Positions 1 to 64,000 of a stretch of 64,000 nucleotides of DNA are shown here, one piece after another; positions within the stretch are counted from its first letter, which is position 1, and each line of letters begins with the position of its first letter. The notes under the pieces were generated by a model, which searched no databases, was not told where the DNA came from, and saw only the letters and a program-made list of their open reading frames with translations. Origin of the DNA: Reclinomonas americana ATCC 50394 (lineage: Eukaryota); NCBI GenBank assembly GCA_048213135.1, contig PS015010.1, forward strand, positions 1,612,001-1,676,000. The letters run 5' to 3'. A program made the position numbers and the translations under genes.

Positions 1-692
1 AGGTCAATCCAGTTGGGTTTGCGGTTCTGGTTGAGCGTGACTACCATTTTATTCAGCAGTTCCTCATCAGCCTCATCCATAATACCCGCGATGGAGCTGC
101 GCAGTATTTTATAGCCGGTATAAATGATAACAAAGGCGAAGAAAATGGCGACAGCACTGTCGATCCAGGTGATGCCGGTAAAGCGGATCAGCACCAACCC
201 GGCTACAATGCCGATGGTGGATATCGTGTCCGACTGCAGGTGTTTACCGCTGGCAACAAGGGCGAGTGAGTTATTACGCTTACCTGTCCTGATACACCAG
301 GCACCGGTAAAATAATTGATGACCGCTGTAGCCGCTACCAGTAGGATACCGTAATCCAACTGTTTCAGTTGCTGCGGCCGGATGAGATTATCTGAGGCTT
401 CGTAAATGATGACAACCCCGGCAATGGTGATGAGCGTACCTTCAATGGCGGCAGAGATAAATTCCACTTTACCATGGCCATAAGGATGGTCGGTATCGCG
501 GGGTTTGGCGGAGATATAAAGACTGTACACACCAATAAGACCTGCTACCACGTTCACAATACTTTCCAGCGCGTCGGTGAGCACCGCCACGGAGGCCGTT
601 ATCCACCAGGCAACGATCTTTACCAGGAACAGCAGGATGGAGACCGCCGCGACCAGCTTCTGTACTTTCAGGTTGTAGCGGGCATTTTCCAT
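1..692 (-). CDS. Cation diffusion facilitator family transporter (runs off window start)
   Basis: Manual translation from ATG at 692: MENARYNLKVQK...LTDALESIVNVVAG...PRDTDHPYGHGKVE, the CDF signature; absent from the ORF track because it is truncated. Confidence 0.9.
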   Translation of the reverse strand, partial: MENARYNLKVQKLVAAVSILLFLVKIVAWWITASVAVLTDALESIVNVVAGLIGVYSLYISAKPRDTDHPYGHGKVEFISAAIEGTLITIAGVVIIYEASDNLIRPQQLKQLDYGILLVAATAVINYFTGAWCIRTGKRNNSLALVASGKHLQSDTISTIGIVAGLVLIRFTGITWIDSAVAIFFAFVIIYTGYKILRSSIAGIMDEADEELLNKMVVTLNQNRKPNWID

Positions 693-765
693 ATGCTAAA
701 ATTACGAATTAGTTTTTCAACAGTCAATTAGCAAAATTCAAGGTAGTACTGTAGTTTCATTTAGG

Positions 766-859
766 GTCATTCCGACGAGAGAGCCTGTCCCGATGAGGAA
801 CGATATCGGGAAGGGATCTCTTTTCTGTGCTGAGAGATACCTCATTACCTCGGCATGAC
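766..859. repeat. REP-like palindromic element, family A (GTCATTCCG...CGGCATGAC)
   Basis: Terminal inverted repeats; reverse complement aligns with 39245-39309; carries an extra internal TCCCGAT...ATCGGGA hairpin. Confidence 0.75.
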
Positions 860-957
860 ACAAAGGAACAGGACTCAAACCGGCACACTACCCCATTCCC
901 TCATCCCCATACTAACACATTTGCCCATTCGCACATTTGCATTTTCACACATCCGCC

Positions 958-3192
958 CTACCTGAACTTCTGTTTCAGCGCTGCCAGCGCATCGTTCATA
1001 GGCATATCCGAAATGTCTTTTTTCGGTTGCTGATGATGTCCTTTGGGTTTGGGACCACGCTCCTGCCGTCCGGGTGCGGGAAGGGTTTGTTTTATAGAGA
1101 GTGCGATGCGTTTGCGCTGGGTGTCTACCTCCAGCACTTTTACCATTACTTTCTGGTTCAGTTTCAGCGCTTCATTGGGATCGGTGATGTACCGGTGCGA
1201 TATTTCTGAAACATGTACCAGGCCGTCCTGTTTCACACCTATATCCACGAAGGCTCCAAAGCGGGTGAGGTTGGTCACAACGCCGGGCACTTCCATGCCC
1301 ACCTGCACATCATCAATACTGTAAATATTGGCGAACTCGAAAGCCTGGGCCTCGCTGCGGGGGTCCAGTCCCGGCTTTTTCAGCTCACTGAGTATATCCT
1401 TTACCGTTAGTTCCCCTATTTCCGAGGTAACGTATTTTTTTATATCGATGTTCTTCAGCAGGTCTTCCTTACCAATAAGCGACTCCACTTCTACCTGCAT
1501 ATCTGTTGCCATGCGCTGTACCAGTGCATAAGCTTCCGGGTGAACAGCGCTGTTGTCGAGTACATCATCGCCGCCGGCAATGCGAAGGAAACCGGCGCAT
1601 TGTTCAAATGCTTTACCACCCAGGCGTGGCACTTCCAGCAATTGTTTCCTGCTGCTGAAGCGTCCCTTTTCGTTGCGGTATTTAATGATATTATCGGCCA
1701 GCGTGGTACCGATGCCGCTTACGTAACTCAGCAAATGCTTGCTGGCTGTATTCAGGTTCACCCCTACATTATTCACGCAGCTCACCACGGTAGCGGCCAG
1801 TTTTTCTTTCAGCCGGAACTGGTTGACGTCGTGCTGGTATTGTCCAACACCAATGCTTTTGGGATCGATCTTTACCAGTTCAGCCAGGGGGTCCATCAGC
1901 CGGCGGCCGATACTAACGGCGCCGCGTACGGTAATGTCCTCATTGGGGAATTCTTCACGTGCCACTTCCGATGCGGAATAAATAGAGGCCCCGTCTTCAT
2001 TCACCAGGAATACGGGTAAACCCAGGTTGATCTTTTTAATGAACTGTTCCGTTTCCCTTCCGGCAGTTCCGTCGCCTATGGCGAATACCTCAATACCATA
2101 TTGCTGTACCAGGTTGCGGATCTTGCTCTCTTCCGCCGCCACGCGGTTATGTTCATGCGGGAAAATGAGATCTGTCTTTTGCAGGGCGCCTTTCTCATCC
2201 AGGCAAACCACTTTACAGCCGGTACGGTATCCCGGGTCAATCGCCAGGATCCGTTTGCTGCCCAGCGGCGAGCTCAGCAGTAACTGGCGCAGGTTCTCTG
2301 CAAATACATTGATGGCCTCTTCGTCGGCGCGGGCCTTCAGCACAGTACGAAACTCCGACTCCAGGCTGGGTTGCAGTAAACGTTTGTAAGCGTCTTTAAC
2401 CGCTTTGCGCAACTGGTCGCTGCAGGCGTTCATTCCTTTCACATACATATCATTCAACATGTCCAGCGCTTCGTCTTCCACCGGTGATATTTCCATCCGG
2501 AGAAAACCTTCCACGAATCCCCGCAGTACGGCGAGTATGCGGTGGGATGGTATTTTCGCGATGGGTTCGGCAAATTCAAAATAATCTTTGTACTTAACCG
2601 CTTCAGTCTCTTTACCGGTAACGATACGGCTCTGGAGTGCTGCACCGGTTTCAAACAGGTGCCGCATCTTAGACCGCACCTGCGCATCTTCATTCACTGT
2701 TTCGGCAATGATATCCCTCGCTCCCTGGAGAGCAGCGTCGGCATCGGCCACTTTATCGTTGATGAATTGTGCCGCTTCGGCCATCAGGTCAATATCCTTT
2801 TGTTCAAGCAGCATATTGGCCAGTGGCTCCAGCCCGTTTTCCCGGGCCGTTTGCGCTTTGGTCTTGCGTTTGGGTTTGAAAGGCAGGTAGATGTCTTCCA
2901 GTTCAGCAATGGTGGCCGCGTTGTTCAGTTTGGCCATAATGCTGTCGGTCATTTTTTCCTGTTCGGTAATGGTCTTTATGATGAAGGCCTTACGTTCGGC
3001 GAATTCGGCGAGGCTTTTCTGTTCATCCTGGATCTGCTGTATCTGTACCTCGTCAAGCCCGCCGGTCCTGTCTTTGCGGTAACGGGCTATGAAAGGTATG
3101 GTTGCATTTTCTGCCAGCAGTTCCAGCACGGCTGTTACCTGTGCCGGTTTTATATTGAGCTTTTGCGCTATGGGTTGTACGAATTCAGACAT
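958..3192 (-). CDS. tex: Tex family RNA-binding transcriptional accessory protein
   Basis: TIPFIARYRKDRTGGLDE N-terminus, YqgF-like AIDPGYRTGCK, HhH, C-terminal S1 domain (FGAFVDIGVKQDGLVHVSE). Confidence 0.95.
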   Translation of the reverse strand: MSEFVQPIAQKLNIKPAQVTAVLELLAENATIPFIARYRKDRTGGLDEVQIQQIQDEQKSLAEFAERKAFIIKTITEQEKMTDSIMAKLNNAATIAELEDIYLPFKPKRKTKAQTARENGLEPLANMLLEQKDIDLMAEAAQFINDKVADADAALQGARDIIAETVNEDAQVRSKMRHLFETGAALQSRIVTGKETEAVKYKDYFEFAEPIAKIPSHRILAVLRGFVEGFLRMEISPVEDEALDMLNDMYVKGMNACSDQLRKAVKDAYKRLLQPSLESEFRTVLKARADEEAINVFAENLRQLLLSSPLGSKRILAIDPGYRTGCKVVCLDEKGALQKTDLIFPHEHNRVAAEESKIRNLVQQYGIEVFAIGDGTAGRETEQFIKKINLGLPVFLVNEDGASIYSASEVAREEFPNEDITVRGAVSIGRRLMDPLAELVKIDPKSIGVGQYQHDVNQFRLKEKLAATVVSCVNNVGVNLNTASKHLLSYVSGIGTTLADNIIKYRNEKGRFSSRKQLLEVPRLGGKAFEQCAGFLRIAGGDDVLDNSAVHPEAYALVQRMATDMQVEVESLIGKEDLLKNIDIKKYVTSEIGELTVKDILSELKKPGLDPRSEAQAFEFANIYSIDDVQVGMEVPGVVTNLTRFGAFVDIGVKQDGLVHVSEISHRYITDPNEALKLNQKVMVKVLEVDTQRKRIALSIKQTLPAPGRQERGPKPKGHHQQPKKDISDMPMNDALAALKQKFR

Positions 3193-3285
3193 ATTTAAGT
3201 ATTTAAAACGGGGTGCGAAAATAGCGGTGCGGGAGCAAAGAAAAAATTGATTTTTTAAACATAATTCCTACCTGTTTCTGCCATA

Positions 3286-4632
3286 TCAGGCGGAAAGATC
3301 GATACGCTTGGAAGGGTTCAATGTAGCGAAGGAGTAAATACTGTTGCGGATATAATCATTATCGGCATAAGGGTTCAGGTGCATCTTCAGTTCACTGCAG
3401 GAGATCACTTCAAAATCACCGGGCAGGTATCCCATCCCCCAGAAACTGCCGCGTTCCATCAGCAGGCAGAGTTTTTCATTATCGGCCATACCATTATCAA
3501 TAACGGCGAATGTGGGTAGTTGTTCATCCAGCGCTTCCAGTGCTTTTTTGATCTTACCATTATAAATGGCGGGCGGATCAAGAAAGCCCCTGTCCGTATC
3601 CGTTAGCGGCGTCCTGTCAAGAAAACAAAGCTTCTGGTCGAGTTCGAATTCCTCCACCATTTTTTTCAGCATCACCAACCCTTCATGCAGCAGGTTAAAG
3701 GAATACAGGGCGGGCAGGTTCTTTTTCTTTTTATCGATGGCCAGCCGTACATAGCCCCTGGCATCTTCAAAACTGTACAGGGCGAATTTTTGCTGCGGCT
3801 GTTTCTGGCTGCGGTTATAGCGGGGCCACAGTCTTTTTATCTCGGTACTTTCGAGTACAATGGCTTCCAGTTCGGTAGCGCAGGGTTTATAGGTGATGTT
3901 GTGAATATTGCGGAGAAACTGCTGTCTTTTCCTGTCGGGGTCGTTATGCGTAAAATGACTGCTCACCCTTTTTTTCAGGTTGATGGCCTTGCCTACATAT
4001 ACGATCTTATCCTTGCTGTTGTGAAAATAATATACGCCGGGGCGGGATGGCAGCATTTCGATCAGCGATTTCTCCAGGTGCAACGGCAACCAGTGTTCCG
4101 AAGAGGTCTTCTTCAGCATTTTATCGATATGCTCCTGTCCACCACTCCCGAGCATATGTTCAAACAGGGTTACCGTAGCCTGTGCGTCGCCGCCTGCCCG
4201 GTGGCGGTTGGTAACAGGTATCTCCAGTGAACGGCAGAGGTTGCCCAGGCTGTAGGAAGGCAGACCAGGGAATACTTTCCGGGCGAGCCGGACGGTGCAG
4301 AGCCGTTTGGTATTGAGGTCATAGCCCGCTACTTTCAACTGGTGTTTGACAAAAGAATAATCAAAGTTGACACTATGGGCTACAAATATCTTGTCCTGCA
4401 GCAGGTCGAACAACACATCGGCTATCTCGTCAAAATCGGGGGCATCTTCCAGCATGTCGTTATCGATACCGGTCAGCGCTGTAATGTAACGGGGAATGGA
4501 CTGGTGCGGATTGACCAGCGTTTCAAAGTGTTTCACCACCCGGGTGCCATCATGAATGTATACAGCAATTTCTGTAATCCCATTCGCTGAAGCGTGACCA
4601 CCCGTGGTTTCTATATCGACAATTGCGTACAT
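3286..4632 (-). CDS. DEDDh 3'-5' exonuclease (Pol III epsilon-like) fused to a GIY-YIG (UvrC-like) domain
   Basis: IVDIETTG, VAHSVNFD, HRAGGDA, then PGVYYF...YVGKAINLKKRV. Confidence 0.9.
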   Translation of the reverse strand: MYAIVDIETTGGHASANGITEIAVYIHDGTRVVKHFETLVNPHQSIPRYITALTGIDNDMLEDAPDFDEIADVLFDLLQDKIFVAHSVNFDYSFVKHQLKVAGYDLNTKRLCTVRLARKVFPGLPSYSLGNLCRSLEIPVTNRHRAGGDAQATVTLFEHMLGSGGQEHIDKMLKKTSSEHWLPLHLEKSLIEMLPSRPGVYYFHNSKDKIVYVGKAINLKKRVSSHFTHNDPDRKRQQFLRNIHNITYKPCATELEAIVLESTEIKRLWPRYNRSQKQPQQKFALYSFEDARGYVRLAIDKKKKNLPALYSFNLLHEGLVMLKKMVEEFELDQKLCFLDRTPLTDTDRGFLDPPAIYNGKIKKALEALDEQLPTFAVIDNGMADNEKLCLLMERGSFWGMGYLPGDFEVISCSELKMHLNPYADNDYIRNSIYSFATLNPSKRIDLSA

Positions 4633-4798
4633 CTTTACTTACTACCGTAGTAATACGCAATTTACTAATAAATTTAGTTACGCAATCCAATTATTTATGG
4701 ATAGTATCTCAATTTGAAAATAGATGAATCCCGCAAAGCCACGAAGACCGCTAAATGGCAAACGCATTCGTAATTCGTAATTTGAAATTCGTAATTGT

Positions 4799-5293
4799 TT
4801 AGCGTTCATCTGCGCTCGGTCCGTACATGCCCGGCACGGGTACATCAAGCAGGCGGAGGAAAACGGATAACTGTCCACGATGATGGATATTATGATTGAT
4901 GGCCCAGCCGCGGATCGCCACTTTTTTGGGCAACTGGTAAACCACCTGTTCTCCTCTTTTTACAATCCAGGTACGATCGAATTGCGTTGTATCGGCAGCC
5001 TCCAGGTCAGCGATGGCCTTGTTGAGTTTGTCCTGGAATATCTGCAACAGTTCTTCCTGCGAAACCGCAGTATAGGATTTGAATCCTTTGGCCATGAAAT
5101 CAAATTCATCATCACCCAATATTTCGGATATCCAGCCGGTGTTTTCAGCAATATGCGTGGCCAGCCTGCCAATGGTCATGGATTTGGGATGTGGTCGCCA
5201 GTCGGCTTTATCCATGGGAACACGTTCCAGCATTTTGCGGGTCATGGCAGCTTCGTGTTTAAGTTCGGTGATGAAAGCGGAAGAGATAGACAT
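4799..5293 (-). CDS. DinB family protein
   Basis: WRPHPKSMTIGRLATHIAE and HNIHHRGQLSVFLRLL motifs. Confidence 0.9.
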   Translation of the reverse strand: MSISSAFITELKHEAAMTRKMLERVPMDKADWRPHPKSMTIGRLATHIAENTGWISEILGDDEFDFMAKGFKSYTAVSQEELLQIFQDKLNKAIADLEAADTTQFDRTWIVKRGEQVVYQLPKKVAIRGWAINHNIHHRGQLSVFLRLLDVPVPGMYGPSADER

Positions 5294-5323
5294 AAGCAGG
5301 AGTTGTGGGTGATAAATGATGAA

Positions 5324-6016
5324 CTATGAGTTATGAATTTCAGCGGAAGTATTGTCTTCCTCGTGCGTGAATTTATGTACAGCGTCTTTATGCCTGATCA
5401 TTTTGATGAGCTGGATAATGGCCGTAAGCGTGAATATTCCACCAATGACCCAGTTGAGGTATTGCTGGCTGTTGTTGATACGCTGCACCATCCATTTGCC
5501 CCCGAAAATAAAGACACAATTACCCAGCAGGGTACCAATGCCGATGCCGATGATATAACTGTTGTAATGTTCCTTTTTGGGTTCCAGTATCCTTTTACTG
5601 AAGAGTACGGTACTCCATCCAAACCAGAAAGGTATTTGCACCGGGTTGATGGCACACATGAGCATACCCAGTAAAAAGCGGTGCATATTATTCTGCAGGA
5701 TCACATTCTTGGCTTCGCCATTATCTTTCATGGCGGCGATAAAACTGCCTACAGCCAGCGCCAGTATAATGGCCAGGGTGATCCATTCCATGGCCTTCAT
5801 CAGTTTCTCCTGTTTGCGTACCCAGTCAATACCGACAAGGGATATGCGCACATACATCATTTCTACCAGTAAAGATCCGAAGGAGAAGTACATCGCTTCT
5901 TTGATGCTTTCCTGTATGCCGATCTGCATGGCCGCTACATTGAGCGTTCCCAACGGCAGCGAGCCGAGGAAACTGATGAGCAGCCCCCAAAAGAAGATAC
6001 GTAGTAACTTAGGCAT
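5324..6016 (-). CDS. LysE family translocator
   Basis: SFLGSLPLGTLN and NPVQIPFWFGW motifs; multiple TM helices. Confidence 0.8.
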   Translation of the reverse strand: MPKLLRIFFWGLLISFLGSLPLGTLNVAAMQIGIQESIKEAMYFSFGSLLVEMMYVRISLVGIDWVRKQEKLMKAMEWITLAIILALAVGSFIAAMKDNGEAKNVILQNNMHRFLLGMLMCAINPVQIPFWFGWSTVLFSKRILEPKKEHYNSYIIGIGIGTLLGNCVFIFGGKWMVQRINNSQQYLNWVIGGIFTLTAIIQLIKMIRHKDAVHKFTHEEDNTSAEIHNS

Positions 6017-6121
6017 TCAGCAAAGATAATATCAATTTGAAAATGTAGCGATTTGAAGATGTGCTGATTAATATGTCTAAGAGAATTATCACATTTTCAA
6101 ATCGTCATATCTTCAAATCAA

Positions 6122-6667
6122 TCAGCTTTTTTTCGCCAACACATTCAGGCTCACCTTCAGGTTATCCGACATGGAAACGCTGCTGCCGCCTACGCCAAAA
6201 TCCCGGCGGTTGATCTGGAAATCGCCGCTGAACAGGTAGCCTCCATCTTTTGCGGTAGCGCCAAAACCGAATTCCACGGGTTTGGAGACGCCTTTGATGG
6301 TCAGCACACCGTACATATAATAACGGCCGGCCTTGGTAGAACGCACTACTTTGGTGCTTTTGAAATGAAGTGTTTTGTATTTTTCAACATCAAAGTATTC
6401 TTCTTTGCGAAGATGATTGTCGCGGGCATTGTTGTCGGTATCGATAGTAGCTGCATCTACCGACACATCAAAAACGGCAGCAGAAAAATTGGCCGGGTCA
6501 AAAGTGATGGTCCCGCTCAGACCGGTAAAATCCCCGCCCACATTGATCATAAAATTCTTGATCACAAAATGCACTTTACTTCCTTCATTAACCGGCTTGT
6601 ATGTGTTTTGCGCCTGTGCTGCTGTTATCGATACCAGCATTGCTACTACAAGTACATATTTTTTCAT
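6122..6667 (-). CDS. YceI family (polyisoprenoid-binding) secreted protein
   Basis: Signal peptide; IDTDNNARDNHLR, LTIKGVSKPV, INRRDFGVG. Confidence 0.92.
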   Translation of the reverse strand: MKKYVLVVAMLVSITAAQAQNTYKPVNEGSKVHFVIKNFMINVGGDFTGLSGTITFDPANFSAAVFDVSVDAATIDTDNNARDNHLRKEEYFDVEKYKTLHFKSTKVVRSTKAGRYYMYGVLTIKGVSKPVEFGFGATAKDGGYLFSGDFQINRRDFGVGGSSVSMSDNLKVSLNVLAKKS

Positions 6668-6774
6668 AACCTCTTCTATTTTAAAATTAAAAATACAAAG
6701 CCTTTGCCCAAATTGTGCATCAATATGTTAAACTTTAGCACATACATCGCTATATTACAAGCCAATAGATCCAT

Positions 6775-7635
6775 ATGATCCGGTCTTCGACCATACAGTT
6801 ACTTCGGTTTCCGTTTTCCATCTTCCTGATGCCGGTTTACTGGTTCGCGTTGAGCCAGGTGCCTGATATCAATATCAGCCGGGCCATTATTATTTTTTGC
6901 ATCCTCCACCTGCTGGTATACCCGGCCAGCAATGGATACAACAGTTACATGGACAGGGACACAGACAGCATCGGTGGTGTTGAGAATCCGCAACAACCTA
7001 CGAGGCAATTGTTCCACGTCACTATAATCATGGATATCCTGGCCAGCCTGCTCGCTTTATTGATCAGTCCCCTGTTCTGTATCGGCTTAATCGCCTATAT
7101 CGTTGCCTCCAGGGCCTACAGTTACCGCGGCATACGGCTGAAGCAATATCCTGTCATTGGCTACCTTACCGTTGTCATTTTCCAGGGTGCCGTTACTTTC
7201 TTCCTGGTCATGCATGGAAGCAGTGCCGGCCTAACTACCAATGTACCTGTACCCGCCATGGTTGTGGCCAGCCTGCTTATCGGTGGCTTCTACCCGCTCA
7301 CCCAGATTTACCAGCACCGGCAGGATCAGGAGGACGGCGTTACCAGCATCAGCATGCTGCTGGGTTACCGGGGGACCTTCATTTTTACAGCGGTCATTTA
7401 CGCCCTGGCGATGGGTATACTGGCATTTTATTTGTTTTCCACACTGCAGGAAACCGGCTTCTTCATTTTGCAGATCTTTTTTGTACCCATCCTCGTATAT
7501 TTTATACACTGGTTCAGGACAGTAACAAAAAATACAGCGGCGGCAGATTTTAAACATACCATGAAAATGAACCTGCTGGCCTCCATTTGCAGTAATGCTG
7601 CGTTTATTACATTACTGATAATCGAAAAAATTTGA
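6775..7635 (+). CDS. UbiA family prenyltransferase
   Basis: Polytopic membrane protein with NSYMDRD and DQEDG aspartate-rich motifs. Confidence 0.85.
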   Translation: MIRSSTIQLLRFPFSIFLMPVYWFALSQVPDINISRAIIIFCILHLLVYPASNGYNSYMDRDTDSIGGVENPQQPTRQLFHVTIIMDILASLLALLISPLFCIGLIAYIVASRAYSYRGIRLKQYPVIGYLTVVIFQGAVTFFLVMHGSSAGLTTNVPVPAMVVASLLIGGFYPLTQIYQHRQDQEDGVTSISMLLGYRGTFIFTAVIYALAMGILAFYLFSTLQETGFFILQIFFVPILVYFIHWFRTVTKNTAAADFKHTMKMNLLASICSNAAFITLLIIEKI

Positions 7636-8729
7636 GTAAGATCGTTTCCATAGCAACCAGCCTCCCTCCTTATGAGCATCACCAGGATGCCATTTGCAGG
7701 TTTGCCGACAATATTTACAGCACCGATGCTGTTGAAAGCCGGAAGCTGAAGTTCCTGTACAGCCACAGCGGCATCCAGAAAAGGTATTCGGCCATTCCCG
7801 ATTACAGCCTGCCTGCGGCGGAACGCCTGTTCTATTCCCGCAGCGCCGACCTGGAGCCTTTTCCCTCCCTGGATCAGCGAATGCGCTGGTACAAGGACAA
7901 TGCCGCGGATCTTTCCGTTGTAGCCGCCGAAAGATGTATAGAAGGAAAAATTTCCAAAGAAGCCATTACCCACCTCATCACGGTAAGTTGCACCGGCATG
8001 AGTGCCCCCGGGCTCGACCTGGAACTGATGGAAGCGCTTGGCCTGCCGGGACATATCTTCAGAACATCCGTCAATTTTATGGGGTGTTATGCTGCCATTC
8101 ATGCACTGAAACTGGCCGACGCGTTTTGCAGCAACAACGAAAAAGCCAATGTGCTGATCGTTTGCACGGAACTGTGTACACTCCATTTTCAGAAAGACAA
8201 CACCCCAGACAATATTACTTCCACCCTGCTGTTTGGCGATGGCTGCGCCGCGGTACTCGTACAACACGATACGACGGATACCCGTGGACTGGTGTTGCAG
8301 CGGTTCTTTTCAGATGTAGCCTTCAAAGGGAAGAAGGATATGTCGTGGGAATTATCCGCCAAAGGTTTTCTCATGACGCTTTCGGGTTATGTACCCGACC
8401 TCGTGAAAGAAGATTTTGGAGCGCTGGTCAGCAAAGCCCTGGCCCATACGGACATCAGCAGGGACGAGATCACCCACTGGTGCATACACCCCGGCGGAAA
8501 GAAAATACTGGAAGCGATAGAACATAGTGCCGAACTGCCGGCCGACAGCCTGAAATACGCTTATGAAGTACTCAACGACTATGGCAATATGAGTTCGCCT
8601 ACCGTTCTTTTTGTGCTGAAAAAGATCCTCGATGAATTACTGGAAAAAGAACCGGCGCCGGCACGTATATTCGGTGCGGCTTTCGGGCCGGGTCTCACCA
8701 TGGAAACCTTTATCGCGACATATGATTAA
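7632..8729 (+). CDS. Type III polyketide synthase (chalcone/stilbene synthase-like)
   Basis: Catalytic Cys (FMGCYAA), His (HPGG), Asn (GNMSS); GAAFGPGLT; TTG start overlaps the UbiA stop. Confidence 0.95.
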   Translation: MSKIVSIATSLPPYEHHQDAICRFADNIYSTDAVESRKLKFLYSHSGIQKRYSAIPDYSLPAAERLFYSRSADLEPFPSLDQRMRWYKDNAADLSVVAAERCIEGKISKEAITHLITVSCTGMSAPGLDLELMEALGLPGHIFRTSVNFMGCYAAIHALKLADAFCSNNEKANVLIVCTELCTLHFQKDNTPDNITSTLLFGDGCAAVLVQHDTTDTRGLVLQRFFSDVAFKGKKDMSWELSAKGFLMTLSGYVPDLVKEDFGALVSKALAHTDISRDEITHWCIHPGGKKILEAIEHSAELPADSLKYAYEVLNDYGNMSSPTVLFVLKKILDELLEKEPAPARIFGAAFGPGLTMETFIATYD

Positions 8730-9432
8730 ACTGGCGGAAAGATCATACCGGAAAGAATTGCTGGATAATGGCCAGATCCCTTTCGATGATATCCGCCGGA
8801 ACATGAAGGAACTCAATACCATCAATACCTGGCTTGGCGGACATGCGATCACGTTAGCCGGGGTTAACACCATCCTGGGAAAAAAACCGGAAAAAAAAGA
8901 GCTGCATATTTGTGAGATCGGCTGCGGCGGAGGCGATAACCTGCAGGCCATTCACCGGCGCCTGTCATCCCGCAAAAACATCCGCTTCACCGGCATCGAC
9001 ATCAAACCCGAATGCATCAGCTTTGCCCGGCAGCAGTATCCGGAACTGCCCGCACAATGGATATGCAGCGATTATCAGCTGGCTGATCTATCGCAAGACC
9101 CGCCCGATATTATTTTCTCTTCTTTGTTCTGTCACCATTTTACGGAAACGGAACTGCTGCTGATGCTGCCATGGATGTACCGCAACAGCAGGCTCGGCTT
9201 TTTTATCAACGATCTTCACCGCCATCCCCTGGCCTATTACAGCATCAGGCTGATCACCCGGCTTTTCTCCCGATCCTACCTCGTAAAGAACGACGCCCCT
9301 TTATCGGTGGCACGTGGTTTTAAAAAAAATGAATGGGAAAATATATTGCAACAAACAGGTATCACTTCATACAACATACAATGGAAATGGGCCTTCCGTC
9401 ACCTCATAACCGTAGTTAAAAATGACGGCTGA
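8722..9432 (+). CDS. SAM-dependent methyltransferase
   Basis: EIGCGGGD motif I, SLFCHHF, INDLHRH; likely ATG at 8722 overlapping the PKS stop. Confidence 0.88.
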   Translation: MIKLAERSYRKELLDNGQIPFDDIRRNMKELNTINTWLGGHAITLAGVNTILGKKPEKKELHICEIGCGGGDNLQAIHRRLSSRKNIRFTGIDIKPECISFARQQYPELPAQWICSDYQLADLSQDPPDIIFSSLFCHHFTETELLLMLPWMYRNSRLGFFINDLHRHPLAYYSIRLITRLFSRSYLVKNDAPLSVARGFKKNEWENILQQTGITSYNIQWKWAFRHLITVVKNDG

Positions 9433-10558
9433 GCGATATGATATTATGGTCGCCGGTGGCGGACTGGCCGGGCTTACCTTCTCCATACAAATGGCGAACA
9501 AAGGCTATCGTGTGGTACTTTTTGAAAAAGAGACCTACCCTTTTCATAGAGTATGCGGCGAGTACATCAGCATGGAAAGCTGGGGTTTCCTGGAAGGACT
9601 GGGATTACCTTTATCGCAGATGAACCTGCCGCGGATCAGCCGCCTCATCGTCAGTGCACCAGGAGGCAAAGAGCTGAAACAGCGATTGCCACTGGGAGGC
9701 TTCGGCATCAGCAGGTATACATTGGACAACGCATTAAAAGACATCGCCGTTCGATCAGGGGTACAGGTGCTGGAGAGCCGCAGGGTGAACGACATTGATT
9801 TCCGGGACGATCTTTTTACTGCCGATACCACTGCCGGGCAATTCACGGCCCCGCTTTGCTGCGGCAGTTTTGGCAAAAGGAGCAATCTTGATGTAAAATG
9901 GAAACGCGGTTTTATACGAGAGCAACCCAACCGGCTTAACCAGTATGTCGGCGTTAAATACCATATCAACACTGGTTTTGATAAGGAAACCATCGCCCTG
10001 CACAATTTCAGGGACGGGTATTGCGGTCTGTCCGCCATTGAAGATGATAAATATTGTCTTTGTTACCTCACCCGGGCCAGTAACCTGCAACGGGCAGGCA
10101 ATGATATCCGAAGGATGGAAACAGAGATACTGGGCTGTAATCCGCAGCTGAAAACGATATTCAGCACAGCAGAAATATTGTATGACTCACCGGTTACCAT
10201 TTCGCAGGTATCGTTCAGCAAAAAATCGCAGGTGGAAAACCATGTGCTGCTGATGGGTGACGCGGCGGGTATGATCGCCCCGCTCTGCGGTAATGGCATG
10301 AGCATGGCCATGCACGCGGGCAAGATCGCTGCGGTTTTGTGTGATCGTTTTTTACAGCAACAGATCAGCAGGCAGCAACTGGAAGATCAATATACATCGG
10401 AGTGGCGCCAGCAATTTGGCAAACGACTGGCCGTGGGCCGGTTCATACAGGGCATGTTTGGCAAGACATGGGTAACGAATATGTTTATCGGGATAATGAA
10501 GCTATTGCCGGGAATTACGAAAATGCTGATCAGGCAAACGCATGGGAAAGCTTTCTAA
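9422..10558 (+). CDS. NAD(P)/FAD-dependent oxidoreductase (geranylgeranyl reductase/hydroxylase-like)
   Basis: GGGLAG Rossmann motif, RVCGEYIS, GDAAGMIAPLCGNGM. Confidence 0.88.
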   Translation: MTAERYDIMVAGGGLAGLTFSIQMANKGYRVVLFEKETYPFHRVCGEYISMESWGFLEGLGLPLSQMNLPRISRLIVSAPGGKELKQRLPLGGFGISRYTLDNALKDIAVRSGVQVLESRRVNDIDFRDDLFTADTTAGQFTAPLCCGSFGKRSNLDVKWKRGFIREQPNRLNQYVGVKYHINTGFDKETIALHNFRDGYCGLSAIEDDKYCLCYLTRASNLQRAGNDIRRMETEILGCNPQLKTIFSTAEILYDSPVTISQVSFSKKSQVENHVLLMGDAAGMIAPLCGNGMSMAMHAGKIAAVLCDRFLQQQISRQQLEDQYTSEWRQQFGKRLAVGRFIQGMFGKTWVTNMFIGIMKLLPGITKMLIRQTHGKAF

Positions 10559-10640
10559 TTACGAATTAGGAATTACGAATTAGGAATTGACGAGGCATGA
10601 AATTCTTATGTCATTCGTAATTCATAATTCGTAATTCCTG
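10556..10640. repeat. Inverted pair of ATTACGA/ATTCGTA heptamer tracts between convergent genes
   Basis: taattacgaattaggaattacgaattagg ... attcgtaattcataattcgtaattcct. Confidence 0.7.
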
Positions 10641-10641
10641 T

Positions 10642-11694
10642 CTACCCAATCTCTTCATCGGCTTTCCTCATAATCTCGAAACGTTCTTTGGTTTCCTGCA
10701 GGATTTTTCTTCCGCGGGCAAATGACCAGGGCTCGATGCCAAGGCTGCGGTTGTATTTACTGATCTGGTACAGGGCTTTCCAGTGTTTGAGTATTTCGCG
10801 ATAGGCCCCAAAGAGTGTATACCCGGTATCATAGAAATGGTTGGGTTCGGCGCCACAACCGTTGTATTCAAGAATAGAAAAGTTCTTTCCCTCTTTCAGG
10901 TCCTCAATTCCGGCGCACATAATATCGTACCGGCCATAGAAAAAGTCGTTGATGCTGTGGCTGATGGCATCAAAATGACGCAGCAACCGGTCATCTATAT
11001 GCTCCTTCAGGTCAATAAAATGCGCCCCCCGGTTATGATTGGCTGCATAGCTGAGCATGTATTTCTCTCCTTCAGGAATTATATTATTCCAGTTGTCTTT
11101 GTGTTTGCTGTGCATTTCACCGATGCGTTTCTTCCCTTTGGGATGATGCAGCACCAGCTCTTCCAGCGTATGCTTGCCATCGCCGGTAACCTGTAAAGGT
11201 ATCTTGTGAAGGAAGCCCGTAATCCTGCCCTTTTGCTCTTTGGGATGGCGGATATAAAATACACTTACTTCCATGGGGTACTGTACCATGGCCTGAACGA
11301 TATATTCTACAGGCACTTTACCGTGGTAATGTTCCAGTTCAGCCTGTGTATCGATCTTGCGAAAGAGTACTCCCTGTCCGCCGATCTCGGGCTTTACCAC
11401 GAAAGGATAGCTGATGTTTTTCTCCCGGAGCCTTTGCAGGATGGCTTCCACCGGTTCGCCGGGCATGACATTGAATGTGGCGGGATACAGGTGTTCCGGC
11501 AAAAGATCATACATCTCCTTTTTGGGCTCGCCTTCCATACCGCCGAATGTGAGTTTGGGATTGCTGGGCGTAAAAAACCACACCGCACGCGATTTGAGTA
11601 TATACCATAGCCATACCGGGGTAATAGGCGCATACAGCAGTTTGAACGGCCACGCCTCCCAGTTGGCAATTTTCTGAAAAAATTGCTTCACCAT
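10642..11694 (-). CDS. ATP-grasp (D-Ala-D-Ala ligase-like) protein
   Basis: YPFVVKPEIGGQG, YGRYDI, ILEYNG ATP-grasp motifs. Confidence 0.7.
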   Translation of the reverse strand: MVKQFFQKIANWEAWPFKLLYAPITPVWLWYILKSRAVWFFTPSNPKLTFGGMEGEPKKEMYDLLPEHLYPATFNVMPGEPVEAILQRLREKNISYPFVVKPEIGGQGVLFRKIDTQAELEHYHGKVPVEYIVQAMVQYPMEVSVFYIRHPKEQKGRITGFLHKIPLQVTGDGKHTLEELVLHHPKGKKRIGEMHSKHKDNWNNIIPEGEKYMLSYAANHNRGAHFIDLKEHIDDRLLRHFDAISHSINDFFYGRYDIMCAGIEDLKEGKNFSILEYNGCGAEPNHFYDTGYTLFGAYREILKHWKALYQISKYNRSLGIEPWSFARGRKILQETKERFEIMRKADEEIG

Positions 11695-11835
11695 AATTCA
11701 AGTGGCACGAAGGTATACAATTCAGGGGTATCTGCATATTGATATATCTGTACATCTGCATATTTGCAAATCTGCATATTTGCACATCCGCACATTCTCA
11801 CATTCCCGTATCTTTATCCCGTTAAAAAGTAATGT

Positions 11836-12624
11836 ATGCATGTACCTACTATGGCAGAGATGATGGCCAGTGGCGAAACGCCTGAAGTCCTTTTCTGGGT
11901 GGGCTGCGCCGGCAGTTTTGATCAGCGTGCGCAGAAGATCACCAAAGCATTTGTCACTATACTCGATAAAGTAGGTATCCGTTATGCCATCCTCGGCAAG
12001 GAAGAAATGTGCACCGGCGACCCGGCCCGCCGTGCAGGCAACGAATTCATGTTCCAGATGATGGCGTACCAGAACATACAAATATTGAATGGCTATGGCA
12101 TTAAAAAAATAGTAACTGCCTGCCCGCATTGCTTCAACACATTGAAAAATGAATACCCTGAACTGGGCGGACATTATGATGTGATACACCATGCCAGTTT
12201 CCTGCAGCAACTGATCGACGAAGGCCGTATTGTTGTTCCAGCCGGCGGCGCCTTTAAAGGAAAAAAGATCACTTACCACGACAGCTGTTACCTGGGCCGT
12301 GCCAACAATATTTATGAAGCTCCCCGTAAAGTGCTGGAAGCCCTCGATGCTTCGCTGGTGGAAATGAAACGCTGCCGCAGCAATGGTCTTTGTTGCGGTG
12401 CAGGCGGCGCACAAATGTTCAAGGAAGAAGAAAAAGGCGACATCCGCATTAACCTCGACCGCAGCAATGAAGCGCTGGCAACCGGTGCCTCTGTTATCGC
12501 CGCGGCCTGCCCTTTCTGCAATACCATGATGACCGACGGTGTGAAGAACAGCAATAAAGAAGATGAAGTACAGGTGCTGGACATAGCGGAGCTGGTGGCA
12601 CAGTCTTTATCAATTACGAATTAG
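11836..12624 (+). CDS. CCG-domain (Fe-S)-binding oxidoreductase subunit
   Basis: FWVGCAG, TACPHC, YHDSCYLGR, CCGAGG, AACPFC. Confidence 0.9.
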   Translation: MHVPTMAEMMASGETPEVLFWVGCAGSFDQRAQKITKAFVTILDKVGIRYAILGKEEMCTGDPARRAGNEFMFQMMAYQNIQILNGYGIKKIVTACPHCFNTLKNEYPELGGHYDVIHHASFLQQLIDEGRIVVPAGGAFKGKKITYHDSCYLGRANNIYEAPRKVLEALDASLVEMKRCRSNGLCCGAGGAQMFKEEEKGDIRINLDRSNEALATGASVIAAACPFCNTMMTDGVKNSNKEDEVQVLDIAELVAQSLSITN

Positions 12625-12747
12625 TAATTACGAATATCTTCAACGGTTGACCCTTTTGCATTTCATTTGTCGTTAATTAAACCAAAGGGTATTTGATTTG
12701 CCTATTATCACATTTGCGCATCTTCACATTCTCGCTATCTTTGCCTC

Positions 12748-13254
12748 ATGAATTTCGACCTCTCCGAACACATACCAGCCGACTTTGCCGATGATTCCCG
12801 GGTTTGGATCTACCAAAGCAGCCGGCTTTTCCTCATCAGTGAAGCATTGGAAATGGAAACCATGCTTCATGACTTTGCCAACAACTGGAAAAGCCACGGG
12901 CACGATGTAAAGGGATATGCCAACCTCTTTTTCGGGCAATTCATCGTCATTATGGCCGATGAAACCGCCACAGGCGTAAGTGGCTGCAGCACCGACAGTT
13001 CCGTTCGTTTGATCAAAGACATTGAACAAAAATTCAAAGTCAATATGTTCGACCGCCAGCAACTCGCCTTCCTGGTCAAAGAAAAGGTGGAACGTATTCC
13101 CCTGAGCCAGGTCAGCTATGCATTGGAGAACGGTCTCATTACCGGCGACACCCTTTACTTCGACAATACTGTACTCACCAAAAAAGACCTGCTGGAAAAG
13201 TGGATTGCACCGGTTAGGGAAACGTGGTTAGGAAAAAAAATTACGAATTACTAA
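12748..13254 (+). CDS. Conserved Bacteroidota hypothetical protein
   Basis: SRVWIYQSSR, WKSHG and SGCSTDSSV pattern recognised as a conserved Bacteroidota family; upstream TATCTTTG promoter. Confidence 0.75.
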   Translation: MNFDLSEHIPADFADDSRVWIYQSSRLFLISEALEMETMLHDFANNWKSHGHDVKGYANLFFGQFIVIMADETATGVSGCSTDSSVRLIKDIEQKFKVNMFDRQQLAFLVKEKVERIPLSQVSYALENGLITGDTLYFDNTVLTKKDLLEKWIAPVRETWLGKKITNY

Positions 13255-13367
13255 TTACGAATCGTTTGTAAGCAAGCATTTTCCAGAATCATACTCGACA
13301 CTAAATTGTGTAATGAAAAAGCAACTTAACCTCTTGGGTTGAAGGCATTCGTAATTTGTAATAGTAA

Positions 13368-15797
13368 TTATTTCTTCGCTTTCTTCAGATTCGCCAGCTT
13401 ATTCGTCTTCTTCACACTCTTGTTAAAAATATAACTCAGCGCAATGCGATAGTTGCGGGTATTGGTACGGCTGTAGCTCTCCAGGTTAAAATTGCTGCCG
13501 TAAGTAAATGTGCGGTTCTGCTGCTGGCTGAAAGGATCGATGATATTGATGGCAACAATGAATTTTTTCTCAAAGAATTTTCTTTGTAACCCCACGTTCA
13601 TGCTCAGGTTATTATTGAGTGTTCCCTGCGGGTTGGCAAAACGGTTATAGGTAAAACTGCCGTTGGCGTTCATCACATCACTGAACTGGTAACTGCCGTT
13701 AAGCGTGGAATAAAAAGAACCGCCATTACGGAAGTAGCGTACTTTACGATCGTGGTCGCTGTAGACATTGTACGTATAACCCAGGCTCAGGTTGGCCTTG
13801 GCTTTCTTGTTAAGCGTTAACCCTCCCCATATGCTGCCCTCGTATTCCTGCCTGCCGCTGATATTTTGCCAGCTGGTAAACGTTTTGCCATCAGGTAATA
13901 AAGTGCGCAGCGAACTGTAGATATTCCGCAGTGTGTTGTAACCAACAGAAGCGTTGAGGTAATACAGTTTATTCCATTTGCCCACAATAAAATCAAAGTT
14001 ATCCGCATAGTAAGGCTGCAGACCCGGGTTGCCGGAGCGGGTGTTGTTGGGATCGCTGTAGTCCACGCTGGGATTCAGTTCATTCAAACCGGGGCGCTGT
14101 ATGGTCCTTTTGTAACTGAACGTAATACTCACTTCGTTCGACCACTTCTTCATCAGCGTAACAAAAGGAAGCAGGCTCCAGTAATCGTTGCCATAATCAT
14201 TCGGATCGTTCTTCACATCAAACCCGGTACCGGTATGTTCTGCCTGTGTTCCGGCATTGATGTAAAACTCTGGTGTAAAGTCATACCGCAATGCCGCACG
14301 GAAAGCATACACCAACTGGTGAAAAACGAAATCATTGCTGAGTCCGTTATTCGGTACAAACACATTGTCGGGTTTCCTGAGGAAAGAAGTACCAAGTGTA
14401 TTGTGGGTGTTCGTGCGCAGGATATTACCGCCGGTGTTCAGTGTAAGTTTATTATCGATGATGGGTTTATCGTAATTCAGCCGGAAACTGAGCGTGTTGC
14501 TGCGCAGGCGGGTCAGTTGCTCCTGTGTAGAGTCTGTGCCCGTGGGCGTATGGTCAGCATAGAAATATTGCTGGTAAAAATCGCGGTCGGTATTGCTGTT
14601 GTTGAAATTCCACCCGGTAATGAACCGCAGCACTTCTTTTACATTTTTTCCTTTGTAGGTATACGTAAGGTTAAAGTTGGGACTGTAACTTGTTGTGCCC
14701 GTACGTACGGAGCGGGTACTGATTTTATACAACTGGCTGAAACGATTGATGTTGCTGTACTCATTGTCGCTGCCGCTGGAAGCATCGTTGCCATTGTACT
14801 GGGCAGTAAAACCGATGTTGTTACGTTTGTTGATCTCGTATTCCACGTTCAGCCTGCCATTGGGCCTGCGGTTGTTGCTGTTGCTGGAAGAAACCGTGTT
14901 GAAATAATTACTTGAATCGGTATACAGGTTCTGCCTTTTGCTGTACCCGTTGCCATGGTATTCGTTGTATCCAAAACCGGCATTGAAGTTGACCGTCCAC
15001 TGTTTTTTACGGTAGTTGAAGTTACCGCTCACGCCCGCTTCTCCCCTGGTGCCGTAGTTCACATTGATGCGGGCATTCATCCCTACTTTACCTTTTTTGG
15101 TCACGATATTGATCACACCGCCCCTTTCACTGGCGTATTGTGCCGGAGGGGTGGTCATCACTTCTATTTTTTCAATCATACTGCCGGGCATACTTTCCAG
15201 CATATCCTGCAGTTGTTTGGCATTCAGTTCAACGGGTTTATCATCGATCAGCACTTTTACGTCCTTACCGCGGATGAGAATTTTACCGTCACTGTCCACA
15301 TTCACCAGCGGTGTTTGTTTCAGCAGTTCGGTAGTGGTGGCTCCGGAACTCAGTGCCGATTCCCCGGCATTGAAAGTGATCTTGCCGTCCTTGCTTTCGA
15401 TCAGCGGTTTTTCGGCATACACCACCACCGCGTTCATAGTGGTAGCATTACGGTTGAGCTTGATATCATTCAGGTCGAAATCATAACGATCGGCACGGAT
15501 ATAAATACTGTCCAGCGTAAGACCGGCATACCCCGTCATGCTGAACTGCAGGCGGTAATACCCGAAGGGAAGATGATCGAAAATGAAGGCGCCGTCTTTT
15601 ACAGTAACGGTATTATCGGTATAGGCAGAATCGGATAAACGGCTGATACTCACCGACGCACCCGCCAGGGCTTTGCCATTCTCGGTATCCAGTAAACTGC
15701 CAATGATCACGCCCTGAACGGCTTTAGAGGCAGGCTGGTTCTGCGCCCGGCCTGCTATACAACAAAATAATAAGGAAAACAGTAATGTAAATTTCAA
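13368..15797 (-). CDS. TonB-dependent receptor-like outer-membrane beta-barrel protein
   Basis: Signal peptide from a probable TTG at 15797; CarboxypepD_reg-like N-domain; plug IEKIEVMTTPPAQY...GGVINIVTKK; GNPGLQP; C-terminal LSYIF. Confidence 0.88.
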   Translation of the reverse strand: MKFTLLFSLLFCCIAGRAQNQPASKAVQGVIIGSLLDTENGKALAGASVSISRLSDSAYTDNTVTVKDGAFIFDHLPFGYYRLQFSMTGYAGLTLDSIYIRADRYDFDLNDIKLNRNATTMNAVVVYAEKPLIESKDGKITFNAGESALSSGATTTELLKQTPLVNVDSDGKILIRGKDVKVLIDDKPVELNAKQLQDMLESMPGSMIEKIEVMTTPPAQYASERGGVINIVTKKGKVGMNARINVNYGTRGEAGVSGNFNYRKKQWTVNFNAGFGYNEYHGNGYSKRQNLYTDSSNYFNTVSSSNSNNRRPNGRLNVEYEINKRNNIGFTAQYNGNDASSGSDNEYSNINRFSQLYKISTRSVRTGTTSYSPNFNLTYTYKGKNVKEVLRFITGWNFNNSNTDRDFYQQYFYADHTPTGTDSTQEQLTRLRSNTLSFRLNYDKPIIDNKLTLNTGGNILRTNTHNTLGTSFLRKPDNVFVPNNGLSNDFVFHQLVYAFRAALRYDFTPEFYINAGTQAEHTGTGFDVKNDPNDYGNDYWSLLPFVTLMKKWSNEVSITFSYKRTIQRPGLNELNPSVDYSDPNNTRSGNPGLQPYYADNFDFIVGKWNKLYYLNASVGYNTLRNIYSSLRTLLPDGKTFTSWQNISGRQEYEGSIWGGLTLNKKAKANLSLGYTYNVYSDHDRKVRYFRNGGSFYSTLNGSYQFSDVMNANGSFTYNRFANPQGTLNNNLSMNVGLQRKFFEKKFIVAINIIDPFSQQQNRTFTYGSNFNLESYSRTNTRNYRIALSYIFNKSVKKTNKLANLKKAKK

Positions 15798-15951
15798 CAG
15801 ATAAGGCTTTTCAGGCAGCAAAAATACAGATTGGAACAATGACAGCTGGTGATTTTGTGTAAACGGCGGAGGCAACTCATTTACCACTGGCGTAAATCTT
15901 TAGCACTTTTTCCTTTCAACCCTTATTTTTATCCCTCAAACCAAACAGCAT

Positions 15952-17982
15952 ATGCATAAAATTGTTGCGGCTATTGCCTGCACTGCGATCCTGGTTGCCT
16001 CTGCGACGCCAACAATGGCCCAGGGCTCCAGGAAATTCATAGACCCGGCCAATATGGACCTCTCCGTAAAACCAGGTGATAACTTTTACCTGTACGCCAA
16101 TGGCAACTGGCTGAAAAATACCCAGATCCCGGCCTCTAAAACCCGCTGGGGCAGTTTTGATAAACTCACTGAAGAAAGCTCCCAGGCATTGAAAGGGTTG
16201 CTGGAAGATGCCGCCAAAAATCCGGGCAAAGACGCTTCCATGCGCCGCGTGGGGGATTTCTATGCCAGTGCCATGGACAGTGCAGTCATAGAAAAACTGG
16301 GTTACCGGCCCATCAAAAAATACCTGGATGAAATTGAGAAACTGTCTGGCCCCGCCGACGTCGTTAAACACATCAGCTACCTGCGTTCCAATTCCATCAG
16401 TTCCCCGCTCTACTCCATCGGTGTAAGACAGGATGCGAAAAACGTGACCCAATACATCATCGGCATTGGCCAGGGTGGTACTACCCTGCCCGACCGCGAC
16501 TACTACCTGAAAAATGATGCCCGCAGTACTTCCATCAGGAAAGAGTACACCAATTATATGATCAAACTCTTTACCCTTTGCGGATGGGATGAGGCGGAAG
16601 CCTCCAAAAGAGCGGCCACTATTCTTAAAATGGAAACCACCATTGCCGGCGCCCAGATGAGCCGCGTGGAAATGAGGGACCCGGTAAAACTCTACAATAA
16701 ATTTGCCGTTACCACACTCAACACCAAAACGCCCGCCATCAACTGGACCAAAACACTGAAAGACCTGGGTTATGCGGGCCAGCCCGACAGTGTTGTGGTA
16801 AGCAACCCTAAATTCCTCGTGTTCCTTGACTCCATGATTACGGCCACACCGGTAGACGCCTGGAAAGTATACCTGCAATGGGGCATCATTCGTGACGCGG
16901 CGCCATTCCTGAGCAGCGACTTTGTAAACGCCAACTTCAACTACTCCAGGGCCATCAGCGGACAGAAAGAACAAACACCCCGCTGGCAGCGTTCCAGTTC
17001 ACTGATCGATGGACAACTGGGCGACCTGCTGGGGCAACTGTACGTAGACAAATATTTCAAACCCGAGGCCAAACAGAGGATGATCGCCCTCATCAACAAT
17101 ATGACGCAGACTTTCGACGACCGCATCAAGCAACTCGACTGGATGAGTCCTGAAACCAAGGAAAGGGCTTTGCAAAAACTGCATGCCTTTACCAAAAAGA
17201 TCGGTTACCCCGATGTATGGAAAAAATATGAAGGACTGGTGATCAAACGCGACGATTACCTGGGAAATATCAGGCGCTGCAACCAGTGGCAGTACCGCGA
17301 CAATATAGGCAGGCTGGGCAAACCCATCAACAAAACAGAATGGGGGATGACGCCATCTACCGTTAACGCCTATTACAGTGCCAATAAAAACGAGATCGTA
17401 TTCCCCGCCGGTATCCTTCGTTTTCCCTTCTTCGATTTTGAAGCTGATGATGCCGTAAACTATGGTGGAATCGCCGCGGTGATCGGCCATGAAATGACGC
17501 ATGGTTTTGACGATTCCGGAAGACAGTTTGATGCCGACGGTAACCTCAACGACTGGTGGACCAAAGCCGACGCGGAAGAATTTAAAAAACGTGCCGACCG
17601 CGTAGTGGAACAATACAATGGTTATACCGTACTCGACACCCTTCATGTGAATGGTAAACTGACGCTGGGGGAAAACCTGGCCGACCTGGGCGGACTAAGC
17701 ATCGCTTACGAAGCATTCAAAAAAACCAAGCAGGGACAAAGCAACGAACTGATCGATGGCTTTACACCTGATCAGCGTTTCTTCCTGAACTGGGCACAGG
17801 TTTGGCGCAGCAATATTCTGCCTGAAGCTGCCGCACAGCGCATCCTCACCGACTCCCACTCTCCTGGTGTGCACAGGGGTAATGGTCCGCTCACCAATAT
17901 CGACGCCTGGTACAAAGCCTTCAATGTAAAAGAAGGAGATAAAATGTATGTGGCGCCGGAGAAGAGGATTAAAGTTTGGTAG
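15952..17982 (+). CDS. M13 family metallopeptidase (PepO/neprilysin-like)
   Basis: VNAYY, HEMTHGFD, GENLADLGG; signal peptide. Confidence 0.95.
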   Translation: MHKIVAAIACTAILVASATPTMAQGSRKFIDPANMDLSVKPGDNFYLYANGNWLKNTQIPASKTRWGSFDKLTEESSQALKGLLEDAAKNPGKDASMRRVGDFYASAMDSAVIEKLGYRPIKKYLDEIEKLSGPADVVKHISYLRSNSISSPLYSIGVRQDAKNVTQYIIGIGQGGTTLPDRDYYLKNDARSTSIRKEYTNYMIKLFTLCGWDEAEASKRAATILKMETTIAGAQMSRVEMRDPVKLYNKFAVTTLNTKTPAINWTKTLKDLGYAGQPDSVVVSNPKFLVFLDSMITATPVDAWKVYLQWGIIRDAAPFLSSDFVNANFNYSRAISGQKEQTPRWQRSSSLIDGQLGDLLGQLYVDKYFKPEAKQRMIALINNMTQTFDDRIKQLDWMSPETKERALQKLHAFTKKIGYPDVWKKYEGLVIKRDDYLGNIRRCNQWQYRDNIGRLGKPINKTEWGMTPSTVNAYYSANKNEIVFPAGILRFPFFDFEADDAVNYGGIAAVIGHEMTHGFDDSGRQFDADGNLNDWWTKADAEEFKKRADRVVEQYNGYTVLDTLHVNGKLTLGENLADLGGLSIAYEAFKKTKQGQSNELIDGFTPDQRFFLNWAQVWRSNILPEAAAQRILTDSHSPGVHRGNGPLTNIDAWYKAFNVKEGDKMYVAPEKRIKVW

Positions 17983-18021
17983 AAGTAATTACGAATTGGG
18001 AATTACGAATTCATGATACTA

Positions 18022-18059
18022 AAGAGAGGCTTTCGATATGGAAGCCTCTCTTGTTTTTT
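18022..18059. terminator. Intrinsic terminator, probably bidirectional
   Basis: aagagaggcttt/gaagcctctctt stem plus T-run between convergent genes. Confidence 0.75.
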
Positions 18060-18066
18060 ATGGGCG

Positions 18067-18348
18067 CTACTTTTTGAATTGGAGATTTTGTTCCTGCAGC
18101 AGGTTCTTTAGTTTGGGGATGGAGGACGGTCCTATGCCGTGCAGGGATAGTATTTCTTTCTCACTGTATTTTGACAGTTGTTGCAGTGTGGTAATGCCTT
18201 TGCCTTCCAGTGCACGTCTTGCCGGTCCGCTGAGGTTACTCATGAAATTGTCTTTGGGTTTACGCGCTGCTTCACATACCGGACAGGTGGGACAGTCGCT
18301 GCTTTTGTAGTATTGGTGGCCTTTTGGGCAGGTGCGCAGTGTTTTCAT
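18067..18348 (-). CDS. Small protein with a Cys/His zinc-knuckle-like N-terminus and an RNA polymerase alpha-CTD-like HhH domain
   Basis: CPKGH...CPTCPVC followed by PARRALE..GITTLQQL....E.EILSLHGIGP. Confidence 0.8.
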   Translation of the reverse strand: MKTLRTCPKGHQYYKSSDCPTCPVCEAARKPKDNFMSNLSGPARRALEGKGITTLQQLSKYSEKEILSLHGIGPSSIPKLKNLLQEQNLQFKK

Positions 18349-18447
18349 ATCGCATTGTTTGCCGTTCTGAAATTAATACAGCTTGTTTGGATTAATGATA
18401 CAAATTCAGGTTTTAGCATAATTTTGATTCGTATTATTAAACTCATC

Positions 18448-18744
18448 ATGACAGAAGAAAAAGACGAAGAAAAGAAAAGTGGTTTTATGCTGTTTACAGA
18501 GATCATGGGCTGGCTGCAGATTGTAGCTTCTCCTCTCCTGCTCGGAGTACTCATCGGTGGCATTGTATACCTCTCCAACCCAACACCAGGGCGCCTCGCT
18601 ATTGGCATCCTTATCTTAGTGACCGGCCTTATTATTGGCATCGGATGGGCCAGTCATGTATGGAAGAAAAGAGGCACCATCAATTTCATCTCCCGCATCG
18701 ACGCCAGCCCGGAATTGGATGAAGAAGAAAAAGAGAAGCCCTGA
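18448..18744 (+). CDS. Hypothetical two-TM membrane protein
   Basis: ATG at 18448 after an AT-rich leader; two hydrophobic helices. Confidence 0.65.
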   Translation: MTEEKDEEKKSGFMLFTEIMGWLQIVASPLLLGVLIGGIVYLSNPTPGRLAIGILILVTGLIIGIGWASHVWKKRGTINFISRIDASPELDEEEKEKP

Positions 18745-18764
18745 TTTTTGACTTTTGACTTCAC

Positions 18765-19271
18765 CTAAAAATCATACCCCTTCACAAACCTCATCAACTC
18801 CTCCTTCGACGTATAACTGGTGATCTTATTGATCTTCACCCGCAGCAGCTTATTTTCTTTCCTGCATACTATCATCATAAAATTTTTCTCATCAGTATGC
18901 AGCAGCGCCGCGTCGCCCAGGCCTTTGAGGATGGTCTGACCGGGCATATTTTTATTGCTCTCGATGATATTGGTATACGCGTTAATCGCCGCGATAGTGG
19001 TGGTGTAAGATTCCATTATAAAATAGAGGTTGCCGGTTACGCCCTTAACAGGATCAGCCTGCGCAGCCATGTAGGTGCATTTGTACTGGGTGCGTCCGCC
19101 CATTGTTTCAGAGGAACTTTCTTTCAGGATGGCTTTTTGTCCCAGTATTTTTTCCGCATCGGCACGGGAGGGGCAGTACGAAGAAGGCATACTATCACTT
19201 GCAGGTATGCAGGCCATAACCGGACTTACCGCCACGGCAGAGAATAGTATAAGAAAAACGATGGCCTTCAC
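18765..19271 (-). CDS. Hypothetical secreted protein
   Basis: Signal-peptide-like N-terminus; 168 aa ORF; promoter-like TATCTTTA upstream. Confidence 0.65.
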   Translation of the reverse strand: MKAIVFLILFSAVAVSPVMACIPASDSMPSSYCPSRADAEKILGQKAILKESSSETMGGRTQYKCTYMAAQADPVKGVTGNLYFIMESYTTTIAAINAYTNIIESNKNMPGQTILKGLGDAALLHTDEKNFMMIVCRKENKLLRVKINKITSYTSKEELMRFVKGYDF

Positions 19272-19283
19272 CGGGTAAAGATA

Positions 19284-19479
19284 ACACCATTGGTAAATTA
19301 TGCCTGAAGTACGTCACCGGGGTCTCACAGGAACCCATCCGCGGTGCAGACAAACCAATGTGAAGACCCCGGCGGAACTATACACCATTGGCAAACTGGG
19401 TCTGAAGTATATCACTTGGGTCTCACAGACGCCCATCCTCAGTGCAGACGACCCAATGTGAAGACCCCGGCGGAACGCT
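19284..19479. repeat. Tandem duplication of a ~98-bp unit containing a REP-like palindrome, family B (CCGGGGTCT...AGACCCCGGCGGAAC)
   Basis: Units start ACACCATTGG at 19284 and 19382; related copy at 54261-54298. Confidence 0.8.
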
Positions 19480-19587
19480 ATCCCCTGCACCGTCCCATTT
19501 TTCATTCCTTCATTCCCCCAACTCTGCCATCCTGTCACTTTTCATTCCTTTTTAGTTATCTTTGCACTCTTAAAAACGAGCACCTCC

Positions 19588-21006
19588 ATGTTGGACCTGA
19601 AGCAGGACAAGACACACGATGAGAGCCGCCAGGGAGAGGCATTTGCCCCCTTTGCCGTTGACTCCAACACCTATCCCAAGCACTTTTACATTGAGAGCTA
19701 TGGCTGCGCTATGAACTTTGCCGACAGCGAAGTGGTGGCATCCATACTGATTAAGGAAGGCTTTGGCGCCACCCGTGACGTGGAACAGGCCGATCTCATA
19801 TTCGTCAACACCTGCTCCATCCGCGAAAAGGCAGAACAGACCGTACGCAAACGCCTAACCGAATTCCGCCGCCTGAAAAGGGAACGCCCCGGCATGCTCG
19901 TAGGTGTACTGGGCTGCATGGCCGAGCGGTTGAAAGCCAAATTCCTGGAAGAAGAGAAACTCGTGGACATGGTGGTGGGTCCGGATGCTTACCGCACCCT
20001 GCCCGGTCTTATCGAAGAAGCCAGCACGGGACAGAAAGCCGTGAACGTATTGCTCAGCCGTGATGAGACCTATGCCGACATCGCCCCCATCCGCCTCAAC
20101 AGCAATGGCATAACGGCATTCGTAAGTATTATGCGGGGTTGCAACAACATGTGCTCCTTCTGCGTGGTACCCTTCACCCGCGGACGTGAAAGGAGCCGCG
20201 ATGCATATTCAATTGTGGAAGAGTGCAAACAATTATTTGATGAGGGCTACCGTGAAGTAACACTGCTCGGCCAGAATGTAGACAGCTACCACTGGATCAG
20301 CGATACAACAGGCGAAACCGTCACTTTTGCCAAACTGATGGAAAAAGTGGCCCTGCTCTCTCCCCTGCTCCGCGTACGTTTTTCCACCTCGCATCCGAAA
20401 GATATTACAGACGAAGTGCTGTTCACCATGGCGAAATACGAGAACATCTGCAACTACATCCATCTGCCCGTACAAAGCGGCAGCACCCGTGTTTTGCAGA
20501 TGATGAACCGCACCTACAGCCGCGAATGGTACATTGCCAAAGTCAACCGCATCAGGGAAATACTGCCCGACTGCGGACTTTCTACAGATATGATCACCGG
20601 TTTCTGCACCGAAACCGAAGAAGAACACCAGGAATCACTCAGCCTCATGGAATATTGCCACTACGACCTGGCCTATATGTACTTCTATTCCGAAAGGCCC
20701 GGCACACTGGCGGCACGCCGTTTTGCGGATGATATACCACTGGATGTGAAGAAAAGAAGATTGCAGGAGATGATTGACCTCCACCGCCGCCATTCCCTCG
20801 CCAGTATGCAGCGGGAAGTGGGCAAAACATTTAAGGTACTGGTGGAAGGTACTTCCAAAAAAGACGACAACGAATTGTTCGGAAGGAACGATCAGAATAA
20901 AGTAATCGTGTTCCCCAAACGTCATCACCGCAAAGGCGATTATGTGCAGGTGAAAGTGGACCGCTGTACAGCCGGTACACTCCTGGGAACACCCTTAGCA
21001 GATTAA
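19588..21006 (+). CDS. miaB: tRNA-2-methylthio-N6-dimethylallyladenosine synthase MiaB
   Basis: UPF0004 ([16 protein letters not shown]), radical [12 protein letters not shown]-terminal TRAM domain. Confidence 0.95.
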
Positions 21007-21035
21007 TAACGGCCCAACAGGCGAACTATTATACA

Positions 21036-22265
21036 ATGGACTTACAACAGATCAAGAACAGGTTTGGCATTATCGGCAACTCATCTGCCCTCAACCACGC
21101 GTTGAATGTAGCGGCACAGGTGGCCAACACCGACCTCAGCGTACTCATCAATGGTGAAAGCGGTGTGGGTAAGGAAGTGTTTTCACAGATCATCCATGCC
21201 CTCAGCGCCCGCAAGCACAACTCCTTTATCGCGGTAAACTGCGGCGCCATACCCGAAGGCACCATCGACTCCGAATTATTCGGCCATGAAAAAGGCTCCT
21301 TCACCGGCGCCGTCGACAGCCGCAAAGGTTATTTCGAAACCGTGAACGGCGGCACCATCTTCCTCGATGAAATTGGCGAAATGCCATTGGGCACACAGGC
21401 CCGCCTGCTGCGTGTACTGGAAGCAGGGGAATACATCCGCGTGGGCAGCAGTAAAGTGCAGAAGACAGATGTACGGGTGATCGCCGCTACCAACAAAGAA
21501 CTCATTGAATATGTACAGGCCGGCAAGTTCCGGGAAGATCTGTACTATCGCCTCAATACCGTACCCATCCGCGTACCGGCCCTCCGCGACCGCAAGGAAG
21601 ACATTCCGCTGCTGTTCCGCAAATTCGTTTCCGATTTCGCAGACCGGTACCGCACCACACCCGTGCAACTGGAAGATGACGCCCGCCAGGTACTCATCAA
21701 TTATACATGGCCGGGAAATGTCCGTGAACTGAAGAACATCGCCGAACAGATATCAGTACTGAGCCAGGACAAACTGATCACCGCCGCGGCATTGCGCAAC
21801 TTCCTGCCTGAACACAACTACTCCCGTATGCCCGTACTGGCAGGCGGCACCGGCAACGTAAGCCAGACCGAATTCGCCAATGAAAGAGAAATACTTTACA
21901 AACTGTTCTTCGACATGAAGAAGGACGTGACCGAACTGAAGAAAATGTTCTTCGACATATTGCAGAACCCTTCCATAGCACAGCATGCGCCGGTATACCA
22001 GGCAGACAGCAATAACCTGAAAGAATATGTGCCCATCGCCCCATCGGTGCAAAGCAACCAACCCATGATCATCCACCACAACGGGGATGACATTCACCAC
22101 CACGAGGATGTGGAAGAATCGCTGAGCATCATGGATAAGGAAAAGGAACTCATCATTAAAGCGCTGAAAAAACACAAAGGCAAACGCAAGGATGCCTCGC
22201 TTGACCTGGGCATCAGCGAAAGAACATTATACCGCAAACTGAAGGAGTACGATATTGAAGAGTAA
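21036..22265 (+). CDS. Sigma-54-interaction AAA+ transcriptional regulator with Fis-type HTH and no receiver domain
   Basis: GESGVGKE, SELFGHEKGSFTGA, FLDEIGE, WPGNVREL, LGISERTLYRK. Confidence 0.92.
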   Translation: MDLQQIKNRFGIIGNSSALNHALNVAAQVANTDLSVLINGESGVGKEVFSQIIHALSARKHNSFIAVNCGAIPEGTIDSELFGHEKGSFTGAVDSRKGYFETVNGGTIFLDEIGEMPLGTQARLLRVLEAGEYIRVGSSKVQKTDVRVIAATNKELIEYVQAGKFREDLYYRLNTVPIRVPALRDRKEDIPLLFRKFVSDFADRYRTTPVQLEDDARQVLINYTWPGNVRELKNIAEQISVLSQDKLITAAALRNFLPEHNYSRMPVLAGGTGNVSQTEFANEREILYKLFFDMKKDVTELKKMFFDILQNPSIAQHAPVYQADSNNLKEYVPIAPSVQSNQPMIIHHNGDDIHHHEDVEESLSIMDKEKELIIKALKKHKGKRKDASLDLGISERTLYRKLKEYDIEE

Positions 22266-22316
22266 TTATCTGTGTTTTAACAGCCATTATCCCGATTTCT
22301 GTTTAATTTGCCATTG

Positions 22317-22856
22317 ATGACATCCTTATTTCCATCCCGGTTTTTCCGTTCGCTGAAACATGCAGCTATAGCCTGCCTGCTGGCCTTTACCTGTACTTAC
22401 GCCACCTGTAAGTACGGCTTCCGCGATTCCTCTCCCATTCCCCCGGAGGTTAAGACCTTCCGCGTGAATTACCTGGAGAACAAAGCCCAGTATGTGAATA
22501 CACAACTGAGTCCGCAGCTCACCGAAAAACTCAAACAAAAGATCATCAATACCACCCGGCTGCGCCAGACCAACGACGATGATGCGCATTACGACATCAG
22601 CGGTTATGTATCGCAGTACTACCCCACAACCGTGGGCATCAGCAACGGCCAGGCCAGCGGCAACCGCCTTACCGTGGGTTTTCACCTCGTATTCAAGAAC
22701 AGGTTTGATGAAAAGAAAAACATAGAGGCCGACATCAGCCGTAATTTCGATTTCCCGGCATCGCAAAGCCTGTCACAAGCCGAAGCGGCACTCAATACCG
22801 AGATCATCCGCAACCTCGTGGACGAAATCTTTAATAAAATATTTTCCAACTGGTAG
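22317..22856 (+). CDS. lptE: LptE family LPS-assembly lipoprotein
   Basis: Lipoprotein-like Cys, C-terminal IFNKIFSNW, conserved Bacteroidota position between the sigma54 regulator and secG; start codon uncertain. Confidence 0.8.
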   Translation: MTSLFPSRFFRSLKHAAIACLLAFTCTYATCKYGFRDSSPIPPEVKTFRVNYLENKAQYVNTQLSPQLTEKLKQKIINTTRLRQTNDDDAHYDISGYVSQYYPTTVGISNGQASGNRLTVGFHLVFKNRFDEKKNIEADISRNFDFPASQSLSQAEAALNTEIIRNLVDEIFNKIFSNW

Positions 22857-22867
22857 TCCAACGATCC

Positions 22868-23683
22868 ATGATACCACACTCCGACATATTTGAGGCGCTG
22901 TTCAAAAAACCGGTAACCGACCCCGGCAACCGGCAGATGCTGCAGCAGGTAACAGAAGAACATCCTTACTTCACCGCGGCACAGTTCTTTTTGTTCAGTC
23001 AGGCCGACAAACAATCAGCGGACTACAAAGAACAGGCAGCCCGCACCGCACTACTCTTCAACAACCCATTGTGGCTGCAGTGGCAGCTCACTTACGGCGA
23101 TCATCCCATACCACCATTATCCCGTACGGTAACGGCGCCGGCTGAAGTTCCCGCAGTTGAAGAAGAAACAACCGCATTACCCGAAGCCCCGGTTATGGCA
23201 GAACCGGTAGCTGAAATACAGGAAGAGGCTCCCGCTCCCGCTGAGGAGCGCAGCATACCCGAAGAAACAGAAGAACAGGCTATCGCCGAAGCCCGCGACA
23301 AACAGGGAAGCGAAGAAGAGCCACTGTTCGAACCCATGCACCTGGTGGATTACTTTGCCTCGCAGGGCATCAAACTCAATGAAGAGGCACTGCAAAGCGA
23401 CAAACTGGGCAAACAGCTCCGCAGCTTTACCGACTGGCTCAAAACCATGAAGAAAGTGCATGCCGGTAAACTGCCGGCCACCACAGAGCAGGCCGAAAAA
23501 ATGGTTCAGCATCTTGCGGAAAAAAGCAATATCAACCGGGAAGTGCTGACCGAGGCCATGGCGGAAGTGTTTGTAAAGCAGGGCCGTAACGATAAAGCGC
23601 TGGAATTGTACCAAAAATTAAGTTTGCTCAATCCCTCCAAAAACGCTTACTTTGCAGCCAAAATTGCCGGACTGGGCGGTTAA
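22868..23683 (+). CDS. Conserved hypothetical protein with C-terminal TPR-like motif
   Basis: TEAMAEVFVKQG..KALELYQKLSLLNPSKNAYFAAKI; acidic linker. Confidence 0.8.
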   Translation: MIPHSDIFEALFKKPVTDPGNRQMLQQVTEEHPYFTAAQFFLFSQADKQSADYKEQAARTALLFNNPLWLQWQLTYGDHPIPPLSRTVTAPAEVPAVEEETTALPEAPVMAEPVAEIQEEAPAPAEERSIPEETEEQAIAEARDKQGSEEEPLFEPMHLVDYFASQGIKLNEEALQSDKLGKQLRSFTDWLKTMKKVHAGKLPATTEQAEKMVQHLAEKSNINREVLTEAMAEVFVKQGRNDKALELYQKLSLLNPSKNAYFAAKIAGLGG

Positions 23684-23725
23684 GCCGCTCTGTTTCAACG
23701 TTAAAAACAAAAACAATAAGATTAT

Positions 23726-24070
23726 ATGCTGATCCTTTTCGCCATTTTAGTGATACTTGCTTCTGTAGTATTGGGCTTTTTCGTTTTGATCCAGAATCCT
23801 AAAGGTGGTGGATTGTCCTCCGGTTTTGGCGGTATCGGTAACCAGTTGATGGGTGTAAAACAAACCACCGACGTACTGGAAAAAGGTACCTGGATGTTTG
23901 CCGCTGTTGTGGGCCTTTTGTGCATCCTGTCGCCTGTTTTCATTCCCAAATCAGGCGGTTCTACACAGAACGATGAACTGATCAAAGGTGTGTCACCACA
24001 GTCACCTAAACAAAACACCACGCAAATGCCGGCTGCACCAACGCAACCCGACACCAACAAAGCCAAATAA
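23726..24070 (+). CDS. secG: Preprotein translocase subunit SecG
   Basis: VLIQNPKGGGLSSGFGG and LEKGTW motifs; 2 TM helices. Confidence 0.95.
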   Translation: MLILFAILVILASVVLGFFVLIQNPKGGGLSSGFGGIGNQLMGVKQTTDVLEKGTWMFAAVVGLLCILSPVFIPKSGGSTQNDELIKGVSPQSPKQNTTQMPAAPTQPDTNKAK

Positions 24071-24088
24071 TTTTTACAAAATATTTAT

Positions 24089-24117
24089 AACCCCGTCCTT
24101 ATCCGGCGGGGTTTTTT
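24089..24117 (+). terminator. Intrinsic terminator after secG
   Basis: aaccccgtc/ggcggggtt stem followed by a T-run. Confidence 0.75.
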
Positions 24118-24151
24118 ATTTTACTTTGTTCCGCCTCTTCATAATCATTCC

Positions 24152-25183
24152 ATGAAAAAAAAGATCATCACCATCATCATACTCGTCCTCCTGCTCGGAG
24201 GCGGTTTCGCGGCCTGGCAACTGTTTGGCCCTACCGTATCGGCACCCGAAGGACGTTATATCTACATTAAGACAGGCGCTACCTACGATGACGTTAAAAA
24301 AGAACTGCTGGAACAGAAAGTGATCAGCGGCACCTTCTTTTTCGATAAAGTGGCCCGCTATGTCAAATACCCCGCTTCGGTTAAGCCCGGCCGTTACCAG
24401 GTGAAAGGCGGCATGAGCCTCGTGAACCTCGTACGTATGCTCCGCTCCGGCAACCAGGCACCCGTAAAACTGGTGATCATCAAACTGCGCACCCGCGAGG
24501 ACCTGGCCCAGAAGATCGCCGCCAATTTTGAATGCGACTCCGCTTCCGTCATCGCCCTGCTGAACAACCGCGATTCCATGCAACGGTACCACCTCGACAG
24601 CAACACTCTCATGACCGCCGTAATACCCAACACCTACAATATTCTCTGGAACAGCTCCCCTTCCCGCATATTCGCCAAACTCTACAATGAGAGCGAAAAA
24701 TTCTGGAATGAAGAACGCATCCGCAAAGCGGCATCACTCAACCTGCGGCCCGACCAGGTGTATACCCTCGCCAGTATCGTGGAAGAAGAGACCAATGCGC
24801 CGGAAGACAAAGGGAAGATCGCCAGCGTATATATGAACCGCATGGAAACAGGCATGAAGCTGGAAGCCGATCCCACGGTTAAGTTCGCTATGCGTGACTT
24901 CGGGCTGAAACGTATACTCAACGGGCATTTGCAGTACCCGTCGCCTTACAATACCTACCAGCATACCGGTTTGCCGCCCGGCCCCATCTGCACCCCTTCC
25001 ATCAATACCATCGACGCGGTACTGGACGCCCCGCAAACCAACTATATATTTTTTGTGGCCAAACCCGATTTTAAAGGACTGTCCAATTTCGCCTCCACCT
25101 ATGCCGAGCATATGATCTATGCCAAAGCCTACCGCGATGCACTGGACAGTATCATCATCAGGAAGAGGGCCGGCAACCCTTAG
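24152..25183 (+). CDS. mltG: Endolytic transglycosylase MltG
   Basis: LASIVEEET, KLEADPTV, SPYNTY..GLPPGPI. Confidence 0.95.
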   Translation: MKKKIITIIILVLLLGGGFAAWQLFGPTVSAPEGRYIYIKTGATYDDVKKELLEQKVISGTFFFDKVARYVKYPASVKPGRYQVKGGMSLVNLVRMLRSGNQAPVKLVIIKLRTREDLAQKIAANFECDSASVIALLNNRDSMQRYHLDSNTLMTAVIPNTYNILWNSSPSRIFAKLYNESEKFWNEERIRKAASLNLRPDQVYTLASIVEEETNAPEDKGKIASVYMNRMETGMKLEADPTVKFAMRDFGLKRILNGHLQYPSPYNTYQHTGLPPGPICTPSINTIDAVLDAPQTNYIFFVAKPDFKGLSNFASTYAEHMIYAKAYRDALDSIIIRKRAGNP

Positions 25184-25250
25184 CGGCTTCCTATTATGAC
25201 GCATAATGGCTAATTTGTACCATCAACCGTAACAGCAACCATATACAGCA

Positions 25251-26267
25251 GTGACCAGACTGGAACGCATACTCGCCACCCGTACGCCCCTGGCTTTCTT
25301 CCTGAAGAAGAGCCAGCACTGGCACCTGCCCGGCTTTGAAGGTGTGCCCCTGTATGATGTGATGAAATTCTTCTACCGCCAGATGAAGACCACCAGCATT
25401 ACAGAAAGGGCCTCGGCGATCGCGTATAATTTTATTATGTCGATACCGCCTTCCTTCCTGTTCCTGTTCACGCTCATCACCAACCTGCCTTTTATCAAAA
25501 CAAGGGACATACAACGGCAGATCCATTTTCTCATCCGGGACATCATTCCTGCCGAGACCTATAACCGGGAGATCATCGGTTTTATCGACAAAACATTTTT
25601 CAAAGCACCCGCATTCGGGTTAATCTCTTTCGGACTTTTGCTGGCCCTTTTCTTTGCCTCCAATGCCATGATGGGCATTATGCGATCGTTCAATAAGAAC
25701 TATGTGGGATTTGAAAAAAGGGCCGGGCTGCACAACCGGTGGATCGCCATCCGCCTCACCACGCTTATTTTCGGGCTGGTGCTGGGCTGCCTTATCCTCC
25801 TGCTGACACAGGGCGCCGTACTGAAGCTGCTTGGCGTTAAAAGCACCTGGGTACGTGACCTGATCTTTTATGTGCGGTGGCTCTTCCTGGTAGCACTGGT
25901 GTTTTATACCATCGCCTTCATTTACAAGTATGCCCCTGCGGTACAGAAAAGGTGGAAACTGGTATCGCCCGGCAGTATCCTGGCGGCAGTACTGTGCATT
26001 GCCGCCTCCATGGGCTTCTCTTATTTTGTGAATAACTTCGCCAGGTACAACGCTTTATACGGGGCAATTGGCGCCATTATTGTACTTATGGCGCTGGTGT
26101 ATATCAACTCCCTGGTACTGCTGATCGGGTTTGAACTGAACGTGAGCATCAAATCACTGAAATCCATCGCCGAGAACCGGGAAGCCAAAGAAAAAGCCGC
26201 CGCCAAAACCGATTACACGAGCGGTAGCGCCGAAAGTCCGGGTGATCGTAACTTTAAGAGACCCTGA
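25251..26267 (+). CDS. YihY/virulence factor BrkB family membrane protein
   Basis: ASAIAYNF, YNALYGAIGAIIVLM, LIGFELN. Confidence 0.9.
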   Translation: MTRLERILATRTPLAFFLKKSQHWHLPGFEGVPLYDVMKFFYRQMKTTSITERASAIAYNFIMSIPPSFLFLFTLITNLPFIKTRDIQRQIHFLIRDIIPAETYNREIIGFIDKTFFKAPAFGLISFGLLLALFFASNAMMGIMRSFNKNYVGFEKRAGLHNRWIAIRLTTLIFGLVLGCLILLLTQGAVLKLLGVKSTWVRDLIFYVRWLFLVALVFYTIAFIYKYAPAVQKRWKLVSPGSILAAVLCIAASMGFSYFVNNFARYNALYGAIGAIIVLMALVYINSLVLLIGFELNVSIKSLKSIAENREAKEKAAAKTDYTSGSAESPGDRNFKRP

Positions 26268-26306
26268 TCCGGGATGTCAATTCGCAAATCAATCAAATAA
26301 AACAAT

Positions 26307-26912
26307 ATGAAAAAAATAATCTTCTTCTCCGCCGCGGCAGTTGCACTCGCCAGTATGGCTTTCGTTGCCGCCGGACCGCTTCCCATTGGCAGCAGCATGC
26401 CCAAGGCCGATGTTAAAATGAAAGACATTTCAGGTAAAGAGATCGCCATGCAGGATGTGAAGCAGGACCATGGCGTACTGGTGATGTTCAGTTGCAATAC
26501 CTGCCCGTATGTGATCAAGAACCAGGAGCGTACCGTAGACATTTCGCAGTATGCGCAAAAGAACAAGATCGGTGTTATTGTTCTGAACAGCAACGAGGCC
26601 CAGCGCGACGATGCCGACAGCTATGCGGCCATGCAATCTTATGCTAAGGACCAGAACTACAAATGGAGTTATGTTGTAGATAAAAACAATGAAGTGGCCG
26701 ATGCTTTTGGTGCCAATCGCACACCGGAATGTTTCCTGTTCGATAAGAACCTGAAACTGGTATACCACGGTGCGATCGACGACAGCCCCTCCGATCCCGG
26801 CAGTGTATCCCGCAACCACCTCAAAGTAGCCATTGATGAACTCTCCGCCGGTAAAGACATTACCGTGAAAGAAAGCAAGAGTGTGGGATGTACTATTAAA
26901 AGGAAAGGATAA
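26307..26912 (+). CDS. Thioredoxin-like/redoxin family protein
   Basis: CNTCPYV, FGANRTPECFLFD, YHGAIDD, GCTIK. Confidence 0.9.
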   Translation: MKKIIFFSAAAVALASMAFVAAGPLPIGSSMPKADVKMKDISGKEIAMQDVKQDHGVLVMFSCNTCPYVIKNQERTVDISQYAQKNKIGVIVLNSNEAQRDDADSYAAMQSYAKDQNYKWSYVVDKNNEVADAFGANRTPECFLFDKNLKLVYHGAIDDSPSDPGSVSRNHLKVAIDELSAGKDITVKESKSVGCTIKRKG

Positions 26913-26951
26913 TGTAATTACGAATTACTAATTACTAATGTTTTATAATAC

Positions 26952-26981
26952 AAAGAGCTTGTCAGTTGACAGGCTCTTTTG
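26952..26981. terminator. Bidirectional intrinsic terminator
   Basis: aaagagcttgtc/gacaggctcttt stem between convergent genes. Confidence 0.7.
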
Positions 26982-27015
26982 TTTATTGTTATGTATCTTG
27001 CAGCCCCGCTCCTTC

Positions 27016-27138
27016 ATTCGTAATTCGTAATTCGTAATTCGTAATTCGTAATTCGTAATTCGTAATTCGTAATTCGTAATTCGTAATTCGTAATTCGTAA
27101 TTCGTAATTCGTAATTCGTAATTCGTAATTCGTAATTC
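27016..27138. repeat. Perfect tandem heptamer array (ATTCGTA)x17 plus a partial unit
   Basis: Counted directly in the sequence. Confidence 0.97.
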
Positions 27139-27139
27139 C

Positions 27140-27627
27140 TCAATTCCCAATCGCCATCTTCACCGCCTCTTCAAACTTCTCTTCCTTCATCTCTTCCTCG
27201 AAGAATATTTTTTCCCTGTTTTACTATTGACGATGATCGTAGCGGGTATAGCGCCGCTCCATTGAGGGTCGATCTGCGGGCAGAAGATGTCGGCATTGGT
27301 CTCCTTCAGCCAAACAATCTCCGGTGTATAGTTATTCTTTTTAGCGAAAGCGGCTATTTTGGACGGGTAGAATGCCGGCAGGTCAAGGCTCACCAGCAGC
27401 AGTTTCACTTTTTTGTCCTTGTACTTGTCCGTAACCTTAATGAAGTAAGGTATTTCTTCGATGCAGGGCTTGCAGAAAGTAGCCCAGAAATTGACCACAT
27501 AAATGGTGTCGCTTTTCTTGCTGAAGCGCTTGACCACATCGGCCATTTTCACACTGGCGATATTTTGGGCTCCCGCCCCTGCCGAAAGCAGCAACAGGCA
27601 CACGGGAAGCAGTATTTTCCTTATCAT
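27140..27627 (-). CDS. TlpA family thioredoxin-like protein with an apparent frameshift near the 3' end
   Basis: VNFWATFCKPC, WSGAIPAT; the ORF as given stops at 27187, but one more A in the A6 run (27208-27213) gives KKIFFEEEMKEEKFEEAVKMAIGN* ending at 27140. Confidence 0.8.
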
Positions 27628-27817
27628 ACCCCAAATTACGAAATCGGGCCGGCAACGGTGCCAACATTTCGTTAAACGGCAAGCCTCTTTTGCAGTTTCC
27701 GGGGGCATTAATGCCGGTTGACAACCTCTTTGTGGATTACCGGAATCAACCTAAATTTGCACCGCAATTGGGTTAACCTTATTGACCCTATCCACTCATC
27801 AACAAATACACAGAATC

Positions 27818-29206
27818 ATGGCATATGATGTAATCGTGCTCGGCAGCGGACCTGGTGGTTACCCTGCAGCAATCCGTGCAAGTCAGTTAGGCAAAAAAGT
27901 AGCTATCGTTGAAAAGGAAAGCCTCGGGGGCATTTGTCTCAACTGGGGTTGTATCCCTACCAAGGCCCTGCTGAAAAGCGCACAGGTATACGAGTATGCC
28001 AAACATGCGGAAAGCTACGGCATCACCCTCAGCAATCCCGGTGCTGATTTTGGCGGCGTTATCAAACGCAGCCGCGGTGTGGCGGATAAAATGAGCAAGG
28101 GCGTTCAGTTCCTGATGAAGAAGAATAAAATTGATGTTATCATGGGCTTTGGCAAACTGCTGGCTCCCGGTAAACTGGAAGTAACGGCTGCCGATGGTAC
28201 CAAACAGGTGGTGGAAGCTAAAAATATAGTTGTAGCTACAGGCGGCAGGTCAAGGCAACTGCCTGCGATGCCCATCGACGGTAAAAAGATCATCGGCTAC
28301 CGCGAAGCGATGGTACTGCCCGAAATGCCCAAAAGCATGATCATCTGCGGCAGCGGCGCCATCGGCTCCGAGTTCGCTTATTTCTACAACAGCATGGGCA
28401 CCAAATGCACCATTGTTGAGTTTATGCCCAGGATCGTTCCGGTGGAAGATGAGGACATCAGCAAAGAACTGGAAAAACAATTCAAAAAACAGGGTATCGA
28501 TATCATGACCAGCAGCGAGGTAACCAAAGTGGATACCAGCGGGAATGGCGTGAAAGCCACCGTTAAGACGGCTGCAGGCGAACAGGTGCTGGAAGCCGAC
28601 ATCCTCCTGAGTGCTGTAGGCGTGATCGCTAACCTGGAAGGTATTGGTCTCGAAGAACTGGGCATTAAAACCGAAAAAGGGAAGATCATTGTGGATGCTA
28701 ACCAGCAGACCAATATACCTGGTATTTATGCCATCGGCGATTGTACCCCGGGCCAGGCCCTGGCACACGTTGCCACCAAAGAAGGTATCAATGCCGCTGA
28801 ACACCTGAGCGGCCATCACCCTGAACCTATGGATTACAACAATATCCCCGGTTGTACTTACTGCTCGCCCGAGATCGCTTCTGTAGGCTATACTGAAAAA
28901 GCGGCCAAAGAAGCCGGGTACGAGATCAAAGTGGGTAAATTCCCCTTCATGGCCAGCGGTAAAGCCAGCGCGGCCGGCGCTACCGAAGGTTTTGTAAAAG
29001 TGATCTACGATGCCAAATACGGTGAATTCCTGGGTTGCCATATGATCGGTATGAACGTAACTGAACTGATCGCCGAAGCGGTTACCGCCCGTAAACTGGA
29101 AACCACGGCCCACGAAATACTCAATGCCGTGCACCCGCACCCTACTATGAGCGAAGGTCTTAAAGAAGCTACCGCCGCGGCTTATGGTGAGGCCATCGAC
29201 ATTTAA
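27818..29206 (+). CDS. lpdA: Dihydrolipoyl dehydrogenase (E3)
   Basis: GSGPGGY, GGICLNWGCIPTK, HPHPTMSE. Confidence 0.96.
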   Translation: MAYDVIVLGSGPGGYPAAIRASQLGKKVAIVEKESLGGICLNWGCIPTKALLKSAQVYEYAKHAESYGITLSNPGADFGGVIKRSRGVADKMSKGVQFLMKKNKIDVIMGFGKLLAPGKLEVTAADGTKQVVEAKNIVVATGGRSRQLPAMPIDGKKIIGYREAMVLPEMPKSMIICGSGAIGSEFAYFYNSMGTKCTIVEFMPRIVPVEDEDISKELEKQFKKQGIDIMTSSEVTKVDTSGNGVKATVKTAAGEQVLEADILLSAVGVIANLEGIGLEELGIKTEKGKIIVDANQQTNIPGIYAIGDCTPGQALAHVATKEGINAAEHLSGHHPEPMDYNNIPGCTYCSPEIASVGYTEKAAKEAGYEIKVGKFPFMASGKASAAGATEGFVKVIYDAKYGEFLGCHMIGMNVTELIAEAVTARKLETTAHEILNAVHPHPTMSEGLKEATAAAYGEAIDI

Positions 29207-29230
29207 TAACACACCGGCTTTCAAATACGC

Positions 29231-29261
29231 AAAAAGCCATCCAATTAAGGGTGGCTTTTTT
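29231..29261 (+). terminator. Intrinsic terminator after lpdA
   Basis: aaaaagccatcc/gggtggctttttt stem-loop. Confidence 0.75.
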
Positions 29262-29623
29262 GCGCTGGTATTAGGAAGAGACCTGGAAGATCGTCTGCAG
29301 GCAACAGCATACCTGCCCATTCAAGGAATGGCGCCTTGCCAGAATAATATAGGAATGGTTAAAAGTTAATTATGAGACCAGTCGGCCTGGGCCGCATTTG
29401 AAAAAAAGTCCCGGAATGAAAAGAATACAACACCACATATCAGCATCTTCTCCCTGCTGTATACAGATTAAAAGGGGACAGTTTTCATAATCCGCACGGT
29501 TATTAATGTTATAGACGAAAATAACCAGCAAATGGTTGCAACACCTAATAGAAGCCTGTCCATTTACAGTTGCTTTTGAACTATTCCCGTTGTAATTTGT
29601 ATTCAGATTAAACAGTTTCTTCT

Positions 29624-30058
29624 ATGAAATACTTATTCATCCTGCTCTGCACCTCTCTTTTTGTTTTCAGTTCCTGCAACAACAGTAAGAAGAATGCTGC
29701 TTCAGCCGCGGCCGATCCTGCCCAACTGGAAGGCAACTGGGAACTGAATTACATTACAGGGCCGCGTATCGCTTTTGCCGGACTTTACCCCTCAAAAAAA
29801 CCTGTTATACGGTTCGAAGTAAATGAAAAGCGGGTGAGCGGCAACACAAGCTGCAACAGCTACTCCGGTAAGTTTACTGTGGATGGCAACAAAATAGACC
29901 TGTCGGGGCCATTGGCCGTCACCAAAATGTTCTGCGGTGGACAGGGAGAACCCACTTTCCTGGAAACACTTAAAAAGATAAATGGCTGGTCAGTGGAAGG
30001 CAATATACTCACACTGATGATCGGCGATATCCCGGGCATGAAGTTCACCCGGAAATAG
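29624..30058 (+). CDS. META domain (HslJ-like) lipoprotein
   Basis: Lipobox FSSC; SGNTSCNSYSG and TKMFC. Confidence 0.88.
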   Translation: MKYLFILLCTSLFVFSSCNNSKKNAASAAADPAQLEGNWELNYITGPRIAFAGLYPSKKPVIRFEVNEKRVSGNTSCNSYSGKFTVDGNKIDLSGPLAVTKMFCGGQGEPTFLETLKKINGWSVEGNILTLMIGDIPGMKFTRK

Positions 30059-30089
30059 ACACTTCCTTACTTTTGAGATTTTTGACTTG

Positions 30090-31640
30090 CTACCTATGCC
30101 TGCTCGCCAGGTATTTCTGGTGAATGATCTCCCCCATTGGTTTTTCATACACTTTACTTTCCACCCAACTGATGATGTCAAGGTAAGCGAATGCCCTGGT
30201 CTCAAAACGGTTCTTCTCAAACTGTTTGATATTGTGCAGGAACTTTTCCAGTCCGGGTTTGAGCGCTTTGGCCGATACGTAAAAATTATTCCGCAGGAAA
30301 CGGAACATCTCCTCTTCCACCTCCGTGAGGTTCTCCATTTTCGACATAAAACGGTATACCGACTTGGTGAGTGATTCAATGATAGCGTCATTACCCAACT
30401 CAAAATGCGCCATCAGGTGCAGCAGGCGGGCATAACAATGCAGGTCGATCCGGAGATCCACCGGTCCGTTGATGATCTTTTGCAGGTAATCGATCGATGC
30501 TTCATAATCGCCATTGCCAAAATACATCATGGCCGTTTTGTACTGTATCACCAGTACCCGGTGCCGGTCGATATACAGGCTGAACTCATCCAATCCTTTT
30601 TCAATCTCCGCTACAATCTTTGTTCCTTCTTTGAACGTTCCTTTCATCAGGTGCTGGTTGATGCGGGCGCTGGACAGGTAAACAAAAGTCTGCATCCGGA
30701 AATTATGAAACTGGGTGGCCGCTTCCGATTGGGCGAAGCGTTCAAATTTATGCAGGAAGTAATCGAACAGTTTATAATTGCGCAGGTCGAAGTTGGCAGT
30801 AAGCAGGTTGTGCATGCCTTTGATGTAATGTCCCGTTTCCACGGAGATCATCAGCGGATCGCTTTCAAACAGCCTTGTCCATTTGCGGCTGTAACGGTAA
30901 TACATCAGGAAATCCTGGCGCACAAAGGCATACCAGCAATAACTCTGGAACAGGTAGAGCTGTTCATAAAACCCTTTGCTCTGTTTCGCTTCCGGGGGCA
31001 GGCTGGCCCTGAAGAATTCCTTTACACCGGTCTCGTCCTTTTCGTTACGGGCATGCCCGTTCATCACGTACCAGCGGTACAGTTGCAGGGCCAGGTTGGA
31101 GAGTTTGGTGATCAGTGTTCTTTGCGTATTCACTTCCTCCGCCTCCGCGGTCAGCATATCCACCTTGCCTTCGCCGCTGCGGGTAATGTGAAGGGTCTCA
31201 ATCTTCTTTTCGAGCGAGATCACCTGGATAAGAAAAGTTTCCTGGTGGTACTGCTTGGCCAGGTCCTTTACCTTTTCCAGCGTTTTGAGGCTTTGCAGGT
31301 ACAGCCCCTTATTATAAAGGATACGGGCGTAATCGAGCTGTTCATGCAACTGCAGGTCGATGCTTTCCGTGCTCTTCAGCAGGCGCAGGCTGGCCAGCAA
31401 TTCCTTGTACAGGTGGGCTTTAAGATTGGCCAGTTGCGGTTTTTGTACTACCGTACGGAGTTTTTTAAGGAGGATGGCCTCATTATAGTCCGCCATTTTA
31501 TCAATAGCGTCAAAAAGCTGTACAATCTTAAGGTCTTCCTTGGAGGAACTCCTTTTGATATAGAGCTTGAAATGCCTTTTTTCTGACTTTTCGAGGGAAT
31601 GAATCAACTGAAATAATATATCTGCCGAGCGGTTGGACAT
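30090..31640 (-). CDS. Conserved hypothetical alpha-helical (TPR-like) cytoplasmic protein
   Basis: 516 aa; N-terminal LFQLIHSLEKSEKRHFKLY basic helical domain, then TPR-like repeats (YFGNGDYEASIDYLQKII); no signal peptide. Confidence 0.8.
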   Translation of the reverse strand: MSNRSADILFQLIHSLEKSEKRHFKLYIKRSSSKEDLKIVQLFDAIDKMADYNEAILLKKLRTVVQKPQLANLKAHLYKELLASLRLLKSTESIDLQLHEQLDYARILYNKGLYLQSLKTLEKVKDLAKQYHQETFLIQVISLEKKIETLHITRSGEGKVDMLTAEAEEVNTQRTLITKLSNLALQLYRWYVMNGHARNEKDETGVKEFFRASLPPEAKQSKGFYEQLYLFQSYCWYAFVRQDFLMYYRYSRKWTRLFESDPLMISVETGHYIKGMHNLLTANFDLRNYKLFDYFLHKFERFAQSEAATQFHNFRMQTFVYLSSARINQHLMKGTFKEGTKIVAEIEKGLDEFSLYIDRHRVLVIQYKTAMMYFGNGDYEASIDYLQKIINGPVDLRIDLHCYARLLHLMAHFELGNDAIIESLTKSVYRFMSKMENLTEVEEEMFRFLRNNFYVSAKALKPGLEKFLHNIKQFEKNRFETRAFAYLDIISWVESKVYEKPMGEIIHQKYLASRHR

Positions 31641-31753
31641 CATAATCTGATTTATCTGGAACACAGTCCTGTAAAGAGTTTCGGGTCAAAAACCCGGTTT
31701 TAAAGGGGGTATAATCCCGTTAAACTTGGTTAGGATCATAGAATTATCCGTCT

Positions 31754-31761
31754 TAGTTTTG
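31754..31761 (+). promoter_or_regulatory. Bacteroidota sigma70 -7 element (TAGTTTTG)
   Basis: Matches TAnnTTTG; no + strand gene follows before 33087. Confidence 0.6.
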
Positions 31762-31766
31762 ATCTC

Positions 31767-31950
31767 AGAAAGACGAACAATTCAGTATAGCAGGCAATCG
31801 TTAAAGGAAAAACAATCAATCGTTAGAAGATACCTGAAGTACCCAACTGCTGATTAAGACAGCAAAGAAAAGAAAAAAACAAAGAGTTTTTCATATAGCA
31901 AGCAATCGTTAAAAAGTCATTCCGTTTCTACGGAGTGACTATTTTATTTT
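31767..31950 (+). ncRNA. Candidate small RNA with repeated (TATAGCARG)CAATCGTTA motif
   Basis: Promoter upstream; no ATG in the region; 20-nt direct repeat at 31786-31805 and 31894-31913; third core at 31817-31825; terminal hairpin plus T-rich tail. Confidence 0.55.
31915..31950 (+). terminator. Intrinsic terminator hairpin (possibly bidirectional)
   Basis: agtcattccg-TTTCTA-cggagtgact 10-bp stem then attttatttt; A-run before it. Confidence 0.7.
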
Positions 31951-32147
31951 GCAAGTATAGGTAATAATTTGATAACAATCAAATGTGAAAATGAGACAAT
32001 TTGAAAATGTGCAAATTGGAATGTGATAATACAATAATATGACGGTTAGATAAGGTCTTGGGATTGTTCAACTGCCAGGTACGATAAAAGCCTGCCGCAA
32101 ACAGAAAAAATTGGCACATTAGCATATTCGCATATTACCTCATTAAC

Positions 32148-32909
32148 TTAGCTTTTTCCGCCAAATACTTTCTTCAATATATCTGTCACCTGTGCTGCAG
32201 GATCTTTCCGTATTTTCTGTTCTTCCAGTCCTACATTGTAAAAGAGTCCGCTGAGTGCACGCTCGGTTACAAAAGCGGTAAGATCGGTATTCACCTGGTC
32301 TTTGGAGAAACGGTTATAATTGGTAAAAACATCTTTCCAGTATTTGGTGGCATTTACTTTAGCCAGCGAGGTTTCTATCACCGGGCGGAATTTTTCGGTA
32401 AGCGCCGTGGTGGTGGTTTTCTTTAAATAGTCCGTGGCCGCGAAATCGCCGCCGCGTAATATCTGCAACCCGTCCTGTATGCTCATGCCTTTAATAGCGT
32501 TCCAGAAAATAGGTGCCACATCTTTGGCTGCATCTTCTGCCGCCCTGTTCATGGAAAGAATGGCATTATCCACCAGTTTACCCATACCAAAACTGCGGAG
32601 CGTACGTTCCACTTTTTTCGCCTCTTCCGGCATCAGTATTTTAATGGCCGCGTTGGCAAAAAAGCCGTCCAGTTGCCCGAGTTTTTTACTGCTGTTCTCT
32701 GTACCTACTTTCAGTGCCTCTTTCAGTCCGCTGATGATCTCGTCATTACTGAGCCCATTGCCAGTGCCGCCAATAGCGCTGGACACTTTACCCAGCACCC
32801 CGCTGGAGTCTTTTTTGGAAGCCTTGTTCAGGAGATCTTTTAATGTCTGGGCCGATGCGGAAGAACCGATAATAAGGCCTGCGGTAACGAGGGTAATGAG
32901 TTTTTTCAT
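32148..32909 (-). CDS. DUF4197 domain protein
   Basis: GLKEAL, SMNRAAEDA, ATDYLKK, EEQKIRKDPAA. Confidence 0.9.
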   Translation of the reverse strand: MKKLITLVTAGLIIGSSASAQTLKDLLNKASKKDSSGVLGKVSSAIGGTGNGLSNDEIISGLKEALKVGTENSSKKLGQLDGFFANAAIKILMPEEAKKVERTLRSFGMGKLVDNAILSMNRAAEDAAKDVAPIFWNAIKGMSIQDGLQILRGGDFAATDYLKKTTTTALTEKFRPVIETSLAKVNATKYWKDVFTNYNRFSKDQVNTDLTAFVTERALSGLFYNVGLEEQKIRKDPAAQVTDILKKVFGGKS

Positions 32910-33086
32910 TTGCTTTACTGCTTTGTTTGCTGCACAGTAACAAAAATAAAGCCATCGTTGCTAACTATATGTTAATGAAGGAAGATGCCGGGTGCCGGAT
33001 CCGAGATACAAATGCCGGGGTCTGTATCTGGTATCAGGCATCTTGCATCCGGTATTTTTGTACATTGCACACCAAACTTGCTACAC

Positions 33087-35252
33087 ATGATGAAAAGATC
33101 GCTTTTATTGCTGTCCGTTACCCTCCTCTCCGTATTCCGCAGTTTCGCCGACGAAGGCATGTGGCTGCCCCAGCTGCTGCAGGCACTGAATGAAAAAGAC
33201 ATGAAAAGAATGGGCATGAAGATCAATGCTTCCGATGTATACAGCATCAGCAAATCCAGCCTGAAAGATGCGATCGTAAGTTTTGGCGGCTTTTGTACCG
33301 CAGAAGTGATCTCCGACCAGGGATTGCTGCTCACCAACCATCATTGCGGGTTCGATGCCATACAGAACCACTCCTCTATTCAAAATAATTATATCCGCGA
33401 CGGTTTCTGGGCCTACAACCGCGAGCAGGAACTGCAGAACGCCGGGCTGTTTGCCACTTTCATCATCCGTATCGACGAAGTAACCAAAGATGTATTGCAA
33501 GGCGTAACCGCCGGCATCAGCGAAAAAGAAAGACAAAGTATTATCGATAAAAACATCGCGGCCTTACGCACTACCGTGAAAAAAGAGAGTTACCAGGATG
33601 TATTCGTCCGCCCTTTCTTTGAGGCCAATAAATATTTCTTATTCGTAACCGAAACTTATCGCGACGTACGGCTGGTAGGCGCTCCGCCTTCTTCGGTAGG
33701 CAACTATGGTAAGGACAGCGACAACTGGATGTGGCCCCGTCATACCGGCGATTTCTCCATGTTCAGGATCTATGCTGGCAAAGACAATAAACCCGCCGCC
33801 TACTCTCCCGATAACGTGCCTTACAAACCCAAACGTTCTTTATCCATTTCGCTCGACGGTGTAAAAGAAGGTGACTTCACCATGGTGTTTGGTTTCCCCG
33901 GCCGTACAACCGAGTACCTGCACTCCAGCGCCATGGAGCAGATCATGAACGTGAACGACCCCGCCAAGATCGCCATACGCACCAAAGCGCTTGCCATCAT
34001 CGACAGTTATATGCGTAAAGATGAAGGCATCAAAATACAATACGCCGCCAAGTATGCCGGTATTTCCAATGCCTGGAAGAAATGGCAGGGCGAAGTACTG
34101 GGCCTGAAAGCTACCAACGCTGTGGCCAAAAGAAAAGAGCTGGAAGCCAGCTTTGAAAAGATAGTACTGGCCAAACCTGAAATGAATGTAGCCTACGTGA
34201 CTTTACTGAGGGACCTGGGCGCAGCTTATAAAGCCATTGAACCCTATGGACTGGCCCGTGACTATTACAACGAGATCGTTTCCAAAATTGAGATATTCGG
34301 TTTTGCCAGCCAGCTCAACGGGTTGGTCAGTACTTTTGAAAAGAACGGCGAAACCGGTTATAACCAGGCGAAAGAAAAAACACTGGCTTCGCTGAAAGAC
34401 TTATATGGTGAATACAGCGCCACCGTTGACAAACAATTATTTGAAACGCTGATGGCCATGTATGCGCAGGACCAGCCAACTGCTTATGTGTCGCCTGCCT
34501 TTACCGCCCTGCTCGGCAGCAATGGCGGTGATTACAGCAAAACAGCCACAGCATTGTATGGCAATACACCGCTTACTTCTTATACAGCCGTTGAGAACCT
34601 GCTCAAAGGCGATGCCGCCAGCGTGGTACAGGCCATTAAAAACGACCCCGTCTGCCAGTTGATACTCGACATGCAAAAGACCTTCAACGGTTCCGTATCG
34701 GGCAAACTCAACGAACTGCAGGCACAGATCAACCAGTTGCAGCGTATGTATATGCAGGCGCAGATGGACGTATTCACGCAAAAGAAATTCTACCCCGATG
34801 CCAACAGTACCCTGCGGGTAACGTTTGGTAACGTGAAGGGATATACGCCAAGAGACGGGGCCAAATACGACTTTTATACTTATATGGAAGGCGTGATGGA
34901 AAAATACAAACCCGGCGATTACGAATTTGACCTGCCGGCCAAGCTGATTGACCTGTACAAGAGAAAAGACTTTGGCCGTTATGGCGTGAATGGCCGGCAA
35001 CCGGTGTGTTTCATAGCCGCCAATCATACCACCGGCGGTAACTCGGGCAGCCCGGCCCTGGATGCCAATGGCAATCTCATCGGTCTCAACTTCGACCGGG
35101 TATGGGAAGGCACCATGAGCGATATCAATTACGATGCCTCTATTTGCCGCAACATTATGGTGGACATCCGTTATGTGTTGTTCATCGTTGACAAATATGC
35201 CGAAGCAAAGAATATCATCAGTGAGTTGAAGCTGGTGAGTAAGAAGAAATAA
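33087..35252 (+). CDS. S46 family dipeptidyl peptidase (DPP11-like)
   Basis: ADEGMWLP, TNHHC, DNWMWPRHTGDF, TGGNSGS, FDRVWEG. Confidence 0.93.
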   Translation: MMKRSLLLLSVTLLSVFRSFADEGMWLPQLLQALNEKDMKRMGMKINASDVYSISKSSLKDAIVSFGGFCTAEVISDQGLLLTNHHCGFDAIQNHSSIQNNYIRDGFWAYNREQELQNAGLFATFIIRIDEVTKDVLQGVTAGISEKERQSIIDKNIAALRTTVKKESYQDVFVRPFFEANKYFLFVTETYRDVRLVGAPPSSVGNYGKDSDNWMWPRHTGDFSMFRIYAGKDNKPAAYSPDNVPYKPKRSLSISLDGVKEGDFTMVFGFPGRTTEYLHSSAMEQIMNVNDPAKIAIRTKALAIIDSYMRKDEGIKIQYAAKYAGISNAWKKWQGEVLGLKATNAVAKRKELEASFEKIVLAKPEMNVAYVTLLRDLGAAYKAIEPYGLARDYYNEIVSKIEIFGFASQLNGLVSTFEKNGETGYNQAKEKTLASLKDLYGEYSATVDKQLFETLMAMYAQDQPTAYVSPAFTALLGSNGGDYSKTATALYGNTPLTSYTAVENLLKGDAASVVQAIKNDPVCQLILDMQKTFNGSVSGKLNELQAQINQLQRMYMQAQMDVFTQKKFYPDANSTLRVTFGNVKGYTPRDGAKYDFYTYMEGVMEKYKPGDYEFDLPAKLIDLYKRKDFGRYGVNGRQPVCFIAANHTTGGNSGSPALDANGNLIGLNFDRVWEGTMSDINYDASICRNIMVDIRYVLFIVDKYAEAKNIISELKLVSKKK

Positions 35253-35536
35253 TTTGGAAATTTGGTGATTTGATGATTTGGAAATTAAGGACGGGCTGAC
35301 TATGTTGGACATTTTCAAATTTTCAAATCATCTCATCTTCAAATTGATTGCTGACCGAAAGAATATAAGTTCTGCCCTGCAGGAAACTAAAAAAGAATGT
35401 TGCCTTACGCTACTACATATTGCCACTTCTACCGGCTCTCCGCCTGGTACTCGATCATGATGAACGGAACTTCGTCATAGTGCATACTATCTCCGGGGTT
35501 TGAATTTATTTTTTTTCAATTTTTAATTTCTACTTT

Positions 35537-36658
35537 ATGCATATCGCCATATTAGGCGCTGGTATGGTAGGCCGTGCAATGGCCGCCGACCTGGCGCAGC
35601 AACATAATGTTACCTCCTTCGACATCAGCGAACAGTCTTTGTCTGTATTATCACAACGCAGCCCGTCTTTAACAACAATAAAAGCCGACCTCGGCAATTT
35701 CGACCAGTACCCGCAACTGTTGCAGGGTTTCGATTACGTAATATCCGCCGTACCCGGCTTTATGGGCTACCGTACCCTGGAAGCCATCATCAATGCAGGC
35801 AAAAATGTAGTGGACATTTCTTTCTTTCCCGAGAACGCCCTCGACCTGGACGCTCTGGCCAAAGAAAAGAACGTAACCGCCATTATGGATTGCGGCGTAG
35901 CCCCGGGCATGAGTAACCTGGTGCTTGGTTATTATAACGAACGCATGTCCGTTACCGATTTTGAATGCCTTGTAGGCGGTCTTCCCAAAAAAAGAACCCA
36001 ACCCTTCGAATACAAAGCGCCCTTTTCCCCTGTTGACGTGCTGGAAGAATATACTAGACCCGCCAGGTACATCGAGAACAGCCATATCGTTACCCGGCCG
36101 GCGCTGAGCGATGCGGAACTGATTGACTTCGATCGTGTGGGCACGCTGGAATCTTTCAATACCGACGGCTTGCGTTCCATCCTCTTTACCATGGGCCATA
36201 TTCCCAACATGAAAGAAAAGACGCTGCGCTATCCCGGGCACATCGATTTAATGAAAGCACTGATCAAAGCGGGGTTCCTCAGTCATGAACCCGTACAGGT
36301 AAAAGGCGTATCCCTGTCGCCAATGGAGTTCACCTCTGCATTACTTTTTGACCAGTGGAAACTGGGGGCTACGGAAGAAGAATTCACCCTCATGCGCATA
36401 CAGGTAAGCGATGGCAAAAAGACCATTCGTTATGATCTTTTCGACGAGTACGACCCGGCTACACAGACCTCCTCCATGAGCCGTACCACGGGTTACACCT
36501 GTACCGGGGCACTGAATATGCTGATGGAAGGATTGTTTACAGAGAAAGGCGTATTCCCGCCCGAGCTGGTAGGCAAACACGAAAATTGCTTCCGGTATAT
36601 CGTAGATTACCTCGCCCGGCGCAACGTGATCTATACCGTAACGGAGATCAATAACTAA
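35537..36658 (+). CDS. Saccharopine dehydrogenase / lysine 6-dehydrogenase family protein
   Basis: GAGMVG, DCGVAPGMSN, VGGLP, KTLRYPGH, MSRTTG. Confidence 0.88.
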   Translation: MHIAILGAGMVGRAMAADLAQQHNVTSFDISEQSLSVLSQRSPSLTTIKADLGNFDQYPQLLQGFDYVISAVPGFMGYRTLEAIINAGKNVVDISFFPENALDLDALAKEKNVTAIMDCGVAPGMSNLVLGYYNERMSVTDFECLVGGLPKKRTQPFEYKAPFSPVDVLEEYTRPARYIENSHIVTRPALSDAELIDFDRVGTLESFNTDGLRSILFTMGHIPNMKEKTLRYPGHIDLMKALIKAGFLSHEPVQVKGVSLSPMEFTSALLFDQWKLGATEEEFTLMRIQVSDGKKTIRYDLFDEYDPATQTSSMSRTTGYTCTGALNMLMEGLFTEKGVFPPELVGKHENCFRYIVDYLARRNVIYTVTEINN

Positions 36659-36729
36659 AAATTTGCAATCTTTTAAGCGGCAAATGCAGGGTAACGGGCA
36701 ACTGTTCCCTACATTTGCCGTGACTTTTT

Positions 36730-37578
36730 ATGATAAATATGCATATCAAAACATACCTGTTACTCATTGCTCCACTGGCAATACTTTCGGCTTGTAACAA
36801 TGGTGGTAAAGACAAACCTGAAGTAGTAGACGACTCCCTCAGGCAAAAATGGGAAGGACAGGCTCCTCCCGCTGCTATCAATTATTCCATTGTAGCGGAG
36901 TACCCGCACGACACCAGCGCCTACACACAGGGCCTGCAGGTGTACAACGGTAAATTTTATGAAGGCACCGGTGACTATGAAACGTCTTCCCTGCGTATCG
37001 TAGATATCAAGACCGGCAAAGTGGAACAGAAGCACATGATGGGTAGCGATAAAATCTTCGGTGAAGGTATCAACATCTTTAAAGGCAAACTCTACCAGCT
37101 GACCTGGGAGAATAACCTGGTATATGTGTACGACCTCAACAACATCAACAAGCCCGTTGCTACCTATAAATGGCCTTACCAGGGCTGGGGTATTACCAAC
37201 AATGGTACCGACCTGATCGTTAGCGATGGCTCTTCCAATTTATATTTTGTAGATCCTGAAGGGTTTAAAGTAAAAGAGATCAAAGCAGTTACTACCGATG
37301 CAGGTCCCGTGCAATACCTTAATGAACTGGAATATATCGATGGTTTCATCTACGCCAATGTGTACCAGTCGGATTATATCCTGAAGATCAATCCTGAATC
37401 GGGCAACGTGGTAGGTAAGATTGACCTGCCCGGTATGAAAGAGAAATATTTCGCTGATAAGATCGTAACCGGGCGTACCGATGTACTGAATGGCATTGCA
37501 TACGACAGCACAACGAAGAAGATGTACATCACAGGAAAAAGATGGCCGAAACTCTTCGAGATCAAACTCAATAATTAA
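36730..37578 (+). CDS. Glutaminyl-peptide cyclotransferase (lipoprotein)
   Basis: YPHDTSAYTQGL, FGEGI, QLTW, GWGIT, LNELE, VLNGIAY, TGKRWP; lipobox LSAC. Confidence 0.93.
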   Translation: MINMHIKTYLLLIAPLAILSACNNGGKDKPEVVDDSLRQKWEGQAPPAAINYSIVAEYPHDTSAYTQGLQVYNGKFYEGTGDYETSSLRIVDIKTGKVEQKHMMGSDKIFGEGINIFKGKLYQLTWENNLVYVYDLNNINKPVATYKWPYQGWGITNNGTDLIVSDGSSNLYFVDPEGFKVKEIKAVTTDAGPVQYLNELEYIDGFIYANVYQSDYILKINPESGNVVGKIDLPGMKEKYFADKIVTGRTDVLNGIAYDSTTKKMYITGKRWPKLFEIKLNN

Positions 37579-37603
37579 TTCAGCGGCAGGTAAAACCTGC
37601 CGT

Positions 37604-38494
37604 TTATTTTTTCTGAATGATGTAGATCACAGAGCTGCATTTGCCTTTGTCTGACGAAGCTTTTATATTGGAGCGAAGGCCATTCCGGAAAGCACGGAGC
37701 ATATTTTCCTTCCCGTTTTTATACTGCTCACTCAACATGCTTACATAGAAGCTGTCGAACCACATCGGTTTGATGGCCACCAGTTGAAGCTGGAATAAAG
37801 ACAACAACTTTTCCATGCTGGCAGGTGAAAAATGATAGAGATGCCTGGGCACATCATAAGCGGCCCAGTATTGCTGGTACAATTCCGCGTCGGATGAAGT
37901 ATAGTTGGGCACAGCGATGAAGATCTTTCCTCCCGGCGCCAGCAGGTCGTGCAAGCGACGGAGATACGCGTGCAGTTCGTGCACATGTTCCAGCACATGC
38001 CACATGGTGATGGCCTGGTAACCTCCGGCGGGAAGTGTGAACAGGCTGCCGGGCTCGCCGGGTTCTATCCCGTACAGTTCCTTAGCTTTTGCCCTGGCCG
38101 TGGCATCGGGTTCCAGCCCGGTGATGGTCCAGCCGCCTTCTTTCATGATATGCAGGAAAGCTCCCGTACCACAACCAATATCGAGTATGCTGCCTTTCTG
38201 AAGTCCTGTTTGTGATTGCACCAGTTTTCTTTTGCCCTTAAGTGTATGGTTCCGCACCATATGGTACAGGCGGTTCACCAGGCCCTCTTTGGTATCGCTG
38301 TGCGAAATGTAGGCGTCTGACTGGTAATAGGCGCCGATAGCATCCTGTGCGGGAACATCCTGTGTAAAGCGAAGACTGCAGTCGTCACAGTGCCAGATGG
38401 CAAAATCCTGTTGCGATACGGTGTAGTCCTTCGCGGTGAGTTGCGGGTGAATATGTTGTCCGCCGCAGGCCGGGCAGGTGGTGTAATGAATCAT
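37604..38494 (-). CDS. Class I SAM-dependent methyltransferase with Cys-rich N-terminus
   Basis: CPACG...CDDC, LDIGCGTG, WHVLEH, YDVPRHLYHF. Confidence 0.9.
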   Translation of the reverse strand: MIHYTTCPACGGQHIHPQLTAKDYTVSQQDFAIWHCDDCSLRFTQDVPAQDAIGAYYQSDAYISHSDTKEGLVNRLYHMVRNHTLKGKRKLVQSQTGLQKGSILDIGCGTGAFLHIMKEGGWTITGLEPDATARAKAKELYGIEPGEPGSLFTLPAGGYQAITMWHVLEHVHELHAYLRRLHDLLAPGGKIFIAVPNYTSSDAELYQQYWAAYDVPRHLYHFSPASMEKLLSLFQLQLVAIKPMWFDSFYVSMLSEQYKNGKENMLRAFRNGLRSNIKASSDKGKCSSVIYIIQKK

Positions 38495-38518
38495 GATGGT
38501 CAGCTTTTGCTGCTGGGC

Positions 38519-39118
38519 TTACAGTCCTGTTGCATTGCCAAAGAACGAAGACGCTTGTTTATTGTTCATGTAAATAATGATGATGGTAACGGCAGCCGCG
38601 GCAACCAGCAGTGCCCATATCCACCAGCGGTCGCGGGTGGCGGGGGCTTCGTTGAAATATTCCGTCATTACCGTGGTCGTGGTTTCCTTATCGCCTACCA
38701 GCATATTGTGCGCCGCGTCGGGGTGGATCACTCTCTCGGCTTTTACGTCGGGCAATAATGCCCCGGGTAATGCGATCTGCCGGAACTGCAATTCTCCCCT
38801 GGGATCGGTGTACCACTCTCCCACCAGCCCCAGTTGTACCGGTTGTCCTGCATCCAATTGCTGTCCCAGCCCGGCAATATAACCATCAAGGGTGGCATTC
38901 ACCGTTTGCTGGTCCTCATGCGTAACCGAGGCAATATACCTGGCCAGGGGCGCCGTATCAGCCGGAGAGGAAGCATAACGCACCAGCGGTTGTGGTGCTG
39001 CTATCACCCGGTCGGTAATATTGGAAATGGCGCCGGATGCCAGCACCGACAGGCTGCCCAGGCGACCGAGCGGGCAGTACTGATGCTGAAACAGGTAGGC
39101 GGCAATGAGTTGATCCAT
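38519..39118 (-). CDS. HU/CCDC81-like domain membrane protein
   Basis: ATG at 39118 (MDQLIAAYLFQHQYCPLGRLGSL) directly after a TACCTTTG promoter; C-terminal TM helix. Confidence 0.65.
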   Translation of the reverse strand: MDQLIAAYLFQHQYCPLGRLGSLSVLASGAISNITDRVIAAPQPLVRYASSPADTAPLARYIASVTHEDQQTVNATLDGYIAGLGQQLDAGQPVQLGLVGEWYTDPRGELQFRQIALPGALLPDVKAERVIHPDAAHNMLVGDKETTTTVMTEYFNEAPATRDRWWIWALLVAAAAVTIIIIYMNNKQASSFFGNATGL

Positions 39119-39201
39119 AGAACAAAGGTACAATAGAAATAAGAACGATCCATCCACCGGGATTAAAGGGTGATGCACCAGTTTGAATCCTGTTCCCCTG
39201 G

Positions 39202-39309
39202 GGTCATACCGAGGTAACGAGAGGTCATACCGAGGTAACGAGAGGTCATACCGAGGTAACGAGGTATCTCTCGTCACAGGAAAGAGATTCCTCCTATCGT
39301 CGGAATGAC
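39202..39309. repeat. REP-like element family A with a triplicated 21-bp left arm (GGTCATACCGAGGTAACGAGA)
   Basis: Units at 39202, 39223 and 39244; ends in CGGAATGAC; homologous to 766-859 in the opposite orientation. Confidence 0.85.
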
Positions 39310-39429
39310 AAAAAGAAGAAACCGATGTACTACCAACCAAAGCAGCTATCACTCGACACCTTTACGGAAAATAAAAAATCCGGTCGGCATAGGGTTACCG
39401 CCCGGATGAAGCACAACTGAAGATCTTGT

Positions 39430-41082
39430 TTAGAAATTCATTTTAACGCCACCTACGAGGTTAAGTCCCAGCACCTCATAATTGTGCCAGCGCTCGTATT
39501 TGTTGTTGAGAATATTGTTCACATCCAGCCAGGCGCTGATGTTTTTAGTGAATTTGAACTCCGCTCCGGCGCTAAGGTCGGTACCCGGACTGAACACCCT
39601 GCTCACATTACCTTTATCCAGGTAGTGGCCGCCTCCGAAAGCGTAAAAATCAGCTTTCAGCAATACCTGTTTGAAGGCCCACCACCTTACAGCGGCATTA
39701 AATTCCATGGGTATGGTGTTCCAGGCTTTGGCGTTGCTTTTCATTCCTGTATAACCATTGAAAGTAATACCGGCCGTAGCGGTGAATTTATCCTGGTTGA
39801 TGTAGCTGATGTCGCCATGCACCCTCAGGTTGTTCACTTTGGTTTCATTGCTGATGAGGAACGCTTTGTTGTCGGTTACCGTATCGTTGATGAAGAAGGG
39901 CAGGTCATTATAAGTCACCCATCCCACTTTCGCATTCACATTGAAGTGTTTGGCCACCGTCAGTTTAACACCACCATAGTATTCCACTTCCTTTGTATTC
40001 TGTTGAGAGGTTACCGGCTTCAGGTAAGGGTTAATGTACATCAGGTTGCGGAAGGTATTCTTGGTATACTTACCTACCCAGCCTGCCTGCACGCTGAACA
40101 CATTCTCCTGCACCTGTGCTTCTGCATATACATTGGGCAGCCATACAAATTTGCCGTTGTCCCAGGTAGGGATCAATCCGCCGTTGAAACTGAAACGCGG
40201 TGTAATAAAGGCCAGTGATGGCGCTACCTGTATGATATTGTTGTTGATCGTAACATTATTCGGGATCAGCCCTTTTGTTGTATACCGGGTAATGTCAGCC
40301 TTTGCAGCCACTTTAATGGCAAACACATCGCCGAAGCGTTTTTCAACCGGCGCATCAATTACGATGGATGTTTCCGATGCTTTGTCTCTCAATGTAAAAT
40401 TGGAGGCCTCTACAGACGGGTTATAATGTATGTTATACGCTCCTGCTACCGTATTGCGTACCCCCGCTTTCAGCGCCACATCAACAAACTGCTGCCTCAC
40501 ATCACTTTTACTGTAATTGAATAACGACTGGTCATAACCATACAGGTTGTAATCGTAATGACGGAATTTAACGCCTGCATATATTTCATTCTTCGGCAGG
40601 AAATAACTGAGGTTGGCATTGGCGTTCAGTTGTGCATATTGCTGGTATTTGATCTTGCCTTTTGAACTGATGTAGTCGGCGTAGATATTGGCCAGCACTT
40701 TTTTTCCATCGCCAAAACTGAACCCTGCCGCGGCATAAGGCGTGGCGAAGTTACCGTAGCCCAGTTTTACGAAATTGCGTTGCCCCAGGTACAGGTTGGT
40801 ATCCTGCTGCAGTGCCAGCGGGTTCAATGCGATGGGCTGATAGCTGTAGAACAGGTTCTGTGCCGGGATGTTGTACGCCAGGCTGGGCCTTGTTGAATCA
40901 GCGGGGATATGCGATGCGGAAAAGTTGATCTTAACCGCGTTGCGTAACACTGGTTTGTAAGAAGAGGTAATGTCGATACTTGTCGTCTTCTTGGTGGTGT
41001 CGGTACGCTGTGCCGATGCCGTTACCGAAAACAGGCAGGCCGCGGCCAGGATGATATATGAATATGGGTTATTACTTTTCAT
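39430..41082 (-). CDS. Outer-membrane beta-barrel protein (TonB-dependent receptor-like)
   Basis: Signal peptide; beta-strand pattern; NNILNNKYERW; C-terminal Phe. Confidence 0.8.
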   Translation of the reverse strand: MKSNNPYSYIILAAACLFSVTASAQRTDTTKKTTSIDITSSYKPVLRNAVKINFSASHIPADSTRPSLAYNIPAQNLFYSYQPIALNPLALQQDTNLYLGQRNFVKLGYGNFATPYAAAGFSFGDGKKVLANIYADYISSKGKIKYQQYAQLNANANLSYFLPKNEIYAGVKFRHYDYNLYGYDQSLFNYSKSDVRQQFVDVALKAGVRNTVAGAYNIHYNPSVEASNFTLRDKASETSIVIDAPVEKRFGDVFAIKVAAKADITRYTTKGLIPNNVTINNNIIQVAPSLAFITPRFSFNGGLIPTWDNGKFVWLPNVYAEAQVQENVFSVQAGWVGKYTKNTFRNLMYINPYLKPVTSQQNTKEVEYYGGVKLTVAKHFNVNAKVGWVTYNDLPFFINDTVTDNKAFLISNETKVNNLRVHGDISYINQDKFTATAGITFNGYTGMKSNAKAWNTIPMEFNAAVRWWAFKQVLLKADFYAFGGGHYLDKGNVSRVFSPGTDLSAGAEFKFTKNISAWLDVNNILNNKYERWHNYEVLGLNLVGGVKMNF

Positions 41083-41116
41083 ACTTGTTGTTGCTCTTGA
41101 GTGGTGAAGGGTTGCT

Positions 41117-44100
41117 TTAATTGATCTTTGAATTGGCTTTTTCTTCTGCTATGGCGTTGTCCAGTTTCTGCTGCGCCTCATTCTTCAGTTCGGGGATCAC
41201 CGAATTTTTTGCCACGCTTTCGTAAGTGGCTTTGGCATTGAAGTAATCCTTTTGTTTCATGAAGATGTCGCCGAGCAGGATATAACTTTTAGTTACCCAA
41301 TTGTCGTAAGAGCCTGTTTCCTTAATCACTGCCAGGGCCGATTTTTCTGCCGCCGCCAGGTTGTTCATACTGAACTGGCAGTTGGCGATCTCGTAGCGGG
41401 CTTCCGCACCCCAGGCTGATTTATTGATGGCGGCGCAGGATTTGAATGAAGCGATGGCCGAAGCACAATCGTTGTTCACCTGCTGCGATTTGCCCAATAC
41501 CAGGAAGGCCACTGATTTATCATCGGTGCTGATACCTTTACGGGTGAGCAGATTTTTTGCAGCATCATTCGCCTGCGCATAATCTTTCAGCTGGTAGTAA
41601 CAGCGCACCAGTCCGCGGAGGGCTTCCAGTTGGTTATCCTGGTTAACAGCCGAAGCGTTGAGCGAAACAAAGAATTCCTTTGCTTTCGCGTAGTCCTTCA
41701 GCTCAAAATAATTGATGGTAGCCGCCTGCAAAGTGGCTTTTTCAAAATAGCGGCTCAGTCCTTTGCTGTTGACGTAAGCGTACCCCGTTACGGCATTGGC
41801 CCATTCTTTATTGCGTACATAACACTCACTGCGGAAATAATTCGCTTCAATGGCGTAGGCGCCTGTGGGGTATTGATTGAGGTAGTTGCTGAACCCGGCA
41901 ATAGCACCGGCACAGTCATTCGCGTTGTACCTGATCTCGGCAGACGTATACGTAAGAGAATCGGCTTCGCTCACAGATATGTTCTTACCATATTTACGCA
42001 TCAGCTCCACATATTCGTTGGGACGGCCATCTTCCACGTAAATGTTTTTCATAATATCCATGGCATCGTCAGCCTCGGGCGACTGCGGGTATTTCTGAAT
42101 AAGCACCTGGTAGTTGTCGAGCGCCTGTTTGTTGTTGTTGATATTATAGTAACTCAGTCCCAGTTTCATATAAGCGGCGGGTTTAAGCCCTTCCGCGTCG
42201 TTATCGGCGAGTATCTTGTTAAGATAAGGTATAGCGTCACTGAATTTTTCATCGGCGATATACGTGTTGGCAATCTCCATATTCACATCGGCCACCATAC
42301 CGCTCTGCGGGTATTGGCGGGTAAGCGTGTTCAGTGTTTTGATCTTTTCCGCCGAACTTTTCACCCCGGCGATCATCGCTTTCTGGAACAGGGCGTAATC
42401 GCTTTGCGGCAGGGCATTGCTGATCACATTATCATACATGCCATTGGCTTTGGCAAAATCGCGGTTCATGAAATAGCAGTCGGCACTGCGTACATATGCG
42501 TCCTGCTCCATAGCCGAAGCCGTAACGGAAGCTTTGGTGCTTACCTGCTCAAAGAAGCCCAGCGCCTGTTTATAATTTTCTTTCTGGAGCCAGCTGTAAC
42601 CCAGGTCGTATTTAGCGGCCGTGGCATTGGCTTCGCCCAGCGCAGGCACACCTGCCTGTGTAAAGAGCGTGAGGTAACGGATGGCCGCGTCGTAATTCCT
42701 GTTGCGGTAAGCGATCTCCCCTTTCCAGAAGTTGGCGTAAGGTGTTACGGAAGAAGCAGGCAACTGCAATGTTTTATTCAGCAGTTCTTCCGCTCTGCCC
42801 AGTTGCTGGTCGTTGATGAGTTCAACTGCACGTCCGTACAATATGCGGGGATATACTTTCTGCATGGAGGCTGTCGGCTTATCAAAGGACTCGTACAGCG
42901 AAAGCGCATCCGCGAAATTGTTGGTATTCGCCAGCAGGCTTACGAGTATTTCCCTGGCCTCAGTATCATATTCACTATTGGGATAATCTTTCAGGTATTT
43001 TTTCATTTCGGCCAGGGCAATGTCCTGGTAACCGAGTTCATAAGAAAGCTTGGCGTAGTTGAAACGGGATATCTGCTGCTGCAACGCATTGGAACTGTTG
43101 TAAGCGCAGTATTGGAAAGCCGTTCTTGCATTGGCTTTCTGGTTGGTACGCAGGTAGCAGTCGCCCAGCAGGTACATACTGTTCTGGCCCATGGAATCTT
43201 TTTCATTACTGAGCTGCTTGAACCCTTCAATGGCTTTTTCCAGCTGGTTGGCTTCATAGTAGCAGTAGCTCAGTTCATACATAACTTCTTTGGATACTTT
43301 GTCGCTGCTCTGCACATAGGATTCCAGCAATGGTTTTGCTTTGGCGAATTGCTTCTTTTCGAAGTACAACTGGCCCAGCAGCAGGTTCATTTCTTTCTGG
43401 TAGTACAGGCTGCCTCCGCGTGACAGTACGCTTTCGCCGTAGCGCAACGCATCGTCTTTCTTTCCCTGTGCATAATAGATCTCCGCGATATAATATGGCA
43501 CTACTCCTTTGTAAGCCTCCTGTGTTTCCACCAGCTTAAAGGAACGCAGGGCTTCGTTGTACTGCTTGTCGGCATAGCTGATAAAACCATAATAATAGTT
43601 GGCCGGGATGTAATACTTATTTTCCGGCAACTGGTGTATTTCATCAAACAGCGGTTTGGCCTCCGCAAATTGTTTCAGGTTAAAATAGCAATAGGCTTTC
43701 TCAAACTTGGCGTCGGCTATCTCTTCATTGGAGAGGTTATCAAGTCCTGCTTTTTCGTAATACGTAAGCGCATTGCTGAAATCGTCTTTCAGGAAATAGA
43801 ATTTGGCCAGCTGGTAACTCATCAACTGGCGGCGGGGTTCATTGTTTACCGTACTGATGTAACGCCTGGCATCGTCTTCCGCTACGTCCTGTTTCAGCCG
43901 CAGCTGGCAGCTGATATAGTAGTAGTCAACATCTTCATTGAGATAGGCGTGGTCGCTGGCGGTATTCTCAGGATACTGCGCTTTCAGTTCTTTAAGCAGC
44001 GGGTAAGCCAGCGCATATTGTTCCTGTACGTAGAAGGCTTTGGCATCTTTGTATTTTTTTTCAGGATCAGTAATGGCGTGTGTGGGTTGGGCTAAAGCTG

Positions 44101-44152
44101 AGACAGAGATCACTGCAGCGAGGTGCAGGAGTAGAAGCTTTTGTTTCATCAT
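41117..44152 (-). CDS. Large periplasmic tetratricopeptide repeat protein
   Basis: Signal peptide; about 1000 aa of TPR repeats; paired with the downstream barrel gene. Confidence 0.9.
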   Translation of the reverse strand: MMKQKLLLLHLAAVISVSALAQPTHAITDPEKKYKDAKAFYVQEQYALAYPLLKELKAQYPENTASDHAYLNEDVDYYYISCQLRLKQDVAEDDARRYISTVNNEPRRQLMSYQLAKFYFLKDDFSNALTYYEKAGLDNLSNEEIADAKFEKAYCYFNLKQFAEAKPLFDEIHQLPENKYYIPANYYYGFISYADKQYNEALRSFKLVETQEAYKGVVPYYIAEIYYAQGKKDDALRYGESVLSRGGSLYYQKEMNLLLGQLYFEKKQFAKAKPLLESYVQSSDKVSKEVMYELSYCYYEANQLEKAIEGFKQLSNEKDSMGQNSMYLLGDCYLRTNQKANARTAFQYCAYNSSNALQQQISRFNYAKLSYELGYQDIALAEMKKYLKDYPNSEYDTEAREILVSLLANTNNFADALSLYESFDKPTASMQKVYPRILYGRAVELINDQQLGRAEELLNKTLQLPASSVTPYANFWKGEIAYRNRNYDAAIRYLTLFTQAGVPALGEANATAAKYDLGYSWLQKENYKQALGFFEQVSTKASVTASAMEQDAYVRSADCYFMNRDFAKANGMYDNVISNALPQSDYALFQKAMIAGVKSSAEKIKTLNTLTRQYPQSGMVADVNMEIANTYIADEKFSDAIPYLNKILADNDAEGLKPAAYMKLGLSYYNINNNKQALDNYQVLIQKYPQSPEADDAMDIMKNIYVEDGRPNEYVELMRKYGKNISVSEADSLTYTSAEIRYNANDCAGAIAGFSNYLNQYPTGAYAIEANYFRSECYVRNKEWANAVTGYAYVNSKGLSRYFEKATLQAATINYFELKDYAKAKEFFVSLNASAVNQDNQLEALRGLVRCYYQLKDYAQANDAAKNLLTRKGISTDDKSVAFLVLGKSQQVNNDCASAIASFKSCAAINKSAWGAEARYEIANCQFSMNNLAAAEKSALAVIKETGSYDNWVTKSYILLGDIFMKQKDYFNAKATYESVAKNSVIPELKNEAQQKLDNAIAEEKANSKIN

Positions 44153-44352
44153 TTTGTTTGTTGCTGTCATTTTTGCGGGTTACAAAATTACACTTGTTGC
44201 TCTCTGCACAAACATCGTTCCAATCCGATTGTGCATAAGTGGATAACTGCTGTAAACAAAACGAATGTATTTTTAGATTGCTGTTAATAAAATGATAAAA
44301 CATTTCTATTTTGCAAAAACAAAATGCATCTAACAACAATCAACTACAACAA

Positions 44353-44760
44353 ATGAAAAAATTATTTTCTGCAAACTATTCTGCCGGCGCATTCAACACT
44401 GCTATGCTGGTGCTGAGGCTTGGCTTTGGTATTTTAATGATCAACCATGGTTACAGCAAGCTCATTCACTTTGGTGAAATGCGCAACCAGTTCATGAGTT
44501 TCATGGGCATGGGAAGCAGCATGAGCCTGGCCCTTGTGGTATTCGCCGAGTTCTTTTGCTCGCTGTTCCTCATCCTTGGACTGTTCACCCGTTTTGCTAC
44601 CATCCCGCTTATTATTACCATGTGCGTGGCTTTGTTCAAAGCACACAATGGCGACTTTTTTGGCGACGGACAGGTAGCCGCACTCTTCCTTACCGGTTAT
44701 GTAGCCCTGTTGCTGGTGGGCCCGGGCAAGATCAGTGTTGACAGTATGATCGGCAAATAA
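44353..44760 (+). CDS. DoxX family membrane protein
   Basis: LRLGFG..MINHGYSKL, AEFFCS..LILGLFTR, GPGKISVD. Confidence 0.92.
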   Translation: MKKLFSANYSAGAFNTAMLVLRLGFGILMINHGYSKLIHFGEMRNQFMSFMGMGSSMSLALVVFAEFFCSLFLILGLFTRFATIPLIITMCVALFKAHNGDFFGDGQVAALFLTGYVALLLVGPGKISVDSMIGK

Positions 44761-44782
44761 AAATCCTGTTAAAATTTTTCAT

Positions 44783-45340
44783 ATGAAGAAAACGGATGCC
44801 ATACAACTGGTGGTAATCGTTCTTGCATTGCTCAGCGCTTTCAAATGTATTGAAGCGGGATCTACCTTTATTATTTATATGATCATGTGGTTTGAAGGCT
44901 CTGGCGCTGAGGTCAGAACACAAAGTATCCTGGTCACCAGCATCCTTTCACTGGCCGCCTACCTTCTTCTCGCTATTTATGGCATCAGGAATTCTGGGAA
45001 GATCGCGGAACTCATTGGGGCCAGGGCCTCAGCCAGTCCTACCGCCGCTTTCCAGCTCAGCCTGAAAGAAATGCTCTATCTTACCTGTACGGGTATCGCT
45101 ATCTATGGCATTATTACTTCTGTTCCCGGTTTTACCGGTAACCTGTATGAGTACCTTACCAGCAATAATGACGGGCCTTATAAATTCAATCTCACTTTTA
45201 ACAGGAACGCTATCATCAGGGAAGGTATGTCAGCCGGACTGTCGGTTATCCTGCTGATCTATTCACAAACTTTTGCCGACATGCTTTACGAAAGGATAGA
45301 TAACCGGCAACACAACCAGCATTCCATTGATCCCCAATAA
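44783..45340 (+). CDS. Hypothetical membrane protein
   Basis: 185 aa ORF with about 4 TM segments. Confidence 0.65.
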   Translation: MKKTDAIQLVVIVLALLSAFKCIEAGSTFIIYMIMWFEGSGAEVRTQSILVTSILSLAAYLLLAIYGIRNSGKIAELIGARASASPTAAFQLSLKEMLYLTCTGIAIYGIITSVPGFTGNLYEYLTSNNDGPYKFNLTFNRNAIIREGMSAGLSVILLIYSQTFADMLYERIDNRQHNQHSIDPQ

Positions 45341-45342
45341 TT

Positions 45343-45750
45343 ATGTTCATTACAGAAACACAGATACGTATACACTACGCCCTCACCGACCAGATGGGCG
45401 TAGTGTATTATGGGCATTATGCCCAGTTTTACGAGATCGGCAGAACGGAAGCCATCCGCCAGATCGGGTATACCTATAAAGAGATTGAAGCGCTCGGCAT
45501 CATTATGCCCGTGGTAGATATTCACAGCCGTTTCCTGCGGCCCGCCAAATATGATGACCTGATCACGGTAAAGACCACGCTGAAAGAGATGCCGGTGAAT
45601 TCGAAGATCGTTTTTCACGCGGAAATCTATAACCAGCAGGATGAACTGCTGAATACCGGTGAAGTGACCCTCTTTTTTATTGATGCGAAAACGATGAAAC
45701 GCTGCGAAATGCCGCTGCCTTTACAGGAAAAACTTCGCCATTATTTCTAG
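45343..45750 (+). CDS. Acyl-CoA thioesterase (YbgC/4HBT family)
   Basis: TDQMGVVYYGHYAQFYEIGRTE, PAKYDDLI. Confidence 0.92.
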   Translation: MFITETQIRIHYALTDQMGVVYYGHYAQFYEIGRTEAIRQIGYTYKEIEALGIIMPVVDIHSRFLRPAKYDDLITVKTTLKEMPVNSKIVFHAEIYNQQDELLNTGEVTLFFIDAKTMKRCEMPLPLQEKLRHYF

Positions 45751-45792
45751 ATTCGCCCTCCTATGCTTTCGCTTTGATTTTTGAATTCCCCT

Positions 45793-46221
45793 CTACGCCC
45801 TGTGATGATCTGCCCGCCAGTTCTGTACCGCCATTTTAATATCTTTCTGTGACAGTTTTTCATTCACCGCACGTTCCGCCAGTGCAGGCATTTCCGCATC
45901 GGAAGCGAAACGCAGGGCTATGATCTGCCGCATACGCAGCCGGCTGTCGAATGGTTTGCCGGTAAGGAGGTAATGCCTGAAATTTTCTTCCGCACGTATG
46001 GCCCTGTCCTGCGCCTTCAGCGCGAAACTGCGGCCATAAAAACTGGCGAGTATGGAAGCCAGCGTAAGGACTACCAGCAGCGAGGCGGAGTACAGGTTCT
46101 CATGCGAGGAATTGACCAGGTTAACGATGGCGCCAACCAGTACCGCTACGAACATGCCGTATACAACAAAATGATATACGGGCACAATACGGCTGTGATT
46201 TTTAAAATTTTGTTCTGACAT
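45793..46221 (-). CDS. DUF6526-like membrane protein
   Basis: QNFKNH, QDRAIRAEENFR, ALRFASD, WRADHHR. Confidence 0.75.
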   Translation of the reverse strand: MSEQNFKNHSRIVPVYHFVVYGMFVAVLVGAIVNLVNSSHENLYSASLLVVLTLASILASFYGRSFALKAQDRAIRAEENFRHYLLTGKPFDSRLRMRQIIALRFASDAEMPALAERAVNEKLSQKDIKMAVQNWRADHHRA

Positions 46222-46251
46222 AAGGAGGGTTTTATTTTGGTTATGATAAAG

Positions 46252-47655
46252 TTATTTTAAAATATCCAGCAGCTTCCACAGTTTTTCACGCACCGTTCCG
46301 GGGCTGCCATCAAAATTGTTGACGATAAGGGAAAAGGAATATTCTGCACCCGTCTTACTTTTTATATAACCGGTATAGCTTCTTACACCGCCGATATAAC
46401 CGTCTTTCATTTTAATGCCATTCATTTCGGGCAGGGCATCGTAAAACGCGGAGAACCAGTTTTGTTTACGGGCATACAACAGTACTTCAGCCAGCGCATG
46501 GGTAGTGACCCTGTTGGCCGGCGACAGCCCGCTGCCGTCGAGTATATGCAGGGCGCCGGGGTCGATGCCCTTTGCTTTCCACAGGCTCTTCACCTGGGTC
46601 AACCCTTTTTCCGTGTCAAATACTTTGGATTTTTCCAACCCGATAGCCTTTACCAGGGCTTCGCCATACAGGTTCACACTTTTTTTCAGGAACCAGTAAC
46701 AGATACTGTCGAGGGGCGGGGAATAATAGGTATTGAATAATTTTCCTTTTGCACTGTCGTTGTTGAAAACGCTGGAAGTAAGCGCCGTATTGATCTCGAT
46801 AAACCCGGCTTTCGAGAGAAAAAGATTGGCTTCATACCAGAGGAAACGGTTGGGATCCGGGACAGCGCCTGAGATGGTAAACTCCCCTCCCATGGGAATG
46901 GTACCCGACACCAGGCCCGGCATGCCGTTCAGTCCCTGGAAAATATAGGCATTGTCGCCTGTACCCTTTGCCGCGGTGAGCAACTGGTTATTAAAAACAA
47001 GCCCTGTTTCCTGCGGAACCGTACGCAGCAACTTCGCCGGTTTGCCTGTTGCACTGCCGGGCTCCAGGATCATATCGTACTGGTTTTCGTGCCAGTTCAC
47101 CCGGGCGGCCCCGGCACCATAATAGTTGCCGATATCTTCCCATATCCATCCGTCGGGTATTACACCGGTTGTGACGGGGGCTATATTGATACCGTTGGTC
47201 GTTACCCTTATTCCTTTTGCCTGCAGGTCTTTGACCACATTTCTAAAAAAGGCGTCGTCTTTCGTTGAGCCGTAACGCCAGCTGCCAAGCGTGGGGTCTC
47301 CATTACCTTCTATAAACAAGCCGCCCACCAGGGTTTCATTGCGTACCTGCCCGTCGAGGTAAACTTTGGTGGCATAGCGGTAGTTTTTGCCCAGCAGTTC
47401 AAAAGCACTCGCCGCCGTGATCACTTTCTGGCAACTGGCCGGGGCCAGGCCGGTTTCGCTGTTCTTCTCAAAAACAGGGAGCCCCGTTTTGCTGTCGGCC
47501 ACATAAAAGCCGACAATAGCATGTGTGAACTGGCTGTCTTTTTCCAGCTTTTGCAAGGCAGCGGAAAGTTGCTGTTGTACCGTTTGTGCTTTCGCGATAG
47601 TAGCAAAAGAAAAAAACGTTAAACCAAGGAGAAATTTCGCAGGATTATACATCAT
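46252..47655 (-). CDS. dacB: D-alanyl-D-alanine carboxypeptidase/endopeptidase (PBP4, S13)
   Basis: PASCQK (SxxK), GDPTLG, KSVN (SxN), DGSGLS, KDG. Confidence 0.9.
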   Translation of the reverse strand: MMYNPAKFLLGLTFFSFATIAKAQTVQQQLSAALQKLEKDSQFTHAIVGFYVADSKTGLPVFEKNSETGLAPASCQKVITAASAFELLGKNYRYATKVYLDGQVRNETLVGGLFIEGNGDPTLGSWRYGSTKDDAFFRNVVKDLQAKGIRVTTNGINIAPVTTGVIPDGWIWEDIGNYYGAGAARVNWHENQYDMILEPGSATGKPAKLLRTVPQETGLVFNNQLLTAAKGTGDNAYIFQGLNGMPGLVSGTIPMGGEFTISGAVPDPNRFLWYEANLFLSKAGFIEINTALTSSVFNNDSAKGKLFNTYYSPPLDSICYWFLKKSVNLYGEALVKAIGLEKSKVFDTEKGLTQVKSLWKAKGIDPGALHILDGSGLSPANRVTTHALAEVLLYARKQNWFSAFYDALPEMNGIKMKDGYIGGVRSYTGYIKSKTGAEYSFSLIVNNFDGSPGTVREKLWKLLDILK

Positions 47656-47697
47656 GCGTCAAAGCTAAAAGAATTAATTTTGATAGAAACAATCCGT

Positions 47698-48309
47698 ATG
47701 AAAGAAGAGGAAGAAGATATTCATGAAGTGAGAGAACCTGCAGTCAGCTACAGGCGTATGAACGAAGAAGCCTACCTGGAATGGGAAAGTACGTCCACCG
47801 ACAAGCACGAATATTACCGTGGAGAAGTATTTGCCATGGCCGGGGCCTCAACTGCCCACCTGCACATTTCTTCAAATGTACTTATTATGCTGGGTATGCA
47901 ATTAAAAGGTAAGGATTGCTTTCCCTTTGGCTCTGATCTCCGGGTTCATATTCCCAAAAATACATTGTATACTTATCCAGACATTACTATTGTTTGTGAT
48001 GAAATGGAAACTATCAACGACGGCGAATGCGATAACCTCCTGAACCCTTCCGTCATTATTGAGATATTATCGAAGTCAACCAGGAAGTATGACCAGGGGT
48101 TGAAATTCAACCTGTATAAAGATATCGCATCCCTTCAGGAATATATACTCATCGATTCCGAAAAAGTGGCTGTTCAGCAATTCATCCGCGATGATCATAA
48201 CAACTGGTCACTCACCCGGTACCAGTCATCCGAAGATAGTTTTACCATAAAGCAGGTCAATGCCACATTATCGATATCCGGTGTTTATGAGCGCACCCGT
48301 CTTCTTTAA
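47698..48309 (+). CDS. Uma2 family endonuclease
   Basis: EYYRGEVFAMAGAS..H, YPDITIVC, IEILSKST, EYILID. Confidence 0.9.
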   Translation: MKEEEEDIHEVREPAVSYRRMNEEAYLEWESTSTDKHEYYRGEVFAMAGASTAHLHISSNVLIMLGMQLKGKDCFPFGSDLRVHIPKNTLYTYPDITIVCDEMETINDGECDNLLNPSVIIEILSKSTRKYDQGLKFNLYKDIASLQEYILIDSEKVAVQQFIRDDHNNWSLTRYQSSEDSFTIKQVNATLSISGVYERTRLL

Positions 48310-48348
48310 TGTTTTAACCGCTAATTTTGCCGGGCAAAACAGGAAGGA

Positions 48349-49599
48349 ATGATAAAGGCATCCATCATCACCATTGGCGACGAACTCCTGATCGGCCAGG
48401 TGATCGATACCAACAGCGCCTGGATGGCGCAGCAACTCAATAAAGCAGGCATAACCATTACCCGTCGCGTAGCCGTTGGCGATGCCGGGGATGACATCCG
48501 CAAAGCACTGGATGAAGAACAGCATAATGCTGATATACTCCTGCTTACCGGCGGACTGGGTCCTACTGCGGACGATATCACCAAACAGCTGCTCTGCGAC
48601 TATTTTGGCGGCCATATGATCATCAATGAAGAAGCCAGGCAGAATGTGATCCATATCTTCAACCGGCTGAACCGCCCCATGATAGAAAGGAACCTGAAGC
48701 AGGCCGAAGTGCCCGACAACTGTATCGTTATTCCCAACAAAAGGGGAACAGCACCGGGGATGTGGTTTGACCAAAAAGGAAAAATTTTTGTGAGCATGCC
48801 GGGTGTACCCCACGAAATGAAGGGCATGATGGAAAATGATGTGATACCCCGCCTGCAGCAGCAGTTCAATATGGGGCATATCGTTCACCACACCCTGCTC
48901 ACCGCGGGGGTAGGCGAATCTTTCCTTGCCGACCTTATCAGCGATTTTGAGAACAATCTTCCCGCAAATATCCGCCTGGCCTACCTGCCCAACTACGGCA
49001 TGGTCAGGTTACGTTTATCCGGCACCGGTAGCGACCGGGAAGCCGTGGAACAGGATACCGCCAGCCATTTTCAAACCCTGCAGCAACTGGTGAAGGATTA
49101 CCTGGTAACCAATAAAGATGAACCCATGGAACAGGTCATCGGCCGGGTGCTGGCGGCCCGCGGCAAAACCATGTGTACTGCCGAAAGTTGTACCGGTGGC
49201 TATATCGCTCACATTATTACCGCTATCCCGGGTTCATCCAAATACTATGATGGCAGCGTGGTCACCTATTCCTATAAAGCCAAAGAAGACCTGCTGGGCG
49301 TGGCCCATGATACCCTTACTGAACAAGGCGCTGTAAGTGAGGCCGTGGTAAAGGAAATGGCCAGGGGTGCCCTGGAACGCATAGGCTCTGATTACGTGGT
49401 GGCTGTATCGGGTATTATGGGACCCGGCGGCGGCATGCCCGGCAAACCCACCGGCACTGTATGGGTGGCTTACGGCAATAAAGAAAAGGTGGAAACACAG
49501 CTGCTCTCCTTCCGGTTCGACAGGGAACGCAATATCCAGCTTACAGCGGTAAATGCATTGAACCTGCTGCGGAAATTCATACTGGCAGGCGATTCCTGA
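48349..49599 (+). CDS. cinA: CinA family competence/damage-inducible protein (NMN deamidase)
   Basis: IGDELLIGQVIDTN, GGLGPTADD, AESCTGG, SGIMGPGGG. Confidence 0.93.
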   Translation: MIKASIITIGDELLIGQVIDTNSAWMAQQLNKAGITITRRVAVGDAGDDIRKALDEEQHNADILLLTGGLGPTADDITKQLLCDYFGGHMIINEEARQNVIHIFNRLNRPMIERNLKQAEVPDNCIVIPNKRGTAPGMWFDQKGKIFVSMPGVPHEMKGMMENDVIPRLQQQFNMGHIVHHTLLTAGVGESFLADLISDFENNLPANIRLAYLPNYGMVRLRLSGTGSDREAVEQDTASHFQTLQQLVKDYLVTNKDEPMEQVIGRVLAARGKTMCTAESCTGGYIAHIITAIPGSSKYYDGSVVTYSYKAKEDLLGVAHDTLTEQGAVSEAVVKEMARGALERIGSDYVVAVSGIMGPGGGMPGKPTGTVWVAYGNKEKVETQLLSFRFDRERNIQLTAVNALNLLRKFILAGDS

Positions 49600-49627
49600 A
49601 TTAGCACACCGATTAAGGGGAAATAGT

Positions 49628-49635
49628 TACCTTTG
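49628..49635 (+). promoter_or_regulatory. sigma70 -7 element (TACCTTTG) for the E2 gene; ~90-nt leader with a TGCCTGCA/TGCAGGCA hairpin
   Basis: Consensus TAnnTTTG match upstream of ATG 49730. Confidence 0.6.
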
Positions 49636-49729
49636 CCCATTCTTAAAACAATGCCTGCATTGCCCGGTTGTTACCGCCTGCAGGCAGTATACGATTGCTT
49701 GTAACCAAAAACATTTCTAAAATTATTGT

Positions 49730-51085
49730 ATGAGTCTAGTTGATTTAGTCATGCCGAAACTGGGTGAAAGTATCATGGAAGCCACCATCCTGAAATGGCA
49801 CAAGAAACCCGGTGATGCGATCAAACAGGATGAAACAGTGCTGGATATCGCTACCGACAAAGTGGACAGCGAAGTACCCTCCACCGCTGAAGGTGTGCTG
49901 GAAGAGGTATTATTCAAAGAGAATGACGTAGTGCCCATTGGTACCGTTATTGCCCGTATCCGCTCCGGGGCAGCTGCCGCAACCGCAACTCCCGCCGCCA
50001 GCAGCAGTCCGCAGCAGTTTGAAGAGGCCCGCGTGGTAGAGGAGATCCCTTACCAGCCTACCGCCAGCGCAGCCGCACAGGCCACCACCACTTCCGGCAC
50101 CGGCAAAATGCGTTTTTATTCCCCGCTGGTACTTAATATCGCCCAGCAGGAAGGCATCAGCATGGCCGAACTGGAAAATATCCCGGGAACCGGGCAGGAC
50201 GGCAGGGTAAGCAAAAAAGATATCCTGGCCTATGTAGGCGCCAAAAAATCCGGTAAAGTAGCCGATGCTCCCGCTACGATAGCCCCCGCCCGCCCGGCAC
50301 AGGAAGTAACCGTCATACCAACAGAACAGGCTGTACCGAAAGAAAGCAGTTCGCAGGTACCGGCCGTATATTCCGGCAACGTGGAAGTAATTGAAATGGA
50401 CCGTATGCGCAAACTGATCGCCAAGCATATGGTGGACAGCAAACATACTTCGCCACACGTAACCAGCTTCGCGGAATGTGATGTTACCAACCTGGTATTG
50501 TGGAGAGAAAAAGTGAAAAAGGATTTTGAGAAACGTGAAGGAGAAAAGATCACGTTCACCCCGCTGTTCATTGAAGCCATTGTAAAATGCATCAAGAAAT
50601 ACCCATGGCTGAGCAGTTCGGTAGACGGCGACAAGATCATTGTGAAGAAAGACCTCAATATAGGCATGGCCACCGCCCTGCCCTCCGGCAACCTCATTGT
50701 ACCGGTAATTAAGAATGCCGACCAGCTGAACCTGGTGGGACTGACCAAACAGGTGAACGGACTGGCCAATGCTGCCCGCAACGGCAAACTGAAACCCGAT
50801 GATACCACCGGCGGCACTTTTACCCTCACCAATGTGGGCACTTTCGGCAGTATTATGGGCACTCCCATCATCAACCAGCCGCAGGTAGCCATTATGGCCG
50901 TAGGCGCCATCAAAAAAAGGCCGATGGTGATTGAAACGCCCCAGGGCGACAGTATCGCTATCCGTCATATGATGTACATTTCACTGAGTTATGATCATCG
51001 TATCATCGACGGTGCATTAGGAAGCACCTTCCTGAATGCCGTATCAAAAGAACTGGAGAATTTTGATATATCGAGAAGTATTTAA
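49730..51085 (+). CDS. 2-oxoacid dehydrogenase E2, dihydrolipoamide acyltransferase (branched-chain-type likely)
   Basis: Lipoyl domain ATDKVDSEVPS, E3-binding GTGQDGRVSKKD, catalytic YDHRIIDG. Confidence 0.93.
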   Translation: MSLVDLVMPKLGESIMEATILKWHKKPGDAIKQDETVLDIATDKVDSEVPSTAEGVLEEVLFKENDVVPIGTVIARIRSGAAAATATPAASSSPQQFEEARVVEEIPYQPTASAAAQATTTSGTGKMRFYSPLVLNIAQQEGISMAELENIPGTGQDGRVSKKDILAYVGAKKSGKVADAPATIAPARPAQEVTVIPTEQAVPKESSSQVPAVYSGNVEVIEMDRMRKLIAKHMVDSKHTSPHVTSFAECDVTNLVLWREKVKKDFEKREGEKITFTPLFIEAIVKCIKKYPWLSSSVDGDKIIVKKDLNIGMATALPSGNLIVPVIKNADQLNLVGLTKQVNGLANAARNGKLKPDDTTGGTFTLTNVGTFGSIMGTPIINQPQVAIMAVGAIKKRPMVIETPQGDSIAIRHMMYISLSYDHRIIDGALGSTFLNAVSKELENFDISRSI

Positions 51086-51093
51086 ATCATCAT

Positions 51094-51121
51094 AAAAAAG
51101 GCCGGTCTCCCGGTCTTTTTT
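51094..51121 (+). terminator. Intrinsic terminator
   Basis: aaaaaaggccgg/ccggtctttttt stem-loop. Confidence 0.7.
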
Positions 51122-51136
51122 ATTTTCAGTATTCCA

Positions 51137-51583
51137 TTGAATAAGCAACTGGTCATTATACCACTAATCCTGCTGGCCCTTTATGGCCTGTATAAAGGAG
51201 GGAGAGAATTGTATTGGGTACATCACCACAGCATATTATTTGGCGATTCGTTGAAGATCAGGATAAGGGCAGATGAACAGATGCTAGGTTTTATGGATTA
51301 CCCGGTAGACAAAACCATTACACTGACCAGGCTGGATAGCAGGAAAAAAATCTCGTTCAGCTATACTTCTGAAGAATACCTTATCCGTTTTTACAAAGAC
51401 AGTGTAGGCTCTGATAATATATTGTTGATCACAGATCCGTATACCGACACCGTGGCTACTGTTAACTGCCGAACACTCGAAACAATGAGCAGTGCCCCGT
51501 TTTATCAGATGGCATCTTCCACAGACAGTTCACCGGGCAAAAAACCTTTCCTCGTCTATGATGAAAAGGGATTTCATCAATAA
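51137..51583 (+). CDS. Hypothetical protein with N-terminal TM helix
   Basis: 148 aa ORF filling the gap; TTG start. Confidence 0.55.
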   Translation: MNKQLVIIPLILLALYGLYKGGRELYWVHHHSILFGDSLKIRIRADEQMLGFMDYPVDKTITLTRLDSRKKISFSYTSEEYLIRFYKDSVGSDNILLITDPYTDTVATVNCRTLETMSSAPFYQMASSTDSSPGKKPFLVYDEKGFHQ

Positions 51584-51588
51584 TTGGA

Positions 51589-51969
51589 TCAACCGTTAAC
51601 CGAAGTAATCCACCACACATTTCCAAACGGGTCTCTAACGCCACTGCTTCTTCCATAAGGCTGGTCGGCCGGCGGCATTAAGGAGAAAGCTCCTTCAGCC
51701 AGCGCTTTTTCATAGCAGGCATCCGCGTTATCCACGTATACAAACATACCTGCCGTATGTGCAGCCCATTGTGCGGTTTGTTCGGCGAACATGATGGTGC
51801 TCTCCCCTATCTTCACCTGGGCGTGGCCGATCGTACCATCTTCCCGCTTCATGGAATAAGTTTCTTCCGCGTCAAAAACATCTTTCACAAATTGCATGAA
51901 CCCATCCGCATTCTCAAGAACGAGGTAAGGCATTACATGCTGGTGACCTTCGGGGAGTGATGCTGCCAT
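51589..51969 (-). CDS. VOC/glyoxalase (PhnB-like) protein
   Basis: VMPYL, HAQVKIGESTIM, DQPYGRSSGVRDPFGNVWWI. Confidence 0.92.
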   Translation of the reverse strand: MAASLPEGHQHVMPYLVLENADGFMQFVKDVFDAEETYSMKREDGTIGHAQVKIGESTIMFAEQTAQWAAHTAGMFVYVDNADACYEKALAEGAFSLMPPADQPYGRSSGVRDPFGNVWWITSVNG

Positions 51970-52180
51970 GATTGTTGGTTTGGGGTAAAAGTAAAAATTA
52001 AAAAGTCAAAAGTCAAAACTGCCGTTTAAAACCCTAACGATTTTTACTTTTGACTTTTTACCCCCCCCCCGCCTTAAACAGTTTATTTGCCGAACATATA
52101 ACTGCCCTTCGTTATTGAAAATAATCGTAATCTTACATGCTCAACTTAATCAATAACCCTCATTAAATCATTATCAAACG

Positions 52181-54130
52181 ATGAGATTCATCTGCTGCTT
52201 ACTGTATCTTATTCCCTGTATCGCTTTTTCCCAAACACCGTATACCACTGAAGATATTGCCGCTATGGAAGGCCGCCGGCATTCACGTATCTTCAGTTCC
52301 GGGGAGAATATAACCGGCGCTTCCGCCAATTTCGACACCAAATATTACCGTTGCGAATGGGAGGTTGACCCCGCGGTAAGGGCCCTTAAAGGCAAGGTAA
52401 CTTCCTATTTCCTGCTTAACACAGCCTCCACATCTATTTCATTCGACCTGATGAGTCCGCTCGTTGTAGACAGTGTTACACAACGGGGAAGCAAACTTAC
52501 ATTTACGCATATCAGTAATGTGCTGCAGGTGAATTTTACCGGTACCATCAACGCCGGCGTTACCGATTCCGTGAGCATATTTTATGGCGGCGTACCCCGC
52601 GTGGCGGATGGCTCATTTGAAAGACAACTGCATGCCGGTGTACCCATCATCTGGACACTCAGCGAACCTTACGGGTCCCGCGACTGGTGGCCCTGCAAGA
52701 ACGGGCTCGACGACAAAACCGATTCCATCGACATCATCATCAAACATCCTTCGGGTGTTAAAGCCGTTGCCAATGGTATACTTCAAAGTGAAACACCCAC
52801 CGATGGCGGTACCAAAACACTCACCAGCTGGAAGCACCGTTACCCCATTGCCAGCTACCTGGTGGCTTTCGCGGTTACCAACTACAGCGTATTCAATAAC
52901 AGCGTATCGCTGGGCTCAGTCAACCTGCCCATGCAAACCTACTGTTATCCCGAAGACCTGAATGTATTTTCTACAGGTACCATCAATACGCTGAACGCGA
53001 TGCAATTGTTTCATGCCAATTTCGGCGACTATCCTTTTATCAAAGAAAAATACGGTCATGCCCAGTTCAACTATGGCGGCGGTATGGAACACCAGACCTG
53101 CTCTTTTGTAGGCAGCATCGACGAGTCGCTTTGCGCACACGAACTCGGTCACCAATGGTTTGGCGATAAGATCACCTGTGGAAGCTGGGAACACATCTGG
53201 CTGAATGAAGGGTTCGCCACACACCTGGCCAGCTTCTATATGGAAAATAAATACCCGGCCTCCGTGCTCACCCGCAGGCGCAGCGAGATCAATACCATCA
53301 CTTCTCAAACGGGCGGGTCTGTTAAAGTAGACGACACCACCAACATCAACCGCATCTTCAGCAACAGGCTTACCTATCTTAAAGGTTCTCACCTGTTGTA
53401 TATGCTGCGTTTTAAATTAGGTGATGATAACTTTTTCAAAGGCGTAAGGAATTACCAGAAAGATCCCGCAGTCATGTATGGTTTCGCCCGTACCCCCGAT
53501 CTGCAGCGTCACCTGGAAACCGCCAGCGGACAGAACCTGACCAATTTTTTCAAGCAATGGTTCGAAGGACAGGGTTACCCGTCGTACCGCGTTACCTGGA
53601 ACAACAACGGAAATAACATCGTAAAAATTCAGTTGAACCAGGTGACTTCACACGCATCCGTTGCTTTCTTTGAACTGCCGGTGGCTTTGCAATTCAAGAA
53701 CGCGACACAGCAAAAAACAGTTATCGTAGACAATAAAACAAACGGCGAGATCTTCACCCGTGATATTGGTTTCCTGGCCGATACCGTGCTCATCGATCCG
53801 GAGGCCTGGCTCATCACCCGTAACAATACCACATTAAGAACACCTGATGTAACGCCACCTCCACCACCGGTTGACCCTGACAACACCATCCGGATATTCC
53901 CCAATCCCATTGGTGCCGAATTCAGCATCCGCTTTACCAGTTATACCGGCAGAACAGCTTACATTACCGTGTACAATTCCGGCGGACAAAGAGTATATGC
54001 CAATACACTCGCCATTGCGGGCGGCACCGCTACGCTGAAAATACCCAGTGCACGCTGGGCCGGCGGACAATACACGCTGAAGATCAAGGGGGATAATGAA
54101 GTGAAACTGGTGAAGAAACTGATCAAATAG
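52181..54130 (+). CDS. M1 family aminopeptidase with T9SS C-terminal domain
   Basis: GGMEH, HELGHQWFG...WLNEGFA; CTD IFPNP...GQYTLKI...KLIK. Confidence 0.92.
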   Translation: MRFICCLLYLIPCIAFSQTPYTTEDIAAMEGRRHSRIFSSGENITGASANFDTKYYRCEWEVDPAVRALKGKVTSYFLLNTASTSISFDLMSPLVVDSVTQRGSKLTFTHISNVLQVNFTGTINAGVTDSVSIFYGGVPRVADGSFERQLHAGVPIIWTLSEPYGSRDWWPCKNGLDDKTDSIDIIIKHPSGVKAVANGILQSETPTDGGTKTLTSWKHRYPIASYLVAFAVTNYSVFNNSVSLGSVNLPMQTYCYPEDLNVFSTGTINTLNAMQLFHANFGDYPFIKEKYGHAQFNYGGGMEHQTCSFVGSIDESLCAHELGHQWFGDKITCGSWEHIWLNEGFATHLASFYMENKYPASVLTRRRSEINTITSQTGGSVKVDDTTNINRIFSNRLTYLKGSHLLYMLRFKLGDDNFFKGVRNYQKDPAVMYGFARTPDLQRHLETASGQNLTNFFKQWFEGQGYPSYRVTWNNNGNNIVKIQLNQVTSHASVAFFELPVALQFKNATQQKTVIVDNKTNGEIFTRDIGFLADTVLIDPEAWLITRNNTTLRTPDVTPPPPPVDPDNTIRIFPNPIGAEFSIRFTSYTGRTAYITVYNSGGQRVYANTLAIAGGTATLKIPSARWAGGQYTLKIKGDNEVKLVKKLIK

Positions 54131-54165
54131 TATTGAGTAATTAGTAGCAAGTATCAAGTATACAA

Positions 54166-54206
54166 AAGATGGAGTCCTCTTTACCTGGGGGACTCCATCT
54201 TCTTTT
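54166..54206 (+). terminator. Intrinsic terminator
   Basis: aagatggagtcc/ggactccatctt stem plus T-run. Confidence 0.75.
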
Positions 54207-54260
54207 ACCGTCCTTTACATCCTCCATCTTGTATCCTTCATCTTTAACAACCTTTGCCAA

Positions 54261-54298
54261 TCACCGGGGTCTCGTTTACACGAAGACCCCGTCGGAAC
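54261..54298. repeat. REP-like element family B (short copy)
   Basis: TCACCGGGGTCTC...GAAGACCCCGTCGGAAC matches the ends of 19314-19378. Confidence 0.7.
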
Positions 54299-54409
54299 AG
54301 CGGTAACCGGGTATCCGGTATCCTGCATCTCGCATCCCATATTGTATATCCGCTATCCCCCTTTCCTTCCGGGCACAGATTTTGCTGCTTCCAGGCAAAT
54401 CCCAATACC

Positions 54410-55441
54410 ATGAAGCCGTTGCTGCTGCTTTGCTTTATCATCTCCCTGTACGGTTGTTCCAAGAATACGACTACGGGTACAACCGGCACACCTGCTGATA
54501 CCACGTACTCTTCGCCTGTGCCACCCGTGCCACCACCGGCTCCTGCCTGCCCGGGTACAGCGCTGGCACAAGCGGAGAACATCAATATATTTCCCGCGGA
54601 TAATCCCTGGAACATGGCGATTGACGCCGCCCCGCTTGATAGTCGCTCCAGCGCCATCATTGCACTGATCGCCAATAACAACCCATCACTAAAAGCCGAT
54701 TTCGGCAGTGGCTTGTGGAACAATGCTCCTATCGGCATTCCTTACGTAGTCGTTTGCGGTAACCAGCCTCTGCTGCCTGTTGTGTACCGGGCCAACGGGT
54801 ATGATGGTAATTATGGTGATGAAAGCGACCCCGGCCCCTTTCCCATCCCCGCCAATGCTCCGATAGAAGGCAATGGTAATGGCGACAGTCACGTGATAGC
54901 CGTTGATGTTGAAAACAAAAAACTCTATGAGCTGTACAATGCCAGTCGCGGCAGCAACAGTTGGGAAGCCTCCAGCGGCGCTTTGTTCAACCTCAATTCT
55001 AATGCTTTGCGACCTGCCGGGTGGACATCCGCCGATGCAGCTGGTCTGCCCATATTCCCCGGGCTGGTGCGGTATGAAGAAGTACTGAAAGGCGTGATCG
55101 ACCATCCCATCCGTTTTACTTTACGCAGCAGTAAGGTCAGCCGTGCCTATATCAACCCTGCACGGCATAAAGTGAATGGAGGCAATACTTCTTCGGCGGC
55201 TCCTGTTCCTTTTGGTATGCGTATACGGCTGAAAGCAGCGTTCAATATATCGTCCTTCTCGCCTGTTAACCGGGTTATTTTACAGGCCATGAAAACATAC
55301 GGACTGATATTAGCTGATATAGGTTCTGACCTTTACATCAGCGGTGCCCCCGATGAACGCTGGAACAACGATGACCTCCGCAACCTGGGCCAGTTGAAAG
55401 CCTCCGATTTTGAAGTGGTGCAGATGGGAGTTTTTTATTGA
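54410..55441 (+). CDS. Hypothetical lipoprotein
   Basis: ATG 54410, lipobox LYGC, Thr/Pro linker, conserved-looking WTSADAAGLPIFPGLVRYEE domain. Confidence 0.75.
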   Translation: MKPLLLLCFIISLYGCSKNTTTGTTGTPADTTYSSPVPPVPPPAPACPGTALAQAENINIFPADNPWNMAIDAAPLDSRSSAIIALIANNNPSLKADFGSGLWNNAPIGIPYVVVCGNQPLLPVVYRANGYDGNYGDESDPGPFPIPANAPIEGNGNGDSHVIAVDVENKKLYELYNASRGSNSWEASSGALFNLNSNALRPAGWTSADAAGLPIFPGLVRYEEVLKGVIDHPIRFTLRSSKVSRAYINPARHKVNGGNTSSAAPVPFGMRIRLKAAFNISSFSPVNRVILQAMKTYGLILADIGSDLYISGAPDERWNNDDLRNLGQLKASDFEVVQMGVFY

Positions 55442-55527
55442 ATATAGAATATTGAATATTGTTTATTGCTGCATGGGTCAGTAGTCTCTTATGCTGAATA
55501 GTACTACATTTGCGGCAATCATAAATT

Positions 55528-56169
55528 ATGCAGCAGCAGGACACCAACGTACAACAAGCCTACAATGAATGGTCGGAGCAATACGACAGCAACCACAACC
55601 GCACCCGCGATTTGGAAGCTGTTTCATTAAGAGAAGCCATTGCTGCCCTGTCATACAGCAACTGCCTTGAGATTGGTTGCGGTACGGGTAAGAATACCGT
55701 TGCACTGCTGGAAAAAGCAGCGACGCTTACCGCTGTTGATCTTTCAGAAGGTATGCTGGCCGTAGCCAGGGAAAAGATACAATCGCCGAAAATTCAGTTC
55801 CGCCAGGCAGATATTACACTTCCATGGAGTTTTGCAGATGGTTCGTACGATCTCATCACCTTCAGCCTGGTATTGGAACATATCGATCAGTTGAACGCTG
55901 TATTCGAAAAAGCGGCAGCCGTACTTCAGCCAGGCGGGCATATTTATGTGGGTGAACTCCATCCCTTCAAACAATACAATGGCAGCAAGGCCAGGTTTGA
56001 CACCACTGCAGGCACACAGGTAGTTACCTGTTTCAATCATCACATCACGGATTTTACCATGGCGGCAAAAAACAGTGGTCTTGAACTGGTGGATATAAAA
56101 GAATATTTCGACGATGATGACCGTACACAAATCCCCCGTGTACTCCGTCTTCTTTTCAGGAAATCATAA
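55528..56169 (+). CDS. Class I SAM-dependent methyltransferase
   Basis: LEIGCGTGKNT, VDLSEGML, SLVLEHI. Confidence 0.9.
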   Translation: MQQQDTNVQQAYNEWSEQYDSNHNRTRDLEAVSLREAIAALSYSNCLEIGCGTGKNTVALLEKAATLTAVDLSEGMLAVAREKIQSPKIQFRQADITLPWSFADGSYDLITFSLVLEHIDQLNAVFEKAAAVLQPGGHIYVGELHPFKQYNGSKARFDTTAGTQVVTCFNHHITDFTMAAKNSGLELVDIKEYFDDDDRTQIPRVLRLLFRKS

Positions 56170-56174
56170 TATTA

Positions 56175-56729
56175 TTGCTCGTGAAGAAAAAGATCAGGCG
56201 CACTTACCGTGTAGCTCGTTATGTAGTTTACCGGCAAACCATTGTCAATCCTTCGGATCATATCTGGACCTTTATTGGCGCTTTTATTGGAATTGCCCTG
56301 ATAGGACTGATACAACAGAATCGTTTTGACCCCACGGATACTGTTTTCCTCATCGGCTCTTTCGGTGCAAGTGCCGTACTCGTGTTTGGCGCTACGAACA
56401 GTCCGCTGGCGCAACCCCGCAATTTATTTTTCGGCCACCTGATCAGCGCCATCATTGGTGTTACGGTTCATAAAGTTTGTCCCGACCTGCTGTGGCTGGC
56501 TTCCGCACTTGCCGTATCGCTTTCCATTGTGGCCATGCAGATCACCAAGACCATGCACCCGCCCGGCGGCGCTACGGCATTGATTGCCAACATCGGTACA
56601 GAAAAAGTGAAAGCGCTGGGTTATGGTTATGTACTCTCGCCTGTTGTATCCGGCGCGCTGATCCTCCTCGTGGTGGCATTGATTGTGAACAATATACCCG
56701 GCAACAGGAATTACCCCTATAAGAAATGA
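56175..56729 (+). CDS. HPP family membrane protein
   Basis: GSFGASAVLVFG..SPLAQPRN, HPPGGATAL. Confidence 0.93.
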   Translation: MLVKKKIRRTYRVARYVVYRQTIVNPSDHIWTFIGAFIGIALIGLIQQNRFDPTDTVFLIGSFGASAVLVFGATNSPLAQPRNLFFGHLISAIIGVTVHKVCPDLLWLASALAVSLSIVAMQITKTMHPPGGATALIANIGTEKVKALGYGYVLSPVVSGALILLVVALIVNNIPGNRNYPYKK

Positions 56730-56844
56730 CCTGCGCTTATCAACAGCTGTGGAAACATTCCGGGTGTTGACTTGTTCTGCTGAACATTATTTTTTGAGTA
56801 TATTTATCTTCCTGATTCCTTACAGGACAATCGGAACCTAACCA

Positions 56845-58944
56845 ATGCTTATGACTTATCGCTACTTTGTATTACTTGCCGCGTTCCTTTCATTTTCCGC
56901 CCGTTCCTGGTCGCAGTGTATGACCTATCCTGTTCCGTTTGAACAACGCGTCAGTAAATCCGTTTTCATAGTACAGGGCAAAGTCACCGCTCAGCATGGT
57001 TATATCGATGAGAAAACAGGCAATATTTACACACTGAACGAATTCACCGTAGCTGCCTGGCTAAAAGGTTACCAGCCCAAAGACAAAGTGTATGTGATCA
57101 CCGTAGGCGGTGTTGTGGGCAATAAAGCCATGCGTGCAGATCCTGCATTGGAATTGGACACTTATCACGAATACCTGCTGATGCTGGAAGCGGACAATAC
57201 AACCATTGGCGACAAAGCCTTCCGCGAACAGCATCCCGATGCTTTGCAGGCGCTTACTTATGCCGATGCGCAGGGATCGCTTACCAATGAAAGAAATTTT
57301 TACCACGACCTTCATTACCGTACACCGCAAACAGAGACCGCCCTATTCAGCAGGATTGCCGGGCTGACGGGGCAAACCGCCAAAACCCCGCAGGGACAGC
57401 CGTTCACGCCACGCAGTTCTTTCGCCCCGCCTCCCGTAGCGGATGTGATCACCAGTTTTTCGCCAACAACTTCTTATGCAGGAACGATAGTAACATCAGA
57501 TTACATTACCATCAGCGGCAATAGTTTCGGTGCGGCGGCTGGTACTGTTTTTTATACCAACGCCGATGATGGCGGCGCCACTTTTACATCGAGCGGTGTT
57601 GCAACAGATAATGTTTCCTGGTCGGCTACCAGCATTCAGAACAAGATAGCCGCCAGCGCGGGAACGGGCCCCATCAATGTAAATGGTGTCATGATATCAG
57701 GAACCAACCTTACCGTCGACTACGCCCATCTCAATATTAACAGTACATTCAGCGGCTTTAGTTTGAGTACCCGGCAGCGCTACTACCTTGTTAATAAGAA
57801 CGGCCTGGGTGGTTATACGTATACATACAATACTTCTTTCTATAGCAACACTGCAGCAGTAAATGCTTTTGAAAGAGCTTTACTCCTGTGGCGCTGCAGC
57901 AGTTTCATCAACTGGCGGACATCTTCCATTACCAGCGCGGTTTCCTCGTCGTCACTGGATGGCATCAACCTCATACTATTCGATGCCACCCTGCCTGCGG
58001 GCGTACTGGGAAGAGCAACCAGCCGGTTCAATGGTTCTTCATCAGCCGGCTGCACAATGGCCAATACAGTCTGGTGGCTCGATGAACTGGACATCCAGTT
58101 TTATCCCGATCCGCCTGTAACAGGATTTCCCTGGCAATTCGGGCCCGCATCACCATCCTTCTCTGAATATGATTTTGAATCCGTAGCCCTGCACGAACTT
58201 GGTCACCATCACGGCCTTGGCCACGTAATCAATACAGGCCTGGTCATGCATTTTTCGCTGGCCAATGGTGAAGAGAAACGAACCTTACATGCCACCGATA
58301 TTGCAGGCGGTTCCGCTAAAGTAGCCTACTCTTCTTCCCTGTGTTTTACGCCAGCAACCGTCATCGGGCCCATGAATGCACTTAATGCGGGCAACTGTAT
58401 TTTACCTATACAACTTATCGATTTTACCGGTGAACGAAAGAACAGTACCACCAACCAGTTGTATTGGAATACCGCCCAGGAAAGCAATAACAAAGGTTTT
58501 TATCTTGACAGGAGTACCGATGGCAACTTCTTCAGCAATATTGCATTTGTTGCGGGAGCAGGTAACAGTACGCAGCCCAGGAACTATACCTATATCGATG
58601 ATAAAGCAGGCTTCATTCCGCTGTACTACCGCCTGCGCCAGGTTGATCTCGATGGGCGGGAAAGATTTTCAAAGATCATTTACCTGCCGGGCGACCCCTC
58701 GGCAGACCGAAAAGTATGGACAGATGGTGACGGACAGTTCATTCGATTCTATAACAGTCCGCAGGTAACGAAGGCCGCCCGTTTTGAATTGTATGCCGCA
58801 TCGGGACAAATTGTTATTGCCCATTATCTCAGCAAAAACATTAAATCAATACCGGCAGGTCATTTGGCGAGAGGCGTATATTTCTACCGTCTTTTTACAG
58901 ATACAGAATCCCTGTCTGGCAAGTTGTTCCTTGGTGGTAAATAA
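56845..58944 (+). CDS. Secreted metzincin (matrixin-like) metalloprotease with T9SS CTD
   Basis: HELGHHHGLGH zinc motif followed by a Met-turn; LPIQLIDF..YYRLRQVDLDG module; C-terminal GVYFYRL. Confidence 0.85.
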   Translation: MLMTYRYFVLLAAFLSFSARSWSQCMTYPVPFEQRVSKSVFIVQGKVTAQHGYIDEKTGNIYTLNEFTVAAWLKGYQPKDKVYVITVGGVVGNKAMRADPALELDTYHEYLLMLEADNTTIGDKAFREQHPDALQALTYADAQGSLTNERNFYHDLHYRTPQTETALFSRIAGLTGQTAKTPQGQPFTPRSSFAPPPVADVITSFSPTTSYAGTIVTSDYITISGNSFGAAAGTVFYTNADDGGATFTSSGVATDNVSWSATSIQNKIAASAGTGPINVNGVMISGTNLTVDYAHLNINSTFSGFSLSTRQRYYLVNKNGLGGYTYTYNTSFYSNTAAVNAFERALLLWRCSSFINWRTSSITSAVSSSSLDGINLILFDATLPAGVLGRATSRFNGSSSAGCTMANTVWWLDELDIQFYPDPPVTGFPWQFGPASPSFSEYDFESVALHELGHHHGLGHVINTGLVMHFSLANGEEKRTLHATDIAGGSAKVAYSSSLCFTPATVIGPMNALNAGNCILPIQLIDFTGERKNSTTNQLYWNTAQESNNKGFYLDRSTDGNFFSNIAFVAGAGNSTQPRNYTYIDDKAGFIPLYYRLRQVDLDGRERFSKIIYLPGDPSADRKVWTDGDGQFIRFYNSPQVTKAARFELYAASGQIVIAHYLSKNIKSIPAGHLARGVYFYRLFTDTESLSGKLFLGGK

Positions 58945-59029
58945 ATCCGCTACCGGCCATCACAATTATCAGGCAGCCTGCAACTGAAATGATTAGTTTA
59001 GTCCTGCACTACACTAAACTTTCCTGCAT

Positions 59030-60620
59030 ATGCGCATTATTTTCTCTGCACTTTCCTGCTTTGTATTGTTATCTGCCCAAAGCCAGAACCTCATCAGCGG
59101 CGGACAACTGAAACCGCTGCAGGCCATTATGGATATACGTCATTATACTGTTGCACTGGATGCAGACCCGGTACAGCAAACCATTGGCGGAACTACAGAC
59201 ATCGATCTCATACTCTCAAAACCAACCGACACTTTACTGTTCAATCTTGTCGACCTGTATAAAGTAAGTAAAGTACTGGTGAACGGTAAACCACAAAGTT
59301 TTGATCATCATGATCACCTGCTATACATCATTTCAAAATCGCCATTCGCCGCACAGAAAACGACCGTAAGCATCAGTTACAGTGGCAAACCCGCCGTGGC
59401 TGCACGCCCGCCATGGGATGGCGGTTTTACCTGGTCAAAAGATCCCGCCGGCAACCCGTGGATAGCTGTTACCGACGAAGGCGAAGGCGCTACCATCCTC
59501 TTCCCCTGTAAAGACCATCCCAGCGATGAACCTAATGAAGGTGCCGACATGCTCATCACTGTACCCAAAGGATTGACAGCTGTTGGTCCCGGTTTATTAC
59601 AGGGCTCCAAAACCAAAGGCAACAAAACCACCTGGCACTGGAAAACACGTTATACCATCAACAATTACAGCATCCTCTTCAATGTGGGAAAATACAAACT
59701 GGTGAGCCGCCCTTACACTACCATAAATGGCAATAAAGTGCCGATGGATTTTTATGTGCTGGAGAGCAATGTTGCTAAAGCTGAACACCATCTCGATGTA
59801 CTCGAACGCAGCATCCGTGTACAGGAAAAATATTTTGGCGAATACCCGTTTGTAAAAGAGAAGATCGGTATTTGTGAAACACCGCACCTGGGCATGGAAC
59901 ATCAAACTATGAATGCCTATGGCAACAATTTCAAATACACCAAAGTAGGCGGCAATGATTTTGACTGGCTGATGCACCACGAGTTTGGCCATGAATGGTG
60001 GGCCAATAAGATCACCAACAAAGACTGGGCCCACTACTGGATACAGGAAGGCATTTGTGTTTTTGGCGATATGATGTTCATAAGGGAAGTGGAAGGTGAA
60101 GAAGCCTATCTCAAAAAAAATGCGCAGCAATATGCGTGGCTTCCAGAATCAGAAGCCTGTTGTAATGGGCGAAACGGTTACAGAAGATGAAGCTTATCAT
60201 CCCGATATTTACAATAAAGGCGCCTTCTTTATGCACAGCCTGCGTTTCATCATTAGCGACAGTATCTTCTTCCCTGCCCTGAAAGGCTTTGCCACAGATC
60301 CCCGGTTCACTTATGATAATATGGTGACCACCGATGACGTGGAAAAATATTTCAGCCAGGCAGCCGGCCGTAACCTGAAACCTTTCTTTGATTTCTTCCT
60401 GCGCACTGTGAACAAACTTGAAATACAGGTACGCCAGACCGGGGAGAGTAAGTACCAGGTAAAGTCACTCAACCTCGATATGACCGTTCCGTTACAGGTA
60501 ACTACCGACAAAGGTGTAAACACCATTCAGCTTGATAAAAAAGGAGTAACTGTTAACAGCGAAAGCATGCCACTAATCGACGTAAAAGGATACTACCTGA
60601 AGAAAGTGATCTATGAATAA
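59030..60620 (+). pseudogene. M1 family aminopeptidase split by a frameshift (possibly a sequencing error)
   Basis: GMEHQ and HEFGHEWW...WIQEG in frame 1; YNKGAFFMHSLR C-terminal part in another frame; junction at the A8 run 60113-60120. Confidence 0.8.
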
Positions 60621-60635
60621 ATAAAAATCATCCGT

Positions 60636-61742
60636 ATGACAACGAACAGGAGACACTGGTTAAAGCAAATAAGTCTTGGCATTGCCGGCCTGAGTTTAGC
60701 GCCCGTTCACAGTTTCGCGCTGCCGCCACAGGAAGGTAATTTGTCTTACGATCCCGGCGACGGACCGGTACGCCTCAGTTCGAATGAGAACCCCTATGGC
60801 CCTTCGCCCATGGCACGTAAAGCCATGGCGGAATACCTGAACAGCAGCAACCGGTATGGCTGGAAACTGGGTTCCGAACTGGTATCCGCCATCGCGAAGC
60901 TGGACAAAGTAAATGATGCTAATATCCTTCTCTCCGCCGGATCAACGGAAATACTGGAACTGGTGACATTGCTGGCCGCACAGCAAAAGGGAAGTTTTGT
61001 TTTAGCCGATCCCACTTTCCGTTCCTGGGTGAATACCGCTGAGAAACTGGGACTGGAAAAAATTGCCGTGCCACTTACAGCAGACAAACGCCACAACCTG
61101 GATGCCATGCGCAGGGCCATACGCCCCGACACGCGGATGGTATACGTGTGCAATCCCAACAACCCCACCGGTACCGTATGCGATCCCGCAGCGTTGCAAA
61201 CATTCATTAAAGAAGCCGCACAAAAAACACTGGTGCTGCTCGATGAAGCGTATATCCATTATTGCGGTCAGGCTTCACTCGCAACATTGGCCGCCACAAC
61301 TGAGAACATTGTAATCGCCAGGACCTTTTCCAAAGTGTACGGCCTTGCAGGGGCCAGGGTGGGTTATGCCATTGCGCACAACAATACCATGGACCGCTTA
61401 CTGAAACTGAAAGTATGGCCCAATGGCAGCCTGGCTACGGTATCTGTTGCCGCGGCCCTGGCCTCGCTGAAAGATGAAGCATTTGTAAAAGAGACCATTA
61501 CTTTAAACGAACAGGCGAAAAACTATACAGTTAAAGAATTGCAGAAGACAGGCATTACCTGCATCCCGTCACATACCAATTTCCTGTATTTTTCTTTAGC
61601 CAATTATAAGAATGATTTTTTTGCCAGCCTGAAAACCAATCGTGTTGAAGGAACGCGTATCATTGAAGAAGATGGCAAATGGTCGAGGATCACGATCGGA
61701 ACTATGGCTGAAATGGAACGTTTCATCCAATCCATTACCTGA
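60636..61742 (+). CDS. Class I/II PLP aminotransferase (HisC-like) with twin-arginine signal
   Basis: TNRRHWLK Tat motif; LSSNENPYG, CNPNNPTG, DEAY, RTFSKVYGLAGARVGY. Confidence 0.9.
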   Translation: MTTNRRHWLKQISLGIAGLSLAPVHSFALPPQEGNLSYDPGDGPVRLSSNENPYGPSPMARKAMAEYLNSSNRYGWKLGSELVSAIAKLDKVNDANILLSAGSTEILELVTLLAAQQKGSFVLADPTFRSWVNTAEKLGLEKIAVPLTADKRHNLDAMRRAIRPDTRMVYVCNPNNPTGTVCDPAALQTFIKEAAQKTLVLLDEAYIHYCGQASLATLAATTENIVIARTFSKVYGLAGARVGYAIAHNNTMDRLLKLKVWPNGSLATVSVAAALASLKDEAFVKETITLNEQAKNYTVKELQKTGITCIPSHTNFLYFSLANYKNDFFASLKTNRVEGTRIIEEDGKWSRITIGTMAEMERFIQSIT

Positions 61743-61744
61743 TT

Positions 61745-62902
61745 TTATTTGCCTTTGAACATACGCAACAACGCATCAAGCCCTTCGTTGGAATGCATCG
61801 AATCCGTTTGTTCCAACGTCATCCTTGCCGTTTCCGATGCCCGTTTCCGCATATGTTCTTCATAATGTTGTATGGCAGATAAGGCATCAGCTATTTCTCC
61901 ACCAGTAAGACATTCACTCAACTCCAATGCGTCCAGCATCGCCATGTTCACACCCTCACCTGCATAAGGAGGCATCAGGTGGGCGGCATCGCCAATAAGT
62001 GTTATATCAGGCCTGGATTCCCAGTTTTGGTCAAGCGGCATATAATATTGCGGCCGCGGAATAAAAGACACCCGGTTACCGGCAAACAATTCATTCCAGA
62101 TGATGTCCCATCCGGTAAAAGTTGCCGTGAACCAGTTGAGTACATCTTTCGGGTTATTGAAATTGACACCTCCTTCCTTTGCCCAGTTTTCCGGCGTGGC
62201 ACAACCGGTATAAAACGACAGGCTGCCATCACCCTTGGCACTAAGAATAAGTGTTTTCCCATCACCCAGGGCGAAAACTTTTCCTCCTTTTACCAGTTCC
62301 TGTAAACTGGGCGCATTAATGGCCGCATCATATATAGTGCCTTCAACAACGGTGATCCCGGAATAGATGGGTTTCAAAGGTGTAACAAAAGGACGTATTT
62401 TGGAATTGCCGCCATCGGCACCAATAACAAAATCAGCATAAGCGGTATGTTCGTCACTGCAATGTATGATCCATTGCTCATCTTCCTGTTCCAGTGCTAC
62501 GATATGACTGTTCCACCTGACGGTACCGGGCTGAAGTGAATCGAGTAATATGTCACGGAGGGGACCGCGGTCTATTTCCGGCCGAAAATATTCATTACCA
62601 AAGTCCTCTCCCGGCTTTTCTGCGTGATCATCGAGCAGGATGTCGCCGTGCTTATTTACGACACGCATTTTATCGGCACCCGGCCGGTATACCGCTTTGA
62701 AGGCGTCCAGCAACCCCGCCGCCCTGATAGCCGCCAGTCCTGATTCTTCATGAAGATCAAGTGTAGCGCCCTGTACCCTTACATGGCGGCCGGCATCCCT
62801 TTCATATACGGTTACATCAGCTCCTTTGATCTGTAAAAGACGGGCAAGTGTTAATCCTCCGGGACCGCCACCAATGATGGCGATCTTTTTTTCTGTTATC
62901 AT
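61745..62902 (-). CDS. Tet(X)-like FAD-dependent monooxygenase
   Basis: IIGGGPGGLT, GATLDLH, PEIDRGPLR.ILLDSL, GADGGNSKIR, GDAAHLMPPYAGEGVN. Confidence 0.85.
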   Translation of the reverse strand: MITEKKIAIIGGGPGGLTLARLLQIKGADVTVYERDAGRHVRVQGATLDLHEESGLAAIRAAGLLDAFKAVYRPGADKMRVVNKHGDILLDDHAEKPGEDFGNEYFRPEIDRGPLRDILLDSLQPGTVRWNSHIVALEQEDEQWIIHCSDEHTAYADFVIGADGGNSKIRPFVTPLKPIYSGITVVEGTIYDAAINAPSLQELVKGGKVFALGDGKTLILSAKGDGSLSFYTGCATPENWAKEGGVNFNNPKDVLNWFTATFTGWDIIWNELFAGNRVSFIPRPQYYMPLDQNWESRPDITLIGDAAHLMPPYAGEGVNMAMLDALELSECLTGGEIADALSAIQHYEEHMRKRASETARMTLEQTDSMHSNEGLDALLRMFKGK

Positions 62903-62930
62903 GGTCGTATATTTTAATTACGACACAAAA

Positions 62931-63680
62931 TTATTCAGAGGAAAAAGAAGAGAATTGTATAAATCGGTCGTTTATATTACGGCTGAGTTCCCTGGGCACA
63001 ACACCTGACAATCTTTTTACTTCCCTGATAAAATGCGACTGGTCGGCAAAATCTTCCCTGGGAAAAAGTTTACCTTCTTTAATGTGCCCGAATGATGCCC
63101 GGAAGCGGAGAATACTGCTATAGGTTTTCAGTGGCACCCCAAACTGCTGGTTAAAGTACCGGTTGACCTGGCGGCTGCTCCAGAAGACTTTTTCCGATAA
63201 TTCTTTTACGGATAACGATCCGTTAGCAGCATACAGCAGGCGGAACAATTCCAGTTTGCGGTTGTCGGTATCGTTTGATAAACGTACAGTTATTGCTGAA
63301 GTGATCTTATCGCAGAACTGGTCAAAATGCTGCAGGTCGTTATCTGTGAATCCCCAGAAATTATTAGGCAGGTTTTTGCCGCTATCGGCAAGTGTGGCGA
63401 TATCTTCATGAAGGATATATTCCACCGCGGGTAATTTAAAGCTGGCCGCGAAAATAAGTGCGCCGGGTACAATAGAAGCTTCATCAGCCCTGGTACCTAA
63501 TCCAAGCAGGTTAACATGATAGGGTTGTGCGGATGAGCGGGAGAAAAAGAGGTCTACCCTTCCGTCGGGCAGTATGATCACCTCTTTGGTGCTGCCGGAT
63601 GTGTTGTGCAGCATCCAGAAACTATCAACATAATCGTGAAGCGGGTGACCGGCCGGGATAGTATGAATGACCAGTTCCAT
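62931..63680 (-). CDS. AraC family transcriptional regulator (DUF6597-like N-domain)
   Basis: ILPDGRVDL, SSRQVNRYF, FADQSHFIREVK. Confidence 0.9.
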   Translation of the reverse strand: MELVIHTIPAGHPLHDYVDSFWMLHNTSGSTKEVIILPDGRVDLFFSRSSAQPYHVNLLGLGTRADEASIVPGALIFAASFKLPAVEYILHEDIATLADSGKNLPNNFWGFTDNDLQHFDQFCDKITSAITVRLSNDTDNRKLELFRLLYAANGSLSVKELSEKVFWSSRQVNRYFNQQFGVPLKTYSSILRFRASFGHIKEGKLFPREDFADQSHFIREVKRLSGVVPRELSRNINDRFIQFSSFSSE

Positions 63681-63688
63681 AGAAAGAC

Positions 63689-64000
63689 TTAACGGATGAT
63701 GTCAATTTTAAAGTTCATGACAACCGGTGCAAAATTGGCTGATATTTCCGCGGTGTAGTTGTCGGCAGTAACTTCTTTTATGATCATTTTCAAAACATGC
63801 GTACCATCTCCCATAAGGGAGGGGTCGCCTTTGATCAGTTTCTCCGGTCTCAGTTCGCAGGTACAATCATCTGTCCATTTTACCGAAAAGACAACCTCAA
63901 AACCAATGTCATCATTCTTCTCTGTCTGTTTATCGGTCGTCCGGGTAATATAGGTGGTGCCCGTTTCTTTAGTATACATTTTAAACCGCCCTGTTTGTAC
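63689..64000 (-). CDS. Hypothetical protein (5' end outside window)
   Basis: Reading frame stays open to the window end. Confidence 0.55.
   Translation of the reverse strand, partial: VQTGRFKMYTKETGTTYITRTTDKQTEKNDDIGFEVVFSVKWTDDCTCELRPEKLIKGDPSLMGDGTHVLKMIIKEVTADNYTAEISANFAPVVMNFKIDIIR

Follow-up and report, generated by a model that had tools for sequence, protein, structure and literature searches.

A candidate leucine-linked small RNA paired with a divergent RusR-related regulator gene

The locus and the anatomy of the RNA

The window analysed in this work is a stretch of 64,000 nucleotides in which the gene for a 516-amino-acid protein and a short non-coding RNA are arranged back to back. 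The features of this region, numbered from the first nucleotide of the window, are as follows.

30090-31640, minus strand: P0001, gene for the 516-aa putative regulator, a distant member of the BT2802/RusR family
31641-31753, no strand: divergent control region of fixed length with conserved boxes, from the conservation profile of 78 upstream regions
31754-31761, plus strand: -7 promoter box of the sRNA, TAGTTTTG, of Bacteroidota type
31767-31950, plus strand: sRNA of about 185 nt, its 5' end inferred from the -7 box and its 3' end from the terminator tail
31786-31805, plus strand: motif copy 1, TATAGCAGGCAATCGTTAAA, from repeat comparison
31813-31828, plus strand: motif copy 2, degenerate, CAATCAATCGTTAGAA, from repeat comparison
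31848-31864, plus strand: small internal hairpin TGCTG/CAGCA
31886-31913, plus strand: 3' motif block, TTTTTCATATAGCAAGCAATCGTTAAA, the most conserved part of the RNA
31915-31950, plus strand: intrinsic terminator with a T-rich tail, ATTTTATTTT; stem 31915-31940, 11 pairs, conserved loop GTTTCTAC

An earlier, sequence-only reading of this region had described a non-coding RNA which is bounded by a promoter and a terminator and carries a repeated, mostly single-stranded motif, and this description is supported. The consensus Bacteroidota -7 box is present at 31754-31761 on the plus strand, and the stretch that follows it is free of ATG, as had been stated, with none in 31766-31950 on inspection of the sequence. 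The two repeats were found at both of the positions given for them, 31786-31805 and 31894-31913 (TATAGCAGGCAATCGTTAAA and TATAGCAAGCAATCGTTAAA, 95% alike), and the third core, 31817-31825, lies within the degenerate copy at 31813-31828. The arms of the small hairpin occupy 31848-31852 and 31860-31864, and in close relatives the element takes the form GCTGA-n-TCAGC (predicted pairing, alignment of 13). The terminator stem and T tail are likewise present, with 11 pairs in place of the 10 originally counted, and a scan of 31400-32300 returned two terminator-like sites against 0.4 expected from shuffled sequence. One point of the earlier reading is corrected: both genes that flank the sRNA lie on the minus strand, so that the RNA runs divergently to the 516-aa gene and converges on the DUF4197 gene. 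Read on the minus strand, the same hairpin has 5 pairs followed by TTTTT, and it may also stop the DUF4197 transcript. An in-frame ATG at 31643, 3 nt upstream of the assigned start, is an alternative start for P0001.

The repeated unit is GCA(A/G)GCAATCG, and the motif positions are unpaired at 0.61, compared with 0.48 in the rest of the RNA. Across the whole window, GCAATCGTTA with at most one mismatch has 5 matches where 5.15 are expected, i.e. it is not overrepresented, and only the clustering of 3 of the 5 matches within 118 nt stands out; the case that the motif exceeds chance rests on comparison across genomes and not on counts within the window. No Rfam 15 family was found within 31641-32147 at E<=10. 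A small-ORF reading, in which ATGGCAAGCAATCGTTAG would encode MASNR in many relatives, was rejected, as there is no conserved ORF; the equivalent in the window has ATA where ATG would be needed, and in the AAA variants a stop is missing.

A hint that the sRNA is highly abundant comes from contig depth in metatranscriptome run X4, where a 731-nt contig of depth 180.9 spans 31424-31977 and the contigs on the flanking coding sequences have depths of 2.4-4.7, these being contigs of a related strain, of unspecified strand, from RNA libraries in which DNA carry-over is possible. A second member of the sRNA family is represented by short contigs in three RNA runs. Positions 32026-32133 are without contig cover, the related strain having 122 other letters which replace about 172 nt there; the gap was considered as evidence on transcription and rejected on account of this replacement.

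Conservation of the RNA and its neighbour

Homologues of P0001 with 64-80% identity were collected from 80 loci. The 3' block CATAT(G/A)GCAAGCAATCG is present in 71 of the 80 sources, with a covarying terminator after it, and a TAnnTTT[GA] box lies 114-119 nt from the regulator ATG in 64 of them, so that promoter and motif are conserved together beside the homologues. Among 48 sequences the block has 17 invariant columns, including C A. A T. G C A A G C A A T C G, and the terminator predicted by RNAalifold from 47 sequences has 9 pairs, of which 8 show compensatory changes, the motif and the loop being invariant. The number of motif copies in homologous RNAs is variable: one in 12, two in 36 and three in 21 of the 69. 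Model R1 matches the window at 31886-31947 with 77.2 bits (E 2.9e-15), and all 21 of its 21 matches in five genomes place the motif 5' of the terminator.

The distribution of the motif was taken from the exact 17-mer CATATRGCAAGCAATCG and not from the R1 genome scan, which gave matches in at least 9 of 151 genomes of the order with the best 36 candidates per genome scored. Of 401 genomes of the order, 46 contain the 17-mer and none contains its reversed control. By a hand comparison of coordinates, 33 of the 46 have a copy immediately upstream of a P0001 homologue; in the other 13 the exact motif does not adjoin the regulator gene. Judged from these searches, the RNA forms a family which has no Rfam entry and is probably restricted to one Chitinophagaceae clade of soil and water bacteria. 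Its cultured carriers include Segetibacter aerophilus NBRC 106135 (L025) and Danxiaibacter flavus SYSU DXS3180 (L057).

Across 16 compared loci, the pair of regulator and RNA is the only element of synteny that is retained, which, with the promoter box and the adjacency just described, bears out the proposal that the RNA and the divergent 516-aa gene form a two-part module. Arrays of 3-4 RNA copies stand beside the regulator gene in two genomes (G270 and G375). In another (G004), extra RNA copies have brought along a copy of the same promoter region, the control region having been duplicated with them together with the first codons of the regulator gene.

The regulator and its relatives beside leuA and leuC

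The NCBIfam model NF058569 covers the 516-aa protein over its full length (175.3 bits, E 2.4e-51, model positions 4-501 of 502), and this score does not reach the curated cut-off of 550 bits. By sequence comparison the protein is thus homologous to BT2802 (RusR), yet outside the named ribose-utilisation family. RusR is the regulator of the ribose utilisation locus of Bacteroides thetaiotaomicron (bioRxiv 10.1101/574913), and according to two preprints (bioRxiv 10.1101/574913; 10.1101/2025.07.13.664583) it is needed in Bacteroides for rus transcription and promoter-reporter activity. The two proteins have in common full-length homology and a gene that adjoins the unit thought to be activated; they differ in that no ribokinase or SusC-SusD ribose-utilisation genes lie near P0001, whose neighbours encode a META-domain protein, Lpd, a DUF4197 protein and Dpp7, and in that the adjacent unit is a non-coding RNA here and leuA for the closest paralogues. 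The BT2802/RusR-like family comprises 6553 clusters at E<=0.001, and its members are annotated as hypothetical proteins wherever the source gives a name; a Protein Atlas search with the 516-aa protein matched only unnamed Bacteroidota clusters.

The AF2 model of the protein (pLDDT 93.3) contains helices only: a small helical domain at the N-terminus leads into a TPR-like superhelix. Foldseek matched it to TPR, Rap and NprR structures, the Rap and NprR matches having E values of 1.3e-3 to 4.4e-3, target-normalised TM scores of 0.53-0.61 and identities of 9-12% in a fold class, TPR, that is common. A profile search of PDB sequences gave only weak TPR matches; profile matches to IFIT1 (E 0.019-0.048) involve a single TPR stretch. 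For the N-domain model alone (pLDDT 76), Foldseek found nothing at E<=0.001, the best row having E 1.7, and VIA-align returned many rows resembling sigma region 4 or LuxR HTH domains (rmsd about 2.1 A over about 60 residues) at Z 5-6.5, short of the Z 8 noise bar that applies to helical models. The protein would be a ligand-sensing regulator with a TPR domain and a possible HTH. Its predicted layout, a small N-terminal helical or HTH domain and then a ligand-sensing TPR superhelix, would resemble that of the RRNPP proteins (Rap, NprR, PlcR), from which it differs in the low identity, in phylum and in that no peptide-signal gene was seen.

The control region 31641-31753 presumably holds the putative binding site or sites of the regulator as well as the promoter of the 516-aa gene. 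Its consensus boxes in the 78 upstream regions are AAAc.Ca.TaC.g.aAAGGgTTT, tTTtagCaTaaTaaAAt and tAAgTTG. The sigma-A promoters of Bacteroidota have a -7 element, TAnnTTTG, and a TTG-type element roughly 20 nt upstream of it, and the sRNA promoter fits this pattern, since the tAAgTTG box, at about 31723-31728, lies 22-25 nt upstream of TAGTTTTG. A palindromic-operator interpretation of the intergenic boxes was tried and rejected, as inverted-repeat scores barely exceed those of shuffled sequences (3.29 vs 2.43 for box 1, 3.13 vs 2.87 for box 2).

Thirteen more distant homologues, from 12 loci, have as their divergent gene leuA in 7 cases, leuC in 4, a P-II gene in 1 and another gene in 1, and a -7 box lies about 115 nt from the regulator ATG in 9 of the 13. 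This spacing is kept whether the divergent unit is leuA, leuC, the P-II gene or the sRNA, and also where the divergent genes have short leaders with neither motif nor hairpin. In a midpoint-rooted tree, the 14 regulators that are linked to the RNA group together (support 98/96), and their clade falls within the leuA-linked regulators. The sequence-only reading had offered the protein as either partner or regulator of the RNA; because of the kinship with RusR and the fixed promoter spacing, it is likelier to be a transcription factor that drives the sRNA than its RNA-binding partner.

The leuA leaders of RNA-bearing genomes also carry the motif. In 12 of 20 such leaders a hairpin and T-run follow directly after the -7 box, and the hairpin loops read TA(T/G)AGCAAGCAAC in 7 of the 12 and GGCAGGCAA in 2; the motif is seen in only 9 of the 20 leaders. 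The hairpin begins at about the start of transcription, has a loop of 15-25 nt and consists of 12 predicted pairs, 4 of which show compensatory changes. At E<=1, the only Rfam row for these leaders (12 loci) is a snoRNA match attributable to chance. The motif recurs in the 3'UTRs of a small lipoprotein gene and in a tRNA-Cys trailer, and its sense is the same in the sRNA, the leuA leader loop, the lipoprotein 3'UTR and the trailer; a simple model of pairing between sRNA and leuA can therefore not use the motif. A model of the leuA leader (R2), run on five genomes with the best 150 candidates from each, revealed no second locus and no wider leader regulon; its other matches were reverse-strand echoes and one weak match. 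The 16 places with extra genomic matches to TATRGCAAGCAA yielded no conserved antisense RNA, most of these matches falling within open frames or where a coding sequence begins (MASKK...).

How the motif might act

The interpretation that is, on balance, somewhat favoured is that of a leucine-linked pair of sRNA and divergent sensor-regulator that acts in trans through the motif. Positions 31767-31950 of the plus strand would encode a trans-acting sRNA with its own -7 promoter and intrinsic terminator, and the divergent 516-aa regulator would control its transcription. A metabolite sensor would thereby switch on the neighbouring sRNA, and the signal would spread post-transcriptionally in the manner of GcvA/GcvB, OxyR/OxyS and SgrR/SgrS. 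The working part would be the motif (U)AURGCARGCAAUCG, displayed 1-3 times and always once directly 5' of the terminator, which would act either as a seed that pairs with mRNAs or as a decoy for a factor which recognises the leuA leader as well; between these two, the assessment leans slightly towards pairing. Because the motif is common to the leuA leader loop and the lipoprotein 3'UTR, the sRNA appears to be wired into leucine or branched-chain metabolism; this link, the action in trans and the control by the regulator are all inferred, and what is observed is the anatomy of the RNA, its conservation and synteny, the sharing of the motif and the family context of the protein.

GcvA/GcvB, OxyR/OxyS and SgrR/SgrS are divergent regulator-sRNA pairs of enterobacteria. 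The present pair resembles the GcvA/GcvB kind in that the sRNA lies back to back with what would be a metabolite-sensing regulator gene and the two are conserved as a unit, and it resembles GcvB in its apparent tie to amino-acid metabolism. It differs in that the regulator is from an uncharacterised Bacteroidota family, BT2802/RusR-like (with a possible HTH and TPR domain), and not of the LysR or SgrR type, that 5 relatives gave no Hfq, that the motif is repeated and is also found in an mRNA leader and 3'UTRs, and that the dependence of the sRNA on the regulator is inferred from promoter geometry shared with leuA- and leuC-linked paralogues (for SgrR/SgrS synteny, see PMC2760817).

Complementarity to the motif gives one candidate pairing target in the window, which is a lead only.

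49691-49702, plus strand: candidate target site ACGATTGCTTGT

The site can form 11 Watson-Crick pairs and one G-U pair with the motif and lies 28-39 nt upstream of the ATG of an E2 acyltransferase gene (49730-51085), the third 2-oxoacid dehydrogenase E2 gene and probably of branched-chain type. The predicted duplex has an energy of -21.2 kcal/mol, which a fraction of 0.007 of shuffles reach. Its conservation is mixed: anti-motif 7-mers were present in 9 of 11 orthologous 5' regions of a first set, the duplex energy stands out in only 3 of 11, and in a second set anti-motif words were present in 2 of 8, no better than shuffles. Some of the candidate sites would fall upstream of the presumed promoter, and CGATTG-like words occur on either side of the -7 box near the E2 promoter.

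The alternative to pairing that survives best is tentative: the motif would bind a putative factor X which also binds the loop of the leuA 5' terminator and sets read-through, and the sRNA, which offers 1-3 sites per molecule and has as many as 4 tandem genes, would titrate X when its sensor-regulator is active. The occurrence of the motif in the same sense in the sRNA, the leuA loop, the lipoprotein 3'UTR and the tRNA-Cys trailer fits one common ligand, and the variable motif number together with the gene arrays is typical of a titrating RNA. Since the leuA hairpin begins at about the start of transcription, an upstream antiterminator has no room, and a trans factor on the 15-25-nt loop is therefore plausible. 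Against this, there is no candidate for X, CsrA (PF02599) and Hfq (PF17209) each being found in 0 of 5 related genomes (for CsrA, control genomes responded), and among the extra genomic matches inspected there was no conserved antisense copy of the motif. The leuA hairpin may, moreover, be an ordinary attenuator or a 5' hairpin with a stabilising role, and fewer than half of the leaders examined have the motif. A more specific and still more doubtful form of the decoy explanation makes the motif the site of a leucine-responsive factor that chooses between termination and read-through at leuA, with the sRNA as a multi-site decoy driven by a duplicated leu-operon sensor and the copies in 3'UTRs and the tRNA trailer as further sinks for the factor.

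Several known systems follow a similar logic of decoy or titration, among them EutX/Rli55 with EutV and anti-TRAP, and in DapZ and GcvB a 3'UTR copy shares an element with a free-standing sRNA. As with EutX/Rli55, the sRNA shares a recognition element with the terminator region of an mRNA leader; the differences are that neither a riboswitch nor an ANTAR-type element was found here and that the leuA transcript begins with the leader hairpin. CsrB and RsmZ carry many GGA motifs, mostly in hairpin loops, and have CsrA/RsmA as their partner. The sequence-only reading had drawn an analogy with these RNAs, which holds for the repeated single-stranded motif, the bounding promoter and terminator and the variable copy number, and fails in that the motif is an 11-17-nt word in 1-3 copies and not GGA in loops (a single GGA occurs in the sRNA, at 31807-31809), and in that the related genomes gave neither CsrA nor Hfq.

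It is unlikely that the RNA and the 516-aa protein bind each other directly, by titration or with the protein acting on the RNA, as had first been suggested. The gene pair is strictly conserved, the N-domain of the protein is basic, TPR-type repeats can bind RNA, as the IFIT1 profile matches would recall, and the leuA-side paralogue faces a leader with the same motif. The IFIT matches are, however, weak and confined to one TPR stretch, the spacing of about 115 nt is kept beside leaders which have neither motif nor hairpin, which points to control at the DNA level, and RusR works on promoter activity (10.1101/2025.07.13.664583).

Very improbable, finally, is the absence of any function in trans, with the repeats as DNA operators or as the decaying remains of a duplicated leuA leader and the hairpin as the DUF4197 terminator. 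In its favour, the hairpin could stop transcripts from either side, the regulators paired with the RNA derive from leuA-linked ones, which makes a leader origin plausible, and the CGATTG-like words flank the E2 -7 box as DNA sites might. Against it, the motif invariably occupies the transcribed strand and precedes a terminator, whose stem covaries; the 17-nt block does not vary although the protein is only 64-80% identical, which argues for selection and not decay; and the operator-plus-terminator scenario is contradicted because a DUF4197 gene is the neighbour at only 1 of the 16 compared loci (L016), where hairpin and motif persist too, and both stay with the RNA at loci with other neighbours.

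Post-transcriptional control in Bacteroidota is poorly understood, with no RNA-binding factor or target set known; these bacteria are said to lack Hfq, ProQ and CsrA, and few Bacteroidota sRNAs are known to have an established trigger or mechanism. The present RNA represents a new and well-delimited sRNA family with a clear functional motif, and its probable dedicated regulator makes the trigger of the sRNA accessible to experiment. For the large BT2802/RusR-like family it provides a functional lead, 11 of the 13 more distant members examined in this order adjoining leuA or leuC, an association on which nothing was found in print, supplementary files excepted. If the decoy reading were true, the locus would be part of an attenuation-plus-decoy circuit in Bacteroidota whose parts, a RusR-type sensor, a loop-displayed motif and a new RNA-binding factor, are without described relatives. 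The motif common to the sRNA, the leader terminator and the 3'UTRs is a handle by which an RNA-binding factor or a target set may be reached.

The RNA locus and its conservation

The elements which the sequence-only reading had listed in the gap upstream of the 516-aa gene, namely the repeats, a promoter box, a small hairpin, a terminator and a stretch free of ATG, are all present, and they delimit a putative non-coding RNA of about 185 nt (31767-31950, + strand) divergent from the gene of the 516-aa protein (P0001).

Features of the RNA locus in the window
30090-31640, - strand: gene of the 516-aa protein, flanking the RNA
31754-31761, + strand: -7 promoter box TAGTTTTG (sequence)
31786-31805, + strand: motif copy 1, TATAGCAGGCAATCGTTAAA, 95% alike to the 3' copy
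31813-31828, + strand: third motif copy, degenerate (repeat comparison)
31848-31864, + strand: small hairpin TGCTG/CAGCA (sequence)
31894-31913, + strand: 3' motif copy TATAGCAAGCAATCGTTAAA (repeat comparison)
31915-31940, + strand: terminator stem of 11 pairs, then ATTTTATTTT (terminator scan)
32148-32909, - strand: DUF4197 gene, flanking the RNA on the same strand as the 516-aa gene

Inspection of the sequence found no ATG throughout 31766-31950, and a scan of the region found two terminator-like sites around the RNA where 0.4 were expected. The gap has no Rfam match at E<=10. Elsewhere in the window, at 29162-29267 (+ strand), weak Rfam rows for Phe_leader, STnc50 and RNAI pile up, all far under their gathering scores and all matching the terminator hairpin GCCATCC...GGGTGGCTTTTTT directly 3' of the lpd gene. 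The 10-nt core of the motif is not enriched in the window (5 matches against 5.15 expected), so that its significance must rest on comparison across genomes.

At least 523 stretches in the genome collection hold relatives of P0001 with 64-80% identity, and the best 80 loci, all of Chitinophagaceae type (Ferruginibacter, Segetibacter, Flavisolibacter, Filimonas and others), were analysed as 79 loci plus the window, oriented as the window + strand. This comparison of upstream regions, which had been proposed as a check on the RNA, shows it to be conserved: a TAnnTTT[GA] box lies 114-119 nt from the ATG of the homologue in 64 of the 80 sources, a block CA(T/A)ATnGCAAG... follows farther downstream in 71, and box, block and T-run occur jointly in 69, delimiting RNAs of 118-230 nt. 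The number of motif copies per RNA, allowing two mismatches, is one in 12, two in 36 and three in 21 of these 69. An alignment of 48 RNAs has a variable middle and an invariant 3' block, C-A-.-A-T-.-GCAAGCAATCG; the terminator loop GTTTC(T/C)AC is nearly constant, and the stem is compensatory, with 8 of 9 consensus pairs changing on both sides (47 sequences). The 17-nt block is invariant where the adjacent protein is just 64-80% identical, an argument that the word itself, as RNA or DNA, is under selection. Motif positions are predicted to be unpaired at a fraction of 0.61, compared to 0.48 in the remainder of the RNA.

Synteny at 16 loci shows that the flanking genes vary and that only the regulator-RNA pair is kept. 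In metatranscriptome contigs of a strain 95-99% identical, the 172-nt spacer 31978-32149 is replaced by 122 other letters, so conservation ends at the terminator; in the window, three AT-rich 23-nt direct repeats (AATGTGAAAATGAGACAATTTGA and two variants, 31982-32042) lie directly beyond it. Taken as a predicted unit, promoter, motif and terminator are thus shown to be conserved and strictly paired with the regulator gene, whose family otherwise faces leu genes.

The same contigs, which carry neither strand nor transcript ends, provide the expression data. In run X4 a 731-nt contig with a mean depth of 180.9 covers 31424-31977, the contigs of flanking coding sequences having depths of 2.4-4.7, and in runs X2 and X3 longer contigs cross the RNA region at depths of 137 and 102. 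These values, which are contig depths only and may include DNA carry-over, hint that the RNA is highly abundant. Each of the three runs also has short contigs (162-259 nt) that share the motif block alone, differ in their flanks and hold a GTTTCTACAG hairpin; by their sequence they come from another member of the RNA family.

The probable regulator and its leu-linked relatives

Pfam gives P0001 a weak TPR match only, while the NCBIfam model "BT2802 family ribose utilization protein" matches it at full length (E 2.4e-51) with 175 bits, far under the cut-off of 550. BT2802 corresponds to RusR, a candidate regulator from Bacteroides thetaiotaomicron that has no known relatives. One preprint reports that growth on ribose requires RusR, as does some 90% of rus induction (bioRxiv 10.1101/574913); a second reports that PUL37 promoter reporter activity requires RusR (bioRxiv 10.1101/2025.07.13.664583). 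The fitness score of RusR on ribose is given as -4.3. The protein family comprises 6553 clusters at E<=0.001, its full-length members among those listed are about 510 aa long, and they are annotated "hypothetical protein" wherever the source gives a name.

The AF2 model of P0001 is all-helical (pLDDT 93.3), and Foldseek relates it, with E near 1e-3, to TPR superhelices and the quorum regulators Rap and NprR. A separate model of the first 99 residues (pLDDT 76) had no Foldseek match; for it VIA-align returned many sigma-region-4/LuxR-type HTH rows (Z 5-6, rmsd close to 2.1 A across some 60 residues). These lie under the stated noise bar, and an HTH in the N-terminal domain is therefore a possibility.

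More distant homologues (13 proteins, 39-61% identity) were found at 12 Chitinophagales loci (L107-L118). In 9 of the 13 a scan located a -7 box some 115 nt away from the regulator ATG, and among the 13 the divergent gene is leuA in seven, leuC in four, a P-II gene in one and something else in one, with NCBIfam scores of 542 bits for LeuA (cut-off 532) and 518-537 for LeuC (cut-off 510). At least two paralogues exist in each RNA-bearing genome: the RNA has one as its neighbour and leuA has another. Maximum-likelihood analysis groups the 14 RNA-linked proteins into a single clade (support 98/96), placed, under midpoint rooting only, among leuA-linked proteins with L116, L115 and L118 as successive neighbours. 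Nested inside this clade is L117 (G340:C2:998900-1004000), where no RNA lies upstream of the regulator gene; the gene it faces encodes a protein of unknown family with a signal peptide, and the RNA was probably lost or replaced secondarily.

From the geometry beside leuA and leuC and the position in the tree, we infer that members of the family would be local regulators acting on the divergent promoter, and that P0001 would have arisen by duplication of a leu-type regulator and would control the RNA. The signal sensed by P0001 would be related to leucine or branched-chain metabolism; upon such a signal the regulator would activate the RNA promoter, and the RNA would act in trans via its motif.

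The motif in other transcripts

In RNA-bearing genomes leuA is the divergent gene at 20 of 21 paralogue loci examined, and 12 of the 20 leaders have a hairpin of 12-20 pairs with a T-run (L121-L124, L128, L130, L131, also L129, L134-L136, L138; for example L123:746-815, - strand). The hairpin starts a few bases past the -7 box and therefore stands at the 5' end of the leuA transcript. It is terminator-like, GCAGGTTGTTT...AAACAACCTGC with the T-run, and the word in its loop, TATAGCAAGCAAC, is that of the RNA motif, so that leader and RNA display it in the same sense. The loop is TA(T/G)AGCAAGCAAC in 7 of the 12 and GGCAGGCAA(T/A)CC-AAAA in 2, a form matching the 5' copies of the RNA; the other 3 have no clear motif. 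Four of the 12 stem pairs are compensatory (11 sequences), no Rfam family matches the leaders, and a model of the element matches at leuA only, in five of five genomes. The hairpin looks like an undescribed leu attenuator. The divergent genes of the distant homologues have short leaders with neither hairpin nor motif, and the motif layer is thus specific to the clade that also holds the RNA.

Among 401 genomes sampled from the order, 46 hold exact copies of the 17-mer CATATRGCAAGCAATCG, 1-6 apiece, and none holds its reversed control. When the coordinates of the matches and of P0001 homologues were compared by hand, a motif stood immediately upstream of a homologue, in divergent orientation, in 33 of the 46; in 13 no exact motif adjoins one. 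Arrays of 3-4 RNA copies stand beside the regulator gene at G270:C1:597594-598517 and G375:C18:255136-256401, and in that at G004:C6:397511-398645 (L084, L089, L094) every copy has its own promoter region, including the first regulator codons. R1, a covariance model built on the 3' module (motif block and terminator), found 2, 2, 6, 8 and 3 copies in five genomes, of which one per genome, never more, adjoins a P0001 homologue.

Classes of R1 copies
G004: tandem or dispersed duplicates, with the whole promoter region and first regulator codons copied
L083, L088, L090, L095, L097, L098 (five of five genomes): 60-91 nt past the stop of a Thr/Asp/Ala-rich lipoprotein gene of 60-87 aa
L093:1490-1631, - strand (G005): one copy directly 3' of a tRNA-Cys(GCA) gene
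Free-standing: few copies

The small lipoprotein has the sequence MKKLLFVLALGAFAACG..., and G003 holds two such genes in tandem. Every copy in the five genomes has its motif on the transcribed strand, 5' of the terminator, which fits an RNA-level element and not a DNA operator. The motif is thus shown, by sequence comparison, to be common to the predicted RNA, the leuA leader loop and 3'UTRs.

The only 11-mer in the window complementary to the motif lies 5' of an E2 acyltransferase gene.

Features of the E2 5' region (49621-49729)
49628-49635: -7-like box TACCTTTG
49691-49701, extending to 49702 by a G-U pair: anti-motif site, 28-39 nt upstream of the E2 ATG

The duplex has an energy of -21.2 kcal/mol, which a fraction of 0.007 of shuffles reach. 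Three related genomes have three E2 genes each (SucB-type above cut-off, long PDH-type and the candidate), and by elimination the candidate is probably the branched-chain 2-oxoacid dehydrogenase E2, an identity that would agree with the link to leucine. Of 11 orthologous 5' regions, 9 contain anti-motif 7-mers (2000 shuffles: mean 1.67, maximum 7), the duplex energy being outstanding in just 3 of the 11, and a second set had such words in 2 of 8, no better than shuffles. In related genomes CGATTG(C/T) words are often close to the -7-like box, and some of the CGATTG-like words precede the presumed box. With conservation so mixed, the region is a candidate target and a lead only.

Function of the motif and novelty

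The RNA and the leuA leader either present the same seed or are bound by the same factor. That the motif functions by pairing with mRNAs is a tentative reading, put at somewhat under an even chance; that the RNA is a decoy for a factor reading the leuA leader is possible and rather less probable, and some other mechanism is a further alternative. CsrB-type titration, as the sequence-only reading had specified it, finds no support in its details: GGA motifs are absent, and five related genomes yielded neither CsrA nor Hfq. Direct RNA binding by the neighbouring 516-aa protein is improbable, the fixed DNA geometry across the regulator family speaking against it.

The architecture is that of known pairs of a sensor gene and a divergent sRNA; its parts are new, and it is unusual for such an RNA to share a motif with a leader terminator at the 5' end. 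Papers on BT2802/RusR, on Chitinophagaceae or Bacteroidota sRNAs and on Bacteroidetes leuA regulators, covered apart from their supplementary tables, yielded no such RNA and no leu-linked RusR homologues. The divergent placement beside leuA, leuC and P-II genes gives a clue to the function of this large protein family, whose members are annotated as "hypothetical".
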